Source of the DNA: Planctomycetota bacterium
GTDB lineage: Bacteria; Planctomycetota; GCA-002687715; CAIWVZ01
Length of the DNA stretch: 64,000 nucleotides
NCBI GenBank assembly: GCA_044222185.1
Contig: JBGANV010000001.1
Coordinates: 1,344,001-1,408,000 of the forward strand
Direction of reading: 5' to 3'
The position numbers and the translations under genes were made by a program. The notes beneath the pieces were generated by a model. That model ran no database searches and was not told the DNA's origin. It worked only from the letters and a program-made list of their open reading frames with translations. Shown in pieces: positions 1-64,000 of this stretch (positions are counted from its first letter, which is position 1; the number at the start of each line of letters is the position of its first letter).

Positions 1-46
1 GATCGTAACCGCTGCGTCACGCCCCGCGAGGGAGCGGGGCCGACTC

Positions 47-1354
47 CTACTTGTGTTCGATCTTCGGCCAGTAGGTCTTGAACTCGAAGTGCGGCGAGTT
101 GTCCGGGTCATGGCACCGGACGCAGGTGTTCGCATCGACCTTCCCTGGCGCGGTGGGCGCCAGCGTCTGTGCATGCAGCGAGCCCGGTCCGTGGCAGGTC
201 TCGCAATTGACGTTCATCATCGTCGGTGTGGTCACCGGGTCCACGTAACCCGATTCGGTCGCCCATCCCGTCACGTGGCACTTGACGCACTCCGGGTCGT
301 GGTGGTCGTTGGTCGCTTCCAGCGACTTCATCGCCCGCTGATGAGGTGTCGTCGCGAGGGTCTTGATCGCCCCCTCATGGCACTCGGCGCACTTCTTGTC
401 GCCCACGTACTTGAGGGCAGAGTTCACGCGCCCGACGTTCTTCGCGAGCCCCTCTTCGCGCACGGTCGTCCGGTATCCCTCGAGCAGCGCGCTCACCGAA
501 GGCAGTCCGGGACGGGACTCCTCGAGCAGCAGCGATTCGAAGAAGCGCTCCGCCGTGGGTCGCACGAGGGCGAGGCTGCGGCCCTTCATGCCGCAACACA
601 CGACGCGCATCCCGAGGACCGGCTCGAGTTGGACGGGAGCGTCGGCGACTCCTGGAACCGCGAACGTGACTGATTTCCGCCGCGCTTCCGGCACGACCTT
701 GCCGAGAGCCGCGAGGTCCGCGACGGGTCCGTTGTAGGCGACGATCGACCAGGCCGCGTCCTTGACGACGCCCAGTTCCCGCACCAGCGCCTCGGTCGCC
801 GGAGTCGTCTTGACCCCGAGTTCCGGGGGAACGTCGCCCACGAGCCCGATCAGCGCGCCGTCACCCAGCCGCACCGACCCGACGAGCGGCGCGCCGTCCC
901 ACGTCGCGTTCGCGAGCACGAACGGAAACGGGACCATCGCCTTGGAATCCGTGATGAACTTCGTGCCGAGCCGGAGCTCGCCGACACCTGGGACGAATGC
1001 CGCGTACTGCATCTCCGCGAGGCTGAGCAGGAACGTCTCGAACTTGATCTCCTGCTGCCGGCCACTCTCCGAGATGAACTCGCCGAGGCTCACGGCGTCG
1101 AGCTTCGGGTCCGCCTTGCGCAGCTCCTCGATCGCATGGGCGCGGCGGTGCACGCCTCCGAGCGCCGGCTTGCTGCACCCGCATGGGCGGATGAACCCGT
1201 GCTCGTTGCCCGTCAGCACGACCAGCGGCCCGCGGCTCGCCGGGCGCGACGCGGCGGCCGCGTCCTGGACCCCGTCGCGCGGGAGCGAGAACACCGCGAG
1301 GGCGCCGACGGCAATGAGTGCCGCGGTCGCCCCCCTGTTGATCGAGCGGATCAT
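47..1354 (-). CDS. Exported multiheme c-type cytochrome (4 CxxCH, c554-like) with N-terminal UshA/5'-nucleotidase-like domain
   Basis: Signal peptide; GNEHGFIRPCGC...GGVHRRA N-terminal motif; heme motifs CAECH, CVKCH, CETCH, CVRCH in the C-terminal third. Confidence 0.85.
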   Translation of the reverse strand: MIRSINRGATAALIAVGALAVFSLPRDGVQDAAAASRPASRGPLVVLTGNEHGFIRPCGCSKPALGGVHRRAHAIEELRKADPKLDAVSLGEFISESGRQQEIKFETFLLSLAEMQYAAFVPGVGELRLGTKFITDSKAMVPFPFVLANATWDGAPLVGSVRLGDGALIGLVGDVPPELGVKTTPATEALVRELGVVKDAAWSIVAYNGPVADLAALGKVVPEARRKSVTFAVPGVADAPVQLEPVLGMRVVCCGMKGRSLALVRPTAERFFESLLLEESRPGLPSVSALLEGYRTTVREEGLAKNVGRVNSALKYVGDKKCAECHEGAIKTLATTPHQRAMKSLEATNDHHDPECVKCHVTGWATESGYVDPVTTPTMMNVNCETCHGPGSLHAQTLAPTAPGKVDANTCVRCHDPDNSPHFEFKTYWPKIEHK

Positions 1355-1373
1355 GAGTCGAAGAGTCTCCGCC

Positions 1374-2438
1374 TCACTGCACGAGAGCGTAGAAGTAGAC
1401 CTGGATCAGGTTCTCGCCGGCGCAGTTCGTCTTGATGGTGACCGTTCCGCGCGAGTACCCCTCCTTCGCATCGGCGGCGAGGGCGAGGACCAGCTTGAAT
1501 GCCTGCCCGGGCTTCACTTCCTCGAGCTTCGCCGTGAAGGCGCCCTCGGGCTTCACTTCGACGCCCTCGATCTTCAGATCGGGTGCACCCGACTTCTCGA
1601 TCTCGACGATCTTGGTCGTGCCATCGCCCTTCTTCACCTTGCCGAAGTTGAAGGTGCGCGGCTTCACGTTGATCTCACCCTCGACCATGGCGATCACCGG
1701 CACGGTGAGCGCGCGTTGGGCAGGAACGTCCGTCGTGAGCGTGACCATGGAGCGGAGCTGGCCGACGGGCAGCGAGCCGTCGACGGTGACCGTGATCTTG
1801 TAGCCTTTCATCCGCGACGACGCCGGGAGCGGCTCGAACGCAGCCTTGACCTGCGGGTTGTCGGAGCGCGCGTCCGTGATCGTCCCCGAACCGCCCGTCA
1901 TGATCTCGAATGATTTGGGCTCCATCGGCTGGCCCTTCTTGATCATTCCGTAGTTCAGCTCGGTGATCGTGACGTGGAACGGCTGGAGAACCTTGCCCGA
2001 GATCGTCAGCGACAGCGTGGGCGTCGTGGGATCGTTGCACATGACCGTGATGGTCTTGGTGATCGGCCCCTGGAACGTCTTCGTTTCGAAGACGGCTTTG
2101 ATGTTCGTGGCCTCGTTCGGCTGCAGGAACCGCTTCTCGGGCATGGCGGCCGTGCACGAGCACGTCGGCTGCACGTTCGTGATCTCGAGCTGTGCGTCGC
2201 CCTTGTTCACGATCTCGAAGCTGTGTTCGACCTTGTCGTTCTGGGGAGCCTCGCCGAAATCGAAGACGGGCTGAGGGCAGAAGATCTTCGCCGCCGGGCC
2301 GAGCGGCTTGACGGGCTGGATGACGGGAGTCGGAGCCGGAGCCGGGGGCGGCTTGCCCGTGAGCCCGTGGTCCTGCGCCGCCAGCCCGAGGGTGAGCGCA
2401 CCGAAGAGCACCGTTCCGAGGATGAAAGTCTTGGTCAT
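1374..2438 (-). CDS. DUF1573 / Ig-like repeat exported protein
   Basis: Start reassigned to ATG 2438 (MTKTFILGTVLFG, signal peptide); FDFG..HSFEIVNKG..L.I..VQPTCSCT DUF1573 signature; two further FNFG/LNYG Ig-like repeats; 19 bp upstream of the cytochrome gene. Confidence 0.8.
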   Translation of the reverse strand: MTKTFILGTVLFGALTLGLAAQDHGLTGKPPPAPAPTPVIQPVKPLGPAAKIFCPQPVFDFGEAPQNDKVEHSFEIVNKGDAQLEITNVQPTCSCTAAMPEKRFLQPNEATNIKAVFETKTFQGPITKTITVMCNDPTTPTLSLTISGKVLQPFHVTITELNYGMIKKGQPMEPKSFEIMTGGSGTITDARSDNPQVKAAFEPLPASSRMKGYKITVTVDGSLPVGQLRSMVTLTTDVPAQRALTVPVIAMVEGEINVKPRTFNFGKVKKGDGTTKIVEIEKSGAPDLKIEGVEVKPEGAFTAKLEEVKPGQAFKLVLALAADAKEGYSRGTVTIKTNCAGENLIQVYFYALVQ

Positions 2439-2558
2439 GGTCGCCTCAATGCGGGCGCGTGGCCCTGCACAGTTCCACAAGGATCGCGCGATCGCTTCCC
2501 GTTCACAATCGGGCCGCCGGCTTGAAACCCGCCGCGAAAGCCGGTTCCATCCCACGTC

Positions 2559-3020
2559 ATGCCCCGATCGGCATCGTATGCGCTCGTCGCCGTGTGGTTG
2601 TGGACCGCGTGCGGTCAATCCGCACTCGATCCGTCCCAGACGTATCGCACGTACCTCTCGAGTCTCGCAAAGCCTGACATGAGTGCCGCCTGGGCCCTCC
2701 TCTCCGCACCCTCGCGCCAGGCGTTCGAGGAGGCGGCGAAGAAGAGCCAGGCCGGCGAGAAGGACCCGCTCCTTCGGGCAGCGGCAGCGCCCCCGGGGAC
2801 CCGTTTCGAATCCGGGCTCGCCCTTTTCGGGGCCTGCATGTCGACCGGCTATCCGAGCCACGTTCCGTACCTGACGCCATCGACCGTCGATCGCGTCAAG
2901 GTAGAGGTCGACCGGACGGACGAATCCAATACCAGCCTGAAGGTGCTGACGCCCGTCGGAACGGAATCCGTCCGCCTCGTACGTGAATCGGCTGGGTGGC
3001 GGATCGCGCTCGACCTGTGA
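2559..3020 (+). CDS. Hypothetical lipoprotein (possibly NTF2-like fold)
   Basis: Lipobox-like LWTAC; AAWALLS..SRQ and C-terminal VRLVRESAGWRI pattern typical of small NTF2-like lipoproteins. Confidence 0.6.
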   Translation: MPRSASYALVAVWLWTACGQSALDPSQTYRTYLSSLAKPDMSAAWALLSAPSRQAFEEAAKKSQAGEKDPLLRAAAAPPGTRFESGLALFGACMSTGYPSHVPYLTPSTVDRVKVEVDRTDESNTSLKVLTPVGTESVRLVRESAGWRIALDL

Positions 3021-3030
3021 GCGCTCGCGC

Positions 3031-5199
3031 TCACCGTGGGGTTTCGGCCGGCGGGGTGCTCGCCTGCTGGAGGAGGCGCGAGGCTTCGGCGAGGACCGAC
3101 TGAAGGGCCGGCGCCCGCGCGCCGCGTACGAGGACGTACTGAAGCAGTCGCCGTGACACGCCGATGAAGGATGGCTCGCCGGACTGCAGCGCGGCACGCG
3201 CGGCGTAGAACGCGCGGACCGGATCCGCCTCGTTCGACTTCACGAGGGCATCGAGCGCCTCCAGCTCCAGGCGCGATGCCTCCGTGTTCTTGTTCTCGAG
3301 GCGCAGTTCGTTCGCCCACGCGATCTTCAGGCTCGGATCGTCGGGGAACTTCGTCCGCCCCTCCTTCAGGATCGCCTTTCGCTCGTCCGGCTTCTTCCCG
3401 AACTCGGCGAGTTGCGCCCGGACGCCGTATTGCTGCGGAGCATCCGGATCGAGTGACGCCGCTTCGCGACTCCACTCCGTCGCTTCGCCGATCAGCGTCG
3501 ACCGCTCGGGCTCGACCGCCTTCGTCGCTCGCATCATGAGGAGCTTCGCGACCTCTCGTCGGGCAGTGCCGTGGTGCTTCCGCCAGTCGTCCTTCAGATC
3601 CAGCGCACGACTTGCAGCCTCTCCGAGGGATGCCACGCGGATGGCATCCTCGAAGCTCGCCTTCGCGCCAGCAAAGTCGTTCGATTGGAGCAGAAGGACG
3701 TTGGCACGGTTCATGGCCGCCTGGAATTTCAGGTCGATCACGTCACCCGGCGGGTGACTCGTTCCCGGGATCGTCGGCATGGGGCTATCGACGACGGTCC
3801 GGTACAGATCGCGCGCGCGGTCCGGTTGGGAGGCGAGGACGATGTTCGCGAGCTGGTATGCGGCGAATGCCTGTCCGGGATGCGACGCGACGGTTGCCTC
3901 GTACAGGGCGGCCTCGCTCTTCCAGTTCGGGAACTGCCGCGCGCAGAGGACCGGCATGACGCCGAGAAACCAGACCGCGGCGACCGCCGCGACGGCCTGC
4001 CGCCAGCGCGCCGGGCCCGCGAGCATGGGCCCCAGGCCCGCGACCGCGGCGAGCGCGAGCCCGGAAATCGGGACGTAGAGGAAGCGCGATGCCGCGATGG
4101 CACCGGTCGAGAACATCAGGTTCGAGGTGACGATCCACGAGCCGAGGAACCACGCGAGGCCGAATGCGACCGCACGAGCGCCGCGGCTCCACGCGAGCAA
4201 CGTTGCGGCCACGAGCGCGACGAGGATCATGGCACCCGCACCTGCACGCGGGTCGCCGAAACCGGCCGCGGGAAGGACGTCCTGATGCGTCACGACCGGC
4301 AGCTGCGAGAACGGCGCGACGATGAGGGCGAGCGTGTGGGTCGCGAGCGTTGCGCACGCGGACGCCATGCGGGCGGCGGTGCTGAATCCGTTGTACACGG
4401 GATCGCCGGCCTCGAAGAGTGCGTGAAGCGCGAGATATCGGGCGGCGAGCGCAACGCCCAGTCCAGCAACGGACCACCCGAGGGCGCGCACGACCGAGGC
4501 GGCCCGGCGTCCGGGCTCCGCCCGAACGAACGCATCGACGATCGCCAAAGGCACGACGGCAGCGGCGCTTTCCTTCGACAACACGCCGAGTGCGGCGAGC
4601 GCGCCCGCAAGGAGTCCTGTGCCGACGCGCACCCGTCCTCCGTTGGCGACGACGATGGCACCCGTCATGAACGTCGCGGCGAGCAGGTCGGCAGCACCCA
4701 CCTGGCAGCCGACGACTTCGACGACCACGGGGTGGAACATCGCCGCCGCGGCCGCGACCAGCGCCGCGACGTCACCGAACCGCATGCCCGCAAGCACGCG
4801 GCGGAACACGGTGAAGCGCAGCCAGGCGACGACACCGTGGAGAACCAGGTTCAGGAGATTGATGCCACCGGGGAGGCCGCCCCAGATCTTGTACAGCGCG
4901 GCGAGCCACAGCTTGGCGACGGGGCGATACAGTCCCCCATTGATCGCTCCGGGTGTTCCGTCCCACCAGTCGGTCGTGGCCAGGCGCGCCCACTGTCCCC
5001 CGTTCACCGCCTCATTGCGCACCACGACGCCCACGGCGTCGAGGACGTACCCGTGAGACGCCACGCTGCCGAACAGGATCACGGCGAGCACGAAGAGGAT
5101 CGACGGCGCCCACCAGGGGTACTGCGCTCCGTTTCGTGGCGGAGTCCCTCGGCCGCTCTCGTTTCGTTCGGGAGACGCTGGCTGCCGGGCGAGGGTCAC
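3031..5199 (-). CDS. TMTC-like GT-C membrane glycosyltransferase with C-terminal TPRs
   Basis: Multiple TM helices; DWW...YRP, HPV.VE.V, SKE and RFLY.P motifs of TMTC-like proteins, then a helical TPR-like region. Confidence 0.75.
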   Translation of the reverse strand: MTLARQPASPERNESGRGTPPRNGAQYPWWAPSILFVLAVILFGSVASHGYVLDAVGVVVRNEAVNGGQWARLATTDWWDGTPGAINGGLYRPVAKLWLAALYKIWGGLPGGINLLNLVLHGVVAWLRFTVFRRVLAGMRFGDVAALVAAAAAMFHPVVVEVVGCQVGAADLLAATFMTGAIVVANGGRVRVGTGLLAGALAALGVLSKESAAAVVPLAIVDAFVRAEPGRRAASVVRALGWSVAGLGVALAARYLALHALFEAGDPVYNGFSTAARMASACATLATHTLALIVAPFSQLPVVTHQDVLPAAGFGDPRAGAGAMILVALVAATLLAWSRGARAVAFGLAWFLGSWIVTSNLMFSTGAIAASRFLYVPISGLALAAVAGLGPMLAGPARWRQAVAAVAAVWFLGVMPVLCARQFPNWKSEAALYEATVASHPGQAFAAYQLANIVLASQPDRARDLYRTVVDSPMPTIPGTSHPPGDVIDLKFQAAMNRANVLLLQSNDFAGAKASFEDAIRVASLGEAASRALDLKDDWRKHHGTARREVAKLLMMRATKAVEPERSTLIGEATEWSREAASLDPDAPQQYGVRAQLAEFGKKPDERKAILKEGRTKFPDDPSLKIAWANELRLENKNTEASRLELEALDALVKSNEADPVRAFYAARAALQSGEPSFIGVSRRLLQYVLVRGARAPALQSVLAEASRLLQQASTPPAETPR

Positions 5200-5211
5200 G
5201 CGGGCCAGGCT

Positions 5212-5601
5212 CTATCCGGAGACTGAAATCGACGCGGTCGCGACGCTCCCGGATGCCACCGCGGTCACGGTGATCGCCGAACCGCTGCCTGCATCGGGGA
5301 TCTCGAAGCACACGATGTAGTGGCCGGCCCCGATGGGCCTCACCGACGACACCAGCTCGACCCCGTTCATCTCGATCGACACCGACGGCACGACGGGCTG
5401 CCCGGTGACGTAGACGTCGACGCAGAGCTTGGAACCCGCGTCGGCCTCGGCGGGCGCTCCGATGGAAATCCCTTGGGACTCGACCCCGCCGAGTGCGGGG
5501 GAATCCCCCTGCGTGCCAGGAGCCTCGCGGCTCATGGCGCCGAGCGGGGGAATGATGGCGGCGGCCAGCAAGGCCGCACCGATCAGGGATCTGAACCGCA
5601 T
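5212..5601 (-). CDS. Small exported Ig-like hypothetical protein
   Basis: Start reassigned to ATG 5601 (MRFRSLIGAALLAAAII, signal peptide); beta-rich mature part with a Cys pair. Confidence 0.6.
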   Translation of the reverse strand: MRFRSLIGAALLAAAIIPPLGAMSREAPGTQGDSPALGGVESQGISIGAPAEADAGSKLCVDVYVTGQPVVPSVSIEMNGVELVSSVRPIGAGHYIVCFEIPDAGSGSAITVTAVASGSVATASISVSG

Positions 5602-5672
5602 GGTGGGAGGCAGGGACTTTGGCAGCGCCGTCCTCTTCGGAACTTGGAGCTGCGGAACGGGTGACGGGCGAC

Positions 5673-5702
5673 ATGTTAGGTGGGACCGCCCTCGGATGTC
5701 AA
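5673..5702 (-). promoter_or_regulatory. Sigma70-type promoter TTGACA-18-TAACAT
   Basis: Consensus -35 and near-consensus -10 about 70 bp upstream of the 5601 start. Confidence 0.55.
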
Positions 5703-5797
5703 AGGTCTTTTCGGCCCGCGGGGGGCGGGCCGAGCAGTGCCCGACCCGCTCCACGGCCCTGCGACTCAAGGACTTCCGCTGACCGGCCCCTGGGCCG

Positions 5798-8422
5798 TCA
5801 GACTGCCGCCGGCTTGCGGTCGGTTTTCTGGCGGAAACCCAGTTCGCCCCGCTGGGCGTCGATGACCGCCGTCCCGCCCTCGGTGTAGGTCCCGTCCAGA
5901 ACCCCGCGGGCCAGCTGGTCGACGACCCGCTTCTTCACGACTCGCTTCAGAGGTCGGGCGCCCATGGCCGGGTCGTAGCCCTCCTCCGCGAGGATCACCT
6001 TGGCGGCATCAGTGACCTCGAGGCCGATCCCCTGAGCAGCGAGGCGCCTCACGACCGGTTGAAGCTGGATTTCCACGATCCTTCGCAGGTCCGCAGCGTT
6101 CAGGCGGTGGAACAAGATGATCTCGTCCAACCGGTTGATGAACTCCGGTGGGAAGTGCGCGCGGACTTCGTCGAGCACGGCGTTGCGGACCGACTTCTCG
6201 TCCGGGTCGCCCGCCGTGAGCAGCCGGCTTCCCAGGTTCGACGTCATGATGATCACGGCGTTTCGGAAGTCGACGGTCCGCCCCTGGCCGTCCGTGAGGC
6301 GCCCGTCGTCCAACACCTGCAACATGGTGTGGAACACGTCAGGGTGGGCCTTCTCGACCTCGTCGAGCAGGATGACGGCGTAGGGACGACGTCGGACCGC
6401 CTCGGTCAGCTGCCCGCCCTCCTCGTATCCGACGTAGCCGGGCGGCGCACCGATGAGCCGAGCGACGGCGTGCTTCTCCATGTACTCCGACATGTCGATG
6501 CGCACGAGCGCGCTCTCGTCGTCGAAGAGAAGCCACGCGAGGCTCCGGGCGAGCTCGGTCTTCCCGACCCCCGTCGGGCCCAGGAACAGGAACGATGCCG
6601 CTGGACGGTTCTCGTCGGCGAGGCCGGCGCGCTGGCGGCGCACCGCGTCCGCAACGGCGCTGATCGCCTCCTCCTGACCGACGACGCGCTCGCGGAGTCG
6701 ATCCTCGACGGTCAGGAGCTTCTCCTTCTCCGACTCGAGGAGCTTCGTCACGGGGATCCCCGTCCACGCAGCGACGACCTCGGCAATCTCCTCCTCCCCG
6801 ATCTCCTCGCGAAGCAGCGGCTCCTTGCCTTGCACGCCGCGGAGCTTCGCGCGCAGCGCTTCGATGGACTGCTCGGCTTCCTTGATCTTGCTGAACCGGA
6901 TCTCGGCGAGACGGGCCACACCGGCCCCGTCGAGCAGGCCGCGCTTGTTCTGCGACTCCAGCATCTGCTCCTGGCGACGGAGCTCCTTGAGCTGTTCCTT
7001 CGCCTCGGAGATCTGCTTCACGGCGCGGCGCTCGTTCTCCCATCGGGCGCGCATGCCGCTCGCCGTCTCCTGGCTCGTGGCGAGTTCTCGCCGGACCTCG
7101 GGCAGGCGCTCCCGGCTCTTCGAGTCGGTCTCCTGCTTGAGCGCCTCCTCCTCGATCTTCAGCCGATCGATCTTCCGCTCGAGCTGATCCAGTTCCTGGG
7201 GCGGCGAGTCGATCTCGATCCGCAGGCGCGACAGTGCTTCATCGACGAGATCGATGGCCTTGTCCGGCAAGTGCCTGTCGGTGATGTAGCGATCGGCCAT
7301 CTTCGCGGCCGCGACGAGGGCGGAGTCCCGGATGCGGACGCCGTGATGGACCTCGTACGCCTCCTTCAGCCCGCGGAGGATCGCCGACGTCTCTTCCACG
7401 CTCGGTTCACCGACGAGCACCTTCTGGAAGCGCCGCTCGAGGGCTTTGTCCTTCTCGATGAACTTGCGGTATTCGTCCAGGGTCGTCGCGCCGATGCAGC
7501 GGAGCTCTCCGCGCGCGAGCGCGGGCTTCATCATGTTGGCCGCATCCTGCGCGCCCTCGGCCTTCCCCGCGCCGACGACCGTGTGGAGTTCGTCGATGAA
7601 CAGCACGACTTCGCCGGCCGAGCGGGCAACGTCCTTGATGACGGCCTTCATGCGCTCTTCAAACTCGCCGCGGAACTTCGTCCCGGCGATGAGGGCGCCC
7701 ATGTCGAGCGCGAGGATCCGCTTGCCGCGAAGACTGGTCGGAACGTCGTCGCTCGCGATGCGGTGGGCGATGCCCTCGACGATCGCGGTCTTCCCGACGC
7801 CGGGCTCGCCGACGAGAACGGGGTTGTTCTTCGTTCGTCGCGTCAGCACCTGGATGACCCGGCGGATCTCGGCGTCGCGCCCCACGACCGGGTCGAGCTT
7901 CTTCTCGTGCGCGAGTGCCGTGAGGTCGTTGCAGTACTTCTGCAGCGCGCCGTAGGTGTTCTCGGCGGACTCGGACGTGATCGGCTCGTCTCCGCGGACG
8001 GCCTTCACGAATTCGTCGACCTTGGCTGGCGTGATCCCCATCCGCTTGAACGCGGTCGCGAGGTCGCCCCCGGCACCACCGGCGAGGCCTGCGACGACGT
8101 GCTCGGTCGACAGGAAGGCATCCTTGCGGCGCTCCATGTCGCGCGTCGCGGCATCGAGCAAGCGCTGAAGGTCGCGCGCCACTCCCAGGTCTGCACCTTC
8201 CACCTTCGGGAGCTTCTTGATCTCGCGATCGACGGCAGCATCGACCTGCGCAGCATCGACCCCGACCCGCGTGAGGAACTCGGGAAGGAGCCCGCCTTCC
8301 TGGTCCAGGAGCGCGCGGATGAAGTGGGCCGGTGTGAGCTCCGGGTGACCCGAGCGACGCGCCAGCTCGGATGCGGACTGGAGGGCCTCGCGCGTCTTGG
8401 TGGTCATGCGGTCAGGTTGCAT
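5798..8422 (-). CDS. clpB: Chaperone ClpB (AAA+ disaggregase)
   Basis: Clp N domain; Walker A GEPGVGKT and GPTGVGKT; KFRGEFEER; long coiled-coil M domain; [30 protein letters not shown]. Start MQPDRMT. Confidence 0.97.
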
Positions 8423-8467
8423 GGAAGTCTCTCCCGGCCGGGAATTCACCACGGCCGTCCCCCATCA

Positions 8468-8483
8468 TGCAAAGCCCGGACCA
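8468..8483 (-). promoter_or_regulatory. Putative sigma54 -24/-12 promoter of clpB (TGGTCCGGGCTTTGCA)
   Basis: GG-N10-GC with TTGCA -12 box about 45 bp upstream of the clpB ATG. Confidence 0.6.
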
Positions 8484-8680
8484 GGAAACAGGTGACACGA
8501 GTTCGAACGGCGCATGCGCGGATCAACCCATTCCCGAGGGGAATTCAGCGGGCTTCGACGCCGACGTGCAGCGCGCTGACCGACTGACGGGCGCAGGCTG
8601 CCAACGTGGCAGCGACGGCGCGGAGAGCGCGATCCGGTCGCGGGCGCTCTCGACCCCGCGTTCGGATGACGTTCGGGCAG

Positions 8681-8707
8681 AAAAAAAGGGCGGCCCAGGG
8701 CCGCCCT
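8681..8707 (-). terminator. Rho-independent terminator after the dksA-like gene
   Basis: Minus strand reads AGGGCGGCC-CTG-GGCCGCCCT followed by a T-tract. Confidence 0.85.
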
Positions 8708-8741
8708 CTCGCCTCACGATCGCGTCGCGGACGCGCGTGAA

Positions 8742-9155
8742 TCAGTCGACGATGTGGAACTCGTCCGACTCCTCGCTCCGCAGGAGTCCCTGCGTCTCGA
8801 GTTTCTCCTGGCAGTCGATGCAGTACTGCGCGTTCGGCATGTACTCGAGGCGTGCGAGCGCGATGGGTTCCTTGCACTCCTCGCAGACCCCGTACGTGCC
8901 ACCGTCGATCTTGCCGAGCGCCTCTTCGATGTCGCGCAGCTCTTTCGATCCGCGCGCAGCGGAGTCGACCATGATGTCGCGATCGAGTGATGCCGCCGCG
9001 CGGTCCGCCGAGTCGCCGCCAGCGTCCGAACCGAGTTCCTCGACCTCGCCCATCTTGGAGCGGCTGTTGTCCAACAGCTGGTTGCGGCGCTTGACCAGAT
9101 GGTTCCGCATCTTGTCCATTTGCGCCGCGGTCAGGCCTTTCTTTTTCGTTGTCAC
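8742..9155 (-). CDS. dksA: DksA/TraR C4 zinc-finger transcription factor
   Basis: Coiled-coil tip DSADRA (DxxDxA); CEEC...RLE..P.A.YCIDCQ; GTG start with GGAG RBS. Confidence 0.85.
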   Translation of the reverse strand: MTTKKKGLTAAQMDKMRNHLVKRRNQLLDNSRSKMGEVEELGSDAGGDSADRAAASLDRDIMVDSAARGSKELRDIEEALGKIDGGTYGVCEECKEPIALARLEYMPNAQYCIDCQEKLETQGLLRSEESDEFHIVD

Positions 9156-9484
9156 GGTGAGCTTCTCCCGAACGTCGCTGCGCATCGAAGACGACCGAGG
9201 CGCATCGATTCGACTTATCGAACGCGTGCCCACGAAACTCAACCGGAGCCTTCGCCGGCCGCGCCCCGCCCTGCGCGAAGCTCCACGAGGAGATTCGTCC
9301 CCCGACGGGTTGGTCGGCGTTAAGTACGTGCCCGAGTTGAGGAAGGTGAGTCGACGCACAAAAAAACCGGCGCCGGGGTGGCGCGGGAATTTTGGGGGGC
9401 CAGGATATTCACACCCGGCCACAACGCATAGGGGAAATTCCAACCGACGCAAAAATCGACCGGATTCCAACGAAAACCCGACGC

Positions 9485-10042
9485 TCAGGGAACGCCGGGG
9501 AGCAGGACCTCCCCGCGCAGCAGCGCCCATCGCAGAAGTCCGACCAGGCAGAACGCGTCCTCGATGGCGCCGCGTGCAAGGAGGTCGCGGACCTCGGCGG
9601 GTGTGCAACACCAAGGCTCCAGCGCCTCCCAAGGCTCCCGCCGCGCATCGCCCGCGCGGAGACCCCTGGCCTCGAAGAGGTGGCCGACGTGGTCGGACAG
9701 GCCCGCGAGCGGGACGAACGTCCCCAACGGCGTCCAGGTGTCCGCCGTGTACCCCGTCTCTTCGAGAAGCTCGCGCCGGGCGGCGGCATCCGGGGTCTCG
9801 ACGGGGTCGACGCGCCCCGACGGCAGTTCGATGAGCACTCGCCCGACGCAGTGCCGGTATTGCCGTATCAGAACCACCCGGCCGTCGTCGAGGACCGGCA
9901 CGACGGTCGCAGCTCGCGGAAGTTCGATGACGTAGTGGACGCCGGACAACTCGCCGCGGCGGATGTCGTCCTCGCGAACGGAGACGAACGGGTTCTTCAG
10001 AATGGTGCGGCTCGCGAGCGTCTCGTACGGGTCCAGGCTCAC
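9485..10042 (-). CDS. Nudix hydrolase (ADP-ribose pyrophosphatase-like)
   Basis: IRQYR; Nudix box GRVDPVETPDAAARRELLEETGY; GTG overlaps the upstream stop (GTGA). Confidence 0.9.
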   Translation of the reverse strand: MSLDPYETLASRTILKNPFVSVREDDIRRGELSGVHYVIELPRAATVVPVLDDGRVVLIRQYRHCVGRVLIELPSGRVDPVETPDAAARRELLEETGYTADTWTPLGTFVPLAGLSDHVGHLFEARGLRAGDARREPWEALEPWCCTPAEVRDLLARGAIEDAFCLVGLLRWALLRGEVLLPGVP

Positions 10043-10452
10043 GCGAGCGCTCCGCCGTGCGGGAGCGGCGCCGTGGTGGCACAGCCGTGCGCCCGCGACG
10101 GCAGGAGGTGCGAGTCTTCGATGCCGTGCAGGGCGGCGAGCCATAGCCGGATCGTCTTCTGGACGACGTCGTCTTCGTCGGGAAACTCGGCGCGGAGCAT
10201 GGCGGCCATGAGGTTGACGAGTGGCCCGTCGGGCTCGACGAGGACTCGGGCGAAGTGCTCGCCGTCAGCGTGCTCGAGCACCACGTGACCTCCCCCGCCG
10301 ACCTTGGACTCGAACCGTGCCCTCGCACGGTGTTCGAGCCCGGAGAGGCATACGACGCCCTCGCGGCTCTCGTAGAGAACATTGGCGGTCGCAGGCGTCA
10401 CGTTCATCCCGAGCTGGACGACCCGGAAACACCCGAGGACTGAGTCTGACAT
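10039..10452 (-). CDS. Hypothetical protein coupled to the Nudix gene
   Basis: Protein-like composition; stop overlaps the Nudix start; start uncertain. Confidence 0.55.
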   Translation of the reverse strand: MSDSVLGCFRVVQLGMNVTPATANVLYESREGVVCLSGLEHRARARFESKVGGGGHVVLEHADGEHFARVLVEPDGPLVNLMAAMLRAEFPDEDDVVQKTIRLWLAALHGIEDSHLLPSRAHGCATTAPLPHGGALA

Positions 10453-10517
10453 GGAGGTTGCCCGTTCGGAGTGACACGCACTCGACCCGACGTCACGCTT
10501 CGCTATCATCCGGCCCT

Positions 10518-12380
10518 ATGAAGCCAGGTGCAGCGGTTTTCATCGCGCTTTTTCTCACCGGGGCCGCCGGGGCGCAAGCCGAACGCGTCGTCGCGTTCGT
10601 CGACGGCCGCCGTGATGAGGCCGCGTCGATCGAGGGGCGAAGCACCTGGACGCGCGATCGCGCAAAGGTCGGGATCGGCCTCGCCGGTTGCAGGATCGAA
10701 CCCAACGGCAAGGACCGCTACTTCGGGATCACGCTCTTCGAGATCCCCACGGTCGGTGCGAAATCCCTGGTCGTCGTCGCGTTCCTCGAAGGCGAGACCG
10801 AGAGCTCGTGGCGCCTCCGCATCGACGACGAGAAGTCGAAGGATGCCGGCAAGGATTCGGCAATCGAGTACGTCACACTCAAACCCGGACGGAATGAGAT
10901 CCCGCTCGCGCTCGAGGGCCGCAAGACGGAGGGCGGACGCGCGCTCGACCTGTCGAAGCAAGTGCAGCGGCTGCAGATCTCACGCAAGGCCACTCCCGGC
11001 GACCCGGCGATCGTTTTGGACGGCGTGATCGCGAAGGACCCGGCGAAAGGACCCGGAGGCAAGTCGCTCCTCGCCGAGCTCGCCGGCGAGAAGGACGGCT
11101 CCACGCGCGCCCGCATCCTCCGCGAGCGACTCCCGCAGCTCGTCGCGGATCAGGACGTGGTCGAGGTCGCGACGCACGTCCTCGGTAGTGACGAGTACCC
11201 CCGCGCGCGTCGCGCAGCACGGGAGGCGCTGACGCGCATCAGCAACGCGGCGGCGCTCAAGGCGTTGGCGGAGGCGGCAACGAAGGCGGCGGGCCCGGCC
11301 CGCATCGAGATGCTCTGGGCCCTCGCGGGGTGCCCGTCGACCGACGCTCGAGCGCGCGCGTTCACGCTGGCGCGCGAAGCGAAGTCGGCTGAGGACCGCG
11401 CGGCCCTCATCAACGGCCTGGGGATCGCCGGCGGCTCCGACGTCGCCGGACTCGCCGATGCAGCGCCGGCGAATGGCGTTTGGCCGCCCCGCGCGGCGCT
11501 CGTCCACAGTCTGCGAACGGCGGCCGACCGTACCGCGGTCGATGCCTTGATCGCGATCCTCGCGGATCCGGGGTGTACGCGGATTGCCGACGACGCCGAG
11601 GATGCACTCGTGGCGCTCACTGGCAACGATCTCTTCGGGAGCAACGCGGTCGCCTGGAAGGACTGGTGGGGCGTCAACCGCGAGAAAGTCGAGTTGACTG
11701 GAAAGGGGCGACGCAAGACGTCGTCCTATGCCACCACGACCTTTTACGGCCTCGCGGTCCCCAAGGGTCGCGTCGCGTTCGTCCTCGACACGTCCGGATC
11801 GATGAACGAACCCGTGGGCGGCGGGAAGCTCGCCGAATACATGGCGAGCGCCAAGCACCTGAGCCCCACGGGCATCCGGACGCGGCTCGACCTCGCCGCT
11901 GCGGAGCTCGTCCACGCCGTGCTGGAGATGAAGGAAGGCTCGACCATCGGGGTCGTCGCCTACTCGGCGAACGAGAATTGGATCACGAAGGGCTTCGAGA
12001 AGCTCGAGCCATCGCTGCGGGATCGGATCGCCCAGCGGGTGAAGTCCGAGACTGCGGGACGAAGCACCAACATCTACGCCGGGCTGTATGCCGCATTCCA
12101 CCCGGAAAAGAAGCCGCGGGAAACGGACCTGGTCGATGGGCCCGACACCATCTTCCTGCTCTCGGACGGCAACCCGAGCTCCGGCAAGTTCAAGGACCTG
12201 GAGGAACTTCGCGACGAGGTCCTGGCGTGGAACCTGGGTCGGATGATCCGGATCAACTCCGTCAACGTCGGCAACGCCGACGCGCGGCTGCTCCGCGGGC
12301 TTGCCAACGCGTCCGGTGGTACCTTCCTCGACCTTCAATCCGAACGTCGCGACGACCCGAAGGATCGACCGCGTGACTGA
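10518..12380 (+). CDS. Exported HEAT-repeat / VWA-domain protein
   Basis: Signal peptide MKPGAAVFIALFLTGAAGAQA; HEAT-like helices; MIDAS DTSGS, TNIY, LLSDG. Confidence 0.85.
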   Translation: MKPGAAVFIALFLTGAAGAQAERVVAFVDGRRDEAASIEGRSTWTRDRAKVGIGLAGCRIEPNGKDRYFGITLFEIPTVGAKSLVVVAFLEGETESSWRLRIDDEKSKDAGKDSAIEYVTLKPGRNEIPLALEGRKTEGGRALDLSKQVQRLQISRKATPGDPAIVLDGVIAKDPAKGPGGKSLLAELAGEKDGSTRARILRERLPQLVADQDVVEVATHVLGSDEYPRARRAAREALTRISNAAALKALAEAATKAAGPARIEMLWALAGCPSTDARARAFTLAREAKSAEDRAALINGLGIAGGSDVAGLADAAPANGVWPPRAALVHSLRTAADRTAVDALIAILADPGCTRIADDAEDALVALTGNDLFGSNAVAWKDWWGVNREKVELTGKGRRKTSSYATTTFYGLAVPKGRVAFVLDTSGSMNEPVGGGKLAEYMASAKHLSPTGIRTRLDLAAAELVHAVLEMKEGSTIGVVAYSANENWITKGFEKLEPSLRDRIAQRVKSETAGRSTNIYAGLYAAFHPEKKPRETDLVDGPDTIFLLSDGNPSSGKFKDLEELRDEVLAWNLGRMIRINSVNVGNADARLLRGLANASGGTFLDLQSERRDDPKDRPRD

Positions 12381-12879
12381 CACACCCTCGATTTCGATTC
12401 GCCCCGCGCAGCCCGACGATGCCGGGGCATACTTGATGCTCGTCGAGGCGCTCGCCACCTACGAGAAGCTCGCCCCGCCCAACACGGAGGCGAAGGCCCG
12501 GCTGATCGAGCACCTGTTCGGACCGCGTCCGCTCTACAGCCTGCTGCTCGCGGTCGATCACGGCCGCCCCATCGGATACGCCGCGTACCTGCGGACCTAC
12601 TCGACCTTCCTCGCCCGCCCCACGCTCTACCTCGAGGATTTGTTCGTGCTCCCCGAGTACCGCAGCCATCGCGTGGGTCATCGCCTCTTCCTGACGATCG
12701 CGCGCATCGCGCGCGCCGAGGGGTGTGGCCGCGTCGACTTCCTCGTTCTCAAGTGGAACCAGCTCGCGAAGGACTTCTACGCCCGCCACGGGGTCCGAGA
12801 CCTCGGCGAGGAGTGGTCGCTCCACCGTCTCGAGAACGACGAAATCCGCCGCGTCGCCGAGTCCGACCCGAACGCCTGA
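12373..12879 (+). CDS. GNAT N-acetyltransferase (diamine/polyamine acetyltransferase-like)
   Basis: LATYEK; YSTF...LYLEDLFVLPEYR..RVG; VLKWN..A..FY. Confidence 0.9.
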   Translation: MTDTPSISIRPAQPDDAGAYLMLVEALATYEKLAPPNTEAKARLIEHLFGPRPLYSLLLAVDHGRPIGYAAYLRTYSTFLARPTLYLEDLFVLPEYRSHRVGHRLFLTIARIARAEGCGRVDFLVLKWNQLAKDFYARHGVRDLGEEWSLHRLENDEIRRVAESDPNA

Positions 12880-12882
12880 CCC

Positions 12883-12955
12883 GCCCGCGTAGCCCAATGG
12901 CAGAGGCAGGGGACTTAAAATCCCTCCAGTGTGGGTTCGAGTCCCACCGCGGGCA
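12883..12955 (+). tRNA. tRNA-Leu (anticodon TAA), short variable loop, no encoded CCA
   Basis: Cloverleaf: acceptor GCCCGCG/CGCGGGC plus discriminator A; anticodon arm GGGGA-CTTAAAA-TCCCT; variable CCAGT; T arm GTGGG-TTCGAGT-CCCAC. Confidence 0.93.
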
Positions 12956-13261
12956 TCCGCAAGTCCGCCTGCCGCACCGGGTTTCCGGCCGAAGCGCGGA
13001 ACCTTCCGTTCGAACGGGGACGGTCACGGCGTGAATGCTCCGGGTTCGGTGACGCCGACAGCCGCGCGTTGGGCGTCCGGTTGAGCTCCGGCAGCCGTCG
13101 CCGGTGGCGATGTTCGCGACCGCCGCCGCGGTGTCCGCGATCCGCAGGCCCGAGTGGTGCCGCACCGTGATCTGGACGCTCCCGCCGCTCGTCGAGCTTC
13201 GCCCCGATCCGGCCCAGCGGGCGGACGCCAGTCCTCACTCACCTCTCCCGCTACCCGTCGA

Positions 13262-13447
13262 TCAGGACTTCACCGCGACGCGGCGGAGTTTCATGGTCCC
13301 CACCGCGGCCGAGGTGATCGCAATGGTGGCGTTGAGCACGATCGCCAGCACCTCGTGAGAAGATCTCGAGGCGATGTGCGCCGCGTTCGCCGCCATCATT
13401 CCGGAAACGAAAAACGCGGTCGCGACCGCAAGCATCGATCGGGTCAT
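13262..13447 (-). CDS. Small two-helix membrane protein (61 aa)
   Basis: GGGAGA RBS before ATG; two hydrophobic segments and a basic tail. Confidence 0.55.
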   Translation of the reverse strand: MTRSMLAVATAFFVSGMMAANAAHIASRSSHEVLAIVLNATIAITSAAVGTMKLRRVAVKS

Positions 13448-14510
13448 GTCGATTCTCCCAGCATCACGGGGCGATCAGGTTACCGCCATGGCTCGCGTAT
13501 TCGTCGATCCGCACTGATATGCGGTGACAGGATCTCCAAGACTAGAATTTCCCCGGTCTCGGGCGGGGCCGAGAGGCGACGAGCGGGGAACTTCTCGCCC
13601 GGGCGTGCGCGAAGCCAACCGTGGCGAGAACCGATCGTCGCCGCTTCTTCCCGGCGAGACGTTCGCTCGATGGGTCGTCCCGTTTTTCCGGCGGACTCCC
13701 GTGCGTACGTCTTCGTCCGACAGGTCGGCGACGTGTCCCGATGTCCCGGACGCCCCCGGAGGTCCTGACGTCCCCGGTGCCCCGGAGCCTGGATGCACGA
13801 CGCTGACCCCCATGCGGACACCTGGGACGCGGAGACGTCGGGGACACCACGAGCCGGACCGCTCTCGGGCCACCCCGGAGGGCGGTTCAGCCCCTCGGCG
13901 GACGCGCGCCGGCGCGCCGATTCCGATCGAGCCGTTCACGGACTCCATGGAGTCCGCCGCCTCGGCTCGTGCGCGCACGTGACGAGCCCGGTCGCGAACG
14001 GAGTTTGGTCGCGAGCGCGTGGATCGGCGGCATCCGTGGGTCGTCCGGGTCGTGGGCGGACCCGTTCCAGCCAGCGCTTCGGGGCCCATCGTGGACGACG
14101 AGCCTTTCTCGCGGCGTGGCGTGAGCCGCACAGCACCGCGAAGGTTCCACGCCCGCTGACGCATCCGGCGTCCGTTGCCCTCGATGTCGACGGCCAGCGC
14201 GGCGGCCAGCGGATGTGCGGTCGAGCGGGACGCCCGGGTCAAGACGGGCGCCCATCGACGCCGTCAGCGCCCTCGGACCGCGGTGCGGGCTTGCGATGAG
14301 GGCTGTGCGAGACCTGGTCGGCGGTCGTTCAAGTCTTCCGAAGCCACGCGGCCGGCGCCGGAGACACCGTCGGCTTGCGCCCGAACAGGTTGGCGACGCA
14401 CACCGTTGCGCGGGGGCGTAGGATGACGCCCCGAAGGCGGCCGGTCGACGGTGAGAATCCGCGATCGTCGGGCTGACGAAGTGCAGGCCGGCCGCGGACC
14501 CGACAGCTGC

Positions 14511-15119
14511 ATGGCCGAACCGACAGCATCCCAACCCAACCCGGCGGAGCCTTTACCCGACGAACTGCTGAGGCGCTGGCAGGACGACGGCGACACGGAC
14601 GCCCTGGACGCGCTGCTGCGCACCGAGATCGGTGCGTTGAAAGACCTCATCCGCGCGCGAGGCGGCAACCTCATGAGCGGAAGCGCCGGCGCTTCGGATC
14701 TCGCGCAGGAAGCAGTCCTCAAACTCCTGGAACTGGAGAGCGCCCCGACCTTCACGGATCCGCGCGCGCTTCGCGGCTATCTGTGGACGACGGCCTGGCG
14801 ACTCCTGCTGCAGCGCGTCCGACGGCCCTACCGACGCCGACGACAGATCGACCCCGCGGCGTCGAGCCAACTCCCCGCGGAGTGGATCGTCGACCCCACC
14901 GCGGGCGCCGGCGAAGAGTTCTCCGCGCTCGACCTCGCCATGAACCTGCTCCCGGCCGACGCTCGGGACCTCCTCCATGCAGTGTATTTCGACGGGCGCG
15001 CGGTGAACGAACTCGCGGAGGCCGCCGGCGTGTCGGACTCGGCGATGAAGATGCGGCTGATGCGAGCCCGACGCGCGCTGGCGAGTCGGCTCGCCGCCTG
15101 GGAGGACGCGATCCGATAG
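14511..15119 (+). CDS. ECF RNA polymerase sigma factor
   Basis: GD..A...L; SDLAQEA region 2; region 4 ELAEAAGVSDSAMKMRLMRARRAL; start MAEPTAS. Confidence 0.88.
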   Translation: MAEPTASQPNPAEPLPDELLRRWQDDGDTDALDALLRTEIGALKDLIRARGGNLMSGSAGASDLAQEAVLKLLELESAPTFTDPRALRGYLWTTAWRLLLQRVRRPYRRRRQIDPAASSQLPAEWIVDPTAGAGEEFSALDLAMNLLPADARDLLHAVYFDGRAVNELAEAAGVSDSAMKMRLMRARRALASRLAAWEDAIR

Positions 15120-15159
15120 CTCGATGGGCTGCGCGTGTGCGCGGCCCTGAGGCATCCCG

Positions 15160-18100
15160 TCACCTCGGTCCTCGATTCGAGCGCGGACGTGACTCTGGGG
15201 CGTCCGCATCGCGAATGACGAGGCGGAATCCGCACTCGGGAATGGCGGTCGAGCGCGGAAGTTCGCACTCCTGGGCGAGCGTGCGCTCCTCGGAATGGCT
15301 CCACGACGTTCCGCGGAGCGTGCGCCGCTCGGCATCGACGTTCGTGTCCGACGACGCATCGCACCACTCGAGTACGCTCCCCATCATGTCGAACACGCCG
15401 TAGGGGGATTCGTCGATCGGGTAGCTCATGACGCGATCAGGTGCCATGGCGAGCGTCGCGCGTCCGCCCTTCTGCCAGAGTGCGTGGAACATCCACCCGT
15501 ACGGATGCGGTCGGCCGTCCGCGCCTCGCGCCGCCTTCTCCCATTCGACGTCGGTCGGAAGCGCGAAGTGGATCGGCCGCGACGTCGAGCTCGAACGGGC
15601 CGTCTTCCATCGGGCAAAGGCCGAGGCCTGATCGAACGTCACCGCACTCGCCGGCAGGTCCGCGAGCACGGGATCGATCGACCAGATCCCGTCGGAATTC
15701 CGTCGGAGGTGGTTCCACATCGTCGAGTCTCGAGTCCGAGTCGAGGGCACGTCTTCGCACGGCGTTCTCAGCCCTTCGTCCACTTCGGGGTCGTTGAGGA
15801 ACGAAACGAATTCGCCGATGGTCACCTCCCGCTCCATGATCGCGAAGCCGCCCACGTCGCGACGGGATTCGGCGAGACATCCCGACCCCCTCGCATGGCG
15901 ACGCCCGACGATGGACGTTCCCGCCGGCACGTATCGGAACCCCGGCGGCGTCGTGCCGGCCAGGCGCAACTCGCCGACGACCTCGACTTTCTCGAAGCGT
16001 CGCACGACGAACGGGAACCTCTGAACCTCCCGACCCGGCGCACTCACGACCGCGAGATACGACCCGGGCGCGACGGGGACGGATGCCACCGGCGTCGCGC
16101 CGACCCGGCAGCCGACGGAGACGAAGAGCGGCGTCGCAGTCGTCTGAAAAGTCACGCCTTCGGGCACGTGGATCGTCTTGGAACCGCCCTTGGTCCACGT
16201 CGTCGCGTCGAAGGCGCGGGCTCTCGCGATCTGCGCCGACTTGCCGAAGCGCGCCCCCAACTCCGGCAGCGACCGAGCCATCACATCGAACGTGGACCCG
16301 CTACGCGCGAACGTGAGGACGCGCTCGGGCTTCTCCGTGAGCGGGTTTCTCATGAGATTCCCCAGGTCGGTGACGAATTCGACCTGCCGCCCGTCGACGG
16401 ACGCGAGGACGTCGAACGTCCGCAGCGGCGGCTTCCCGTCGAAAACGACGAGCCGCCGTTCGATCGCGTGGCCATCGATCTCGAGGATCACTTGGAAGGG
16501 GTCCTCCCCGTCGATCGGCTGGCTCGGGCGCAGCGACCAGCTCCCCGGAGGAACGGGCGTTGGCCCACCGTTGACGGGCACGGGAACGACGCGACGTTCG
16601 CCGTCTCGGACCACGTCCGCCTGTTCCTCGTAGCGGAACAGGTGGATTTCGGCGCCGTCGGGTTCGACCGCGAAGGCGACCGAACCCATTCCGGCCATCT
16701 CGGCACGGTGCGCGCCCGCGACGTCGTGCTCCGCGACGAGCCTCTCGAACGTGCGCTGCGCGACGCCATCGTTCCGCGACGACGCTTCACGCCAACGCTC
16801 GAAGTAGACGTCCGCGAGCAGCGCCTGCGGCTCGGGCGAATCCGCCGCGAGAGCGCGCGCGTCGAGTGCCCTGGTGAGTGCGGTATGAAGGTCGGTTTCC
16901 TGCTCGAAGCGAAGGGCACGGACGCGCGCATCGCCTCGCGCGACGACGGCACCTTCGTCCGGCGCGAGGGTTCGTCCCGCCATCTCCTCCCGCAGGCGCA
17001 GGGATTCCTCGGATGCGGCGTCGGCCTCGACGCACAGTTCATGGGCGCGGTCGAGCAGGTGGCGCCCCTCGTCGACGAGCCTTCGGGCACGGTCACGGTT
17101 GCGGGTGACGACGACGCGACCGCGGGACGAGAGCCCCCGCGCGTCGCCCGGGCGCACCCCCAATGCGCGATCCCAGGCCGCAAGCGCGTCGTCGAACTCG
17201 CCGCGCGCCTCGGCTGCGTTCGCATCCGAGACGGCTCGCTCGAAATCCCTCTGATCGACGACCCACCGCGCAACCCACGTCGCGGACGCGACGACGAGGG
17301 CCAGGAGCGCGGCCGCCGTCACGGCGGCAGCCAGCGGCCGACGCCGCGTCCACCGCGTCAACCTCCGCGCCGGCCCCGGGCGGCGGGCGGCGACGTCGCG
17401 GAACTCCAGCAACGCGTCCAGGTCCCGCGCGAATGCGGCGGCGCTCGGATACCGGTGTTCCCGATTGCGTTCGATCGCTTTGAGGATGACCGTCTCGAGA
17501 TTTCGCGGCAGCGCTGGCACGAGGTGGCGCGGGGACTCGGGATGACCCGCGAGCACGCGCGCGAAGACTTCCTCGGTCGAGCGTCCTTCGAACGGCGGGC
17601 GAAGCGTGACGGCCTCGTACAGGGTGACGCCCAGCGAGTACACGTCCGTGCGGCAATCGACCGGCCCCGCGGACGTCCCGATCTGTTCCGGCGACGCGTA
17701 GCGCGGCGATCCGCGGAATGCGCCCTGCTCGGTGAGCGTGCTGTCGGGCCGATCGAGCGCCAGCCCGAAGTCGAGGAGCACCGCCTGCCCGTCCGGCGTG
17801 ACCCGGATGTTCGACGGTTTGACGTCGCGATGAACGATCCCGCCGTCGTGCGCCGCCTGGAGCGCGCGGGCGACGTCGCGACACCACGTCATGATGCGGA
17901 TGAGCGGCGGGCGCGTGGCCGTCCTCTGCGCCTCGGCGATGATCTCGTTCAGGCCTCGACCCTCGACGAACTCCATCGCAAGGTAGTGCACGCCCCGTTC
18001 GCGACCGCTCGAGATGACCTTGACGACGTTGGGGTGACGGAGCCGCGCGAGCGACTGTGCCTCGCGCGCGAGCCGGGCGTCGGCCTCGCTCGACAGCACG

Positions 18101-18438
18101 AGACCGGGGCGTAGGAGCTTCACGGCGACTTGCCGTCGGACGGAGGGTTGCTCGGCCAGGAAGACCATGCCGATGCTTCCCTCGCCGATCCGTCCGATCA
18201 GCCGGAACTCCCCGATCCGATCGAAGGGCAGATCGCGCGGCGAGACGGGCGCGCTCGCGTCCGATGCTCCTCGGGTTCGGCCAAGCGCATCTGCAACGAG
18301 CGACAGCCTGCGTCGTTCGTCGGCGGTGAGGTCCGCGCCGTCCACGCCTGGCGTCTGGGAATCCACCGCTTCGCCGCGCAGGAGCCGGTCGAGGATCTCG
18401 TCGTAGGGCGAGGGTTCGTCGTCTTCGTTCAGGCCCAT
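15160..18438 (-). CDS. Transmembrane Hanks-type Ser/Thr kinase with TPR and C-terminal FGE-sulfatase (SUMF1-like) domain
   Basis: IGEGSIG, VAVK, HRDVKPSN, DFG, SPE; TM helix; LPTDVEWEKAARG.DGR..PYG; SPYGVFDMMGSVLEW; GFRLV. Confidence 0.92.
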   Translation of the reverse strand: MGLNEDDEPSPYDEILDRLLRGEAVDSQTPGVDGADLTADERRRLSLVADALGRTRGASDASAPVSPRDLPFDRIGEFRLIGRIGEGSIGMVFLAEQPSVRRQVAVKLLRPGLVLSSEADARLAREAQSLARLRHPNVVKVISSGRERGVHYLAMEFVEGRGLNEIIAEAQRTATRPPLIRIMTWCRDVARALQAAHDGGIVHRDVKPSNIRVTPDGQAVLLDFGLALDRPDSTLTEQGAFRGSPRYASPEQIGTSAGPVDCRTDVYSLGVTLYEAVTLRPPFEGRSTEEVFARVLAGHPESPRHLVPALPRNLETVILKAIERNREHRYPSAAAFARDLDALLEFRDVAARRPGPARRLTRWTRRRPLAAAVTAAALLALVVASATWVARWVVDQRDFERAVSDANAAEARGEFDDALAAWDRALGVRPGDARGLSSRGRVVVTRNRDRARRLVDEGRHLLDRAHELCVEADAASEESLRLREEMAGRTLAPDEGAVVARGDARVRALRFEQETDLHTALTRALDARALAADSPEPQALLADVYFERWREASSRNDGVAQRTFERLVAEHDVAGAHRAEMAGMGSVAFAVEPDGAEIHLFRYEEQADVVRDGERRVVPVPVNGGPTPVPPGSWSLRPSQPIDGEDPFQVILEIDGHAIERRLVVFDGKPPLRTFDVLASVDGRQVEFVTDLGNLMRNPLTEKPERVLTFARSGSTFDVMARSLPELGARFGKSAQIARARAFDATTWTKGGSKTIHVPEGVTFQTTATPLFVSVGCRVGATPVASVPVAPGSYLAVVSAPGREVQRFPFVVRRFEKVEVVGELRLAGTTPPGFRYVPAGTSIVGRRHARGSGCLAESRRDVGGFAIMEREVTIGEFVSFLNDPEVDEGLRTPCEDVPSTRTRDSTMWNHLRRNSDGIWSIDPVLADLPASAVTFDQASAFARWKTARSSSTSRPIHFALPTDVEWEKAARGADGRPHPYGWMFHALWQKGGRATLAMAPDRVMSYPIDESPYGVFDMMGSVLEWCDASSDTNVDAERRTLRGTSWSHSEERTLAQECELPRSTAIPECGFRLVIRDADAPESRPRSNRGPR

Positions 18439-18704
18439 TCGGACGCCGATCCTATGCGATGAATCCGATTGCGACGCCTGGCTTCAGGCGGGCGGCTGAG
18501 CGAGAGGCGGGGTCGAGATTTTTTCCGTCGAATGTGACCCGATCCGGAGCCGCGCATTTCCACCTCCGAGACGCCCATGCGAGGCCCACCAGACGGGAGG
18601 GCGATCGAGCGGTGCCTCTGCGAGCCTCGCCGGGCCCGCCGATTCCCCTCCTCGGATCGGCGCGGGCCCGTCGCCACGTCGTTTCGAATCACCCGGAGCC
18701 GACC

Positions 18705-21700
18705 ATGTCGAGCCTCAGACTCTTCGCCAGTACGTGTGTCCTCCTGTTTGCGCTGCCCCACGCCCTGTTCGCCCAGGAGGAGACCATTCCGCCCGGTTGG
18801 GTGCTCATCGACGACATGATCCTCCCCGAGTACGTCCTTCAGACGGATTCGTCGTTCACGGCGACGCCCTGGCCTCTCGGCGTCGTCGCCTACACGTTCA
18901 ACGCCAACGTGTCCGCCCAGAACCAGGCCCAGGCACGGAAGGCCATGGCCGAGATCTCCGCGGTCTGCGGCGTGGTCTTCGTCCCCCGGACCAACCATCC
19001 GGACTGGATCACGTTCAACGCGTCGACGGTCAACAACTCGCCCGTCGGGATGATGGGCGGAGGGCAGACCATCAACATCACGAGCTGGGGGACGAAGTAC
19101 ATCATCGTGCACGAGATCATGCACTCGCTCGGATTCATCCACGAGCAGAGTCGTCCCGACCGCAACACGTTCGTCACGATCAACTACGGGAACGTCAGCA
19201 CCTCGGCTTGCACGGGCTCGAATTGCACCGGCAACGGGTCGGCGAGCTGCGTCTGCAACTTCAACGTCGTGAACGGCGCCACGCCCGCGACTTCGTACGA
19301 CTTCCTGTCGATCATGCACTACGGCCGCACGGCGTTCTCCACGAACGGCCTGGACACGATCTCCTGCAACGCGGCCTACGCCGGGTTCCAGACCCAGATC
19401 GGCAACAACACGTTCATGTCCCTCGGCGACGCGCAGGGTCTCCAGCAGCGATATGGCGGCTCGCTTTTCGGACCGAACCTCACCTCGATCTCCCCCACGA
19501 CGGTCACGACGGCGCAAGGCACGTTCACGCTCCACGTGTATGGGGCCAACTTCTTCGAGGGGTCGCCGAACGCGAGCGGAGTCCAAGGTTCGAAGATCGT
19601 GTGGAACGGAACCCAGATCCCGACGACCTACGTCGACGCCGGTCACCTCACGGCGCAGATCACTCCGGAGTTGATCTCCCACCCCCAAACCGCGCAAATC
19701 ACGGTCACCAACCCGCCACCGGCGTGGGGGCCGCTCTTCGCGACCCTTCCCCTGTCCATCATCTGCCAGTCCGGCGGGGTCGCTCTCGCCAATGGAGTCC
19801 CCACGACCATCACGAATGGTTGCCAGGGATACTCCATCACTCCGGTGTACGACGCGTTCAACGTCGTGGCCGTCTCGTCGGCGAGCGACTGGGACATCCA
19901 GATGGGGACGGCGTTCGCGACTGCCGGCGGGAACACCTGCGACTTCGTGGCGGGCGGCGGGTGGTTCGGCCCGGGAACGATCCAACCCACGTTCGGCAAC
20001 GTGACGCTCTACTCCGGCAGCGCCGCCGCGACACTCCAGCACGTCACGTCGACCGAGGTGTTGAACGGTCAGCCGACGATCGCGTCGCTGCCGGCAGGTT
20101 CGATCGTCCGTGCGTTCCACTTCAGCGCAGCCGCGGTCTCGACCCGGGCGATCCAGATCGCGGGGCCGACCGATCTGCGCTGGAAGCTGCTCTACGCGGG
20201 CAGCCCCGGGTTCAGCTGGCGCTCGTCCACGACGAACGTCACGGCGTCCGGCCAGGTCGGCGCCGGGCCCGTCACGGGGATCGGGATCGTTCCGGCACCG
20301 TATTGCCTCGTCGTCTATCGGGATGGCGTTCCGTCGCCGACACCCGCCGACTTCACGATCACGATGTGTTTCGATTTCACGCCCACGCAGCTGGTCGCGT
20401 CGAACTTCATCACCACGATCAACCAGGGGCCGTACTCGTGCGTCCCGTTCACCATCACCCCGCTGACCGGGAGATGGAACGTCGTGGGCGTTTCCTCGCC
20501 GTCGGATTGGGACCTCCAGATCGGCCCCGCGGTGTCGCAGAACGGCGGGAGCGCGTGCGACTACGTCCTCTCGAATGGCCACCTCGGAACCGTGTGGCCC
20601 GTATCCGGGGTCTGTTCACCCTTTGCCTATCCCGGGTCCTCGGGCTCCCTCCAGTTCGCGCCCACGGCAACCATGCCCTCGGCGAACTCCTTCTGGAACT
20701 CCTATGCGTACATGATGGTCGCCTTCGAGTTCGAGGTCGTGGCTCCGGGGACCTACGACATCAACGTCGGCGCGCCGGGGTATTCGTGGAACCTGCATGG
20801 CCCGGGCACGAGCTCCGCCTGGAGCCGGAGGAACGACCGCTTGGTCGGCGGGGCCGGGAGCGGCGTACCGGTCTCCGTCGCCGGGCTCGTCCCCGGTTGG
20901 TACTGCGTCGTCGTCTTCCACGACGGCGGTCCCACGGGGTTGACGAACCCGTCGATCAGCGTGGGATACTCCGCCATCCAAACACCCGTCCTGTCGTCGA
21001 TCGCACCCTCGACGGCCACGGCCGGAGGTCCCGGATTCACGATCACGGCCACGGGTAACGGATTCGTCGCGACGAGCGTCATTCGGTGGAACGGGAACGC
21101 GGTTCCCACGACGTTCGTGAGCGCGACGACCCTGCGGGCGGTCGTCGCACCGTCGCTCCTGACGTCGCCCACGACCGGCACTGTGACCGCCTTCACTCCA
21201 GGGGGCGGCGCTTCCGCATCGCTGCCGTGCAGCGTGCTTCCCGCGGCTCCGATACTGGCGTCGTTGTCGCCGCTTTCGACACCCATTCAATCACCGACGT
21301 TCCCGCTCTCCGTGTTCGGGTCCGGCTTCAACGCAACGTCGATCGTGCTGTGGAACGGCGCGGCGCTGCCGACGGCGTTCGTTTCTGCGACCGAGCTTTC
21401 GGCGACGGTCGACGCCACTCTCACGGCAGCGGTCGGCTCCGCGCTCGTGAGCGTCGACAACCCCGGCGGAGGCATGTCGGGCGGCCAGTCGTTCGCGATC
21501 ACCTACGGCAATCCCGCCTATCCCCCCGCCGTCGCAGCCGGTCTCGAACCGGTCGGATCGTGGTCCGCGACGAGCATGGGGCTGCCGACGCCGCTCGGCG
21601 GCATCAGTTTCACTCCCAACGGAGCGACGCTCCTGGTGGGAGCACGGGCGAACCATGCCGCCGCCGCGCTCTACGCCATTCCGGTCGATCGGGACCCCGT

Positions 21701-22685
21701 GAGCCATCGCGTGACCGGTCTCGGTGCGCCGGCGGTGTTGGCGCCCGCGCCCAACGTCGACGGCGGAGTCGTCGCACTCGGCGCCACCTGGCTCTACACG
21801 CGATACCCGCTGAACGAGATCGGAGAGTTCAACGGCACGACGACCATCTCACAGCCACTGCCCCCGGGAGTCCTGAGCCCGGGCGGCATCGCGATCGTTC
21901 CACCGGGCCTCCCCAATGCGGGGACCGTTCTCGTCAGCAGTTTCAACGTCGGCTCGATCTACTCGATCGCGACGTCCCCCGCGGCGAACGGCTTCGTGAG
22001 CCTCGGCAGCGAGACGCTCTTCGCGACGCTTCCGCCGGGGACGGAAGGCATCGCGTTCATCCCGTACGGCCCCTTCGCCGGTGACCTCCTCGTCGCGGAC
22101 TACAACGTCGGAATGGTCCGCGTCATGGACATCAGCCCATCGACCGGCCTTCCCGTCGGCGGTGCGGCGAACCCGTCCTTGACGACGATCATCCCCTCCT
22201 GGATCGCAGCGGAGGGCGTCGCGGTCGACCCCGTGACCGGTGAGCTTTGGATCACACAGTTCGGGGATCGGCTCGTCCAGATCGCAGGGCTGGAGTCCAT
22301 GGCCACGCTCGTCGCGCTCGAATCGAATCCGCACGTGAACGCAGGCGCGTCGATCACGTTCCGCCTGCGTGCCGGAACCGCGCGGCACGATCGGCCCTAC
22401 ATCCTCGCGGGAAGTCTCTCGGGTAGTTCGCCGGGAACCCCCGTCGGAAGCGTCGTGCTCCCGCTGAACGTCGATGCTCTGACGCTGGCCGTGCTCGACA
22501 ACCTCAACACACCGCTCTTCAGCAACTTCGCGTCGACCCTCGACGCGAATGGAGCTGCGGGCGCCACGCTCGCCATTCCCCCGGGGCTCGGCCTCGCGAC
22601 GCCACTCGCCTCGGATCTCGCCTACGTGCTTCTCACGCCGGTGGATTTCGCATCGAGCGCGTGCCACGTCACGCTCGTTCCGTAG
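18705..22685 (+). CDS. Secreted astacin (M12A) metalloprotease with IPT/TIG repeats, beta-propeller-like region and C-terminal domain
   Basis: Signal peptide from ATG 18705 (GGAG RBS); HEIMHSLGFIHEQSRPDR; Met-turn SIMHY; three P.L.SISP...G..F...WNG...T.FV....L.A IPT repeats. Confidence 0.92.
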   Translation: MSSLRLFASTCVLLFALPHALFAQEETIPPGWVLIDDMILPEYVLQTDSSFTATPWPLGVVAYTFNANVSAQNQAQARKAMAEISAVCGVVFVPRTNHPDWITFNASTVNNSPVGMMGGGQTINITSWGTKYIIVHEIMHSLGFIHEQSRPDRNTFVTINYGNVSTSACTGSNCTGNGSASCVCNFNVVNGATPATSYDFLSIMHYGRTAFSTNGLDTISCNAAYAGFQTQIGNNTFMSLGDAQGLQQRYGGSLFGPNLTSISPTTVTTAQGTFTLHVYGANFFEGSPNASGVQGSKIVWNGTQIPTTYVDAGHLTAQITPELISHPQTAQITVTNPPPAWGPLFATLPLSIICQSGGVALANGVPTTITNGCQGYSITPVYDAFNVVAVSSASDWDIQMGTAFATAGGNTCDFVAGGGWFGPGTIQPTFGNVTLYSGSAAATLQHVTSTEVLNGQPTIASLPAGSIVRAFHFSAAAVSTRAIQIAGPTDLRWKLLYAGSPGFSWRSSTTNVTASGQVGAGPVTGIGIVPAPYCLVVYRDGVPSPTPADFTITMCFDFTPTQLVASNFITTINQGPYSCVPFTITPLTGRWNVVGVSSPSDWDLQIGPAVSQNGGSACDYVLSNGHLGTVWPVSGVCSPFAYPGSSGSLQFAPTATMPSANSFWNSYAYMMVAFEFEVVAPGTYDINVGAPGYSWNLHGPGTSSAWSRRNDRLVGGAGSGVPVSVAGLVPGWYCVVVFHDGGPTGLTNPSISVGYSAIQTPVLSSIAPSTATAGGPGFTITATGNGFVATSVIRWNGNAVPTTFVSATTLRAVVAPSLLTSPTTGTVTAFTPGGGASASLPCSVLPAAPILASLSPLSTPIQSPTFPLSVFGSGFNATSIVLWNGAALPTAFVSATELSATVDATLTAAVGSALVSVDNPGGGMSGGQSFAITYGNPAYPPAVAAGLEPVGSWSATSMGLPTPLGGISFTPNGATLLVGARANHAAAALYAIPVDRDPVSHRVTGLGAPAVLAPAPNVDGGVVALGATWLYTRYPLNEIGEFNGTTTISQPLPPGVLSPGGIAIVPPGLPNAGTVLVSSFNVGSIYSIATSPAANGFVSLGSETLFATLPPGTEGIAFIPYGPFAGDLLVADYNVGMVRVMDISPSTGLPVGGAANPSLTTIIPSWIAAEGVAVDPVTGELWITQFGDRLVQIAGLESMATLVALESNPHVNAGASITFRLRAGTARHDRPYILAGSLSGSSPGTPVGSVVLPLNVDALTLAVLDNLNTPLFSNFASTLDANGAAGATLAIPPGLGLATPLASDLAYVLLTPVDFASSACHVTLVP

Positions 22686-23666
22686 CGGCTTGGGGCGTCG
22701 CCATGGTGGCGGGCCCGAAGCCGGGTCGTCCGCAGGGCGGTCTCCGCGGGAGGCCGCACGGGTGCTTAGCGGGCCGATCCTGGAGCTCTCGGTCAGGAAG
22801 ACGGGACCCGTGGTCGCCGTGATCTCGAGCATGCCCCCCTCCGTGACGTGCCTGGGCGAGCTGGGTTCGCACAGGCTCCCTGCGATCCCCAGCGGCGGCT
22901 TCGGCATCGGGCCGGCACGGAACCACACCGTGGCCTTCGGCCCTTTGCACCTGGACGCGGCGAGCAGCCCCTTCTCCAACGGCGCATGGCGCGGAGGCCG
23001 CCTGACGATCCACGAAGTCGACGTCACGAATCCATTGGCCCCCGTGCATGGTCAGAAACCACTCGGAACGCTCGGCGGAACCCTGCGAGACTTCTCCAGC
23101 TCGACCGTCACCCCCGAGTCGTACGTCGCGGCGGGCTCCGTGCACGACATCCAGGTCCACGACCCCGACAGGCTGAGACCCGTCACCATGATGAACACGA
23201 GCCCCACTCGAGGGGCCGTGACGCTCGGCAGCAACGGCAACGGAGTCGTCATGAGCGCATCGACTCCCGGAAGCGCCAACGTGCGCCGCGTCAGCGCGTC
23301 GGCCCACTCCCCGTTGACGACGATCCCCTGCGACTGCTGGATCGACCACACCGACGCCGTGGAACGCGGGATCCGTGTCGATTGGCGCGCCAAGACGGCG
23401 TTTCCGATCACCGGGCAGTCGAACTCCTCGCGGTCCCGACTCGAGCCCATGACCGCCGCACTTCCACCCTTCCACCACCATTGGTCCGATCACGCACGGG
23501 CGACGACCCTGTCCGCAACCGTCGTCGTCATGAAGGGCGATGGCTCAAACCCTGCTGCCCACGCCCTCATGATCGTCGGCGTGGTTCCGGCGCCGATGAA
23601 CCCGTTGCGAGCTGATGCGAAACCACACGCTGCAGCTTCCGTCGACGAACGCGCACTCGACCTCTC

Positions 23667-24485
23667 TCAGGGAGCCTCCACGACGATCCTCAGGCCGAAC
23701 TTGTCGTCGGCCCGGTCAGGGTCCTCCCGGGCGATGTGGTTCGAGCGCACGGCCTCCTCCCCCATGCACCAGGGCCCGCCGCGGAGGTGGTACGAAATCG
23801 CCACTCGTTCCCGCCGAGCGGCGTCGCCGTCCGTCGGCGTGGACGTCCACTCCCAGATGTTCCCTGCCATGTCGAACAGCCCATCGGGAGTGCAGCCCCG
23901 CGGAAACGACCCGACCGGCGCCGCAGCCGGGAATCCGTCCGCGTCACCGCCGATGTTGGCGCACTCCGGGTCCCACGCATCGCCCCACGGATAGGTGCGC
24001 GCAAGCCCGGGGCCCATGGCAGCCAGGGACCATTCGGCATCCGTTGGAAGCCGTACCGTGCGGCCGGTGACGCGGCTCAGCCATCCGCAAAACGCAGCTG
24101 CGTGATGGACGTTCAGGTAGCACACCGGATCGTTCGCAGCGCCCACGGCAGGACGTTCGTCCTTCCAATCCGCGAGGAACGGCTCGGTGGACTTGGAGCT
24201 CGGGTGGTCCGCTCCGTCGTAATGGGTTGCGCGAATGAACGGTTCGAACTGGGCATGAGTGATCTCGAACCGCCCGATCAGGAATGCACGGGGCACGCCA
24301 TCACGCGCACTCCCGGCGATCCGACCGAGTTCCACAGGCAAGCCGCCCGGGACGTCCAGGCGCTCGCCGCTCGCGGCAATCTCAGTCGGCGTGGCGCCGG
24401 CCTCGGGCCGGTCGGAGGACTGCGCGCAGCCGAAAGCCAGGGCGAGTGACACGAGCACGGCATGCGAAGTCCAGCGGCACATCAT
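23667..24485 (-). CDS. SUMF1/EgtB/PvdO-family (FGE-sulfatase domain) lipoprotein
   Basis: Lipobox LAFGC; FEIT, RLPTDAEW, YPWG, GLFDMAGNIWEW, RGG.W, GLRIV. Confidence 0.88.
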   Translation of the reverse strand: MMCRWTSHAVLVSLALAFGCAQSSDRPEAGATPTEIAASGERLDVPGGLPVELGRIAGSARDGVPRAFLIGRFEITHAQFEPFIRATHYDGADHPSSKSTEPFLADWKDERPAVGAANDPVCYLNVHHAAAFCGWLSRVTGRTVRLPTDAEWSLAAMGPGLARTYPWGDAWDPECANIGGDADGFPAAAPVGSFPRGCTPDGLFDMAGNIWEWTSTPTDGDAARRERVAISYHLRGGPWCMGEEAVRSNHIAREDPDRADDKFGLRIVVEAP

Positions 24486-24731
24486 CGAGTTTCTCCCGCG
24501 TTGCCTCCAGGCTGTCGAAGAGACGCGCGAGGCATGAGGAGTGTTATCCGCTGCGCGACACCGATCCTCACGTCCCGCTGCGGTGGTCGGGCACGCGCGG
24601 GAATCTGGTTCGCAGGCTCGTCGTGCTCAGCCGCCTGCGCTGGACGACCCATCATCCAACGCGCCGCCTGAGCTACGTTTGTCGCGGTCTCGGGGTCCCC
24701 AGGTGTCCGACTTGCACGCAGGGGGTGGACC

Positions 24732-27395
24732 ATGATCCACGCACGACGAACGACGCGTCCCGTCGGGATCGCGCACGTCTCAGCAGCGCTCCTGATCGCG
24801 GCGACGGGACTCAGCCAGTTTCCATTCGACGCCCCGCGCACCTTCGACTCGGGTTTCATCCAGGCGTGGGGTGACGTCGACGGAGACGGCGATGTCGATC
24901 TGATCCGGTTCCCGAACGATCCCGTCGCGGCCGGCACCGTGTCGACCGAGCTCAACGCGGGAGCGTGGAGATTCGTGACCGTCGCTGCCGGAGCGAAGGC
25001 CGCGGGGGTCGGCCGGTTCGCCGCCGTCGCGGACGTGACGGGTGATGGACTCGGGGACCTCGTGATGTCGGTCGACCAGGGAGTGCGCTGCCCCAGCGCT
25101 GGCCTCGAGGTCTGGCGCTCGCGCGGGGACGGAACGTTCGAACCGCCGCGCTTCACGGATCTCGCTGGCGCCGTGATCGATCTCCTCATCGGCGACGCGG
25201 ACGGCGACGCGACGATGGAGATCTGCGTACAGATCGCCGTGCCGATCGGGTCGCCACGGCTCACGTGGTTCGACGTGTCCCCCGGCGCGACGATCTCGTC
25301 GATCCCAGGGATGTGGATTCCGCTCGCGTCGAACGCGACCGCCATCGTCGACGCCGATGGCGACGGAGACGATGACGTCGCCGCGATCGTCTGGCCGGCT
25401 GGGGGAATCACGTTCATGCTTTCCGAACCCGGCGCCATCGTGCCATTCGGATTCGTCGCCATGCCTCCACCCGTCTCCGGCATGCTGGTGACGGGAGACC
25501 TGGACGGCGACGGAGATGCGGACCTCGCCCAAGTCCGGACGACGGGCGCGGCGGGAAGCGGCGCACCGGTGCAGATCATGCGCATCGTGAACGGTGGAGG
25601 CGGCGTCTGGACGCCCTTCCCCTTCGCCGCCGTGACGAACGTCACCGTCGCGATCTACAACCAGCCGGTTGCGTTCGGACTGGAAGACGTGACTGGCGAT
25701 GGCCGCGCCGACCTGGAATTCGTGACGACCTACGGAAGCACCTACACGATCCAGGTTGCCGCAGGCGGCGCCACGGGCACCTTCACGCGGGTTTTCGCCG
25801 GTGTGTATTTCGATGGACATCCCGACACGCTCGGCGTCACGCCCCAACGAGCGCCGCCTGGAGACCTGAACGGTGATGGGAAACAGGACCTCGTGTTTCC
25901 TCGCATGATCTTCAGCGGCAGCCTGGCCGAATCCGGCGTCGGTCCGTACCTCGGCGTCGTTTCGCATGCGCGGCTTCGCGACGTGGAGGGAGATGGCGAC
26001 CTGGACGTCGTGGGGACGTTCGGCATCGGCATGAACCTCGGGGACGGGCTGATGACCTCGGTCGCCGTCACGCTTCCACCGCCGCCGGCCGGTCATTACT
26101 TCGGCGCCGTTCGTGCGATCGCCGACGTGGACGATGACCACATCCCTGATTGGATCATCGATGAAGCGCTCGGGCCTTACGAGACCTCGCCCATCGTTGC
26201 CCAGCGACGCTACAGGCTCGATGGAAACACCGCGCTCGTCGACCTGGGGCCGATCGCGCCGCCTGGCGTCGTCTTCTACCGGAAGGCCTCGTCCTCCCCC
26301 GAGGCCGACTTCGATGGCGACGGAGACCTGGACCTCGCTGCGACCGGCGCCGTGGCGATCAACGACGGCGCCGGACACTTCACGCCGGTGCCAACCTCCG
26401 AGCCCGGCCTCGATCCGGTCGATACGGGCGACGTCGACGGGGACGGCGACGCGGACATCCTCTGCTCCTACGTCGGCTACGACGGGATCTACCTCCTGCG
26501 GAACCTGTCGGGCGCGCAGTTCCGGACGGAAACACTGCTCGACCGGTTCACGACGCCGGACGTCGCGACGCCACCTCGGCTTCGAGATCTGGACGGCGAC
26601 GGCGACCTGGACGTGGTGTACGGCCTCGCGCCCGGGAACATGACCACGGAGGCACACGTCCTGGAGAACGTGGCGGGGCGTTTCCGCGACGTGCTGGCGC
26701 CGCTGCCCGTGGTCCAAAGTGGCCTCGGCGAACGGGTCGTGGAGGCGGCTGACTTCGACGGTGACGGCCTGATCGACCTGTGCATCGGCGACGTGTCTCG
26801 CCAGAACCCGATTCCGATTCACAACGCCAGGGTCTGGTTCTGCCGCCGCCTGGCACCCGGTTGGGTCTTCGATGCACCAATGGCGTTCCTGACGACGGGT
26901 CTGTCGGAGATCGCCGACGTCGACTCCGACGGCGATCCGGACATCGTGGGTTGGCTGCTGCTCCGCAACCGTCGCGGCGAGGACCTCGATCGAGGGGTCG
27001 TGCGTCAATACGGCGACGGCACGCCGGGCTCCGAGAGCTTCCGCCCGCGGCTCGGGTATGCGGGGACCATGCAAGCTGCGTCGCACGGCGCATTGCGAAT
27101 TCGTTTCGGGCTCGGCGGGGCCGACGGCCTCCTGGTCGCCGGAGCCCACGAGTCCAACGTCGCCAACAGCCCGTTGCCGGGGCTCGTCTCCTACGCGGAG
27201 CCATGGCTCGTGCTCGCTCCACTGACGCTCGGCGGTACACCCGGTGCTGCCGGCAACGGATGGCTCGACGTACCGATGGTGCCGCCAGCCGCCATCGCGG
27301 GACTGGATCTATTCATTCAGATCGGCGTGCTGGACGCGGGTGCCACGCCCGGTGCGGCCGTGTCCCAGGGGCTCCAACTGCGGTTTGCGCCGTGA
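24732..27395 (+). CDS. Secreted FG-GAP/VCBS-repeat protein
   Basis: More than ten D[VLF]DGDGD.D Ca-binding repeats; signal peptide; C-terminal beta domain. Confidence 0.9.
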   Translation: MIHARRTTRPVGIAHVSAALLIAATGLSQFPFDAPRTFDSGFIQAWGDVDGDGDVDLIRFPNDPVAAGTVSTELNAGAWRFVTVAAGAKAAGVGRFAAVADVTGDGLGDLVMSVDQGVRCPSAGLEVWRSRGDGTFEPPRFTDLAGAVIDLLIGDADGDATMEICVQIAVPIGSPRLTWFDVSPGATISSIPGMWIPLASNATAIVDADGDGDDDVAAIVWPAGGITFMLSEPGAIVPFGFVAMPPPVSGMLVTGDLDGDGDADLAQVRTTGAAGSGAPVQIMRIVNGGGGVWTPFPFAAVTNVTVAIYNQPVAFGLEDVTGDGRADLEFVTTYGSTYTIQVAAGGATGTFTRVFAGVYFDGHPDTLGVTPQRAPPGDLNGDGKQDLVFPRMIFSGSLAESGVGPYLGVVSHARLRDVEGDGDLDVVGTFGIGMNLGDGLMTSVAVTLPPPPAGHYFGAVRAIADVDDDHIPDWIIDEALGPYETSPIVAQRRYRLDGNTALVDLGPIAPPGVVFYRKASSSPEADFDGDGDLDLAATGAVAINDGAGHFTPVPTSEPGLDPVDTGDVDGDGDADILCSYVGYDGIYLLRNLSGAQFRTETLLDRFTTPDVATPPRLRDLDGDGDLDVVYGLAPGNMTTEAHVLENVAGRFRDVLAPLPVVQSGLGERVVEAADFDGDGLIDLCIGDVSRQNPIPIHNARVWFCRRLAPGWVFDAPMAFLTTGLSEIADVDSDGDPDIVGWLLLRNRRGEDLDRGVVRQYGDGTPGSESFRPRLGYAGTMQAASHGALRIRFGLGGADGLLVAGAHESNVANSPLPGLVSYAEPWLVLAPLTLGGTPGAAGNGWLDVPMVPPAAIAGLDLFIQIGVLDAGATPGAAVSQGLQLRFAP

Positions 27396-27785
27396 TGCGT
27401 CAGGGCGTGATCGAGACGCCCCCGGCCCTCGACGCGCCGCGAGCCGAGCCCCGCGACGACGTGCGCGCAGAACGTCGAGGTTCGGATCCGTTCGTCGCGA
27501 ACTGCAAGGCGAACTGACGCCCCGTGAAGCACCACGCGCGCTGGCGTTCGCGCTTCTCCAGGCCCGCGCGGCCCTCCGCCGTCGCGGGCTTTCTCATGAG
27601 AGGTGCGCGAGAACTCCGCGAGGCGGGCGCATCCCACCGGCCCCGGGTCGAAGGGGCGCTCCGACGCCGGCGGGCGACACGAGGCGAGGAGGCTGGACCC
27701 TCTCGGAGTCAGCCGCCGCCACATCGTCGAGGTTCGGTCGCGCCCCGTTCCGGTCGACGGCTCGCGCCGCAGGGATCGGACCGAG

Positions 27786-28190
27786 TCAGAGGAACGTCAG
27801 CGTGCCCCGGTCCAACCTCCAATGCTGCACGTAGTCGTCGTGCCCGCTCTGGTTCAACGTCGTCCAGTGCGTGTATCGGGCGGAGAGGACGACCTGGTGG
27901 CCGACCGAGTCGGTGAGCCGCACGTTCGTGAGGTTCAGCCCCATCGGGTAGACGGCGTAGATCCCCGAATCGTAGACGGTCCCCGCGATCGAGAGAGTGA
28001 CGCGGCCATTCGTCGCCGACGCCGAGATGGAGCCGATCACCAGCGGGCCGCCGTTGGGGCCGACTCCATCGTTCATGACGGCGTAGCAAGTCCTCGTCGC
28101 GGTGCATGGCGTCGGCTTCAGGCCGACGACCGGAATGCGGGACGAAGACGCCATGAGCACGAGCATCAGGAGCGGAGAGAGCTTCCACAT
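27786..28190 (-). CDS. Small exported hypothetical protein
   Basis: AAAGGA RBS; hydrophobic N-terminus; beta-rich mature region with a Cys pair. Confidence 0.65.
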   Translation of the reverse strand: MWKLSPLLMLVLMASSSRIPVVGLKPTPCTATRTCYAVMNDGVGPNGGPLVIGSISASATNGRVTLSIAGTVYDSGIYAVYPMGLNLTNVRLTDSVGHQVVLSARYTHWTTLNQSGHDDYVQHWRLDRGTLTFL

Positions 28191-28762
28191 GGGACGTTCC
28201 TTTCGCGGCCGGGACGCGGTGATGCCAGTGACCGCCCACGTTCACGCACGATCGAGTTCGGGGCGGCGACGACGGCGGGACCATGCGATCGCACCGCTCG
28301 TGAAGATGGCCGTGGAGGAGTCCGACGCGATGGGGAACGCGTCGCGGGGGAACTGCCGTTGAGGTTGCGCCCCGCCGTCGCACGGCGCCAGCAGAGCGTG
28401 GGCCCGCGCGATGCCGAAGCGCGGTCGACGTGGACTCAGCACCACGTACACGCACCCGTACGCGCCGTCGGCGTCGCGCGCCGTCACGCCAGGCCCTCGA
28501 CGCCGTCCGGGTGCGGCGAAGTTTCGTCGATGGCGGCAAACCCGAGCGGTCGACGCCGGACACCGCGGCTGGCCCGCCACTCGCAGCCTGACGTGAGCCA
28601 TCCGCGCGCGGTCACCGGCCGCTCGAAGCGCGGCGCCCTCGGCGACGGGCGTTCCGACGGCGCGATCGGCGTCGCTCGGCGTTTCAGGGCGTCGCAATCG
28701 CACACCTCCGCGAGATTGCGGCCCCCTGGACCAGCGTCACCACCTCGTGCAAGATCGCCCCC

Positions 28763-29827
28763 GTGGAACTCGCACGAAGACGTCTCGCCGGCTTGGGACC
28801 CGGGATCGAGATCGGCCGGTCCGTCATCAACACGTTCCCGGGCATCGAGGCCTGGAACGTGGATTTGCAGCACGACGGGTACTTCCAGGCAGCCCAGCGC
28901 GAGGTGGCGAGCCTGGCCTCACGGGTCGACGTCGTCGCACCCGCGTCACGCCTTCCGTTCGCCGACGGCGCGCTGGGGTTCGTGCTCACGAGCCACGTCA
29001 TCGAGCACATGAACGACGCGATCCGCGCGCTTCACGAATGGGACCGCGTCGTGAGGCCGGGCGGAGTCATCTTCACGATCGCTCCGCACAAGGAGCGGAC
29101 CAGCGACGTGGGCCGGCCGCGCACGCCGCTCCGCCACCTGCTCGCGGACTACGCCGAAGCGGTGACCGCGGAGTCCGACTTCCTCATTCCCACGAGCCAC
29201 CATCATGTGTGGGTGACGGAGGACTTCGTCGAGATCATCGCGTACCTCACCCATTCCGGCTGCATCGATTGGGAGGTCACGGACGTCGAAGACGTGGACT
29301 CGAAGGTCGGCAACGGATTCACGGTCGTCGCGAGGAAGCGCTCGACACTGCCGCCGCCCGAGCCGCCGCCTCGCCCCGTCGTCGCGTTCCGGCGATTCCG
29401 GCTGATCCTTCCCTTCCAGGCGATCGGGCGGATCGTCGAAGGGTTCTCGGACGGCCCTGATTCACCGCCGCCCAGCACGCTCCCGGGCGGCGTCTATCAG
29501 GTGTCGGCGATCACGGACGGCTTCCCGCCGAGGGTCGCATGGACGCAACGGATCTCCGTCGGCGCCACCACCCAACAGCCTCGAATCCTCCACGTGGAGC
29601 GCAGTGGCCAGACCGTGCGCATGATCGGCGAGCACCTCACTCCCAGCACCTACGTCGAGGCCCGCTTGCCTGACGGGATCGAAGTGCGCCTGCTCCCGCG
29701 CTTCACCGAGAACGGGCTCGAGGGCGACTTCGGGCGGGGCATCGGCGACATAGGCCAAGTGGTCATGCGAGCCGTGAATCCGTCACCGAGCGGGGGCGCG
29801 AGCCTGCCGTTCGTCGCGTGGCTCTGA
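28763..29827 (+). CDS. Class I SAM-dependent methyltransferase with C-terminal Ig/IPT-like extension
   Basis: GIEIG; LPFADG..GFVLTSHVIEH; EWDRVVRPGG; HHHVW; tail ends VNPSPSGGAS like the IPT domains nearby. Confidence 0.8.
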   Translation: MELARRRLAGLGPGIEIGRSVINTFPGIEAWNVDLQHDGYFQAAQREVASLASRVDVVAPASRLPFADGALGFVLTSHVIEHMNDAIRALHEWDRVVRPGGVIFTIAPHKERTSDVGRPRTPLRHLLADYAEAVTAESDFLIPTSHHHVWVTEDFVEIIAYLTHSGCIDWEVTDVEDVDSKVGNGFTVVARKRSTLPPPEPPPRPVVAFRRFRLILPFQAIGRIVEGFSDGPDSPPPSTLPGGVYQVSAITDGFPPRVAWTQRISVGATTQQPRILHVERSGQTVRMIGEHLTPSTYVEARLPDGIEVRLLPRFTENGLEGDFGRGIGDIGQVVMRAVNPSPSGGASLPFVAWL

Positions 29828-29845
29828 TCGGTCCGCCTTCGCTGG

Positions 29846-31306
29846 TCACTGCGCAGACCACGACGACACCGTCCCGTCGCCGTTGCCGAACGAGACGGCG
29901 CCACGCTTTCCGTACGTCCACAGGACGATGGGCCCGAAGTTGCGAACGTGGTCCGGCTCGCCGAGCATCGTGCGGACCTCGGCAGGAGTGGCGCCCTTTC
30001 GCAGCCGGCTCCATGCATCGGGATCGTGCGCACTCCCGTTCTCGGCCGATCCGTCGGATCGTCCTTGGGGTGCGGACGGCTCGCTCCACGACGACAGCAC
30101 GCTCGTCGCGCCCGCGAACGATGCCGTTCCTCCTCGGAAGTAGCTCCAGGTCACGAACGGACCGAAGTCCTGGATGTGGTCGGGCTCGCCGAGGAGGTCA
30201 CGCACCGCGTCCTGCGTCTGGCCGCGTTCGAGCCGCCGCCAGAGCCGAACGTCAGTCGAGCGGTCCTCCGACACAGGCCGGCCGACGCGAACGGCAGCCG
30301 CGGATGGCTCGTTCCACGCGGTGATCCGCACGGGCGTGCCGCTCAGCTCGACCGTCCCGCCGAACGGATATGTCCACACGACGAACGGGCCGTAGTCCCG
30401 GATGTGATCAGGTTCGCCGAGTCGGTTCCGAAGCTCGTCACGCGGAGCATTCCGCGTCACTCGGCGCCAATTTCGCAGGTCCAGCGCGGGTCCATGGTCA
30501 GCGACCTGGAGTGACTGTTCGAGGAAGATCGTGGGCTCGGACCACGAGCACAGGCGCGCCGGGGATCCGCAGAACGATGCATTCCCACCGGCCTGGTACA
30601 CCCACGTCGTGATGGGGCCGTAGTCCTGGACGTGATCGGGCTCACCGAGACGCAGCCGGACCTCGGCCGGGCCGTCGTCTCGCTTCAGTTGGCGCCAATC
30701 GGCGACGCGGGTTCGGACCGCATCCAGGGTCGGGGACGCATTCGCGTTGCGTGCCGCACTGCGTGGGGACGGCGCCGGTACGTCCCCGGGGCGGGACTCA
30801 GCCCGGGTCCTGGCCGTGGGCTTGGAGGTACGAGGCTGCGACCGTCGTGCCGGGGCAGTCGATTCCAACGGTGGTACCGGAGGCGCATCCCGGCCGCTGA
30901 TCGTGATCGGCGATGGCACGGGCGATGGGCGCAGATCGGGGGCAGGCGCGAGCACTGCATCGTCGACGCCGGCCGTCCGACGCGCACGACTTCGCTCGCC
31001 GGATGGGCGCAGGCGGAGATAGGCAGCGAGCCCGACGACCGCGACCGCGACGAGAAGCAACGCGGCGACGACGGCGAGGACTCGCGGCGACGGCGCAGCG
31101 CGCCTTCGAAGCGGAGGCGGCGGCGCCGGCGGAGTCGATCGTTCCGCCGCGAGGCTTGCGGCGAGCGCTGCGTCCAGTTCCGCGCGGAGCGCGTCAGCCT
31201 GCGCCCGCGCCGTACGCGCCTCGGCATCCGTCGCGGCATGATTGATCGCGAGCCGCTCGAGCTTGGCGATGCGCCGTTCTATGCGCCTTCGTTCGTGGTG
31301 ATCCAT
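29846..31306 (-). CDS. Single-pass membrane protein: DUF2786-like N-terminus, Pro-rich linker, four SmpA/OmlA(BamE)-like repeats
   Basis: RIAKLERLA...T.AEA..A; TM helix; 4x W..L..G...EVR..LGEPDH..[DN][YF]GP...W.Y..G...F......W. Confidence 0.75.
   Translation of the reverse strand: MDHHERRRIERRIAKLERLAINHAATDAEARTARAQADALRAELDAALAASLAAERSTPPAPPPPLRRRAAPSPRVLAVVAALLLVAVAVVGLAAYLRLRPSGERSRARRTAGVDDAVLAPAPDLRPSPVPSPITISGRDAPPVPPLESTAPARRSQPRTSKPTARTRAESRPGDVPAPSPRSAARNANASPTLDAVRTRVADWRQLKRDDGPAEVRLRLGEPDHVQDYGPITTWVYQAGGNASFCGSPARLCSWSEPTIFLEQSLQVADHGPALDLRNWRRVTRNAPRDELRNRLGEPDHIRDYGPFVVWTYPFGGTVELSGTPVRITAWNEPSAAAVRVGRPVSEDRSTDVRLWRRLERGQTQDAVRDLLGEPDHIQDFGPFVTWSYFRGGTASFAGATSVLSSWSEPSAPQGRSDGSAENGSAHDPDAWSRLRKGATPAEVRTMLGEPDHVRNFGPIVLWTYGKRGAVSFGNGDGTVSSWSAQ
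29849..30697 (-). repeat. Four intragenic ~55-aa tandem repeats (LGEPDH core)
   Basis: Directly alignable repeats in the translation. Confidence 0.85.
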
Positions 31307-31489
31307 CGGATGGGGTGCCGAGTGGCGCCGATCTTACCCCTCCCGCCGAAAACCGCAGCCGTCAGGCGACCCTGGAACGCCGAACGCCGACACGGACGAC
31401 TCGCTGGAGTCGTCCGCGCCGGCATTTTGGTGCGCTCGCGCGCAGCTCAGCTCATTGCACTCTGCGCACGCTGATGTCGCGATCTCCCA

Positions 31490-34162
31490 TCAGGGCGTCG
31501 TGTACACGACGGGCAGGCTCGATCGAACGAACTGGCCGCCCGAGGTGAACAGCGCCGACGCCGCATACAGCGTCAGGCCAGGAGGTACGCCCGCCGGAAT
31601 CTCGAACACGTTCGACAACTGCTGATCCAGGGTTCCGAAGAACGGCACGGTGCCGGCGCCGGCCTCCGAGAACAGCTCCGGAAGCGACAGGCTGATGCCG
31701 AAGGAGCTTCCACCCGGGAACCAACCGTGCGGGAAGGAACCGGCCGTGGTCGTGATCCCCGTGAAGAAGAACTGCCCGGACTGATCGCCCTCCTGCACGG
31801 TGAGCTGGAGGCTCCCCGATCCGGCCTGCGACGCGAACCGCAGGTTGAACGCGCCCGAATTGCGCAGGAACACGATGTTGTCGATGACGGCCTGGCTCGA
31901 GCCCTGGTTGTCGCCGCCGTTCCAGCAGGTGATCGAAAGCTTCGAACCAGCCGGCACGGCGCCGAAGATGCCCGCGAACTTCTGAGCGCCCGTCGAACCC
32001 GTGTCCCAGGCGCCGTTCGCCGGATCGGTGCAGAGCCCGCCATCGAGCGTCAGCGGCGTGACCTGTGCGGCCTGCGTGTTGACGCTCACCAGATTCACCG
32101 ACCGCGTTCCGTTGGGACGCACGATGTCGATGTTCAACCCGTCGATGTACGGCGCGGCACTGGTCGTCGTCTCGGCCGCGTAGAAATCCCAGTCGAACTG
32201 GATCGCCTCCGCTCCGACCGGGATCGAGATCCAGACCTGATTCGCGGTAGCGTTCGCGCCGGTGAGCGGGAGTGGCATGAGGTTGCTCGCCGGTGGCGTG
32301 ATCGATCCACCGTTCGCGGCCACGCGAAGGTAGCGATTCCCGGCCGTCGGCATGCCGAGCCCGTTCGCACGATCGACCGTGGCTTTGTTGTTCGAGGCGG
32401 CGCCGGCGCCGTTCCACGAGGCGTTGTCGAGGCCGATGGCCCCGAAGGCCGGGTTCAGCGGCGTCGGCACCGTGTAGGTGCACGGCGTCTGGCCTTCGAA
32501 ACTCACGGAGTCGTTTGCGACCGCGAAGCTGTCGAGCACGAACTCGCTCGGGTAGCTGTCATCACCGCCATTCCAGACGGTGATCGCGAGGTAGAGGTAC
32601 TGCGCGCCATCGGGCAGATCGGCGGCGAACCACTGCGGCCCGTTGTTGAACGTGTCCTGACCGCCGTAGCCGTAGGTGCTCCGCGTCTGCGTCGCGCCAC
32701 TCGGTGAGGTCGGCGCCGCCGTGTCGCCGCGCAAGAGGTTCCGCACCCGGTTTCCGGCTGCGTCCACGAGGTCGACGGAGAACCCGTCGTTGTAGGAGAC
32801 GCTGTTCTGGGCTTCGTTCCGATACCAATCCCAGGCGAAGCCGAGCGTGCGGCCGATCGGCATCCGCAGGATCGCCTGGTTGGCGGTCGCGGCTGCGCCA
32901 GGCAACGAGACGGTGCCGCCGAGCGGAAGGTTGATCGTTCCGCGACCCGGGATCCGAAGGTACTGGGAGCCGGTCGTCGGCATGCCGAGCCCGTTGGCGT
33001 AGTCGACGGTGATCTGCCGGTCGGGGGCCGCGCCAGCGTTCACCGAGACGAACTCGGGGTCGCCCGTCGCATGCGCCGGTGACGGGAAGGTGTAGGTGCC
33101 GCGCGGTCCCTGGCTGTCGAAGTCCGTGATGGCGTAGGCGCCGGCGCTCATGGGGGTCCCGATGTGGACGAGCGCCCAGTTCGAGAGGCCGCCGGCCGGC
33201 GCCGGGTTGTCGACTTCGACGATGAGGTGCTGCGCGCCGGGATAGTTGGCCGGGTTGATCGTCGCGTTCAACGTCGTCGGATCGACGAAAACGGTCGGCA
33301 CCGCGACTCCGTTCACCTTCACGACGGATCCTTGGACACCACTCGACGTGGGCGATCCCGCGAAGAAGCGGCGGCCGATGATCTCGATGACGTTCGCGCC
33401 AGGCTGGAGGAAGCCGTTGTTCACCTGCAGGATCTGCGGCGCCTTCGCCACTCCGTATCGAGCCTGCATCCCCTGGGCGTCGAGGGTCGTCATGTAGTTG
33501 CGCTGCCCGATCTGCGACTGAAATGACGTGTACGGCGGGAGCAGCGTGATCGTCGGCTGCCCGTTGTTCGAGAACGCCGTCGCGCCGTAGTGCATGATCG
33601 ACAGCGGGTCATAGGCCGTGGCGTTCACCGAGTTCGTGTCGATGGCGAAGTTGGCCGCGGCACCGGCCGTGATGTTGGCCGTGTTGATCGTCATGTACGT
33701 GTTGCGGTCCGACCGCGACTGCTCGTGCAAGAGCCCGAGTGTGTGCCCCAGTTCGTGGCAGATGACGTACTTGGTCGTCCAGCAGATCATGGTGAGGTTC
33801 TGCTGACCGCCGATCATCCCGACCTGCGAACCACCGCAGCTCGTGGTGGCGTTCGAGCTGAGGATGTGCAGGAAGTTGGTCTCCGTCGTCTTCGGGACGA
33901 ACGTCACGTTCGCGACGGCCGACCATTCGGCCATGGCGACGAGCGCCAGTCCGCGGTTGGTCGTGGAGACGTTGGCGTCGAATTCATAGGGAACGACGCC
34001 GCCCGGCCACTTCGGCCCGCCGAAGCTCGAGTCTCCCAGCGGGACGATCATGTCGTCCAGGAGCGTGTAGCCTGGCGGAACCTCGATCTCCTCCTGGGCG
34101 AATGAAATGCCGCAACTCAGGGCGGCGACGACGAACAGCGCAACGACCGGGCGCAGAACCAT
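31490..34162 (-). CDS. Second secreted astacin (M12A) metalloprotease with IPT domain and duplicated ~200-aa beta domain
   Basis: GGAG RBS; signal peptide; HELGHTLGLLHEQSRSDR; SIMHY; N-terminal third paralogous to 18705..22685. Confidence 0.92.
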   Translation of the reverse strand: MVLRPVVALFVVAALSCGISFAQEEIEVPPGYTLLDDMIVPLGDSSFGGPKWPGGVVPYEFDANVSTTNRGLALVAMAEWSAVANVTFVPKTTETNFLHILSSNATTSCGGSQVGMIGGQQNLTMICWTTKYVICHELGHTLGLLHEQSRSDRNTYMTINTANITAGAAANFAIDTNSVNATAYDPLSIMHYGATAFSNNGQPTITLLPPYTSFQSQIGQRNYMTTLDAQGMQARYGVAKAPQILQVNNGFLQPGANVIEIIGRRFFAGSPTSSGVQGSVVKVNGVAVPTVFVDPTTLNATINPANYPGAQHLIVEVDNPAPAGGLSNWALVHIGTPMSAGAYAITDFDSQGPRGTYTFPSPAHATGDPEFVSVNAGAAPDRQITVDYANGLGMPTTGSQYLRIPGRGTINLPLGGTVSLPGAAATANQAILRMPIGRTLGFAWDWYRNEAQNSVSYNDGFSVDLVDAAGNRVRNLLRGDTAAPTSPSGATQTRSTYGYGGQDTFNNGPQWFAADLPDGAQYLYLAITVWNGGDDSYPSEFVLDSFAVANDSVSFEGQTPCTYTVPTPLNPAFGAIGLDNASWNGAGAASNNKATVDRANGLGMPTAGNRYLRVAANGGSITPPASNLMPLPLTGANATANQVWISIPVGAEAIQFDWDFYAAETTTSAAPYIDGLNIDIVRPNGTRSVNLVSVNTQAAQVTPLTLDGGLCTDPANGAWDTGSTGAQKFAGIFGAVPAGSKLSITCWNGGDNQGSSQAVIDNIVFLRNSGAFNLRFASQAGSGSLQLTVQEGDQSGQFFFTGITTTAGSFPHGWFPGGSSFGISLSLPELFSEAGAGTVPFFGTLDQQLSNVFEIPAGVPPGLTLYAASALFTSGGQFVRSSLPVVYTTP

Positions 34163-34279
34163 GGGGTGTCTCCATGAGGCGGGAATTCAGCCTCGCGGAG
34201 ACACAGAGACTCGAGGAGCCGATCGTCCACGGATTTTTTTTTCGGAGCCCCACCACCCCCAGGCCGGGGTCCCCCGCGC

Positions 34280-35479
34280 CTACCGGTCCCGAAAGATCGG
34301 AAGGGGTGAGAACTGCCCCGAGAGGACTCCCGGAGACGCCACGCCGAGCCACCCGTCGAGGATCGATGCGTACAGGCGCCGGAAATCGGTCGTGACCGCG
34401 AGGTCGCCGTCCTCGAGCGCGTCCAGGCTCGGCGCGTCGCCCACGAGGCCGCCCTTGACCCGACCGCCCACCACCCACGCGATGCTGGCCGAGCCGTGGT
34501 CCGTTCCGCGCGTCCCGTTCTCCCCCACGCGCCGACCGAATTCGGAGAAGACGAGGACGGCCACACGGCCCCACAGGCCGGCAGCCACCATGGAATCGCG
34601 GAAACCCGAGATCGATGTGGCGAGCTCGCGCAGCAGGCCCGGATGTATGAACGCCTGGTCGCTGTGCGTGTCGAACGACCCGTTGGACAGCGCGCCCTGG
34701 CTTCCGTGCTCGAGGTAGTAGACCCGCGCACCACAGTCGGCGCGGATCAGTCGGCCCACGATGTCGAGGTCGTGGGCCAGTCCCTCCAGCCGTGGCTCGG
34801 TGCGATCGCGCCGCACCGACTCGAGCCGTGCACCCTTGTCCAGAGTCTCGACGGTCACGCGTTTGACGAACGTCGACAGGTCGCTTCCCGCAACGTCCAG
34901 GTCCGGACGCGAGGGCGCGATCGCCAGAGCGAGGTCGTCGAGCTTGGAGATGGAAATGGGCATGGCACGGATCCCCGCCAGTGCGGGAGGTGTCGTCCCC
35001 TGACCGACGTAGACGAGGTCGCGACCCGGGCCCGCGGCCCCCGACGCCATCGCGGCAGCGAGCCAGCCGGCGTCGCGAACGCTCGACGATTCGACGCGGG
35101 CGGTGTGCCACGTGGCCATGCTCCGGAAATGCGAGCGGTCGTGGTTCGGCACACCCACGCCGCGGACGATCGCGACCTCGCCCTTGTCGAAGATCTCCGC
35201 GAGCGGTTTGAGTGACGGGTGCCACCCGAGATCGTCGTCGATCCGCAGAACGGACTTCTCCGGGATCGCGAGCGTCGGGCGCGACCGCCGATACACGTCG
35301 TGTCGGCTGGGAACGACGGCATTCAGTCCATCGTTGCCGCCATCGAGCTGGATGACGACCAGGGCGGGCTGATCGGCGCCGGGCGCGAGTGAAGTTCCGA
35401 CCTTGGACAGGAACGACGGAACGCGGGAGCCGATCGATGCGAGCACCGCGCCTTTCAGGAACGAACGTCTGGTGAACAT
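34280..35479 (-). CDS. DUF1501 family protein, Tat-exported
   Basis: MFTRRSFLK twin-arginine signal; LVVIQLDGGNDGLN; RSHFRS; FDTH; FSEFGRR..EN...GTDHG. Confidence 0.92.
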   Translation of the reverse strand: MFTRRSFLKGAVLASIGSRVPSFLSKVGTSLAPGADQPALVVIQLDGGNDGLNAVVPSRHDVYRRSRPTLAIPEKSVLRIDDDLGWHPSLKPLAEIFDKGEVAIVRGVGVPNHDRSHFRSMATWHTARVESSSVRDAGWLAAAMASGAAGPGRDLVYVGQGTTPPALAGIRAMPISISKLDDLALAIAPSRPDLDVAGSDLSTFVKRVTVETLDKGARLESVRRDRTEPRLEGLAHDLDIVGRLIRADCGARVYYLEHGSQGALSNGSFDTHSDQAFIHPGLLRELATSISGFRDSMVAAGLWGRVAVLVFSEFGRRVGENGTRGTDHGSASIAWVVGGRVKGGLVGDAPSLDALEDGDLAVTTDFRRLYASILDGWLGVASPGVLSGQFSPLPIFRDR

Positions 35480-35514
35480 CTGCAGGCCCTCCGATCCGAT
35501 GGCGACCAACCGGG

Positions 35515-36879
35515 CTATGACACCTGTGACCATGGCGAGGAGAAAACCAGCGACGCGGCACGCCGCATGGCAGCCGCTCCGTCGCCCGCGACGGCACCGG
35601 AGGCGGCGAGCCACGCCGCCTCCTCCCCACTCGGGTCCTCGCCACGCAGCGCACGAGTGAGTGCGACGGTCACGTCCTTGGGGCTCTTCATCGCGACTCC
35701 GGGGAAGCTCGCTCCCAGATCCAGTGGTGCGTCCGTCTTGAGGATCCGACCGTCCACGAGGTCGCTCGCGAAATTGATCCGCGCGGCCATGGACTGCGTG
35801 GAAAGCGACGCGCGTCCGAGCGGCCACCCCGCGACGTTCGGCGGCAGGAAGAGATCCTGGCCGACGCGCGGAAGGCGCCGCGCGATCTCCAACGTGCTGA
35901 CGCTCGCCGGCCCGAGGCCGAGAGGCTTCACCGATCCGACGAGGAACTCCACCGGGCCCACGACGCAGGCGTGCGCGTTGGCGTCGCTGAAGAACGCGTT
36001 GGACCTGAGGATCACCTCGATCGCACGTCCGACGTCCAGATCGTGGCTTGCGAGATAGGACGCGAGCGAGGCCCTCGCCGCGTCGGATACCACCGCCTCT
36101 CCCATGAAGTGCGCGATGAGCCGATCTGCGAGCCGTGGCGCGAGTGCGGGGTGCGCGAGCGCGATCTCGAGCACGTCCGGCATCCGAAATCGGCCTGACT
36201 TCCCCAGCACCGTCTTCGGGCCGTCGTCATGCACCGTGGGATCTTCGGCCGGAGGGCTGCCCTTGGCGCCCCAACCCGTCAACGCGCGCGCCGTCTCGCG
36301 GACGTCCGCCTCGGTGTAGTTGCCGACCCCGATCGTGAACAGCTCGAACAGCTCGCGTGCGAGATTCTCGTTGGGGCGGTCTTTCGTGTTCTCTCTTGCG
36401 TCGAGCCACTCGAGCAGAGCCGTGTCGCGCATCATGGCGTCGAGGAGCAGGCGAAACGGACCGCGTCCGAGCCTCCGCATCGTCTCGTTCTGCACCTGCA
36501 TGGCCATGAGCTTCTGGACCTTGGCCGCGCTCGTTGCGAACCAGTTGTGCCAGAACAGGGTCATTCGTTCCGCAAGCGGATGCGTTCCGAACAGCATGCG
36601 GTAGATCCACACGGCCTGGAGGCGCGGCAGATTCGCCGTGGTGACTGCGCCGTCGACGAGTCGCTGCATCAAGTCGATCGTCTCGGCCCTGGGTGGTCCG
36701 GTGCCGTTCAGGACACGCGCGATGGCCGCGTCGTGCCCATCGGCGACGTCGCGTTCCGCGACGGCAGCGGTCACACCGAACCCCGACCGCCGATGGAGGC
36801 GGACGACGCGCGCCAGGTTCCACGGTTGCTCAGCGTTCGGCGCGTACGGCTCCCAATGCTCGACGGGTGAAGAGATCAT
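35515..36879 (-). CDS. DUF1800 family protein
   Basis: L.ERMTLFWHNWFATS..KV; PNENLARELFELFTIG...YTE.DV.E.ARALTGW; GQDLF.PPNVAGW. Confidence 0.92.
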   Translation of the reverse strand: MISSPVEHWEPYAPNAEQPWNLARVVRLHRRSGFGVTAAVAERDVADGHDAAIARVLNGTGPPRAETIDLMQRLVDGAVTTANLPRLQAVWIYRMLFGTHPLAERMTLFWHNWFATSAAKVQKLMAMQVQNETMRRLGRGPFRLLLDAMMRDTALLEWLDARENTKDRPNENLARELFELFTIGVGNYTEADVRETARALTGWGAKGSPPAEDPTVHDDGPKTVLGKSGRFRMPDVLEIALAHPALAPRLADRLIAHFMGEAVVSDAARASLASYLASHDLDVGRAIEVILRSNAFFSDANAHACVVGPVEFLVGSVKPLGLGPASVSTLEIARRLPRVGQDLFLPPNVAGWPLGRASLSTQSMAARINFASDLVDGRILKTDAPLDLGASFPGVAMKSPKDVTVALTRALRGEDPSGEEAAWLAASGAVAGDGAAAMRRAASLVFSSPWSQVS

Positions 36880-39800
36880 CGGCGCCTCCGCGGCGAATTG
36901 GAGACGTCGCCCGCGTCACGGGTCTCACCGGAGCGAACGAGGAAGCGTTCGCCGTAGAGCTCGTACACCACGTCCCCGACTGCGTCGAACTCGAACCGGC
37001 CGTCCGCGTCCGTCGTCCGCCACTCCTGGATGTGCATGTCCGGCGCCGCGTGGGCGCCGGATTTCAGCATCATCACGGGAATGTTCCACCCGGCGCAGGG
37101 GTTCTTCCGTTGATCCACGATCCGTCCGTGGATGCGACCGCAGGGATGGAGGACGAGGCGCGAAGGTTCGGTGGGCTCGTGGACGACCACGGTGGACCCG
37201 CCCAGGTGGCGCGCCGCATCCCGGACGATGATCTGTCGCTCCTCCCCCTTGGCGAGCCCGATGACGTCGAAGCCAGCTCCCGGAACGGCCTTGCTTCCAT
37301 AGAACAGCGGCGTCAGCCCGGTGACGAGCACGTCCGCCACGGCCGAACCGGCCTCGTCGACGACGTCGACTCGCTGCCGATTCCCGGGGTTCAGCTCGAT
37401 GGAGAGAACGACCGGAGCTGATCCCTGCGGAGGGTCCAACTTCACGATCGCGTGAGTCGTTCGAACGTCCATGGAGATCGCGTGCTCGCGGAGCCGACCA
37501 CCAGAATCGACGTCGTCTTCGAAATGCGACGGCACCTCGGTGACATAGGCATCCTCGAGCGCCACGACCGTGACGGCAGCTCGCCCGGCGACGCCGATCA
37601 CCTCGAAGTTGCCATCGAAGTCCGTCGAGAGAAGCCGGTACCCTCCGAAGTAGCCGGCCTCGCTGCCGAACCGCATGTCGCGTCGGTGCGGGTTCCCATC
37701 GAACGGCAGGTACTCGGCGCGAGCTCGAACGGGCTTGCCCGTCCCCTTCTCGACGACGCGGCCGCGGATCCGGACGCCACGTTCGAGCGACACGTCGATG
37801 CCGTCGCGTGGATCCGTGCTCCGATGGGCCAGGTCGCCGTCGCGCTGAACCCAATCCGTCCCCGGCGGCGGTATGAAGCGCACGACGCACGAATCCGTGC
37901 CCTCCGGGACACCATGGATGACGTAGTGCCCGGCCGCGTCCGTCTTCGCTTCGAAGTGAACGTCCGAGTTCGGACCATTCACGACGACCACACTGACGTC
38001 CGGAATCGGGTTGCCCGTCTTCGCCTCCGTCACCGTCCCGCGGAACGGTCGGACGGACGGAACCATGTGCGTGAAGACTGGCCCGTAGTGCTCGGCGGTC
38101 CCGTTCAAGGCCTCGGGCTGCATCATCATCGTGTCGGACATGGCAGCCTGGTAGCCGAGTCGCGTCGGTGTCGTGAGCGTCTTGTCCACGGTCACGAAGA
38201 AGCGACGGCACTCGGTTCCGGGAGCGTCGACGACCAACATGGCGCGGCGTCCACGACCGATCCCGCGGAGGACGAACCGACCGTCCGCATCCGTGACGGC
38301 CGATGGGATCACGGCGTCGAGCGACATCCCGAGGTGCAACGTCGACTCTGGAGCATCGACCCCAAAGCCGGCGGTGGGGGTTTCCGGCAAAGTGACCTCG
38401 ATGACGCGAACCCGTGCGCCCGCCCGTGGCAATCCCTCGATGTCGAGGATGCGCCCCTCGATCGGATCGTCGGCTGCGAGGAACTCGAAGTCGGCGCTGT
38501 TCCGGACCTCCGGATCGCGCACGTCACCGTACGCGATGGCGTGGCCGGGAGCGGTGGCACAGACCTTCAACCACTCGAGCGGATCCAGCGCCGCGCGTCC
38601 GTTCCGAATGGCACTGCGCGGGAGCTCGAGCCTGTACTGTCCGTGAGCGTCCGTGGTCGTGCGTCCGACGAGCCGCGTTGACGCGTAATCCGGCTCGAGC
38701 GCGAAGACCTCGGCGCCTGCGACTTCCGTACCGTCGGTCTCGCGAACGGTGCCCTGAAGCACGAATACCGGCTCGCTGGAGGGCACGTCGACGGCCGAAG
38801 CGACGAACGCGGTCCCCGTCGCGAGCGCGGTCACGAACGCCAGCGAAGCCATCACGCCGACGACGTGCCGCAGCCGCGGCGACGTCGAGAGCTCGCGGCC
38901 CCGATCGAGAAGACCGCGCACGCGCTCCTCGAGTCGCCAGCGGAGCGGGACGACGCCCATCGTCAGCGCCAACGGACGGACGTGTCCGAGCGACTGCGTC
39001 AGGTCGAGCAGCGTGCGCGCATACCCGGCTCCGGACGTCGCCTTGAGCACGAAGTTGTCGCAGGTCTCCTCGCGAGCCACGGCCAGGGCCCGGTTCATCA
39101 GGTGGATGAACGGGTGCGGCCAGAACACCGCGGCCACGATCCGCTGCGCGAAGCCCACGACGGGGTCCCGACGCATCACGTGGGCGCACTCGTGGAGCAG
39201 GACCTCGAGCCAGGCATTCGCCGAGAGTGTGCCGATGAGGGACTGCGGCACGATCACGGCGGCATTCGCGAGGCCGTGAACGAACGGGGCCCTCGTGTCC
39301 GTCGACACGAGGATCGGCGGAAGGTCCGTGCGGCCGAGACAGCTGCGAAGGCGTTCCAGCGGAAGGCCGTCGGCACTCGTCGCCGGACGTGCGGCGCTGC
39401 GAATCCTGCGTGACTGGCGGAAGCCGAATCCGAGTCGGATGAGTGCGATCGCCACGCCAGCGACCCAGACCCCGGCCATCACCACCTCGAGCGGACCGCG
39501 CCCGAGCGCTGCCGCGCCGCGAGCGCCGGGCACCGGCGATGTCGCAGGTTGGACCGCGTCCATTCGCACACACTCGTTCAGCGCGCGCGCAAAAGGCTCG
39601 TCGGTCACGGGCGGATCGCCGTCCGTGAACACCGCCGGTGTTCGCGGGTGGAATGGAAGCGAAGCTTCGGGCACTTGGGGCGACGGCGATCCGACGACGG
39701 CCGGCGCTTCGATCGCCACGCGGACCAGCGAGAGGTCGGCGTGGGCCATCGCCCAGACGAGCACCGGGACGAGGATCACTGCGCCCAACGATTGAACCCA

Positions 39801-39947
39801 GATGGAGGCCCGGAGCGCGGGTCGCCGCCGCGCGACGAGCGCGGCGGCAGCCGCCGCCACGAGGACGACGAGCGAGATGGCGACGACCATCCGCACGACG
39901 AGCCCGAGCGCGGACGACGTCAGGACCGAGTACGCGAGCGCGTTCAC
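36876..39947 (-). CDS. BlaR1/M56 peptidase sensor with carboxypeptidase-regulatory-like (Ig) repeats
   Basis: TM helices; HECAH..R.D; FWPHP; REETCD; repeated G.V....G.P..GA.V...TDADGRF modules; GTG overlaps the blaI stop. Confidence 0.88.
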   Translation of the reverse strand: MNALAYSVLTSSALGLVVRMVVAISLVVLVAAAAAALVARRRPALRASIWVQSLGAVILVPVLVWAMAHADLSLVRVAIEAPAVVGSPSPQVPEASLPFHPRTPAVFTDGDPPVTDEPFARALNECVRMDAVQPATSPVPGARGAAALGRGPLEVVMAGVWVAGVAIALIRLGFGFRQSRRIRSAARPATSADGLPLERLRSCLGRTDLPPILVSTDTRAPFVHGLANAAVIVPQSLIGTLSANAWLEVLLHECAHVMRRDPVVGFAQRIVAAVFWPHPFIHLMNRALAVAREETCDNFVLKATSGAGYARTLLDLTQSLGHVRPLALTMGVVPLRWRLEERVRGLLDRGRELSTSPRLRHVVGVMASLAFVTALATGTAFVASAVDVPSSEPVFVLQGTVRETDGTEVAGAEVFALEPDYASTRLVGRTTTDAHGQYRLELPRSAIRNGRAALDPLEWLKVCATAPGHAIAYGDVRDPEVRNSADFEFLAADDPIEGRILDIEGLPRAGARVRVIEVTLPETPTAGFGVDAPESTLHLGMSLDAVIPSAVTDADGRFVLRGIGRGRRAMLVVDAPGTECRRFFVTVDKTLTTPTRLGYQAAMSDTMMMQPEALNGTAEHYGPVFTHMVPSVRPFRGTVTEAKTGNPIPDVSVVVVNGPNSDVHFEAKTDAAGHYVIHGVPEGTDSCVVRFIPPPGTDWVQRDGDLAHRSTDPRDGIDVSLERGVRIRGRVVEKGTGKPVRARAEYLPFDGNPHRRDMRFGSEAGYFGGYRLLSTDFDGNFEVIGVAGRAAVTVVALEDAYVTEVPSHFEDDVDSGGRLREHAISMDVRTTHAIVKLDPPQGSAPVVLSIELNPGNRQRVDVVDEAGSAVADVLVTGLTPLFYGSKAVPGAGFDVIGLAKGEERQIIVRDAARHLGGSTVVVHEPTEPSRLVLHPCGRIHGRIVDQRKNPCAGWNIPVMMLKSGAHAAPDMHIQEWRTTDADGRFEFDAVGDVVYELYGERFLVRSGETRDAGDVSNSPRRRR

Positions 39948-40363
39948 GGCCGTCCCTCCGACTTCGACCGCGCGGATCGCCCCTCGGCGTCCTCGATCAT
40001 GCGACGGATCCGCGCGGCCTCGTCGCTCTTCAGTCGCCGACCGTCGAGCAGCGCGAGGAGGAGGCCTTCCGTCGACCCCTTGAACGCCTTGTCGAGGACC
40101 CACCCCAGGAGGTTCTTGTGCGTCGTCGCCCGGGCTTCACTCGGCGAGTAGACGAATGAATTCCCGCTGCGGCGACGGGTCAGCCACCCCTTCTCTTCGA
40201 GCCGCGTCATCATCGTGAGCACCGTGTTGCGCGCGACGTCCCGACGTTTGCCGAGCGCCTGCCACACGTCCGCGACCCCCGCCTCGCCCATCTCCCAGAT
40301 CACGTCCATGATCTCGAGTTGCGCACCCGAAAGGACGTCCCGTGCCTTCTCGACCTTGCCCAT
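39944..40363 (-). CDS. BlaI/MecI/CopY family transcriptional repressor
   Basis: LS.AQLEIMDVIW; ARNTVLTMMTRLEEKGWL.R....NSFVY; GGAG RBS. Confidence 0.93.
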   Translation of the reverse strand: MGKVEKARDVLSGAQLEIMDVIWEMGEAGVADVWQALGKRRDVARNTVLTMMTRLEEKGWLTRRRSGNSFVYSPSEARATTHKNLLGWVLDKAFKGSTEGLLLALLDGRRLKSDEAARIRRMIEDAEGRSARSKSEGRP

Positions 40364-40381
40364 GAGTGTCTCCGAGGATCC

Positions 40382-40421
40382 TGCCTACAGGCGTAGGCAC
40401 ATTTGACTACACCCGTAGGCA
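40382..40421. promoter_or_regulatory. Tandem palindromic BlaI-type operators (TGCCTAC-N4-GTAGGCA and TGACTAC-N4-GTAGGCA)
   Basis: Two 18-bp inverted repeats with a 22-bp period just upstream of blaI; TACA-nn-CGTA core resembles the established TACAnnTGTA bla/cop box. Confidence 0.8.
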
Positions 40422-40695
40422 CGCAGTCAAGCGAGGGTGAAAAAAATCTTCACTCCGATCGACGCGCCGCCCGGCCGCGGAGGTCCGGCCTCTCCTGACC
40501 CGTTCGGACGAGGGCGACGCACATCGGTCAGCCCCAACCAGGCGCCGGCGCGAGGGTCGCGGTCGCACGCGACCGCCTTCGTCGCATTCGACGCAGCGTC
40601 AGCGCCGGCGGCGGTCGCGGAACGGAGCCGAGCCGCCCGCCATCGTCCGGGAACGGATTGACGGGGGTCGGGATGAACTCCAATAGAGTGCACGC

Positions 40696-43600
40696 ATGTC
40701 CGAACCCGTCGACACCGAACCGCTGATTTCCGACCTGTTCCGGCAGGGCCGCTTCGTGCGGTCGGTGGCGCGCGAGCTCGTCTCCGGGGCGGATCAGGAT
40801 GACGTGGTCCAGGACACGTGGCTGACGGCACTCGAACGGAAACCAGCACCGGGGCGGGGCCTCGCCGCATGGCTGAAGCGCGTCGCACGAAACCTCGCAC
40901 TGAAGACACTGCGGTCGGCGCGGCGGCGAGATGCCCGCCACGCACGCGCGGCGAGACCAGAGGCCGCCGCCGGCAGCGCCGAGCTGTCCGAGCGGGATCA
41001 ACGGCTGTGCGACGTCCTTCATGCCGTCATGTCTCTCGACGAACCATTCCGCACGGCGATCGTCCTGCGGTTCTACGAGGGCCTCACGCCAGCCGAGATC
41101 GCCGCGCGACTGAGCGTGCCTGGCGCCACGGTCCGAACACGCATCCACCGCGCACTCGAGCAGCTCCGCACACGGCTCGACGACGTTTACGGCGGCGACC
41201 GCGCCGCGTGGTCGGCGGTGCTCGTCACGCTCGCCTATCCCCAGCTTGCAGCACCCGCTGCGGCAGGCGCGGCAGCGATGCCTTTCGTTGGGAGTCTCGT
41301 CGTGGGAAAGAAGATCCTCGTCGCAACCCTGCTCCTCTGCCTCGCGGGCGTCTCGTTCATCTGGTGGACCGCGGACGAGACCAGGAACGGATCACCAGGC
41401 GACGGAGCGAACTCGGCCTCACCGAGCGCACCGGCGACGAACCCGGCCACCGAGCCGCCGCAAGACCCGTCGGCCCCTGCCGTCGTCGCGAGCCCGTTCT
41501 CCTCACCCGCGGATGACGAGACCGTGGCGTCGCAGGCCATCTCGAATCCGTCGGGCGTTCGCCTCCTGGGCCGCGTCGTCGACGAGGGCGGCAACCCCGT
41601 GCGGAACTGCCCCGTCCGCGTCCGACCCGTGTTCGACACATCGCGCGCCGGCCTGGACCGCTCCGCGCCGGCCACAGCGGACGTCTCATCGGATCAAAAT
41701 GGGCGGTTTGCCTTTCCCTCCGTGGCGGCCTTGCAACGACTGGCCGTCACGGCACGCGCGCCGCACCTGGCCGATGCGCGTTGCCAGTTCCGCACACCCG
41801 CGTCGGGCGAACTCGACCTGGGCGACCTCGTGGCTGTACAGGGTGGCGCCATCACGGGCCGGGTCGTCGATGCGACCGGAGCGCCGATCGCAGCCGCAAC
41901 CGTTGCGGCCGAGCCCGTGCGCGAGGCGGCGGCGACGACGACGACGACGGTGATGCTCATCAGCTCTCCCGCCGAGGCGTTCCGAGATGCGCGAACCGCG
42001 ACGACCGACGCCGACGGACGCTACACGCTCACGGGTCTTGCCGCAGGCGAGGCCCAAGGCCGCGCACATGGCGACCAGCATCCGGCGACGTCACGACGCG
42101 GCATCCGCGTGACACGCGGCGCGACCACTCCCGACGTCGACTTCACGCTGTCGGCGGGGATCACGATCTCCGGGATCGTGCGCGACGCGTCGGGAAAGCC
42201 GCTGGCGGATGTCCGGATCGCGACGTCGTCGAGAACGCGCGTGCTGGTCGCAGGCGGCCCTGAAGGGTCCAGTGACGTCTCGCGTCGAACGACGTCCGAT
42301 GCGGCCGGGCGCTTCACGCTGCGGGGACTGCGCGCCGGATTCGAGACCGTGAACGCGGCCAAGGCTGGATTCCGCGCCGCGTCGGTCCGCGCGCCGGAGG
42401 AGGGAAAGACCATCGCCCTCACGCTCGCCGCGGCGCCGTCGATCTTCGGCCGCTTGACCGATGGAAAGGGCGCTCCCGTGAGGGGCGCGACCGTGCGCAT
42501 CGTTCCCGCGGATGAGCAGGCGGCCGCGACGGTCACGTGGAACGGGAGCGGTCCCACATCGCGAGCGCTCGTGGGTGCCGAAGCTGCATCGCTCCTCGCT
42601 GAAGTGGATGACGGCGGGTGGTTCATCGCTCCCACGGTGATCGCGGAGTCATCCGTGGTGGTCGTCGAGTCGGTACCAGGATTCGCCGATGCCCGGTCGG
42701 CGCCCGTCACGATGAAGGGCTCGGATCGCAAACGTGTCGACGTGGTGCTCGCTCCCGAGTGCGCCATTTCCTGCACCGTGACGGATCCGGCCGGTGCCCT
42801 GGTCAACGGCGCCACCGTGAGATGGACGCTCCTTCCACAGGGCCACGCCGCCAGTGAAGCCGGCACGTCCCAAGCGCCAGCCGCCACGGGCACGGCGGAG
42901 ACTGGCTCCAACGGGACGTGCCGCGTCGGGAATCTCGTCCCCGGGACCTATGAGGTTCTGGCGATTCACTCCGACTTCTTCGATTCCAAGCCGACGACCC
43001 TCGTCCTGGCGACGCCCGGCGATACGGCCACGACTGCGCTCGCCGTCGCGCGGGGTTGCGCGGTTCAGGGGCGCGCGTTCGACGGCCACGGCCGACCGCT
43101 CTCCGGCTCGACCATCACCTTCCGCAATCTCGACGGCAACGCCGCGGAGTGGGCTCCTCCGTCCCTGCTGACGGATTCGCAGGGACGATTCGCGTCGCAC
43201 GGCCTCCGGCAGGGGCGATACGCCGCGTCGGTCCAGGTGCCGGGTCATCAAGGCGACATGTCGTTCGCCGTCCTGGCCGCGGGGATCGATGAGACCTCGG
43301 AGCCGGCCGTTCCGGCGACGCGTCCCGGCGAGGCGGCCTTCCTCGCCGACCCGGAGCGCGTCGCCGAGATCGAGCTGCGGTTGCCTCTTCCTGCGTCCGT
43401 TTCTGGCGTGGTCACGGCGGCGGGCCGACCGGTGGCCCAGGTGGAGGTCGCGTTGTCGGCGGTCACGACGCCCTCGACCTTCACGTTCGGCGATGCGCGG
43501 GTCAAGACCGATGCCCGCGGGGCGTTCTACTTCGGTTCCGTCACGGCTGGAGACTACACGTTGAAGGTCGATCCGGACGGAGCACCGCGCACGATCGAGG

Positions 43601-44304
43601 TGCCGGTGACGGTCGACGTCGGACGCGAGAGAACGGTCGACGTCGCCCTGCCCACGGGCGAGATCGAGGGCCGAATCACGGACGAACGCGGCGCGCCGAT
43701 CCCCGGCGTCGTGGTCACGGCGACCCTCGAACGGGCGCCGCAGGCACCCGGTGGCCGCGGGGCGCGGGCTCGTGTGGCTGCATTGGCGTTGACGGCAGAT
43801 CCGAGTGCCGACGACGCCGCTGGCGAGCTTCCCCTCGAGCCAGTTCTCCTCTCGCTTGGCGGGAGTTCCCCGCACGCGACGACGGATGCGCAGGGGCATT
43901 ATCGTTTCACGAACGTCGCGACCGGGTCGTGGACCGTGAAAGCCACCGAGTCGACGTTGGCATCTGCGACGAGCGCAGGAGTCACGGTCGTCGAAGGGCG
44001 AATCACGCGTGGCGTCGACCTGCGCATGTCCGCGGGCGGGACCGCGGAGATCATCGTGGACACGGGAGGGATGGCGATCTCCACGATCCACGTGAGCGCG
44101 ACGCAGACCGGCGGCGGAGACTCCAAGTCCGGGTCCGGCGATACGGACAATCCGATCCGCCTCGCGGGTCTGCGCGCGGGATCATGGCACGTCGACGCGG
44201 GCGGTTGGAGCGAGGACGGCCAGGGGAACGCGTCCGCCGACGTGGAGATCAAGGCCGGACAGACGACGCCCGTTCGACTGACGCTGCGCCGATCGAACGA
44301 CTGA
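40696..44304 (+). CDS. Membrane-anchored ECF sigma factor fused to extracytoplasmic carboxypeptidase-regulatory-like repeats
   Basis: DDVVQDTWL; region 4 LRFYEGLTPAEIAARL.VP.ATVRTRIHRAL; TM segment near aa 200-225; many GRVVD..G.P..A.V...TDADGRY repeats. Confidence 0.9.
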   Translation: MSEPVDTEPLISDLFRQGRFVRSVARELVSGADQDDVVQDTWLTALERKPAPGRGLAAWLKRVARNLALKTLRSARRRDARHARAARPEAAAGSAELSERDQRLCDVLHAVMSLDEPFRTAIVLRFYEGLTPAEIAARLSVPGATVRTRIHRALEQLRTRLDDVYGGDRAAWSAVLVTLAYPQLAAPAAAGAAAMPFVGSLVVGKKILVATLLLCLAGVSFIWWTADETRNGSPGDGANSASPSAPATNPATEPPQDPSAPAVVASPFSSPADDETVASQAISNPSGVRLLGRVVDEGGNPVRNCPVRVRPVFDTSRAGLDRSAPATADVSSDQNGRFAFPSVAALQRLAVTARAPHLADARCQFRTPASGELDLGDLVAVQGGAITGRVVDATGAPIAAATVAAEPVREAAATTTTTVMLISSPAEAFRDARTATTDADGRYTLTGLAAGEAQGRAHGDQHPATSRRGIRVTRGATTPDVDFTLSAGITISGIVRDASGKPLADVRIATSSRTRVLVAGGPEGSSDVSRRTTSDAAGRFTLRGLRAGFETVNAAKAGFRAASVRAPEEGKTIALTLAAAPSIFGRLTDGKGAPVRGATVRIVPADEQAAATVTWNGSGPTSRALVGAEAASLLAEVDDGGWFIAPTVIAESSVVVVESVPGFADARSAPVTMKGSDRKRVDVVLAPECAISCTVTDPAGALVNGATVRWTLLPQGHAASEAGTSQAPAATGTAETGSNGTCRVGNLVPGTYEVLAIHSDFFDSKPTTLVLATPGDTATTALAVARGCAVQGRAFDGHGRPLSGSTITFRNLDGNAAEWAPPSLLTDSQGRFASHGLRQGRYAASVQVPGHQGDMSFAVLAAGIDETSEPAVPATRPGEAAFLADPERVAEIELRLPLPASVSGVVTAAGRPVAQVEVALSAVTTPSTFTFGDARVKTDARGAFYFGSVTAGDYTLKVDPDGAPRTIEVPVTVDVGRERTVDVALPTGEIEGRITDERGAPIPGVVVTATLERAPQAPGGRGARARVAALALTADPSADDAAGELPLEPVLLSLGGSSPHATTDAQGHYRFTNVATGSWTVKATESTLASATSAGVTVVEGRITRGVDLRMSAGGTAEIIVDTGGMAISTIHVSATQTGGGDSKSGSGDTDNPIRLAGLRAGSWHVDAGGWSEDGQGNASADVEIKAGQTTPVRLTLRRSND

Positions 44305-44322
44305 CGCGACGCGGAACGCGCG

Positions 44323-44958
44323 TCAGCCAGCGGGCACTGCCGTGAGGTAGCACTGGCTCGAGAAGAGCCGGCTCACGTAGCTCTCGTCGACGACGCGCCA
44401 GCCGCGCTCGGCGAGCAGCGCGCGCATCGTCGCGTTCGAGATCGGCGATTCGCCGTGCTTGCGCCATCCGAGCCGCGTCCTCAGCGCGCGCGTCCAGCCC
44501 TTCCAAGTGGACCGACTCGCGAACGTGATGAGAATTCCCTTCTCCGCCGTCCGCGCCACGTGGTCGACGACCGCTCGCGTCATCGCAGGATCGCGCAGGT
44601 GGTGGAGCAGCCGCAGGCAGAGGAACAGGTCGACGGGGCGCGCCGGCATCTGATTGACGAGATCGAGGACGCACCACTCCATCTCGTCGCCGACACCGCC
44701 GAGCGCCGCGCGCGCCGTCGACACCATCTCGGCAGAGATGTCGGCGAAACACGCGTGGCGGCGCGACTCGAGGCCGAGGATCGAAGCGAAGCGGCCCGCA
44801 CCGCATGGGGCGTTCATCAGCGATGCGTCCGGGCGGAAGCGAGCGAGGAATCGCCGGACGAGTTCGTGCTCGCGCTCGTTGGTCACGCGGCGCGACCATG
44901 AGCGCTCGTACTTGTGCGCGTAGTTCTCCGCGCCAGACGGGCGGTGGTAGCGCGCCAT
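44323..44958 (-). CDS. Class I SAM-dependent methyltransferase
   Basis: NAPCGAGRF motif I; ADISAEMV; CLRLLHH. Start could lie up to 45045. Confidence 0.8.
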   Translation of the reverse strand: MARYHRPSGAENYAHKYERSWSRRVTNEREHELVRRFLARFRPDASLMNAPCGAGRFASILGLESRRHACFADISAEMVSTARAALGGVGDEMEWCVLDLVNQMPARPVDLFLCLRLLHHLRDPAMTRAVVDHVARTAEKGILITFASRSTWKGWTRALRTRLGWRKHGESPISNATMRALLAERGWRVVDESYVSRLFSSQCYLTAVPAG

Positions 44959-45306
44959 CGCGCGTGACGTCACACGGTCGTCGCCACCGGGAGGGCTCCC
45001 GTTCGGTCGATCGCGTTCAGCAGACGGAGCAGCGCTGTGTTGCACGGTGGGTCTCGATGGGCCGTGGCCACGTCATGGACCGCACGAGCGCCGACGCCGC
45101 CAATGGCGCCGTTGTACGCCACCGTTCGGCGGGACGGCAGGCCCAGGCCGAAAAGGGGGGCTCGAGACGGCCTCTGCGTGCGCCTCCCCGTCGCCCGAGA
45201 ATCACTCGGGTAGACTGCCAGCCTGATGCAGGCGAAATCCTGCCCGGTCCAGGACCCCGGGCACCGGCATCCGACCGACGACCGCGTGGAATTGGAGGAA
45301 CCAATC

Positions 45307-46059
45307 ATGGGGCGATATCGACCGGACCGATTCGACTCAGGCTCGATCCTCAACACGAGCCTCAAGGTCTGGGCGTCCGCACTCCTCCCGGCGTGGCTGG
45401 TCTCGTTCGCCATGAACGCGGTCATCGGTTTGCCCATCGACCAGATCGTCCCGTTCATCCGCTGGCGGCTCGTCGCAAGCGCGGTCAAGGTATTCGTCAA
45501 CCAGGTGATCGTCGTATGCCTCACGGGAGTCGTCGCCCACCTCGTTTTCAGTCGCCAGGCGGGGACCCGGATCGCGATAGGCCGCGCGATCGGATCGGGC
45601 TTGTCGCGCCTCCACGTCCTTCTCGCCGCCGGTGCCATCACCGCGACGATCGTCACGGCCGGGATGACGGCGCTCTTGATCCCCGGAATCATCGCGCAAT
45701 GTGTGCTGTGGGTCGTCGGCCCGGTGGTCGTCGGCCCGGTGGTCGTCGGCCCGGTGGTCGTCGTCGAGGAGGTCGGAGCCCTGCAGTCGCTCAAACGCAG
45801 TGCATTCCTCACGCGCGAACGCCGCATGACGATCTTCGTGATCATGATGCTGCTCGGTCTGATCAGCATGGGCGTCGGCGTGGTCAGCGGAGGCATCGTC
45901 GCGGTCCTCGGCCGTGGGTGGGTCGCGTCACTCGCCGTCTGCGCGACCCAGGCTCTGGCGACGTCGCTCGCATGCGTCGCCACGGTCGTCGGGTACCGGG
46001 AGCTGCGGTCCAGCGTCGAGGGCCTGGAGGATCCGTCGATCGCCGAGGTCTTCGCCTGA
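45307..46059 (+). CDS. Polytopic membrane protein (DUF7544 / GDPD-membrane-domain-like)
   Basis: GGAGG RBS; LLIPGII; PVVVVE..G...SLKRS..LT...R..IF; Y.ELR...EG. Confidence 0.75.
   Translation: MGRYRPDRFDSGSILNTSLKVWASALLPAWLVSFAMNAVIGLPIDQIVPFIRWRLVASAVKVFVNQVIVVCLTGVVAHLVFSRQAGTRIAIGRAIGSGLSRLHVLLAAGAITATIVTAGMTALLIPGIIAQCVLWVVGPVVVGPVVVGPVVVVEEVGALQSLKRSAFLTRERRMTIFVIMMLLGLISMGVGVVSGGIVAVLGRGWVASLAVCATQALATSLACVATVVGYRELRSSVEGLEDPSIAEVFA
45712..45762 (+). repeat. Perfect 15-bp tandem repeat GTCGTCGGCCCGGTG x3.4 (VVGPV)
   Basis: Read directly from the sequence. Confidence 0.95.
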
Positions 46060-46153
46060 CGTCCGCGCCGCAAACTTCTTGCGGAACCTTCGAATCAAAC
46101 GAACGTATGCGAACGGCTTCGATCGTTCCGCCGAAAGGAAAACCAAGACTCTC

Positions 46154-47050
46154 ATGAACGGACGCATCACGCTCCTGCTCTCGGTCCTCATCGCCATCGG
46201 CGCCGCGGCCGGCACCACGTACTTCCTCTCCGACAAGGCGACCAAGGGCGCGCCACATCCCGTCGATGCCTCCCAGCTCGAAGTGCTCGCCAACCGGATG
46301 GCAGCCATCGAGGGGCAGAACGCCAAGCTCGAGACGACGCTGACGGAACTCAATCGGGCCATCCGTGAGGTGGCTCGCGCCGCACCCCGCGAGGTCCCGG
46401 CGGCATCGAACGCGCAGGAGGCCTCGGCCGTCGACGCGAAGACGGACAAGCCGAAGGCCGGCGATCCAGGAGCCAAGAAGAACGACGACGTGCTCACGTT
46501 GGATGCTGCGCTGAAGCGGCTCGGCGATCCGACCCTGAGCTTTCTCGATCGCGAGGAATTCTGGGGCAAGATCCGCGCGGCGGGGCTCGTCGATCAGGTG
46601 ATCGCCGACTACGAGAAGCGGGCCAAGGCCGATCCGCAGAACCCCGACCTCCAGGTCGCCCTCGCGGAGGCGTATCTGAAGAAACTGCAAGACGTCCCCG
46701 AAGGCCCGTTGAAGGGCGTGTGGGCGAACAAGGCGGACGCGGCCTATGACACCGCCCTCGCTGCGGATCCCGAGCACTGGAGCGCACGGTTCTCGAAGGC
46801 CGTGTCGCTCTCGTTCTGGCCGCCGGCGCTCGGCAAGCAGGGCGAGGCGATCAAGAACTTCGAGGTGCTTCTCTCCCAACAGGCCAACAAGACGCCGCGG
46901 CCGGAGTTCGCGCAGACGTACCTCTTCCTCGGGAACATGTACCAGCAATCCGGCCAAGGCCAGAAAGGCCTCGACACCTGGAAGGCCGGGCTGAAGCTCT
47001 TCCCCGACAACGCAGCGCTGAAGAACCAGATCGCCAACGCGCCGCACTGA
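46154..47050 (+). CDS. Membrane-anchored coiled-coil / TPR protein
   Basis: N-terminal TM, heptad segment, C-terminal TPRs (AQTYLFLGNMYQQSG...GL..FPDN). Confidence 0.8.
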   Translation: MNGRITLLLSVLIAIGAAAGTTYFLSDKATKGAPHPVDASQLEVLANRMAAIEGQNAKLETTLTELNRAIREVARAAPREVPAASNAQEASAVDAKTDKPKAGDPGAKKNDDVLTLDAALKRLGDPTLSFLDREEFWGKIRAAGLVDQVIADYEKRAKADPQNPDLQVALAEAYLKKLQDVPEGPLKGVWANKADAAYDTALAADPEHWSARFSKAVSLSFWPPALGKQGEAIKNFEVLLSQQANKTPRPEFAQTYLFLGNMYQQSGQGQKGLDTWKAGLKLFPDNAALKNQIANAPH

Positions 47051-47174
47051 CTGCCGCCGCGAAGGTCGGCGACGGGCTGCGATCACGACCGGGTCGGGTA
47101 TCCTGGCTGCCGCGTTGGCGGCCGCCACCCCCGCCCTGGCCGGCCCGACTCCAATCGCGTCGGAGTTCCGCAGC

Positions 47175-48023
47175 ATGAGATTCTCGATCACGACCTTCCC
47201 GCTCTCGGTGGCGGTCTCGCTGCTCGTCGGCGTCGCTGGTCCGCTCCTCGGTCAGGACAAGCCCGAGACACGGCCAGCTCTTCCGCCGGTCGAACTGCCG
47301 AAAGCCGCGGCGACCCAAGCCCCCGCCAACGCCGGAGACAGCGTCACCGTCACGATCTTCCACGTCGATCAGAAGACGATCGCCTGCGCACAGCACGCCT
47401 CGACGAGCGCCTGCAGCGACATCCTGCATTGGCGGTTCCGGCTCGACGACCGCGACTACACGGCGACGGCGACACAGAATCAGGCCTTCACGGAGGCGTT
47501 GCAGAAGCACTCCGGATGGAAGCCCGGAGAGAAGCTCTGCGACAAGCGCGTGACTCTTCGAACCGACCGCCGTGCTCCCTACAGCCTCGTCCAGACGGCA
47601 ATGACGGCATTCGCGACGGCCGGACTCGCCCAGGTCGAGTTCGGTGCGATCCCGTTGGTCGGTGACAAGCCGGGGGTGATTCCAAACCCGCTTCCGACCG
47701 ACGCGGGTGACGGCGTGGCGCCCTTGGAAGTTCGCATCTCGATCAAACGAGACGCGAAGTCCCAGGAAATCCGGCGCTCGGTCGCCGGCGACGTCATTCC
47801 TCCGGGTGAGGGCAGCGACGCGGCACTCAAGAAGGCGATTCAGGCACCGCGCGACGCGGCGAAGTCACGGCCGCTCGCGGTGACGCTCGAATCCGCTGCG
47901 GATGTCCCGTGGACCGAGGTCATCCGAGTGCTCGACGTCACGCGATCCCTCGGCATCGACAAGGTCGAATTCGCGGTGGCCCCGGTGGCGCCGCCCATCC
48001 CCGAGTCGCGACGGCCCAAGTGA
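47175..48023 (+). CDS. Exported protein with two ExbD/TolR-like periplasmic domains (paralogue 1)
   Basis: Signal peptide; VTLRTDRRAPYSLVQTAM...AGLAQVEF and VTLESAADVPWTEVIRVLD....GIDKVEF. Confidence 0.75.
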   Translation: MRFSITTFPLSVAVSLLVGVAGPLLGQDKPETRPALPPVELPKAAATQAPANAGDSVTVTIFHVDQKTIACAQHASTSACSDILHWRFRLDDRDYTATATQNQAFTEALQKHSGWKPGEKLCDKRVTLRTDRRAPYSLVQTAMTAFATAGLAQVEFGAIPLVGDKPGVIPNPLPTDAGDGVAPLEVRISIKRDAKSQEIRRSVAGDVIPPGEGSDAALKKAIQAPRDAAKSRPLAVTLESAADVPWTEVIRVLDVTRSLGIDKVEFAVAPVAPPIPESRRPK

Positions 48024-48849
48024 AGTCCGTCCGGCCTCCCACGACGTCCGTCGCGGCGCTGATCGTCTTCGTCCTCGTCATCGTCCAGTCGTGCGGCGGC
48101 AAGTCTTGCGACGCGGTCGCGGAACTCCACGCCTCCGTCCGGTGGCTTCCGGTTTCAGCGGTGGTGCGGCCCGCTGACGAATCTCGGTGGGCGCGCGATC
48201 GGATCGCGCTCGAGCACGTGGAACCCGCGGACGACAGCTGTGGTTTCCGGCGATGGAAGCCGCGATGCACCGATCGCACGCACTGGCGCGTGGTCGTCAA
48301 CGGCCGAACGGCGAGCGCCGACGAATCGGGCCTTCGTGCGTGCGCCGAGGCCCTTTCGGCGTCAGTCCAGCACCTTCACGCGTCGGCCGTGATCGTCAGC
48401 GCGCCGGCCGACGTTCCATTCGGCGTCGTTCGTGATGTGGCGAAGATCGCGTTCGATTGCGGGCTTCATGAACTCCACGCGGAAGTTCGCGTCGCCGGCG
48501 GCTCGGAACGGGGGCTGACCCCTTCGTCCGACACGTCGATCCAACGTCGTCGCCGAGCGGGACGTGCGAGACGCCGCCGACCGTCGAGCCGCGGCTCGTG
48601 ATGACGAGGGACCCAGTGACCGGCGCGGCCTTGGTGTTTCTCGGACAGAGCCCGATCCAGGACACGCCGGAGGCCCTCCGAGCCGTGGCGGCCACAGTCC
48701 AAAGAGCGCGTGCGGCGGGGAGCGTTGAGCCGGGAGGCCGAACGGTTCTGCTCGTGGATCCGATGCCATCCATGGCGTGGGGCGAGGTCGTCCGCCTGCT
48801 GGATCCGATCCGCGCAGCCTCCGATGTCGCCTTCGAATTCGTGCGCTGA
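48020..48849 (+). pseudogene. Double-ExbD-like lipoprotein (paralogue 2), split by an apparent frameshift near G5 at 48510-48514
   Basis: GTG overlaps the upstream stop; lipobox-like VQSC; first ExbD domain in one frame, second (DPMPSMAWGEVVRLLD) in the -1 frame; one extra G restores a colinear ORF. Confidence 0.65.
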
Positions 48850-48931
48850 ACGGCGGGAATCCCCGGGCCGGGCGGCGAGGATCCCGGTCGACGTGTATGC
48901 TCGCCCAACCCGATGGGGACAGGAGGCGACC

Positions 48932-49861
48932 GTGCAGCGGAGCCAAACCGACGGCAGGATCTCTCGATGGCGCGTTGCGCACCTGCGCACTCCGCATGTG
49001 GCGTTCGGGGTCTTCCTCCTGGGCGCCCTGTCGATGGCGTCCCTGGCTCAGACCGCAGCTGAATCGAAGCCCACATCCCGACCCGCCGAGCCGACGGTCG
49101 TGTTGCCGGTGTCGACGACGGTGAAGGCGACCGCTTCGCCAACACTCCCTGGCCCGATCGAGCTCACCGTGTTCCACGTGGACCCGCCGGACGAGCCATG
49201 CGAGGCGCGAGCCGAGAAGACCCACTGCCCGGAACTGGATCATTGGCGCGTCCGGCTCGGGCGAGGCGATTTCCGGATCACCTACGCCGCGATGCGGATC
49301 CTTCAGAGCGTGCTCAACGCGCAGGCCCAGCCCGAAGGACCGAGGGGCATCTCCGAACGCGTGATCGCGATGCGCGTCGACGCCGACGCGGGCTGCCTCA
49401 TCGTGCAGCGGACACGCAGGTTCTGCGCCGAAGTCGGCTTCTACAAGATCGAGTACGAGGTCGCTCAACCAGGCAGCGGCGCGATCAGTCGCGTGCAAGA
49501 CTGGTGCGAGACGAGACCCAGCCCACCAGGGGTGGCCGCGTCCGACGAGATCGGCGTCGCACTCAAGTGGAATTTCGCGCGTGAGACCCTCTCGATGAAG
49601 GTCGCTGCCGGGACCTCGGTGAGGACCCTCCTCGACACGCCCGCCGAGTGGGAGGTGCTGAAGAAACTCGTGTCGGAGAAGCACGCACTGAACCAACAGG
49701 CAAGGAAGGATGTCCCAGTCCTGATCGACGCCGACCCGAAGGTGCCGTGGGCCCAAGTCGTCCGCACCATCGACGCGATCCGATCGGTCTGCAACGCCAA
49801 GGCGACCGTGATCGGATGGGACCTCCTTCCTGGTGAGGATCTCACGAAGGAGGCGCGCTGA
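48932..49861 (+). CDS. Exported protein with two ExbD/TolR-like domains (paralogue 3)
   Basis: AGGAGG RBS and GTG; hydrophobic signal; IAMRVDADAG...GFYKIEY and VLIDADPKVPWAQVVRTID. Confidence 0.75.
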   Translation: MQRSQTDGRISRWRVAHLRTPHVAFGVFLLGALSMASLAQTAAESKPTSRPAEPTVVLPVSTTVKATASPTLPGPIELTVFHVDPPDEPCEARAEKTHCPELDHWRVRLGRGDFRITYAAMRILQSVLNAQAQPEGPRGISERVIAMRVDADAGCLIVQRTRRFCAEVGFYKIEYEVAQPGSGAISRVQDWCETRPSPPGVAASDEIGVALKWNFARETLSMKVAAGTSVRTLLDTPAEWEVLKKLVSEKHALNQQARKDVPVLIDADPKVPWAQVVRTIDAIRSVCNAKATVIGWDLLPGEDLTKEAR

Positions 49862-49874
49862 GCTCGGTGCCGCG

Positions 49875-50339
49875 TCACCCCATCGCAGCCTTCGCCCGAC
49901 GCTCCAACTCGTCCGGCGCGACGTCTTCGACGTGGGTCGCGAACCCCCACGCGTGCCCGAACGGGTCCAAGAGCTGCGCACTGCGATCACCGTAGAACTG
50001 GTTCTGCAACGGGCGGACGACCTTCGCGCCGGCGGCGACCGCTCGCGCGTGCACGGCGTCGACGTCCTTGACGTACATGTAGAGCGAGACCGGTGTCCCC
50101 CCATACGCGCTGGGGCTCTTGAAGCCGCGCTCAGGGCACTCGTCGGCGAGCATGATCATGGCGCCGAACACTCGGATCTCGGCGTGTCCGATCTTTCCGT
50201 CAGGTCCGCCCATGCGGAGGACTTCCTCCGCGCCGAACGCCTTCGCGTAGAAGTCGAGCGCCTTCGCGGCGCCGTCGATGATCAGATACGGAATCACCCC
50301 GGCGTAGCCGTCGGGGATCGGTTTCACGGGTGTCGACAT
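49875..50339 (-). CDS. VOC family protein (PhnB/glyoxalase-like)
   Basis: VKPIPDGY; ALDFY.KAFGA; HAEI; QFYGDR...DPFGH.W; GGAGG RBS. Confidence 0.92.
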   Translation of the reverse strand: MSTPVKPIPDGYAGVIPYLIIDGAAKALDFYAKAFGAEEVLRMGGPDGKIGHAEIRVFGAMIMLADECPERGFKSPSAYGGTPVSLYMYVKDVDAVHARAVAAGAKVVRPLQNQFYGDRSAQLLDPFGHAWGFATHVEDVAPDELERRAKAAMG

Positions 50340-50409
50340 GGATGCCTCCGTCGGATGACTTCGCGTCATCCTATGGACGGGGGCGACATCTCGACGTTTC
50401 CGAGCCCGG

Positions 50410-51318
50410 TCACTTGCCGCGACGGCCCGGGAGCATCCCCAGCGCGACGTAGCGCGCGATCCGCGGATTCTCCTTCAGGCGCCGCGTGCAGTAGCCGTAC
50501 CAGTCCTTGCCGAACGGCACGTAGACGCGGACCGGATGCCCGAGCCCGAGGATGATCCGCCGCAGCTCTTCATCCACGCCGAGGAGCATCTGGAACTCGA
50601 AACGTCCCGCGGGAATCTTCAGCTCGTCGAGCAGCTGGAGAGCCTCGAACACGAGCCGTTCGTCGTGAGTCGCGATGCCGACGAACGCGCCGCCCGAGAG
50701 CATCTTGCGCAGACATCGGACGTAGTTGCGGTTGATGACGTCCGGCTGTTTCCACGCGATCGCACGCGGCTCCACGTAGATGCCCTTGCACAGGCGAAAG
50801 TGCGGCCCGACGGGAAGGAGCGCATCGATGTCCGCGGGCGTGCGGCGCAAGTAGGCCTGAAGGACGAGGCCCACGTTCTGGTAGTCCTGACGCAGACGCT
50901 TGTACACGGCGATGGTGCTGTCCGTGTACGGCGAGTTCTCCATGTCGATGCGGACGAAGTTGCCCTGATCCTTCGCGCGCTGCACGACCGTGCGGGCGTT
51001 CTGGTACCCCTGCTCGACCGACAACCCGAGGCCAAACGCCGTCAGCTTGATGGAGACGTTGGCGTCGAGCTTCTCCGATTGGATCGCATCGAGGATCCCC
51101 GAGTAGTCGACGGCGTTCTTCTTCGCCTCGGCCTCGTTGTTGACGAACTCGCCGAGAAGGTCGACCGTCGCGCGGCAGCCTTCGGAGTTCAGCCTCCGGA
51201 TCGTCGTGACGGCGTCCGCGAGCGTCTCGCCGGCGATGTAGCGATCGGCGACCTTCCGGACGAGCCCCTTGGGCAGATAGCGGACCGAGCCCGCGATCAT
51301 GCGGTCGATGGCACTCAT
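50410..51318 (-). CDS. Monofunctional proline dehydrogenase
   Basis: RYIAGE; DLLGE; SIKLT..GL; RIDME; QAYL.RT; RLCKGIY.E; ATHD; EFQML.G; YVPFG..W..Y..RRL.ENP. Confidence 0.93.
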   Translation of the reverse strand: MSAIDRMIAGSVRYLPKGLVRKVADRYIAGETLADAVTTIRRLNSEGCRATVDLLGEFVNNEAEAKKNAVDYSGILDAIQSEKLDANVSIKLTAFGLGLSVEQGYQNARTVVQRAKDQGNFVRIDMENSPYTDSTIAVYKRLRQDYQNVGLVLQAYLRRTPADIDALLPVGPHFRLCKGIYVEPRAIAWKQPDVINRNYVRCLRKMLSGGAFVGIATHDERLVFEALQLLDELKIPAGRFEFQMLLGVDEELRRIILGLGHPVRVYVPFGKDWYGYCTRRLKENPRIARYVALGMLPGRRGK

Positions 51319-51331
51319 GAATCGCGAGTCC

Positions 51332-52279
51332 TCAGTGGCCTTCCGCTTCCAGGAACCGTTCGGCGTCGATGGCGGCCATGCATCCCGAACCCGCGGCCGT
51401 GATCGCCTGCCGATAGTAGGAGTCCTGCACGTCGCCGCAGGCGAACACGCCTTTCAGATTCGTCTTGCTCGATCCCTTCTCGGTCGTGATGTAGCCCTTG
51501 GGGTCGAGCGTGATCTGTCCCTCGAAGATCTTGGTGTTCGGCACGTGGCCGACGGCGAGGAAGACGCCGCCGCTAAGGATGTCGGTCTCCTTGCCGGTCA
51601 CGGCGTCCTTCACGTGGAGGCCCTTCAACCCGCCTTCGTGTGGATCTCCGACGTAGGCCAGTGGGATCTTGTTCGTCATGAAGGCGATCTTCGGATTCGC
51701 CCGCGCGCGGTCGAGCATGATCTTCGAGGCGCGGAACTCGTCGCGTCGGTGCACCAGCGTGACCTTCGTGCAGAACCGCGTGAGGAAGTTGGCCTCCTCC
51801 ATCGCCGAGTCACCACCGCCGACCACGAGCACTTCCTTGTTGCGGAAGAAGAAGCCGTCGCAGGTCGCGCATGCGGAGAGGCCGTGCCCCATGAACTCGC
51901 CCTCCTTCGGAAGGTCGAGGAGCCGAGCCGTCGCGCCCGTCGCCACGATGACCGTCGACGCCACCAGCTCACGCTCCGGGGACGTCACCTTGAACGGTCG
52001 ACCGTGAGTCAGGTCGACCTTGGTCACCGTCTCCGAGAAGATCTCGGTCCCGAACCGCTTGGCCTGCTCCCGGAACTTGTTCATGAGCTCGGGGCCGATG
52101 ATCCCCTCGGGGAACCCCGGGAAGTTCTCGACCTCGGTCGTGATCGTCAGTTGGCCGCCAGGCTGATTGCCTTCGAACATCACCGGCTTCAGGTTCGCGC
52201 GGGAGGCGTAGAGGGCCGCCGTGTAGCCGGCCGGACCAGAACCAATGATGACCACGTTGTGGACGGCCTGCTGCGACAT
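51332..52279 (-). CDS. trxB: Thioredoxin-disulfide reductase
   Basis: IIGSGPAGYTAALY; GGQLTITTEVENFPG; CATCD; GGGDSAMEEA; YRQAITAAGSGC. Confidence 0.97.
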   Translation of the reverse strand: MSQQAVHNVVIIGSGPAGYTAALYASRANLKPVMFEGNQPGGQLTITTEVENFPGFPEGIIGPELMNKFREQAKRFGTEIFSETVTKVDLTHGRPFKVTSPERELVASTVIVATGATARLLDLPKEGEFMGHGLSACATCDGFFFRNKEVLVVGGGDSAMEEANFLTRFCTKVTLVHRRDEFRASKIMLDRARANPKIAFMTNKIPLAYVGDPHEGGLKGLHVKDAVTGKETDILSGGVFLAVGHVPNTKIFEGQITLDPKGYITTEKGSSKTNLKGVFACGDVQDSYYRQAITAAGSGCMAAIDAERFLEAEGH

Positions 52280-52332
52280 GAATCCCCCATTTGCATCGGG
52301 GCGAAACGGGGCCCGCCCCGCGAGTGCCGGCG

Positions 52333-52361
52333 ATGTTAGCCCCCGCGAAAAACCCGATCAA
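52333..52361 (-). promoter_or_regulatory. Sigma70-type promoter of trxB (TTGATC-17-TAACAT)
   Basis: Correctly spaced boxes about 55 bp upstream of the ATG. Confidence 0.55.
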
Positions 52362-52389
52362 CGCGCGACGGCGTCACGCTTTCCGGCCG

Positions 52390-52417
52390 TTGACTCCCAG
52401 GGTGTGCGACGTATCTT
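52390..52417 (+). promoter_or_regulatory. Sigma70-type promoter of the EIIA operon (TTGACT-16-TATCTT)
   Basis: Divergent from the trxB promoter, about 40 bp upstream of the ATG with GGAGG RBS. Confidence 0.5.
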
Positions 52418-52459
52418 CGCCGGACCGACGCAGCCCGGACCGCTGCTCGCGGAGGACGC

Positions 52460-52909
52460 ATGGACATCACGACGCTCTTGAGTGCGGATCGCATCGTCAC
52501 GCTCAAAGACAACACCAAGGACGGCGCAATCAAGACGTTGGTGCGGACCCTCGCCAAATGCCCCGAGGTGACCAAGGAGAAGGAACTCGCCAAGGCGATC
52601 CACGACCGCGAGCGCATCCTCTCCACGGGCATCGGCCAGGGGATCGCGATCCCCCACGCCAAGATCGCGTCGGTCACGAAATTCGTGGCTGCGATCGGCA
52701 TCAGCAAGGTCGGGATTCCGTTCGACAGCCTGGATGACAAGCCAGCCCACCTGATCGTCATGATCGCGGGCCCTGAAGGGCAAAGCGAGGAGTACCTGCG
52801 GATCCTCTCCCGCTTCACGGCCGTCCTGAAGAACGAGCAGACCCGGTCACGCGTGATCGAGGCGAAGAAGTCCGAGCAGGTGATGGCGATCCTCCAGGAA
52901 TCGCGGTGA
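52460..52909 (+). CDS. PTS EIIA (PtsN / fructose-type) protein
   Basis: RE...STGIG.GIAIPHA phospho-His motif; GIPFDSLD.KP. Confidence 0.92.
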   Translation: MDITTLLSADRIVTLKDNTKDGAIKTLVRTLAKCPEVTKEKELAKAIHDRERILSTGIGQGIAIPHAKIASVTKFVAAIGISKVGIPFDSLDDKPAHLIVMIAGPEGQSEEYLRILSRFTAVLKNEQTRSRVIEAKKSEQVMAILQESR

Positions 52910-54585
52910 ACAAGGTCTTCGTTCTCGGTCTCGACGGGGCGACATTCGACCTCCTCGGACCGTGGATCGACTCCGGCGACCTGCCCAACCTGAAGAAACT
53001 CCAGGACGAAGGCGTTCGCGGACCGCTCGAGAGCGTCTATCCCCCGCTGACACCCTGCGCCTGGCCGTCCTTCTACATGGGCAAGAACCCGGGGAAGCAC
53101 GGCCTCTACGGCTACAAGGTGCGCCAGAAGGGCTCCTACGAGGAGATCCCCCTCAGCGCGTCGAGTCGACGCGGGCGATCGGTGTTCGAGCTCATCGGTG
53201 ACCAGGGCGGGAAGGTGGCGGTGCTTTCCGTCCCAATGACTTATCCGGCGACACCCGTCAACGGCGTGCTCTGCACCTGCATCTTCACGCCCAAGCTCGA
53301 CGACATCTATTCGACGGACTGCGCGTGGCCGCCCGAGTTCAAGGAGGACATGAAGAAGGTCATCGGCACCTTCCGCATCCACCCGGAGCGAGTCTACGCC
53401 AAGGGCACCATTCCCGAGCTCATCCAGGACTACAAGGAGACGCTCGAGCAGCGCATCCGGCTGTGCGAGTGGGTCCTCGAGCACAAACCGTGGGACTTCG
53501 CCATCACCGTGCTGAACGAGACCGATCACATCCAACATCAGGTCTGGCACGTGATCGACCCCAAGCATCACGACCACGACCCTGCCGAATTCGCGAAGTA
53601 CGGCAACGTGATCAAGGACTTCTACGTCCACGTGGATCAGCAGATCGGCCGCCTGATGGCGAAGCTGCCGGCGGGTGCCACGTTCGTCGTGATGTCCGAT
53701 CACGGACACGGACCGATCTACCGCTGGATCAACCTCAACAACCTCCTTGCGAAGCACGGGTTCATCCGGTTCAAGCGTGGCCCGGTCACCTGGCTGAAGC
53801 GCGCCATGTTCGCCATGGGCTTCACCCCGGGGAACATCTACCGCCTCAAGCTGAAACTCGATCGCCGAGGCGTGAAGAAGGGCGGCGCAGCCGAGGGCGG
53901 CGGTGGTGCGAGCCCACTCTTCCGCAAGGTGTTCCTCTCCGAGAATGACATCGACTGGCCCCGCACCCGCGCCTACGCGACGGGGCACATGGGTCAGATC
54001 AACGTGAACCTGAAGGGTCGCGAGCCATCAGGCGCGGTTTCCAAGTCGGAGATCCCACAGCTCCGGCGCGAGCTCGAGCAGCTCCTCGACGGGCTCCTCG
54101 ATCCACAGACCGGCGCGAAGATCATCGACCGCATGGTTCCGCGCGAGGAGCTGTTCTTCGGGGAGACCGTATCGCTCGCCTCCGATTTCTTCGTGAAGAC
54201 CATCGACCCGGGATACCAGGCTCTCGGCGGCGCATCGTTCATCTCGAATCGCGTGGTCGAGCGCTCCTACGGCAACACGGCGACTCACCGGATGAATGGG
54301 ATCCTGCTCATGAAGGGCCCCGGGATCCGCAAGGGCGCCCGCGTGGACGGCCTGAAGATCTACGAGCTTGCGGGCAACCTGCTCTATCGCATGGGCCTCC
54401 GCGTGCCCGACGATCTCGACTACCGCTTCGAGCCGGCCCTCTACGACGCCGGACTGCTCGAGTCCGAGCCCCCGCAACTCATGCCCGCGTCCGAGGTGGT
54501 GAAGGAAGATCGGCAGCACGAGCTCTCGCCGGAAGAGATCGCGCGGATGCGAGAGAACCTGAAGAAGCTCGGCTACGTGGATTGA
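52906..54585 (+). CDS. Alkaline-phosphatase-superfamily protein (type I phosphodiesterase / nucleotide pyrophosphatase-like)
   Basis: LGLDGAT; PPLTPCAW (Thr nucleophile); G.NPGKHG; TD..QH; MSDHG; NLKGREP.G; C-terminal L..LGY. Confidence 0.88.
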   Translation: MNKVFVLGLDGATFDLLGPWIDSGDLPNLKKLQDEGVRGPLESVYPPLTPCAWPSFYMGKNPGKHGLYGYKVRQKGSYEEIPLSASSRRGRSVFELIGDQGGKVAVLSVPMTYPATPVNGVLCTCIFTPKLDDIYSTDCAWPPEFKEDMKKVIGTFRIHPERVYAKGTIPELIQDYKETLEQRIRLCEWVLEHKPWDFAITVLNETDHIQHQVWHVIDPKHHDHDPAEFAKYGNVIKDFYVHVDQQIGRLMAKLPAGATFVVMSDHGHGPIYRWINLNNLLAKHGFIRFKRGPVTWLKRAMFAMGFTPGNIYRLKLKLDRRGVKKGGAAEGGGGASPLFRKVFLSENDIDWPRTRAYATGHMGQINVNLKGREPSGAVSKSEIPQLRRELEQLLDGLLDPQTGAKIIDRMVPREELFFGETVSLASDFFVKTIDPGYQALGGASFISNRVVERSYGNTATHRMNGILLMKGPGIRKGARVDGLKIYELAGNLLYRMGLRVPDDLDYRFEPALYDAGLLESEPPQLMPASEVVKEDRQHELSPEEIARMRENLKKLGYVD

Positions 54586-54607
54586 TCGACGGCGCGCGCG
54601 GCCCGAG

Positions 54608-55912
54608 TCAGGCCTGGGACGCTGCGCCCGCGGCGGCAGCATCCGTCGATCCCTCGGTTGCAGTCGTGACCGGCAGCCCGACCACCGTTCGCACGCATTG
54701 GATCAGCCGTCCGACGGCGAACGGCTTGTGAAGGAAGGCGGCGACCGGAAATCCGCGAAGGCGAGCCGTGGCCTCGTGCTCCGTGAAGCCGCTCATCACC
54801 ACGACCCGCAGATCGGGCTTGAGCTGCGTCATCGCTCGAAGCGCCGCCGAGCCGTCGATGGCCGGCATCGTGAGGTCGAGCACGACCGCGCCGATCGAAT
54901 CCCGCTTCTCGCGCACGATTTCGATGGCATGGCGGCCGTTCACTGCAACCAGCGTTTCGAACCCGAACCGCTGGAGTGACTCCGCCACGACTTCCCGCAC
55001 GCACTCGTCGTCGTCGACGACGAGGATGGACCTCCCCGCCGGCGGCGGCGCCAGCTCATCGAGGATGTGCAGGGGACCCGTGGGAGTCGGTTCCGTGCGT
55101 TTCGCCACGGGCAGCAGCACGGTGAAACGGCTGCCGAGACCGGGCTCGCTTGCGACCTTCAGCCCGCCGCGGTGCGCGCGCACGAAGCCGAGCACTTTCG
55201 CGAGGCCCATGCCGCGCGCCGCCGATTTCGAGCTGAAGAACGGTTCGAAGATCCGACGCGCGGTGGCCTCGTCCATCCCGCATCCGGTGTCCTCGCATTG
55301 AAGGTAGACGTAGGCACCCTCGGCCAGGTCTCCGATGAACCCGGTCTGCTCGAGGTAGCGGTGATCTGCCTGCACGACGCCCGTTCGAAGGCAGACTCGC
55401 CCGCTTCCCGCCGTGACGGCCTCGATCGCGTTGACGAGAAGGTTCGAAACGACCTGCTCCAACTGGACCGAGTCGCCCGAGATCAGCGGGAGGTCCGTCG
55501 CGAACTCGCGGTACACCTCGATCCCGGAGGGAATCGCGGGCTCGAGCGCGTCGACGACGGCGCCCGTCAGCTTGTTCATCGAGATGGGGTCGACGCTGCT
55601 GATGCCGCGGCCGCTGAGCACGAGCAGCCGCCCCGTGAGTTCGGCCGCCTGCCGTGCCGCCTGTTCGATGCGCTGGAGCGGGAGCAGGAGCCTGGTCGGG
55701 ATCCCATCGTCGATGGCGGAGAGATTCGAGTGTCCGAGGATCGTCGTGAGGAAGTTGTTCAGATCGTGGGCGATGTCGCCGACGTCCGCCATGGCTTCGA
55801 GGTCCAAGGCTCGATTTCGGGGCAAACTCTGCATCGAGGTTCCGCCGTCCTCCGCGCAACTCCGCCAAAGGGCGCTGGCCGTCGAACGGTCCCGGCCCGT
55901 CTCGCCGCTCAC
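54608..55912 (-). CDS. Hybrid histidine kinase-receiver (CckA-like) without a recognisable sensor domain
   Basis: IAHDLNN H-box; NL.VNA.EA; DTGCGM; FEPFFSSK; GMGL; receiver VVDDD, LDLTMP, KPF. Start uncertain (alternative 55834). Confidence 0.88.
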   Translation of the reverse strand: MSGETGRDRSTASALWRSCAEDGGTSMQSLPRNRALDLEAMADVGDIAHDLNNFLTTILGHSNLSAIDDGIPTRLLLPLQRIEQAARQAAELTGRLLVLSGRGISSVDPISMNKLTGAVVDALEPAIPSGIEVYREFATDLPLISGDSVQLEQVVSNLLVNAIEAVTAGSGRVCLRTGVVQADHRYLEQTGFIGDLAEGAYVYLQCEDTGCGMDEATARRIFEPFFSSKSAARGMGLAKVLGFVRAHRGGLKVASEPGLGSRFTVLLPVAKRTEPTPTGPLHILDELAPPPAGRSILVVDDDECVREVVAESLQRFGFETLVAVNGRHAIEIVREKRDSIGAVVLDLTMPAIDGSAALRAMTQLKPDLRVVVMSGFTEHEATARLRGFPVAAFLHKPFAVGRLIQCVRTVVGLPVTTATEGSTDAAAAGAASQA

Positions 55913-56004
55913 CTCCTGCGAGGTGGAAACTCCACAAATACCGCAACGCGCCGGGCACAGGATGAAGAACGCCCCCCACCTTCGTCAAGGGGGTGTCGCA
56001 GAAG

Positions 56005-57966
56005 TCAGTCCGCCCAACCCGCTGCGCCGCTGCGGCTTCGAGGGATCCTCACGCCAAAGATCCAAAGGATCGCGAGGCCACCCCCCAGGAACCATGACAG
56101 TCGCTGGGCAGCGCGAAGGGAGCAGAAATAACCCCAAATCGATCGGGGCGGGCGGAACCATCCCGGTGAGTCGGCACGACTTGGAGCCGGATCGAACAAG
56201 AGCGGGCGCAGTTCGATCCCCCCCGGGCGCGAGTCGGGCGTGCCGCCGGCCTTCTGGATCGACCCGATGACCCTGAGCCCCCCAGTCCGCCGAAGGTCGG
56301 CCTCGGTGATCCCCGCGAGAAAGGTGACGCAGGGGCTGCCGGCCGGGATGCCGTGGTCGTCGGAAAACGACACACGCCATACGCCGGCGGCGCGGCAGGC
56401 GCGATCGAGATCCACCAGGCGCCGGGCGTCGTCGCCGGACTGCGGTTGACGCTGGCGGTTGCCAACCTCGAACCCGTCGACGCCGGCAGCCAGGTAGGCC
56501 TCGACCGACGGGGTCGCGACCTGGCCGGCCGTGAGCCAGTGGTGCGCGACGATGACGAACGCGCCCATCCGCTTGGCGGCCCGCACAGCCGCCAGCGGCT
56601 CCGCTTCGAGGATGGTTGCGGCGACGGCGTCGCGCGTCCCGAGGACGAGGAGGTGAGGTGTGTCCCAGGTGCCCGCGTGGCGAGTGGTCATCGGGCCGCG
56701 GCCGCTCCACTCGCAGCCAGACACGCCAGCGGAAAGCCCGCCGTCGTCCGGCGCGAGGTGTGAGTGATGCGTCGTGACCGCCCAGGTCACCCCTCGCTGG
56801 AGTTGGCGGGATTCGAGTGCCGGTGCATCGATGTGCCCGTCGCTTGGATCGCCTCCATGCAGGTGCCAATCGACGAAGACACCCGTGAGGACTCTCGACG
56901 CGAACGCATCGGGAGGGGCGATCCCGCGCCAGAACGTGACCGCCCACAGGCTTCCCGCGACGACGATGGCGAGGGCCGCTCGGATGGCCGTTCCACGCTT
57001 GCTGCGGAACGCCGAAAGGACGAGCAGAAGGACGAGCCCGCATCCCCAACACAACGCCCAACGGAAGAAGCTTGCGAGGTCCGCCTCGGTGGCGCTCCAC
57101 AGCACCGGTCCCGAGATGGGCTCCGTGATGACGCGCAGGAGTTGGGGACGTGTGTCGAATCCCGGGACGATCTCGCCTGAAACCGGATCACGTCCCACCG
57201 GGAGCGCGATCCAAACCCGCGTGAGGATCAGCCACGCGCCGAGAAAGAACAGAGGGCGGCAGAATGGACGTCCCCTGTCGGGATCCAGTGCCCGGAGGAA
57301 TCCGGCCCACACGGGCCAGCGCGTGATCCAGGCGGTCAGCGTCGTTCCGAGGAGCCCCGTGGCCACGCCGGCGAGCACGTCCGACGGCCAGTGGGCTGCG
57401 AGGACGACTCGCTGAATGCACTGCAGCAGCGGGAACGCCCACAGGAGATTCCGCACTCGGCCGCGGCCGGCAGCCAACCAGAGTGCCGAGGCGATGGCGG
57501 TGGCGCTGCTCACGTGCCCTGAGGGAAACGACTCGAGGTCCGCGAGTCCGAGCGGCGACCAAAGGAACGATGCGTCGCCGACGTCGAGCATGGGTCGGGC
57601 ACGTCCGACGGTGGACTTCAATCCATGGGTGATCACGAGGACGACCCAGAACCCGATCACGATCACCAGCCCTGAGCGCTGCGCCGACGCCGCGCGCCGA
57701 CCCAACGCCATCAACATCACGCCGGCGAGAACGGCGACGGTCATGGACCAGCGCGGTGCAGGGTCGTCGAGCCACTCGAAGAACGGCCGCAGCGGCGACG
57801 CCTGCGGAAGGTTGAAACGTGTGACGACCCATCGGTCGGCGAACGACACCAGGGCGGCGAGGATCCCGAACAGGATCGTCCCGCCGATCAGGGTGCGGCG
57901 ATCCAGGGCGGCATCACGATCGTCGGCGACGCGCGAATCCGAGAATCCACCCCTCACGTTCCGCAC
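56005..57966 (-). CDS. PAP2 membrane phosphatase fused to a PHP-like metallophosphoesterase
   Basis: KSTVGRARP, SFPSGH, QRVVLAAHWPSDV (PAP2 C1-C3); DWHLH, THH, AHH, DGFEV.N, SDDH (PHP). Confidence 0.8.
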   Translation of the reverse strand: MRNVRGGFSDSRVADDRDAALDRRTLIGGTILFGILAALVSFADRWVVTRFNLPQASPLRPFFEWLDDPAPRWSMTVAVLAGVMLMALGRRAASAQRSGLVIVIGFWVVLVITHGLKSTVGRARPMLDVGDASFLWSPLGLADLESFPSGHVSSATAIASALWLAAGRGRVRNLLWAFPLLQCIQRVVLAAHWPSDVLAGVATGLLGTTLTAWITRWPVWAGFLRALDPDRGRPFCRPLFFLGAWLILTRVWIALPVGRDPVSGEIVPGFDTRPQLLRVITEPISGPVLWSATEADLASFFRWALCWGCGLVLLLVLSAFRSKRGTAIRAALAIVVAGSLWAVTFWRGIAPPDAFASRVLTGVFVDWHLHGGDPSDGHIDAPALESRQLQRGVTWAVTTHHSHLAPDDGGLSAGVSGCEWSGRGPMTTRHAGTWDTPHLLVLGTRDAVAATILEAEPLAAVRAAKRMGAFVIVAHHWLTAGQVATPSVEAYLAAGVDGFEVGNRQRQPQSGDDARRLVDLDRACRAAGVWRVSFSDDHGIPAGSPCVTFLAGITEADLRRTGGLRVIGSIQKAGGTPDSRPGGIELRPLLFDPAPSRADSPGWFRPPRSIWGYFCSLRAAQRLSWFLGGGLAILWIFGVRIPRSRSGAAGWAD

Positions 57967-58221
57967 TCCGCGGTGCTGAGGTCCGCAAGGCGAGCGGGGT
58001 TTCGGAGGTCCACCCCGCCGGGTCCGGGTCGCCGGCGATGTGTCGCTGTCGCACGCATGTTTGGCATCGGATCACGCGATCGGGACGGCCCGCCGCGCGA
58101 CGTGGGCACCGTGGTAACTTGGTATGTTGCGTTCAAAAGCCGAACGGAATCTTGACCTCGAGACTGGCACCCGTCTCCCGGCAACCGCACCCCGCGACCG
58201 CCGCGCCAAGGATTGAATCAC

Positions 58222-59970
58222 ATGACGCCCAAAAGCACCGGACCAGCGGGCCGGACGCGTTTCATTTGCACCATCGGTCCCCCCACCCTGAACGTGGAGA
58301 GTCTGCGTGGGCTCGCCGACCACGGGATGAACATCGCGCGCGTGAACGGGTCTCACGGCTCGCTCGACGACGTTCGGTCCATGGTGACGTACCTCCGCGC
58401 GAATCTTCCCTCCGGGGTCGAGATCCTGCTGGACCTGCCTGGGAACAAGATCCGGACGGACAACATCGCCGAACCCATCGACCTGCGCGCCGGGGACACG
58501 TTCGTCATTCCGCCGAACCGTGTGACCTATCGTCCGCTCTACACCCGGGTGCACGCCGGTGACCGGATTTCCGCGGCGGACGGTGCGATCCAGCTGGACG
58601 TCGTCGAGGTGAAGGGTGAGGACATCGTCACCCGCGTCCTGGTTGGAGGGTTGCTGCGCAACCGCAAGGGCCTGAACATCCGCGGCATACACGATGCCAT
58701 CCCGTTCGACTTCGAACGGGACATCTCTCTCATCAACATCGCGATCGAATTGCAGGTCGACTATCTGGGCCTGTCCTTCGTGCGCGCCCCCGAGCACGTG
58801 CGCCGCATCAAGTCGCAGCTCGTCGGGACGCGAATCCGCGTCGTCGCGAAGGTCGAGACGGCGGAGGCCGTCGACCTGCTCCCGAGGATCCTCGCGGAGG
58901 CCGACATCATCATGATCGACCGCGGCGACCTCGAGGCCGAGATCGGGCGCGAGAACATCCCGCTCACGCAAAAGCGGGTCATCACGAAGGCTCGCGAAGC
59001 TCACGTGCCGGTGATCGTCGCGTCGCAGTTCATGATGTCGATGCTCGACAAGCCGATCCCCTACATGGCCGAGGTGTCGGACGTCGCCAACGCGGTGCTC
59101 GATCGCGCCGACATCCTCATGCTGTCGGAGGAGACGGCGATCGGGAAGTACCCGAATGACGCCATCGGCACCATGCGCCAGATCGCCCGCACCGTCGAGA
59201 AGCAGCTCGACCATCAGTACGGGGCCATCATCCTCGCCGCCGGCCCATCCACGGGTTTTGGCTCACTGACGACCAACAAGCACAAGTGCATGCTCGACGT
59301 CGGCGGGACGACGATCATCAGCCATCAGCTCGAGAACCTGCGCGCCTGCGGCATCCGGGATGAACACGTGACCGTCGTCACCGGACACAACCATGCGCAG
59401 ATCGAGCACTATCTGCGGGGCGAGGCGTTCTCCGGATCGTTCGTCTACAACCCGTGGTACGCGACGACGAACATGCTCGTGTCGCTCTGGCTCGCCCGGC
59501 CCGACTCCAACATCGTCGTCGTGTACGGCGACATCATCTTCGATCCGACGATCCTCACGGACATCCTTGCGACGCCCGGCGACGCCGTCGCGGCGATCGA
59601 CGGCGACTCGGACATGACGCCCGAGGACGAGAAGGTGATCGTGAAGGACGGCCGCGTCGTCTCCTTGAGCAAGGAGTTGGATCCGGCGCACTGCCACGGT
59701 GAATTCCTCGGCCTCGCGCGCTTCTCGCGTCGCGCGGCTCGCAAGCTCCAGACCGAGCTCGATGCCATCGTCAAGCAGGGTCACATGATGGCCTTCCTCA
59801 CGCTCGGCCTCGAACGGCTGAACGAGAAAGGCACCCCGCTGATCCCCTGCTGGACCGAAGGCCGCCCGTGGGCAGACAACGACGGGCTGGCGGACCTCGA
59901 ACACTCGCGTGAGAAGGTCTACCCGAAGATCCTCGCCCGCCGCAAAACCATGGAGCCCGCCAAGCGATGA
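58222..59970 (+). CDS. Fusion: divergent pyruvate-kinase A/B domains + LicC/PntC-like NTP transferase
   Basis: TIGP, RVNGSHG, DLPGNKIR, SFVR, KVET, DRGDL, MLSEETA.GKYP; then AIILAAG, HKCML, YATTNMLVSL, YGDIIF, GEFLGL, WADND...DL. Confidence 0.88.
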   Translation: MTPKSTGPAGRTRFICTIGPPTLNVESLRGLADHGMNIARVNGSHGSLDDVRSMVTYLRANLPSGVEILLDLPGNKIRTDNIAEPIDLRAGDTFVIPPNRVTYRPLYTRVHAGDRISAADGAIQLDVVEVKGEDIVTRVLVGGLLRNRKGLNIRGIHDAIPFDFERDISLINIAIELQVDYLGLSFVRAPEHVRRIKSQLVGTRIRVVAKVETAEAVDLLPRILAEADIIMIDRGDLEAEIGRENIPLTQKRVITKAREAHVPVIVASQFMMSMLDKPIPYMAEVSDVANAVLDRADILMLSEETAIGKYPNDAIGTMRQIARTVEKQLDHQYGAIILAAGPSTGFGSLTTNKHKCMLDVGGTTIISHQLENLRACGIRDEHVTVVTGHNHAQIEHYLRGEAFSGSFVYNPWYATTNMLVSLWLARPDSNIVVVYGDIIFDPTILTDILATPGDAVAAIDGDSDMTPEDEKVIVKDGRVVSLSKELDPAHCHGEFLGLARFSRRAARKLQTELDAIVKQGHMMAFLTLGLERLNEKGTPLIPCWTEGRPWADNDGLADLEHSREKVYPKILARRKTMEPAKR

Positions 59971-61139
59971 GCATCGTCCCTTCGACGGATGCCGATCTCG
60001 TCAATCGAATCCTCACGGGTGCGGCGCGCGAGAAGGCCATCGAGCGCTCGCACCGACTCCCCCGCCTCGATCTCGACCGCAACCAGGTGCTCGACCTGGA
60101 GAAGATCGCGAACGGCACGTTCTCACCGCTCGTCGGCTTCATGAACCAGGCCGACACGCGGGCGGTGGTCGACGACGGCCGCATGGCGAACGGCAACCCG
60201 TGGACGATTCCCGTGAACCTTCAGGTCACCGAGGAGCGCGCCCGCTCCCTGCGCGCCGCCACCGAGGTGCTCTTGTGGAACGCCGAGGAGAACCGCCCTG
60301 CCGGCCTGATGGAGATTTCCGAGATCTTCCCCCTCGACCTCGAGCGGGACGCCGCAAGGGTCTACGGGACTACCGAGCGGGCCCATCCCGGCGTGAACCG
60401 GTTCCTCGACGGAGGCGGGTTCGCGCTCGCGGGGCCCGTCTGGCTCATCGACCATTCCGTGTCGCTGATCCCGGCCCGCTTCGACCTCGATCCGCGCGTC
60501 GTCCGTGCCGAGTTCCGCAAACGGGGTTGGAAGACGGTGACCGGGTTCCAGACCCGCAACCTCGGACACCGCGCGCACGAACGGCTTCAGAAGATCGCCC
60601 TCGAGATGACGGACGGGCTGCTCATCCATCCGCTGATCGGGTGGAAGAAGAAGGGCGACATGCTGCCCGAGGTGATCCTCGAGGGGTACGAGGTGCTCGT
60701 CCGCAACTACTACCCCGAACGGCACGTCGTGCTCGCGGCGCTCACCACCGCCATGCGCTATGCCGGCCCTCGCGAGGCCGTGTTCCACGCCCTGATCCGG
60801 CGCAACTTCGGCTGCACACACTTCATCATCGGTCGCGACCACGCTGGCGTCGGCGGGTACTACGAGAAATACGCAGCTCACCGCATGTTCGACCGCTACA
60901 CGCCGCAAGAGCTGGGAATCACGCCGCTGCGGCTCCACGGTCCGTGCTGGTGCAACAAGTGCCAGGAAATCGTCACCGAGAAGACGTGTCCCCACGGCGA
61001 CGGCAGCTGGGTGGACATCTCCGGGACGGAAGTGCGCGCGATGATCGGCCGCGGCGAGCGGCCGCCCGAGTTCTTCATGCGCCCCGAGATCGCGGAATTC
61101 CTCGTCCGCCGGGCCCGCGAAGGTGCCGTGTTCTTCTGA
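59967..61139 (+). CDS. sat: Sulfate adenylyltransferase (ATP sulfurylase, Sat type)
   Basis: FSPL.GFM; FQTRN..HRAHE; YAGPREAVFHALIRRNFGCTHFIIGRDHAGVG; CNKC...CPH; ISGT.VR. ATGA overlap with the upstream gene. Confidence 0.96.
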   Translation: MSIVPSTDADLVNRILTGAAREKAIERSHRLPRLDLDRNQVLDLEKIANGTFSPLVGFMNQADTRAVVDDGRMANGNPWTIPVNLQVTEERARSLRAATEVLLWNAEENRPAGLMEISEIFPLDLERDAARVYGTTERAHPGVNRFLDGGGFALAGPVWLIDHSVSLIPARFDLDPRVVRAEFRKRGWKTVTGFQTRNLGHRAHERLQKIALEMTDGLLIHPLIGWKKKGDMLPEVILEGYEVLVRNYYPERHVVLAALTTAMRYAGPREAVFHALIRRNFGCTHFIIGRDHAGVGGYYEKYAAHRMFDRYTPQELGITPLRLHGPCWCNKCQEIVTEKTCPHGDGSWVDISGTEVRAMIGRGERPPEFFMRPEIAEFLVRRAREGAVFF

Positions 61140-61177
61140 GCCGATAGACGAAACAAACCCGTACTGCGGAGTCAGCC

Positions 61178-62344
61178 ATGGTGTTCGGACTGTTCAAGAA
61201 GAAAGACGGGAACGATCGCGCCAAGGCCGCACGGCCGAACGTGATCTTCGTCCTCATCGACATGGTGCGCGCCGACCGTCGCAAGGGTCGCAAGATCTTC
61301 GACGAGCTGGGGCGGCGAAGCATCTGTTTCCCCAAGATGTTCACCCACGCTCCGTACACGATCGCGTCCGTGCACGCGTTCATGTCGGGGATGTACGGCA
61401 GCCTCACGGGCGTCGACGCGTACTACAAGGCGCCGAAGTTCGACAAGGACGGCTGCAAGACGCTCGCGCAGCACTTCAAGGAGAACGGCTACTACTGCCT
61501 GGCCGACTTCATGAACCCGGGCATCGCGCCGCACCAGGGTTTCGACGAGGTCCGCGTGCACGACGAGTTCAAGGACGACCTGCTCGCGCGTCACAAAGCC
61601 ATGATCACGGAAGTGCGTGGAAAGAAGCCCCACTTCCTCTACCTGCACTTCTCCTACGTGCACCGCGAGATCGTCACGAACGTCATCAAGAAGTTCAAAG
61701 ACGACGACCCGAACTACTTCGGCGAGGACAACAGGACGAAGAACGACGAACGCTACAACTCGTACCTCGACATGGCCGAGGAGTACATGACGGGCCTGCT
61801 CGCCCACATGGATTCGCTCAAGGTCGACGAGGACACGATCGTCCTGTTCATGACGGACCATGGTTGCGGCATCGGTGAACGGACCGGCGAGAAGGCCTAC
61901 GGCATCTTCACCTACGACTACACGATCAACGTGTGGGCGTACCTGATGCACAAGGGGCGGCTGCCCGGCGGGAAGGAGATCCCGCAGATGGTCCGGACCA
62001 TCGACATCGCGCCGACGCTCCTCGACCTCTGCAACATCGACCCTGTCGAAGGCGAGAAGGAAATGCAGGGCCGGAGTCTCGTCCCCGTCATCGAGGGCGC
62101 GGATCGCGACGATCGCGAGATCTACGTGGAGACCGCAGGCCTCGACGGTCCCACGCCATCGCCCTACGAGGCCAACATCTTCTGCGTGCGGAACCGCCAG
62201 TGGAAGATGATCTACAACTCCACGACCAAGACGCGCGAGCTGTACGACCTCGTCGCCGACCCGCAGGAGTCGAAGAACATCGCGGGCACGAAACCGGAGG
62301 TCGAGACTCCCCTCTTCGAGAAGATCCGCCGCCGCTACCTGTGA
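61178..62344 (+). CDS. Cytoplasmic sulfatase-like hydrolase/transferase (Thr at the nucleophile position)
   Basis: PNVIFVLID.VRAD; APYTIAS..AFMSG.Y (no CxPxR); TDHG; DIAPTLLDL; ELYDL.ADP.E..N; GGAG RBS. Confidence 0.88.
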   Translation: MVFGLFKKKDGNDRAKAARPNVIFVLIDMVRADRRKGRKIFDELGRRSICFPKMFTHAPYTIASVHAFMSGMYGSLTGVDAYYKAPKFDKDGCKTLAQHFKENGYYCLADFMNPGIAPHQGFDEVRVHDEFKDDLLARHKAMITEVRGKKPHFLYLHFSYVHREIVTNVIKKFKDDDPNYFGEDNRTKNDERYNSYLDMAEEYMTGLLAHMDSLKVDEDTIVLFMTDHGCGIGERTGEKAYGIFTYDYTINVWAYLMHKGRLPGGKEIPQMVRTIDIAPTLLDLCNIDPVEGEKEMQGRSLVPVIEGADRDDREIYVETAGLDGPTPSPYEANIFCVRNRQWKMIYNSTTKTRELYDLVADPQESKNIAGTKPEVETPLFEKIRRRYL

Positions 62345-62389
62345 GCGGCGGACGCGGGGTGAGCGCTGGAGGCGCTCACGCCAGGTCGA

Positions 62390-64000
62390 TCAGAACCCGG
62401 CCCAGCTGTAGTTGCCCGCCGGGAGCGGGGTGAAGAGGATCGAGTTCAACGATCCTGCGAGCGACGCGCACTGGCCGCCACCCGTGTTGTTGTAGAAGTC
62501 GTACCACATCCGCGTGGTCGTCGCGGGAGTCCCCGAGCCGCCCGCCGAGAAGGTGGTGACGCCGCTGTCAGTCGCGCCCGTGCCCCGGCTGATGCCGAGG
62601 AACTGTCGCGTCCCCGTGCCTGCCGCCGCGGTGTTTGCCGGAATCCCGAGCAACCCGTCCAGCCTCACCGTGTTCGCCGACGTGTCGAACTCGATTGCGA
62701 ACGTGTTCGCGACCGTGGTGCCGAAGTAGGGCACGGCGTTGTAGGCCACGCGCACCTTGTTCGCGGCGGGAGCCGAGACGCTGACGGTCGCCGCACCGGT
62801 GACGTTGAGGTCCGTCCAGAAACCGACGAACGGCAGACCGCTCGTGGCCTCCGCGACCGTCGGCGAAAAGTCCGTGCTCGAGCCGCCGAAGGTGATGCGG
62901 CCGTTGCTGCCGACGTTCAAGACCGAGTAGCTCACGCCGAAGAACGTGACGTTCGACGAGCAGGTGGCGCCACCCAGGCTGATCGCGGCAGAGACGTCGT
63001 CCCCGACCGGTCCCGCCGCGAACGCCCCCCCGGCGACCGTCGTGATCTGAACTCCCTGGCTGAACGCGATGCCGTCCGCGTTCGACGGATCACCCACGAA
63101 CATCTGCAGCGAGGCCGTCAACGGAACCGTGGCGGTGAACGGAAGCGAGAGGTTCCCGCTCCATGGCAACGGAATCGACGCGCCGGCGCCCGTGCTGATG
63201 AAGACCATCCCGGGGAGGGGCACGTTCAGGATCTGGCCGCCGGGAGTGACGTACGTCCCCGCATTGCGCGGAACGAGGCTGCCCAGGTTCAGCGCCATGT
63301 CGAACGGGAAACCGATCGCCGCGGGAACGCTGCTCAGGTGAACGGTCCCGCTCGTCCCGATGCACTTCGTCGTCACGGCAGGTGAGCTGCTCGTGCCCTG
63401 GACGCCGTCGGCGTCCAGGTTCGACCGCGGCGAGTTCACCTGGTACTGGGGCACGCTCGGGGCACAGCCCGTCGACGTGAGGAGGCTCGCACGGAAGCCG
63501 CCGGGTCCGAACAGCGCCTGCATGCGGGACTTTTGTCCGAGGGTGAACATGTTCATGCACGGGTCGTCCGTGTAGTCCATGTAGTTCTCGTATTGGACCG
63601 AGTTGCCGCACTGCGTGAGGGTCGACGGGTACGGGCATCCGAACGTGGAGGCGTTGCTGTCCGGGGTATCCGCAACGAGGTCGTCGACCCCGCACGTCGA
63701 GCTGTCACCCCAGAGGTGGATGAGATTCAGCCAGTGGCCGACCTCGTGCGTCGCACTGCGCCCGGAGTTGTACGCCGAGAGGTTCGTCGGATACCCGCGA
63801 CCGACCGACTGCCACGTGACGACGACGCCGTCCGTCGCCGCGGCGCCGCCAGGGAACTGCGCGTAGCCGAGCAGACCACCTCCGAGCGGAGCGATCCAGA
63901 TGTTCAGGTACTGCCCCGCCGGCCACGCGTCGTGACCACCGGTCGCCGCGTGCTTCACGTTGTTGTTGGTGTTGAACGACGTCGTCGCGGTCTGGGTGCG
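62390..64000 (-). CDS. Secreted M43 (pappalysin/ulilysin) zinc metalloprotease, 5' end outside the window
   Basis: YLNIW; LLGYAQFP; DGVV; HEVGHWLNLIHLWGD; D.V.DTP; NYMDY..D.CM.MFT.GQ..RM; frame open to the window edge. Confidence 0.92.
   Translation of the reverse strand, partial: RTQTATTSFNTNNNVKHAATGGHDAWPAGQYLNIWIAPLGGGLLGYAQFPGGAAATDGVVVTWQSVGRGYPTNLSAYNSGRSATHEVGHWLNLIHLWGDSSTCGVDDLVADTPDSNASTFGCPYPSTLTQCGNSVQYENYMDYTDDPCMNMFTLGQKSRMQALFGPGGFRASLLTSTGCAPSVPQYQVNSPRSNLDADGVQGTSSSPAVTTKCIGTSGTVHLSSVPAAIGFPFDMALNLGSLVPRNAGTYVTPGGQILNVPLPGMVFISTGAGASIPLPWSGNLSLPFTATVPLTASLQMFVGDPSNADGIAFSQGVQITTVAGGAFAAGPVGDDVSAAISLGGATCSSNVTFFGVSYSVLNVGSNGRITFGGSSTDFSPTVAEATSGLPFVGFWTDLNVTGAATVSVSAPAANKVRVAYNAVPYFGTTVANTFAIEFDTSANTVRLDGLLGIPANTAAAGTGTRQFLGISRGTGATDSGVTTFSAGGSGTPATTTRMWYDFYNNTGGGQCASLAGSLNSILFTPLPAGNYSWAGF

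What the first reader, a model, noticed from the sequence alone, without database searches (positions are those of the whole stretch)
58222..62344. Pyruvate-kinase-like/cytidylyltransferase fusion + ATP sulfurylase + Thr-type sulfatase-fold enzyme: candidate undescribed activation-and-transfer pathway
Seen: three co-oriented genes (ATGA overlap, then a 38-bp gap). Gene 1 has PK A/B domains, but the PK regulatory C domain is replaced by a nucleotidyltransferase resembling LicC/PntC (YATTNMLVSL, YGDIIF, EKV, GEFLGL). Established: kinase, then cytidylyltransferase, then transferase is the logic of LicA/LicC/LicD phosphocholine decoration. PntC domains are often fused to PEP mutase in phosphonate-glycan loci. 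Sat makes APS. No APS kinase, APS reductase or sulfotransferase lies in the window. Inference: the operon builds an NDP-activated small acid for cell-surface decoration. Either the PK barrel phosphorylates a non-pyruvate (possibly sulfur-bearing) hydroxy/oxo acid, or it uses APS as a nucleotide analogue to move sulfuryl onto enol-pyruvate. The sulfatase-fold protein would act as transferase or editing hydrolase.
Basis: partly seen in the sequence, partly recalled or inferred. Interest (0 to 1): 0.88.

Follow-up and report, generated by a model that had tools for sequence, protein, structure and literature searches.

The report
Pyruvate-kinase fusion with orphan sulfate activator
A spare pyruvate-kinase copy fused to a nucleotide-attaching enzyme always travels with a sulfate-activating enzyme that has no known downstream user, and together they probably build a new activated head group for the cell envelope.

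Summary
Three co-oriented genes encode a pyruvate-kinase A/B barrel fused to a PntC/LicC-like nucleotidyltransferase (PK-NT), a bona fide ATP sulfurylase (Sat), and a sulfatase-fold protein with Thr in place of the formylglycine Cys.

PK-NT is a paralogue. All 23 genomes of the order also have a canonical pyruvate kinase. PK-NT and Sat are adjacent in 20 of 20 loci of that order. They are also adjacent in 4 of 4 distant loci (Omnitrophota-type) whose fusion lacks the B domain.

The slot after Sat holds either this Thr-sulfatase-fold gene (with a phosphodiesterase partner) or a CDP-alcohol phosphotransferase, never both. TagF-like transferases sit there in 2 of the 4 distant loci.

Eleven of 23 genomes show no APS kinase, and the seven best of these no strong APS reductase or CysD hit. 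Five that were tested have no sulfotransferase, so Sat is an orphan.

Best reading (about 0.45): a kinase, then nucleotidyl activation, then transfer pathway for an envelope head group that consumes APS directly. How APS enters is unresolved. Seven literature searches found no description of the fusion or of such a linkage. Interest is high.

The parts
58222..59970 (+). PK-NT fusion (582 aa). A pyruvate-kinase A+B barrel (residues about 11-315) is joined to a PntC/LicC-like nucleotidyltransferase domain (about 335-582). There is no PK C domain.
   Evidence: Pfam and NCBIfam. PDB alignments. Family alignment A1. AF2 plus Foldseek of the NT domain.
59967..61139 (+). ATP sulfurylase (Sat, 390 aa). 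Its start overlaps the PK-NT stop.
   Evidence: PF01747 plus PUA_2, and NF003166 at 476 bits above the cut-off of 387. Best PDB matches are 8a8d and 1v47. Catalytic motifs are invariant in 14 of 14 linked Sats. It is the only PF01747 match in the genome.
61178..62344 (+). Sulfatase-fold protein (388 aa) with a Thr nucleophile and no signal peptide or transmembrane segment. It is the candidate transferase, or an editing enzyme.
   Evidence: PF00884. Thr replaces the Cys and C-x-P-x-R is absent. The Thr is invariant. A profile hits only S1 sulfatases and phosphonate monoester hydrolases in the PDB. It occupies the operon slot that a CDP-alcohol phosphotransferase holds in sister families.
52906..54585 (+). 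Alkaline-phosphatase-superfamily phosphodiesterase / nucleotide-pyrophosphatase-like protein (559 aa). It co-varies with the sulfatase-fold gene.
   Evidence: PF01663 at 4e-39. Weak PhnA match with Thr aligned to the nucleophile. Present in the same 5 of 23 genomes as the sulfatase-fold gene. A homologue is present in 4 of 4 distant loci.
56005..57966 (-). Divergently transcribed membrane protein (653 aa): an N-terminal PAP2 lipid-phosphate phosphatase, further transmembrane helices, and a C-terminal PHP-type metal phosphoesterase.
   Evidence: PF01569. Seen beside PK-NT in 16 of 20 loci. PHP motifs are invariant. AF2 gave pLDDT 80.6, and the top Foldseek hits are RNase AM and other PHP phosphoesterases. 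A hydropathy and positive-inside estimate places both domains on the outer face (heuristic).
52460..52909 (+). PTS EIIA(Ntr/Fru)-type protein. It is a conserved neighbour, its stop overlaps the PDE start, and its role in the module is unknown.
   Evidence: PF00359 at 3.2e-33. Present in 15 of 20 loci.

Best explanation
These genes form a cytoplasmic activation-and-transfer module for a small phospho head group destined for the cell envelope (a lipid or a glycan).

Step 1. Sat makes APS from ATP and sulfate. Family membership is shown; the activity is inferred.

Step 2. The PK-like barrel keeps all the phosphoryl-transfer and metal residues of pyruvate kinase but carries three family-specific acidic substitutions. 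It phosphorylates, or otherwise derivatises, a small substrate X using PEP or a nucleotide donor. This step is inferred.

Step 3. The fused PntC/LicC-like domain joins X-phosphate to a nucleotide, giving NDP-X. The fold and most catalytic motifs are shown; the reaction is inferred.

Step 4. A third enzyme moves phospho-X onto an acceptor. In this genome it is the Thr-type sulfatase-fold protein together with the phosphodiesterase-like partner. In sister families it is a CDP-alcohol phosphotransferase. In two of the four distant (Omnitrophota-type) loci it is a TagF-like transferase. This step is inferred from in-situ gene displacement.

Step 5. The divergent PAP2-PHP membrane protein trims phosphate esters at the outer face. 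This step is inferred.

APS is used inside this module, not through PAPS or sulfite. My single best guess for its use is as the sulfuryl donor that puts sulfate on the head group. I give about 0.6 to the general pathway and about 0.25-0.3 to this sub-claim.
For: - PK-NT is a paralogue, not the glycolytic enzyme. The PK C domain is found in 23 of 23 genomes of the order. The own genome has a 516-aa canonical PK and a third PK.
- PK-NT orthologues occur in 23 of 23 genomes of the order. PK-NT and Sat are adjacent in 20 of 20 fetched loci.
- Distant fusions lacking the B domain (38-41% identity) have Sat adjacent in 4 of 4 loci and a PDE homologue in 4 of 4.
- The third gene is interchangeable. 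A CDP-alcohol phosphotransferase with a perfect D-x2-D-G-x2-A-R-x8-G-x3-D-x3-D motif follows Sat in 6 loci of family f2. It is found in 17 of 23 genomes, and in none of the 5 that carry PDE plus the sulfatase-fold gene.
- TagF-like genes abut Sat and PK-NT in L066 and L067, inside glycan clusters (also 29).
- The NT domain is PntC-like by fold, with TM 0.84-0.87.
- Sat is an orphan. APS kinase is found in only 12 of 23 genomes. In seven genomes of at least 90% completeness neither APS kinase nor a strong PF01507 hit is found. No Sulfotransfer_1 or _3 is found in the 5 tested. The own genome has no sulfite reductase and no CysH. There is no real APS kinase in the 4 distant genomes.
- The PAP2-PHP partner is seen in 16 of 20 loci.
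Against: - The NT domain lacks Arg15 and the second Gly of GXG(T/S)R, which forms the pyrophosphate site. R15A cut Tde-PntC activity to under 10% (passages of PMC6697681). Relatives without the B domain also lack the terminal Lys.
- No enzyme in the minimal gene set is a recognised sulfotransferase, so sulfate incorporation needs new chemistry. X itself is unknown.
- Relatives without the B domain have lost the lid and the His of the nucleotide site. A nucleotide-dependent reaction in the barrel therefore cannot be general.
- One PK-NT locus (L062, 60% identity) has no Sat within 8 kb, and its 7.3-Mb genome has no PF01747 match. The completeness of that genome is unknown.
- The complementary distribution rests on few evolutionary events among related genomes. 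One genome (G359, 76% complete) shows neither partner.
- The sulfatase-fold protein clusters with true S1 sulfatases, not with LtaS/EptA-type transferases.
Confidence: 0.45

Rival explanations
1. The same pathway, but sulfate is only catalytic. APS is the nucleotidyl donor of the Arg-less NT domain: APS + X-phosphate gives ADP-X + sulfate. The leaving group is sulfate instead of pyrophosphate. The third enzyme then uses ADP-X.
For: - The part of the NT signature that is remodelled is the pyrophosphate (leaving-group) site. The alpha-phosphate Lys (in this protein), the substrate Lys (EDEK) and the acidic metal motifs are all kept.
- Stand-alone relatives keep the Arg.
- This explains an orphan Sat without any sulfotransferase, kinase or reductase.
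- The genes are translationally coupled.
Against: - There is no thermodynamic gain over using ATP or CTP directly.
- CDP-alcohol phosphotransferases and TagF-like enzymes are known (recalled) to use cytidine donors.
- One relative without the B domain (P0099) keeps the Arg.
- The L062 genome has PK-NT but no Sat match.
Confidence: 0.2
2. PK-NT is a PEP-dependent kinase for a nucleotide held by the NT-like domain, for example phosphorylating the 3'-OH of APS. Together with Sat it would form a non-canonical PAPS-type synthase.
For: - Sat is almost universally paired with an APS kinase (recalled), and 11 of 23 genomes here lack one.
- Forms without the B domain would not need the ADP site.
- The canonical NT residues are eroded.
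- A 3'-phospho cytidine donor made by a CysC-like kinase is a recalled precedent, from the Campylobacter O-methyl phosphoramidate pathway.
Against: - No sulfotransferase families are found in 5 of 5 tested genomes.
- The acidic metal motifs of an active NT domain are strictly conserved.
- The PHP domain is predicted to lie outside the cytoplasm, so it is unlikely to be a pAp phosphatase.
- This reading does not explain the CDP-alcohol phosphotransferase and TagF-like partners.
Confidence: 0.1
3. A sulfate-catalysed adenylate / pyrophosphate cycle. Sat runs ATP + sulfate to APS + PPi. The NT domain runs APS + Pi to ADP + sulfate. PK runs ADP + PEP to ATP. The net reaction is PEP + Pi to pyruvate + PPi.
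For: - It uses exactly the invariant trio of activities and needs no unknown substrate.
- It explains the orphan Sat and the altered leaving-group site.
- The PK catalytic residues are intact, and TIGR01064 scores 313 against a cut-off of 306.
Against: - It does not explain the tight, interchangeable partnership with CDP-alcohol phosphotransferase, TagF-like and AP-superfamily genes, nor the PAP2-PHP protein.
- Forms without the B domain lack the ADP site.
- Whether these organisms depend on PPi was not examined.
Confidence: 0.07
4. An ordinary pyruvate-kinase isozyme whose allosteric C domain was swapped for a nucleotide-sensing, catalytically dead NT fold. The sat neighbourhood would then reflect co-regulation only.
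For: - The PK motifs are largely intact and the protein passes the pyruvate-kinase equivalog cut-off.
- The NT signature is degenerate.
- The NT domain sits where the regulatory domain normally is.
Against: - The Mg and substrate motifs of the NT domain are invariant across two phyla.
- Relatives without the B domain cannot be normal kinases.
- Adjacency to Sat survives gene-order rearrangement across phyla.
- Every genome of the order already has a canonical PK.
Confidence: 0.08

Closest known systems
Lic / Kennedy-type head-group pathways (choline kinase LicA, then CTP:phosphocholine cytidylyltransferase LicC, then LicD or choline phosphotransferase)
   Same: The same three-step logic. The NT domain has the LicC fold: 1jyk at E 2.1e-7 by sequence and TM 0.77 by fold. 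A CDP-alcohol phosphotransferase partner occurs in sister genomes, and its PDB hits include CHPT1 and CEPT1. A PAP2 lipid-phosphate phosphatase lies nearby.
   Different: The kinase is a pyruvate-kinase barrel, not a choline-kinase fold. An ATP sulfurylase is an obligate neighbour. The NT pyrophosphate-site Arg is missing. The transferase in this genome has a sulfatase fold.
PntC and PEP-mutase-NT fusions of phosphonate tailoring (PMC6697681; passages read)
   Same: PntC is the best structural match of the NT domain (6pd2, TM 0.87). The architecture is a PF12804 domain fused to a barrel of the PEP/pyruvate superfamily. The language-model neighbours of PK-NT are such fusions (score 0.79, a lead only). 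The products decorate cell surfaces.
   Different: The barrel is a true PF00224 pyruvate kinase, not PF13714. No PEP mutase scored above the cut-off in 5 of 5 genomes tested. Arg15 is absent.
IPCT/DIPPS (inositol-1-phosphate cytidylyltransferase with a CDP-inositol phosphotransferase)
   Same: The NT domain and the displaced partner both give their best named hits to it: NF041135 at 2.4e-12, and 4mnd at 5.7e-6. An NT works with a membrane CDP-alcohol phosphotransferase, and a phosphatase follows.
   Different: All scores are far below the family cut-offs. The genes are separate. There is no evidence for inositol. PK and Sat are extra components.
Sat-CysC (PAPS synthase) and assimilatory sulfate activation
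   Same: A canonical homomeric Sat with all motifs and a Zn-Cys cluster, as in 1v47 and 8a8d.
   Different: In many of these genomes no APS kinase, APS/PAPS reductase, sulfite reductase or sulfotransferase accompanies it.
Canonical pyruvate kinase
   Same: A full PF00224 match. The R/N/S, K-x-E and R-G-D motifs are conserved, and the K+-independent Lys type is present. The residue roles are recalled.
   Different: No C domain. MVARGDLG reads MIDRGDLE, SGE reads SEE, and T-Q reads S-Q, invariantly in the family. Some members have no B domain.
Type I (S1) sulfatases, phosphonate monoester hydrolases, and Thr-nucleophile relatives such as LtaS and EptA (recalled)
   Same: PF00884 fold with metal ligands D and D-H kept. 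A profile hits S1 sulfatases at up to 2.3e-35.
   Different: The formylglycine motif is absent and Thr is the nucleophile. The protein is soluble and has no signal peptide. It sits in a biosynthetic operon.

Membership tests
Pyruvate kinase (PF00224 / TIGR01064) | Full A+B barrel match | tested here: met
   PF00224 covers profile positions 3-328 of 328 at E 5e-73. TIGR01064 scores 313.3 against a cut-off of 306.4, but NF004491 scores 316 against a cut-off of 432.
Pyruvate kinase (PF00224 / TIGR01064) | C-terminal regulatory/tetramerisation domain (PF02887) | tested here: not met
   There is no PF02887 hit in the fusion. The canonical paralogue carries that domain.
Pyruvate kinase (PF00224 / TIGR01064) | Catalytic Lys, metal Glu/Asp and Arg/Asn/Ser of the phosphate site (roles recalled) | tested here: met
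   The alignments to 5wrp and 2e28, and alignment A1, show these residues conserved. A-to-D, G-to-E, G-to-E and T-to-S changes lie next to them and are family-invariant.
Pyruvate kinase (PF00224 / TIGR01064) | PEP + ADP to pyruvate + ATP activity | not testable with these tools
   An enzyme assay is needed.
LicC/PntC-type cytidylyltransferase (PF12804) | Fold and family match | tested here: met
   PF12804 scores 46.5 bits against a cut-off of 27. Foldseek: PntC at TM 0.84-0.87, LicC at 0.77.
LicC/PntC-type cytidylyltransferase (PF12804) | GXG(T/S)RX4-8PK signature, with Arg15 at the pyrophosphate site | tested here: not met
   The sequence reads G-P-S-T-G where G-x-G-T-R is expected. The Arg is missing in 15 of 16 aligned fusion-family sequences. 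Its role is taken from PMC6697681.
LicC/PntC-type cytidylyltransferase (PF12804) | Terminal Lys (alpha-phosphate) and Lys153-type substrate Lys | tested here: met
   Both are present in this protein, the second within the EDEK motif. The terminal Lys is not conserved in relatives without the B domain, which have Q, A or V there.
ATP sulfurylase (Sat) | Family score above the curated cut-off, with catalytic motifs | tested here: met
   NF003166 scores 476.4 against 387, and TIGR00339 scores 353.8 against 323. The T-R-N..H-x-A-H-E (Q nearly invariant) and G-R-D-H-A-G motifs are invariant in 14 of 14 sequences.
Assimilatory sulfate pathway | A downstream APS kinase or APS/PAPS reductase, plus sulfite reductase | tested here: not met
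   Own genome: the only PF01507 hit is a CysD beside CysN/C, and there is no PF01077 hit. Order: APS kinase is found in 12 of 23 genomes.
Type I sulfatase (S1) | C/S-x-P-x-R formylglycine motif | tested here: not met
   The motif position reads T-I-A-S-V. The Thr is invariant in 5 of 5 sequences.
Type I sulfatase (S1) | Fold and metal ligands | tested here: met
   PF00884 scores 64.7 bits against a cut-off of 25. D28 and D227 are invariant, and H228 is conserved in 4 of 5 sequences (Asn in the L066 relative). The best PDB profile hit is 3ed4 at 2.3e-35.
Lic/Kennedy head-group pathway | Choline-kinase-fold kinase and a LicD-type or CDP-alcohol phosphotransferase in the same genome | tested here: inconclusive
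   The kinase has a PK fold. The CDP-alcohol phosphotransferase orthologue is not found in the own genome but is found in 17 of 23 genomes of the order. LicA and LicD were not searched.

The most novel reading that the evidence does not exclude
Activated sulfate (APS) from an otherwise orphan ATP sulfurylase is consumed directly by a pyruvate-kinase / PntC-like fusion enzyme. It would act either as the sulfuryl donor for a new sulfated phospho head group, or as the nucleotidyl donor with sulfate as the leaving group. Either way this would be a PAPS-independent and reduction-independent use of APS in envelope biosynthesis, shared by Planctomycetota and ultra-small Omnitrophota.
Probability: 0.3. 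Interest if true: 0.9.

Novelty: new variant of a known kind. Interest (0 to 1): 0.72.

Why it matters
- A glycolytic enzyme fold would have been recruited as the first step of a head-group pathway. About 100 protein clusters are currently labelled 'pyruvate kinase' or 'choline kinase'. The partner is labelled 'sulfatase'.
- sat is widely used as a marker of sulfate assimilation or reduction in metagenome surveys. Here it occurs in genomes with no recognised way to use APS, so such counts may be misread.
- If APS is used directly, that would be a third fate of activated sulfate, beside PAPS and sulfite.
- The module may define an unknown anionic component of the envelopes of an entire planctomycete order, and of tiny-genome Omnitrophota. 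Both groups are poorly understood.

Tried and rejected
- Complex prediction of PK-NT with Sat (collected) gave no verdict (score 0.00). I draw nothing from it.
- A search for longer fusions (over 1020 aa) with the NT region found none. This is weak evidence.
- The search for related loci with the full-length alignment was flooded by canonical pyruvate kinases. Only 10 of the 80 loci kept were fusions.
- Stand-alone NT homologues (L028-L034) have no sat within their roughly 3.7 kb, and they keep the canonical Arg.
- The surroundings of the CDP-alcohol phosphotransferase in family f3 were uninformative: a peptidase, a permease, transketolase and RNase.
- The 586-aa protein beside PK-NT in L064 and L065 is not TagF-like by BLASTP.
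- A phosphonate pathway was rejected, because no PEP mutase scored above the cut-off in 5 of 5 genomes.
- A cytoplasmic pAp-phosphatase role for the PHP domain was considered, because the fold hits include 2yb1. I set it aside because the topology estimate puts the domain outside the cytoplasm (heuristic).
- No riboswitch lies upstream. The only Rfam hit in the window is a tRNA.
- Literature: seven searches found no paper on a PK-NT fusion or on a sat-linked CDP-alcohol pathway. For some searches I saw only the listings. A further search located PMC6697681, of which I read passages. Supplementary files were not consulted.

Full report
**1. The observation**

PK-NT is 58222-59970. Sat is 59967-61139, so the two overlap as ATGA. 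The sulfatase-fold gene is 61178-62344, after a 38-bp gap.

PK-NT carries a complete pyruvate-kinase barrel (PF00224, E 5e-73) and a PF12804 nucleotidyltransferase domain. It has no PK C domain. It just passes the pyruvate-kinase equivalog cut-off, at 313 bits against 306.

Sat is a canonical ATP sulfurylase. It scores 476 bits against a cut-off of 387. Its best solved relatives are 8a8d and 1v47.

The third protein is a PF00884 sulfatase-fold protein. The C-x-P-x-R formylglycine motif reads T-I-A-S-V. This Thr is invariant in 5 of 5 relatives.

The NT domain is LicC/PntC-like:
- By sequence, it matches 1jyk at 2.1e-7 and 6pd1 over nearly its whole length.
- By fold, the AF2 model has pLDDT 94.7, and all top Foldseek hits are PntC at TM 0.84-0.87.

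**2. PK-NT is a paralogue**

The genome has a 516-aa canonical PK with a C domain, and a third PK on another contig. A PK C domain is found in 23 of 23 genomes of the order.

**3. Distribution and linkage**

Of the 120 best clusters in the protein search, about 100 have the same PF00224 + PF12804 architecture. Where named, they come from Planctomycetota and Omnitrophota.

In a sample of 401 genomes of the phylum, strong orthologues of the NT domain occur in all 23 genomes of the window's order.

In 20 of 20 loci fetched from 20 of those genomes, sat lies directly after PK-NT. Other neighbours in those loci:
- A divergent PAP2 gene is seen in 16 of 20.
- EIIA is seen in 15 of 20.

Distant fusions (38-41% identity) that lack the B domain entirely also have sat adjacent, now upstream, in 4 of 4 loci. 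A homologue of the window's phosphodiesterase-like gene is present in 4 of 4.

There is one exception. L062 (60% identity) has a Na+/H+ exchanger after PK-NT, and its genome has no PF01747 match.

**4. The third enzyme is interchangeable**

In family f2, the gene immediately after sat is a CDP-alcohol phosphotransferase with a perfect catalytic motif. Its nearest solved relatives are IPCT/DIPPS and choline/ethanolamine phosphotransferases.

Across the 23 genomes of the order:
- Its orthologue is found in 17.
- The sulfatase-fold gene and the phosphodiesterase-like gene are both found in 5 others.
- No genome has both sets.
- One genome, 76% complete, shows neither.

In two of the four distant loci, TagF-like (CDP-glycerol-type) transferases sit between or beside sat and PK-NT. 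They lie within clusters of glycosyltransferases, an ABC exporter, methyltransferases and a carbamoyltransferase.

Three unrelated enzyme families therefore occupy the partner position, and all move a phospho-group from an activated donor. This is the strongest argument that the NT domain makes an NDP-linked donor. It also argues that the sulfatase-fold protein here acts as a transferase or processing enzyme, rather than as a degradative sulfatase. These genomes are related, so the pattern reflects only a few evolutionary events.

**5. Sat is an orphan**

The own genome has one Sat. It also has a separate CysD-CysN/C set. It has no second PF01507 gene, so no CysH, and no sulfite reductase.

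In the order, APS kinase is found in only 12 of 23 genomes. Seven genomes of 90-97% completeness have neither APS kinase nor a strong PF01507 hit. Five of these were searched for Sulfotransfer_1 and Sulfotransfer_3, and none has either.

The four distant genomes are 0.8-1.5 Mb, and their completeness is unknown. None has a real APS kinase, and one has a CysH-like gene.

Sat as such is common in the phylum, at 188 of 401 genomes. What is special is not its presence but its context. APS must have a user, and PK-NT is the only universal partner.

**6. Anatomy of the fusion**

The PK part keeps the Arg/Asn/Ser, Lys-x-Glu and Arg-Gly-Asp motifs. It has family-invariant changes next to them: A to D, G to E, S-G-E to S-E-E, and T to S. 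The residue roles are recalled, not taken from a call.

The NT part keeps the Y-G-D, E-D-E-K, G-E-F and W-x-D-N-D motifs. It has G-P-S-T-G in place of G-x-G-T-R. Stand-alone relatives in the phylum keep the Arg.

According to the passages I read in PMC6697681, those first five residues form the pyrophosphate site. In Tde-PntC, the R15A, K25A and K153A variants each have under 10% of wild-type activity.

The leaving-group site is thus remodelled while the rest of the catalytic apparatus is conserved. This is the basis of the rival reading in which APS, not an NTP, is the nucleotidyl donor.

**7. The divergent partner**

The 653-aa membrane protein combines a PAP2 domain with a C-terminal domain that has no sequence hits. 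That domain does have invariant PHP-type His/Asp/Glu motifs. Its model matches PHP phosphoesterases: RNase AM at 9e-8, followed by 3e38, 3o0f, 2anu and 2yb1. A hydropathy and positive-inside estimate puts both domains on the outer face of the membrane (heuristic). This fits a product that reaches the envelope.

**8. Reading**

The best-supported explanation is a kinase, then nucleotidyl activation, then transfer pathway for an envelope head group that consumes APS directly. I give about 0.6 to the general pathway.

How APS is used is the open step. In order of my preference:
- as the sulfuryl donor to the head group;
- as the nucleotidyl donor, with sulfate as the leaving group;
- as the substrate of a PEP-dependent kinase;
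- as part of a pyrophosphate-forming cycle.

The forms without the B domain argue against any mechanism that needs the classical ADP site. The lack of any recognised sulfotransferase argues against a simple sulfation scheme.

**9. Novelty**

Seven literature searches found nothing on this architecture or linkage. The closest described systems are the Lic/Kennedy pathways, PntC and PEP-mutase-NT fusions, and IPCT/DIPPS. I file the finding as a new variant of a known kind of pathway. It carries a substantial chance (about 0.3) of new APS chemistry.

Noticed in passing
window 56005-57006 (-), C-terminal third of the PAP2 gene: An unannotated PHP-type phosphoesterase domain is fused to a PAP2 lipid-phosphate phosphatase through extra transmembrane helices. 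It has no Pfam or PDB sequence hit, but the fold match and the metal motifs are clear.
   Followed up: yes
window 54608-55912 (-): A hybrid histidine kinase / response regulator gene sits between the PDE and PAP2 genes. No counterpart was detected at this position in the 20 related loci, so it looks like a local insertion.
   Followed up: partly
own genome, contig C7 about 109000-112000 (locus L003 1381-3267, -): A third pyruvate-kinase paralogue (628 aa) has a long N-terminal extension. Its PF00224 match is split in two stretches.
   Followed up: no
own genome (whole): No sulfite reductase (PF01077) and no CysH-type reductase were found, although CysD-CysN/C and Sat are present. The organism apparently cannot reduce sulfate for cysteine synthesis. 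The genome is 93.8% complete.
   Followed up: partly
window 62390-64000 (-): A large secreted-looking M43 (pappalysin-type) metallopeptidase has a long Gly/Thr/Ser-rich C-terminal region and runs off the window end.
   Followed up: no
L066 1418-3316 and 3332-5407; L067 12317-14122: In the distant loci the sulfatase-fold and PDE homologues are longer (601-691 aa against 388 and 559 aa in the window). The PDE homologues have hydrophobic N-terminal extensions; the extra N-terminal ~195 aa of the sulfatase-fold homologue was not inspected. This is the architecture of LtaS/EptA-type transferases (recalled).
   Followed up: no
L062 9704-12097: The one PK-NT gene without sat is followed by a Na+/H+ exchanger, a Cache sensor fragment and a cNMP-binding protein.
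   Followed up: partly
window 12883-12955 (+): A tRNA gene. This was the only Rfam hit in the window.
   Followed up: no
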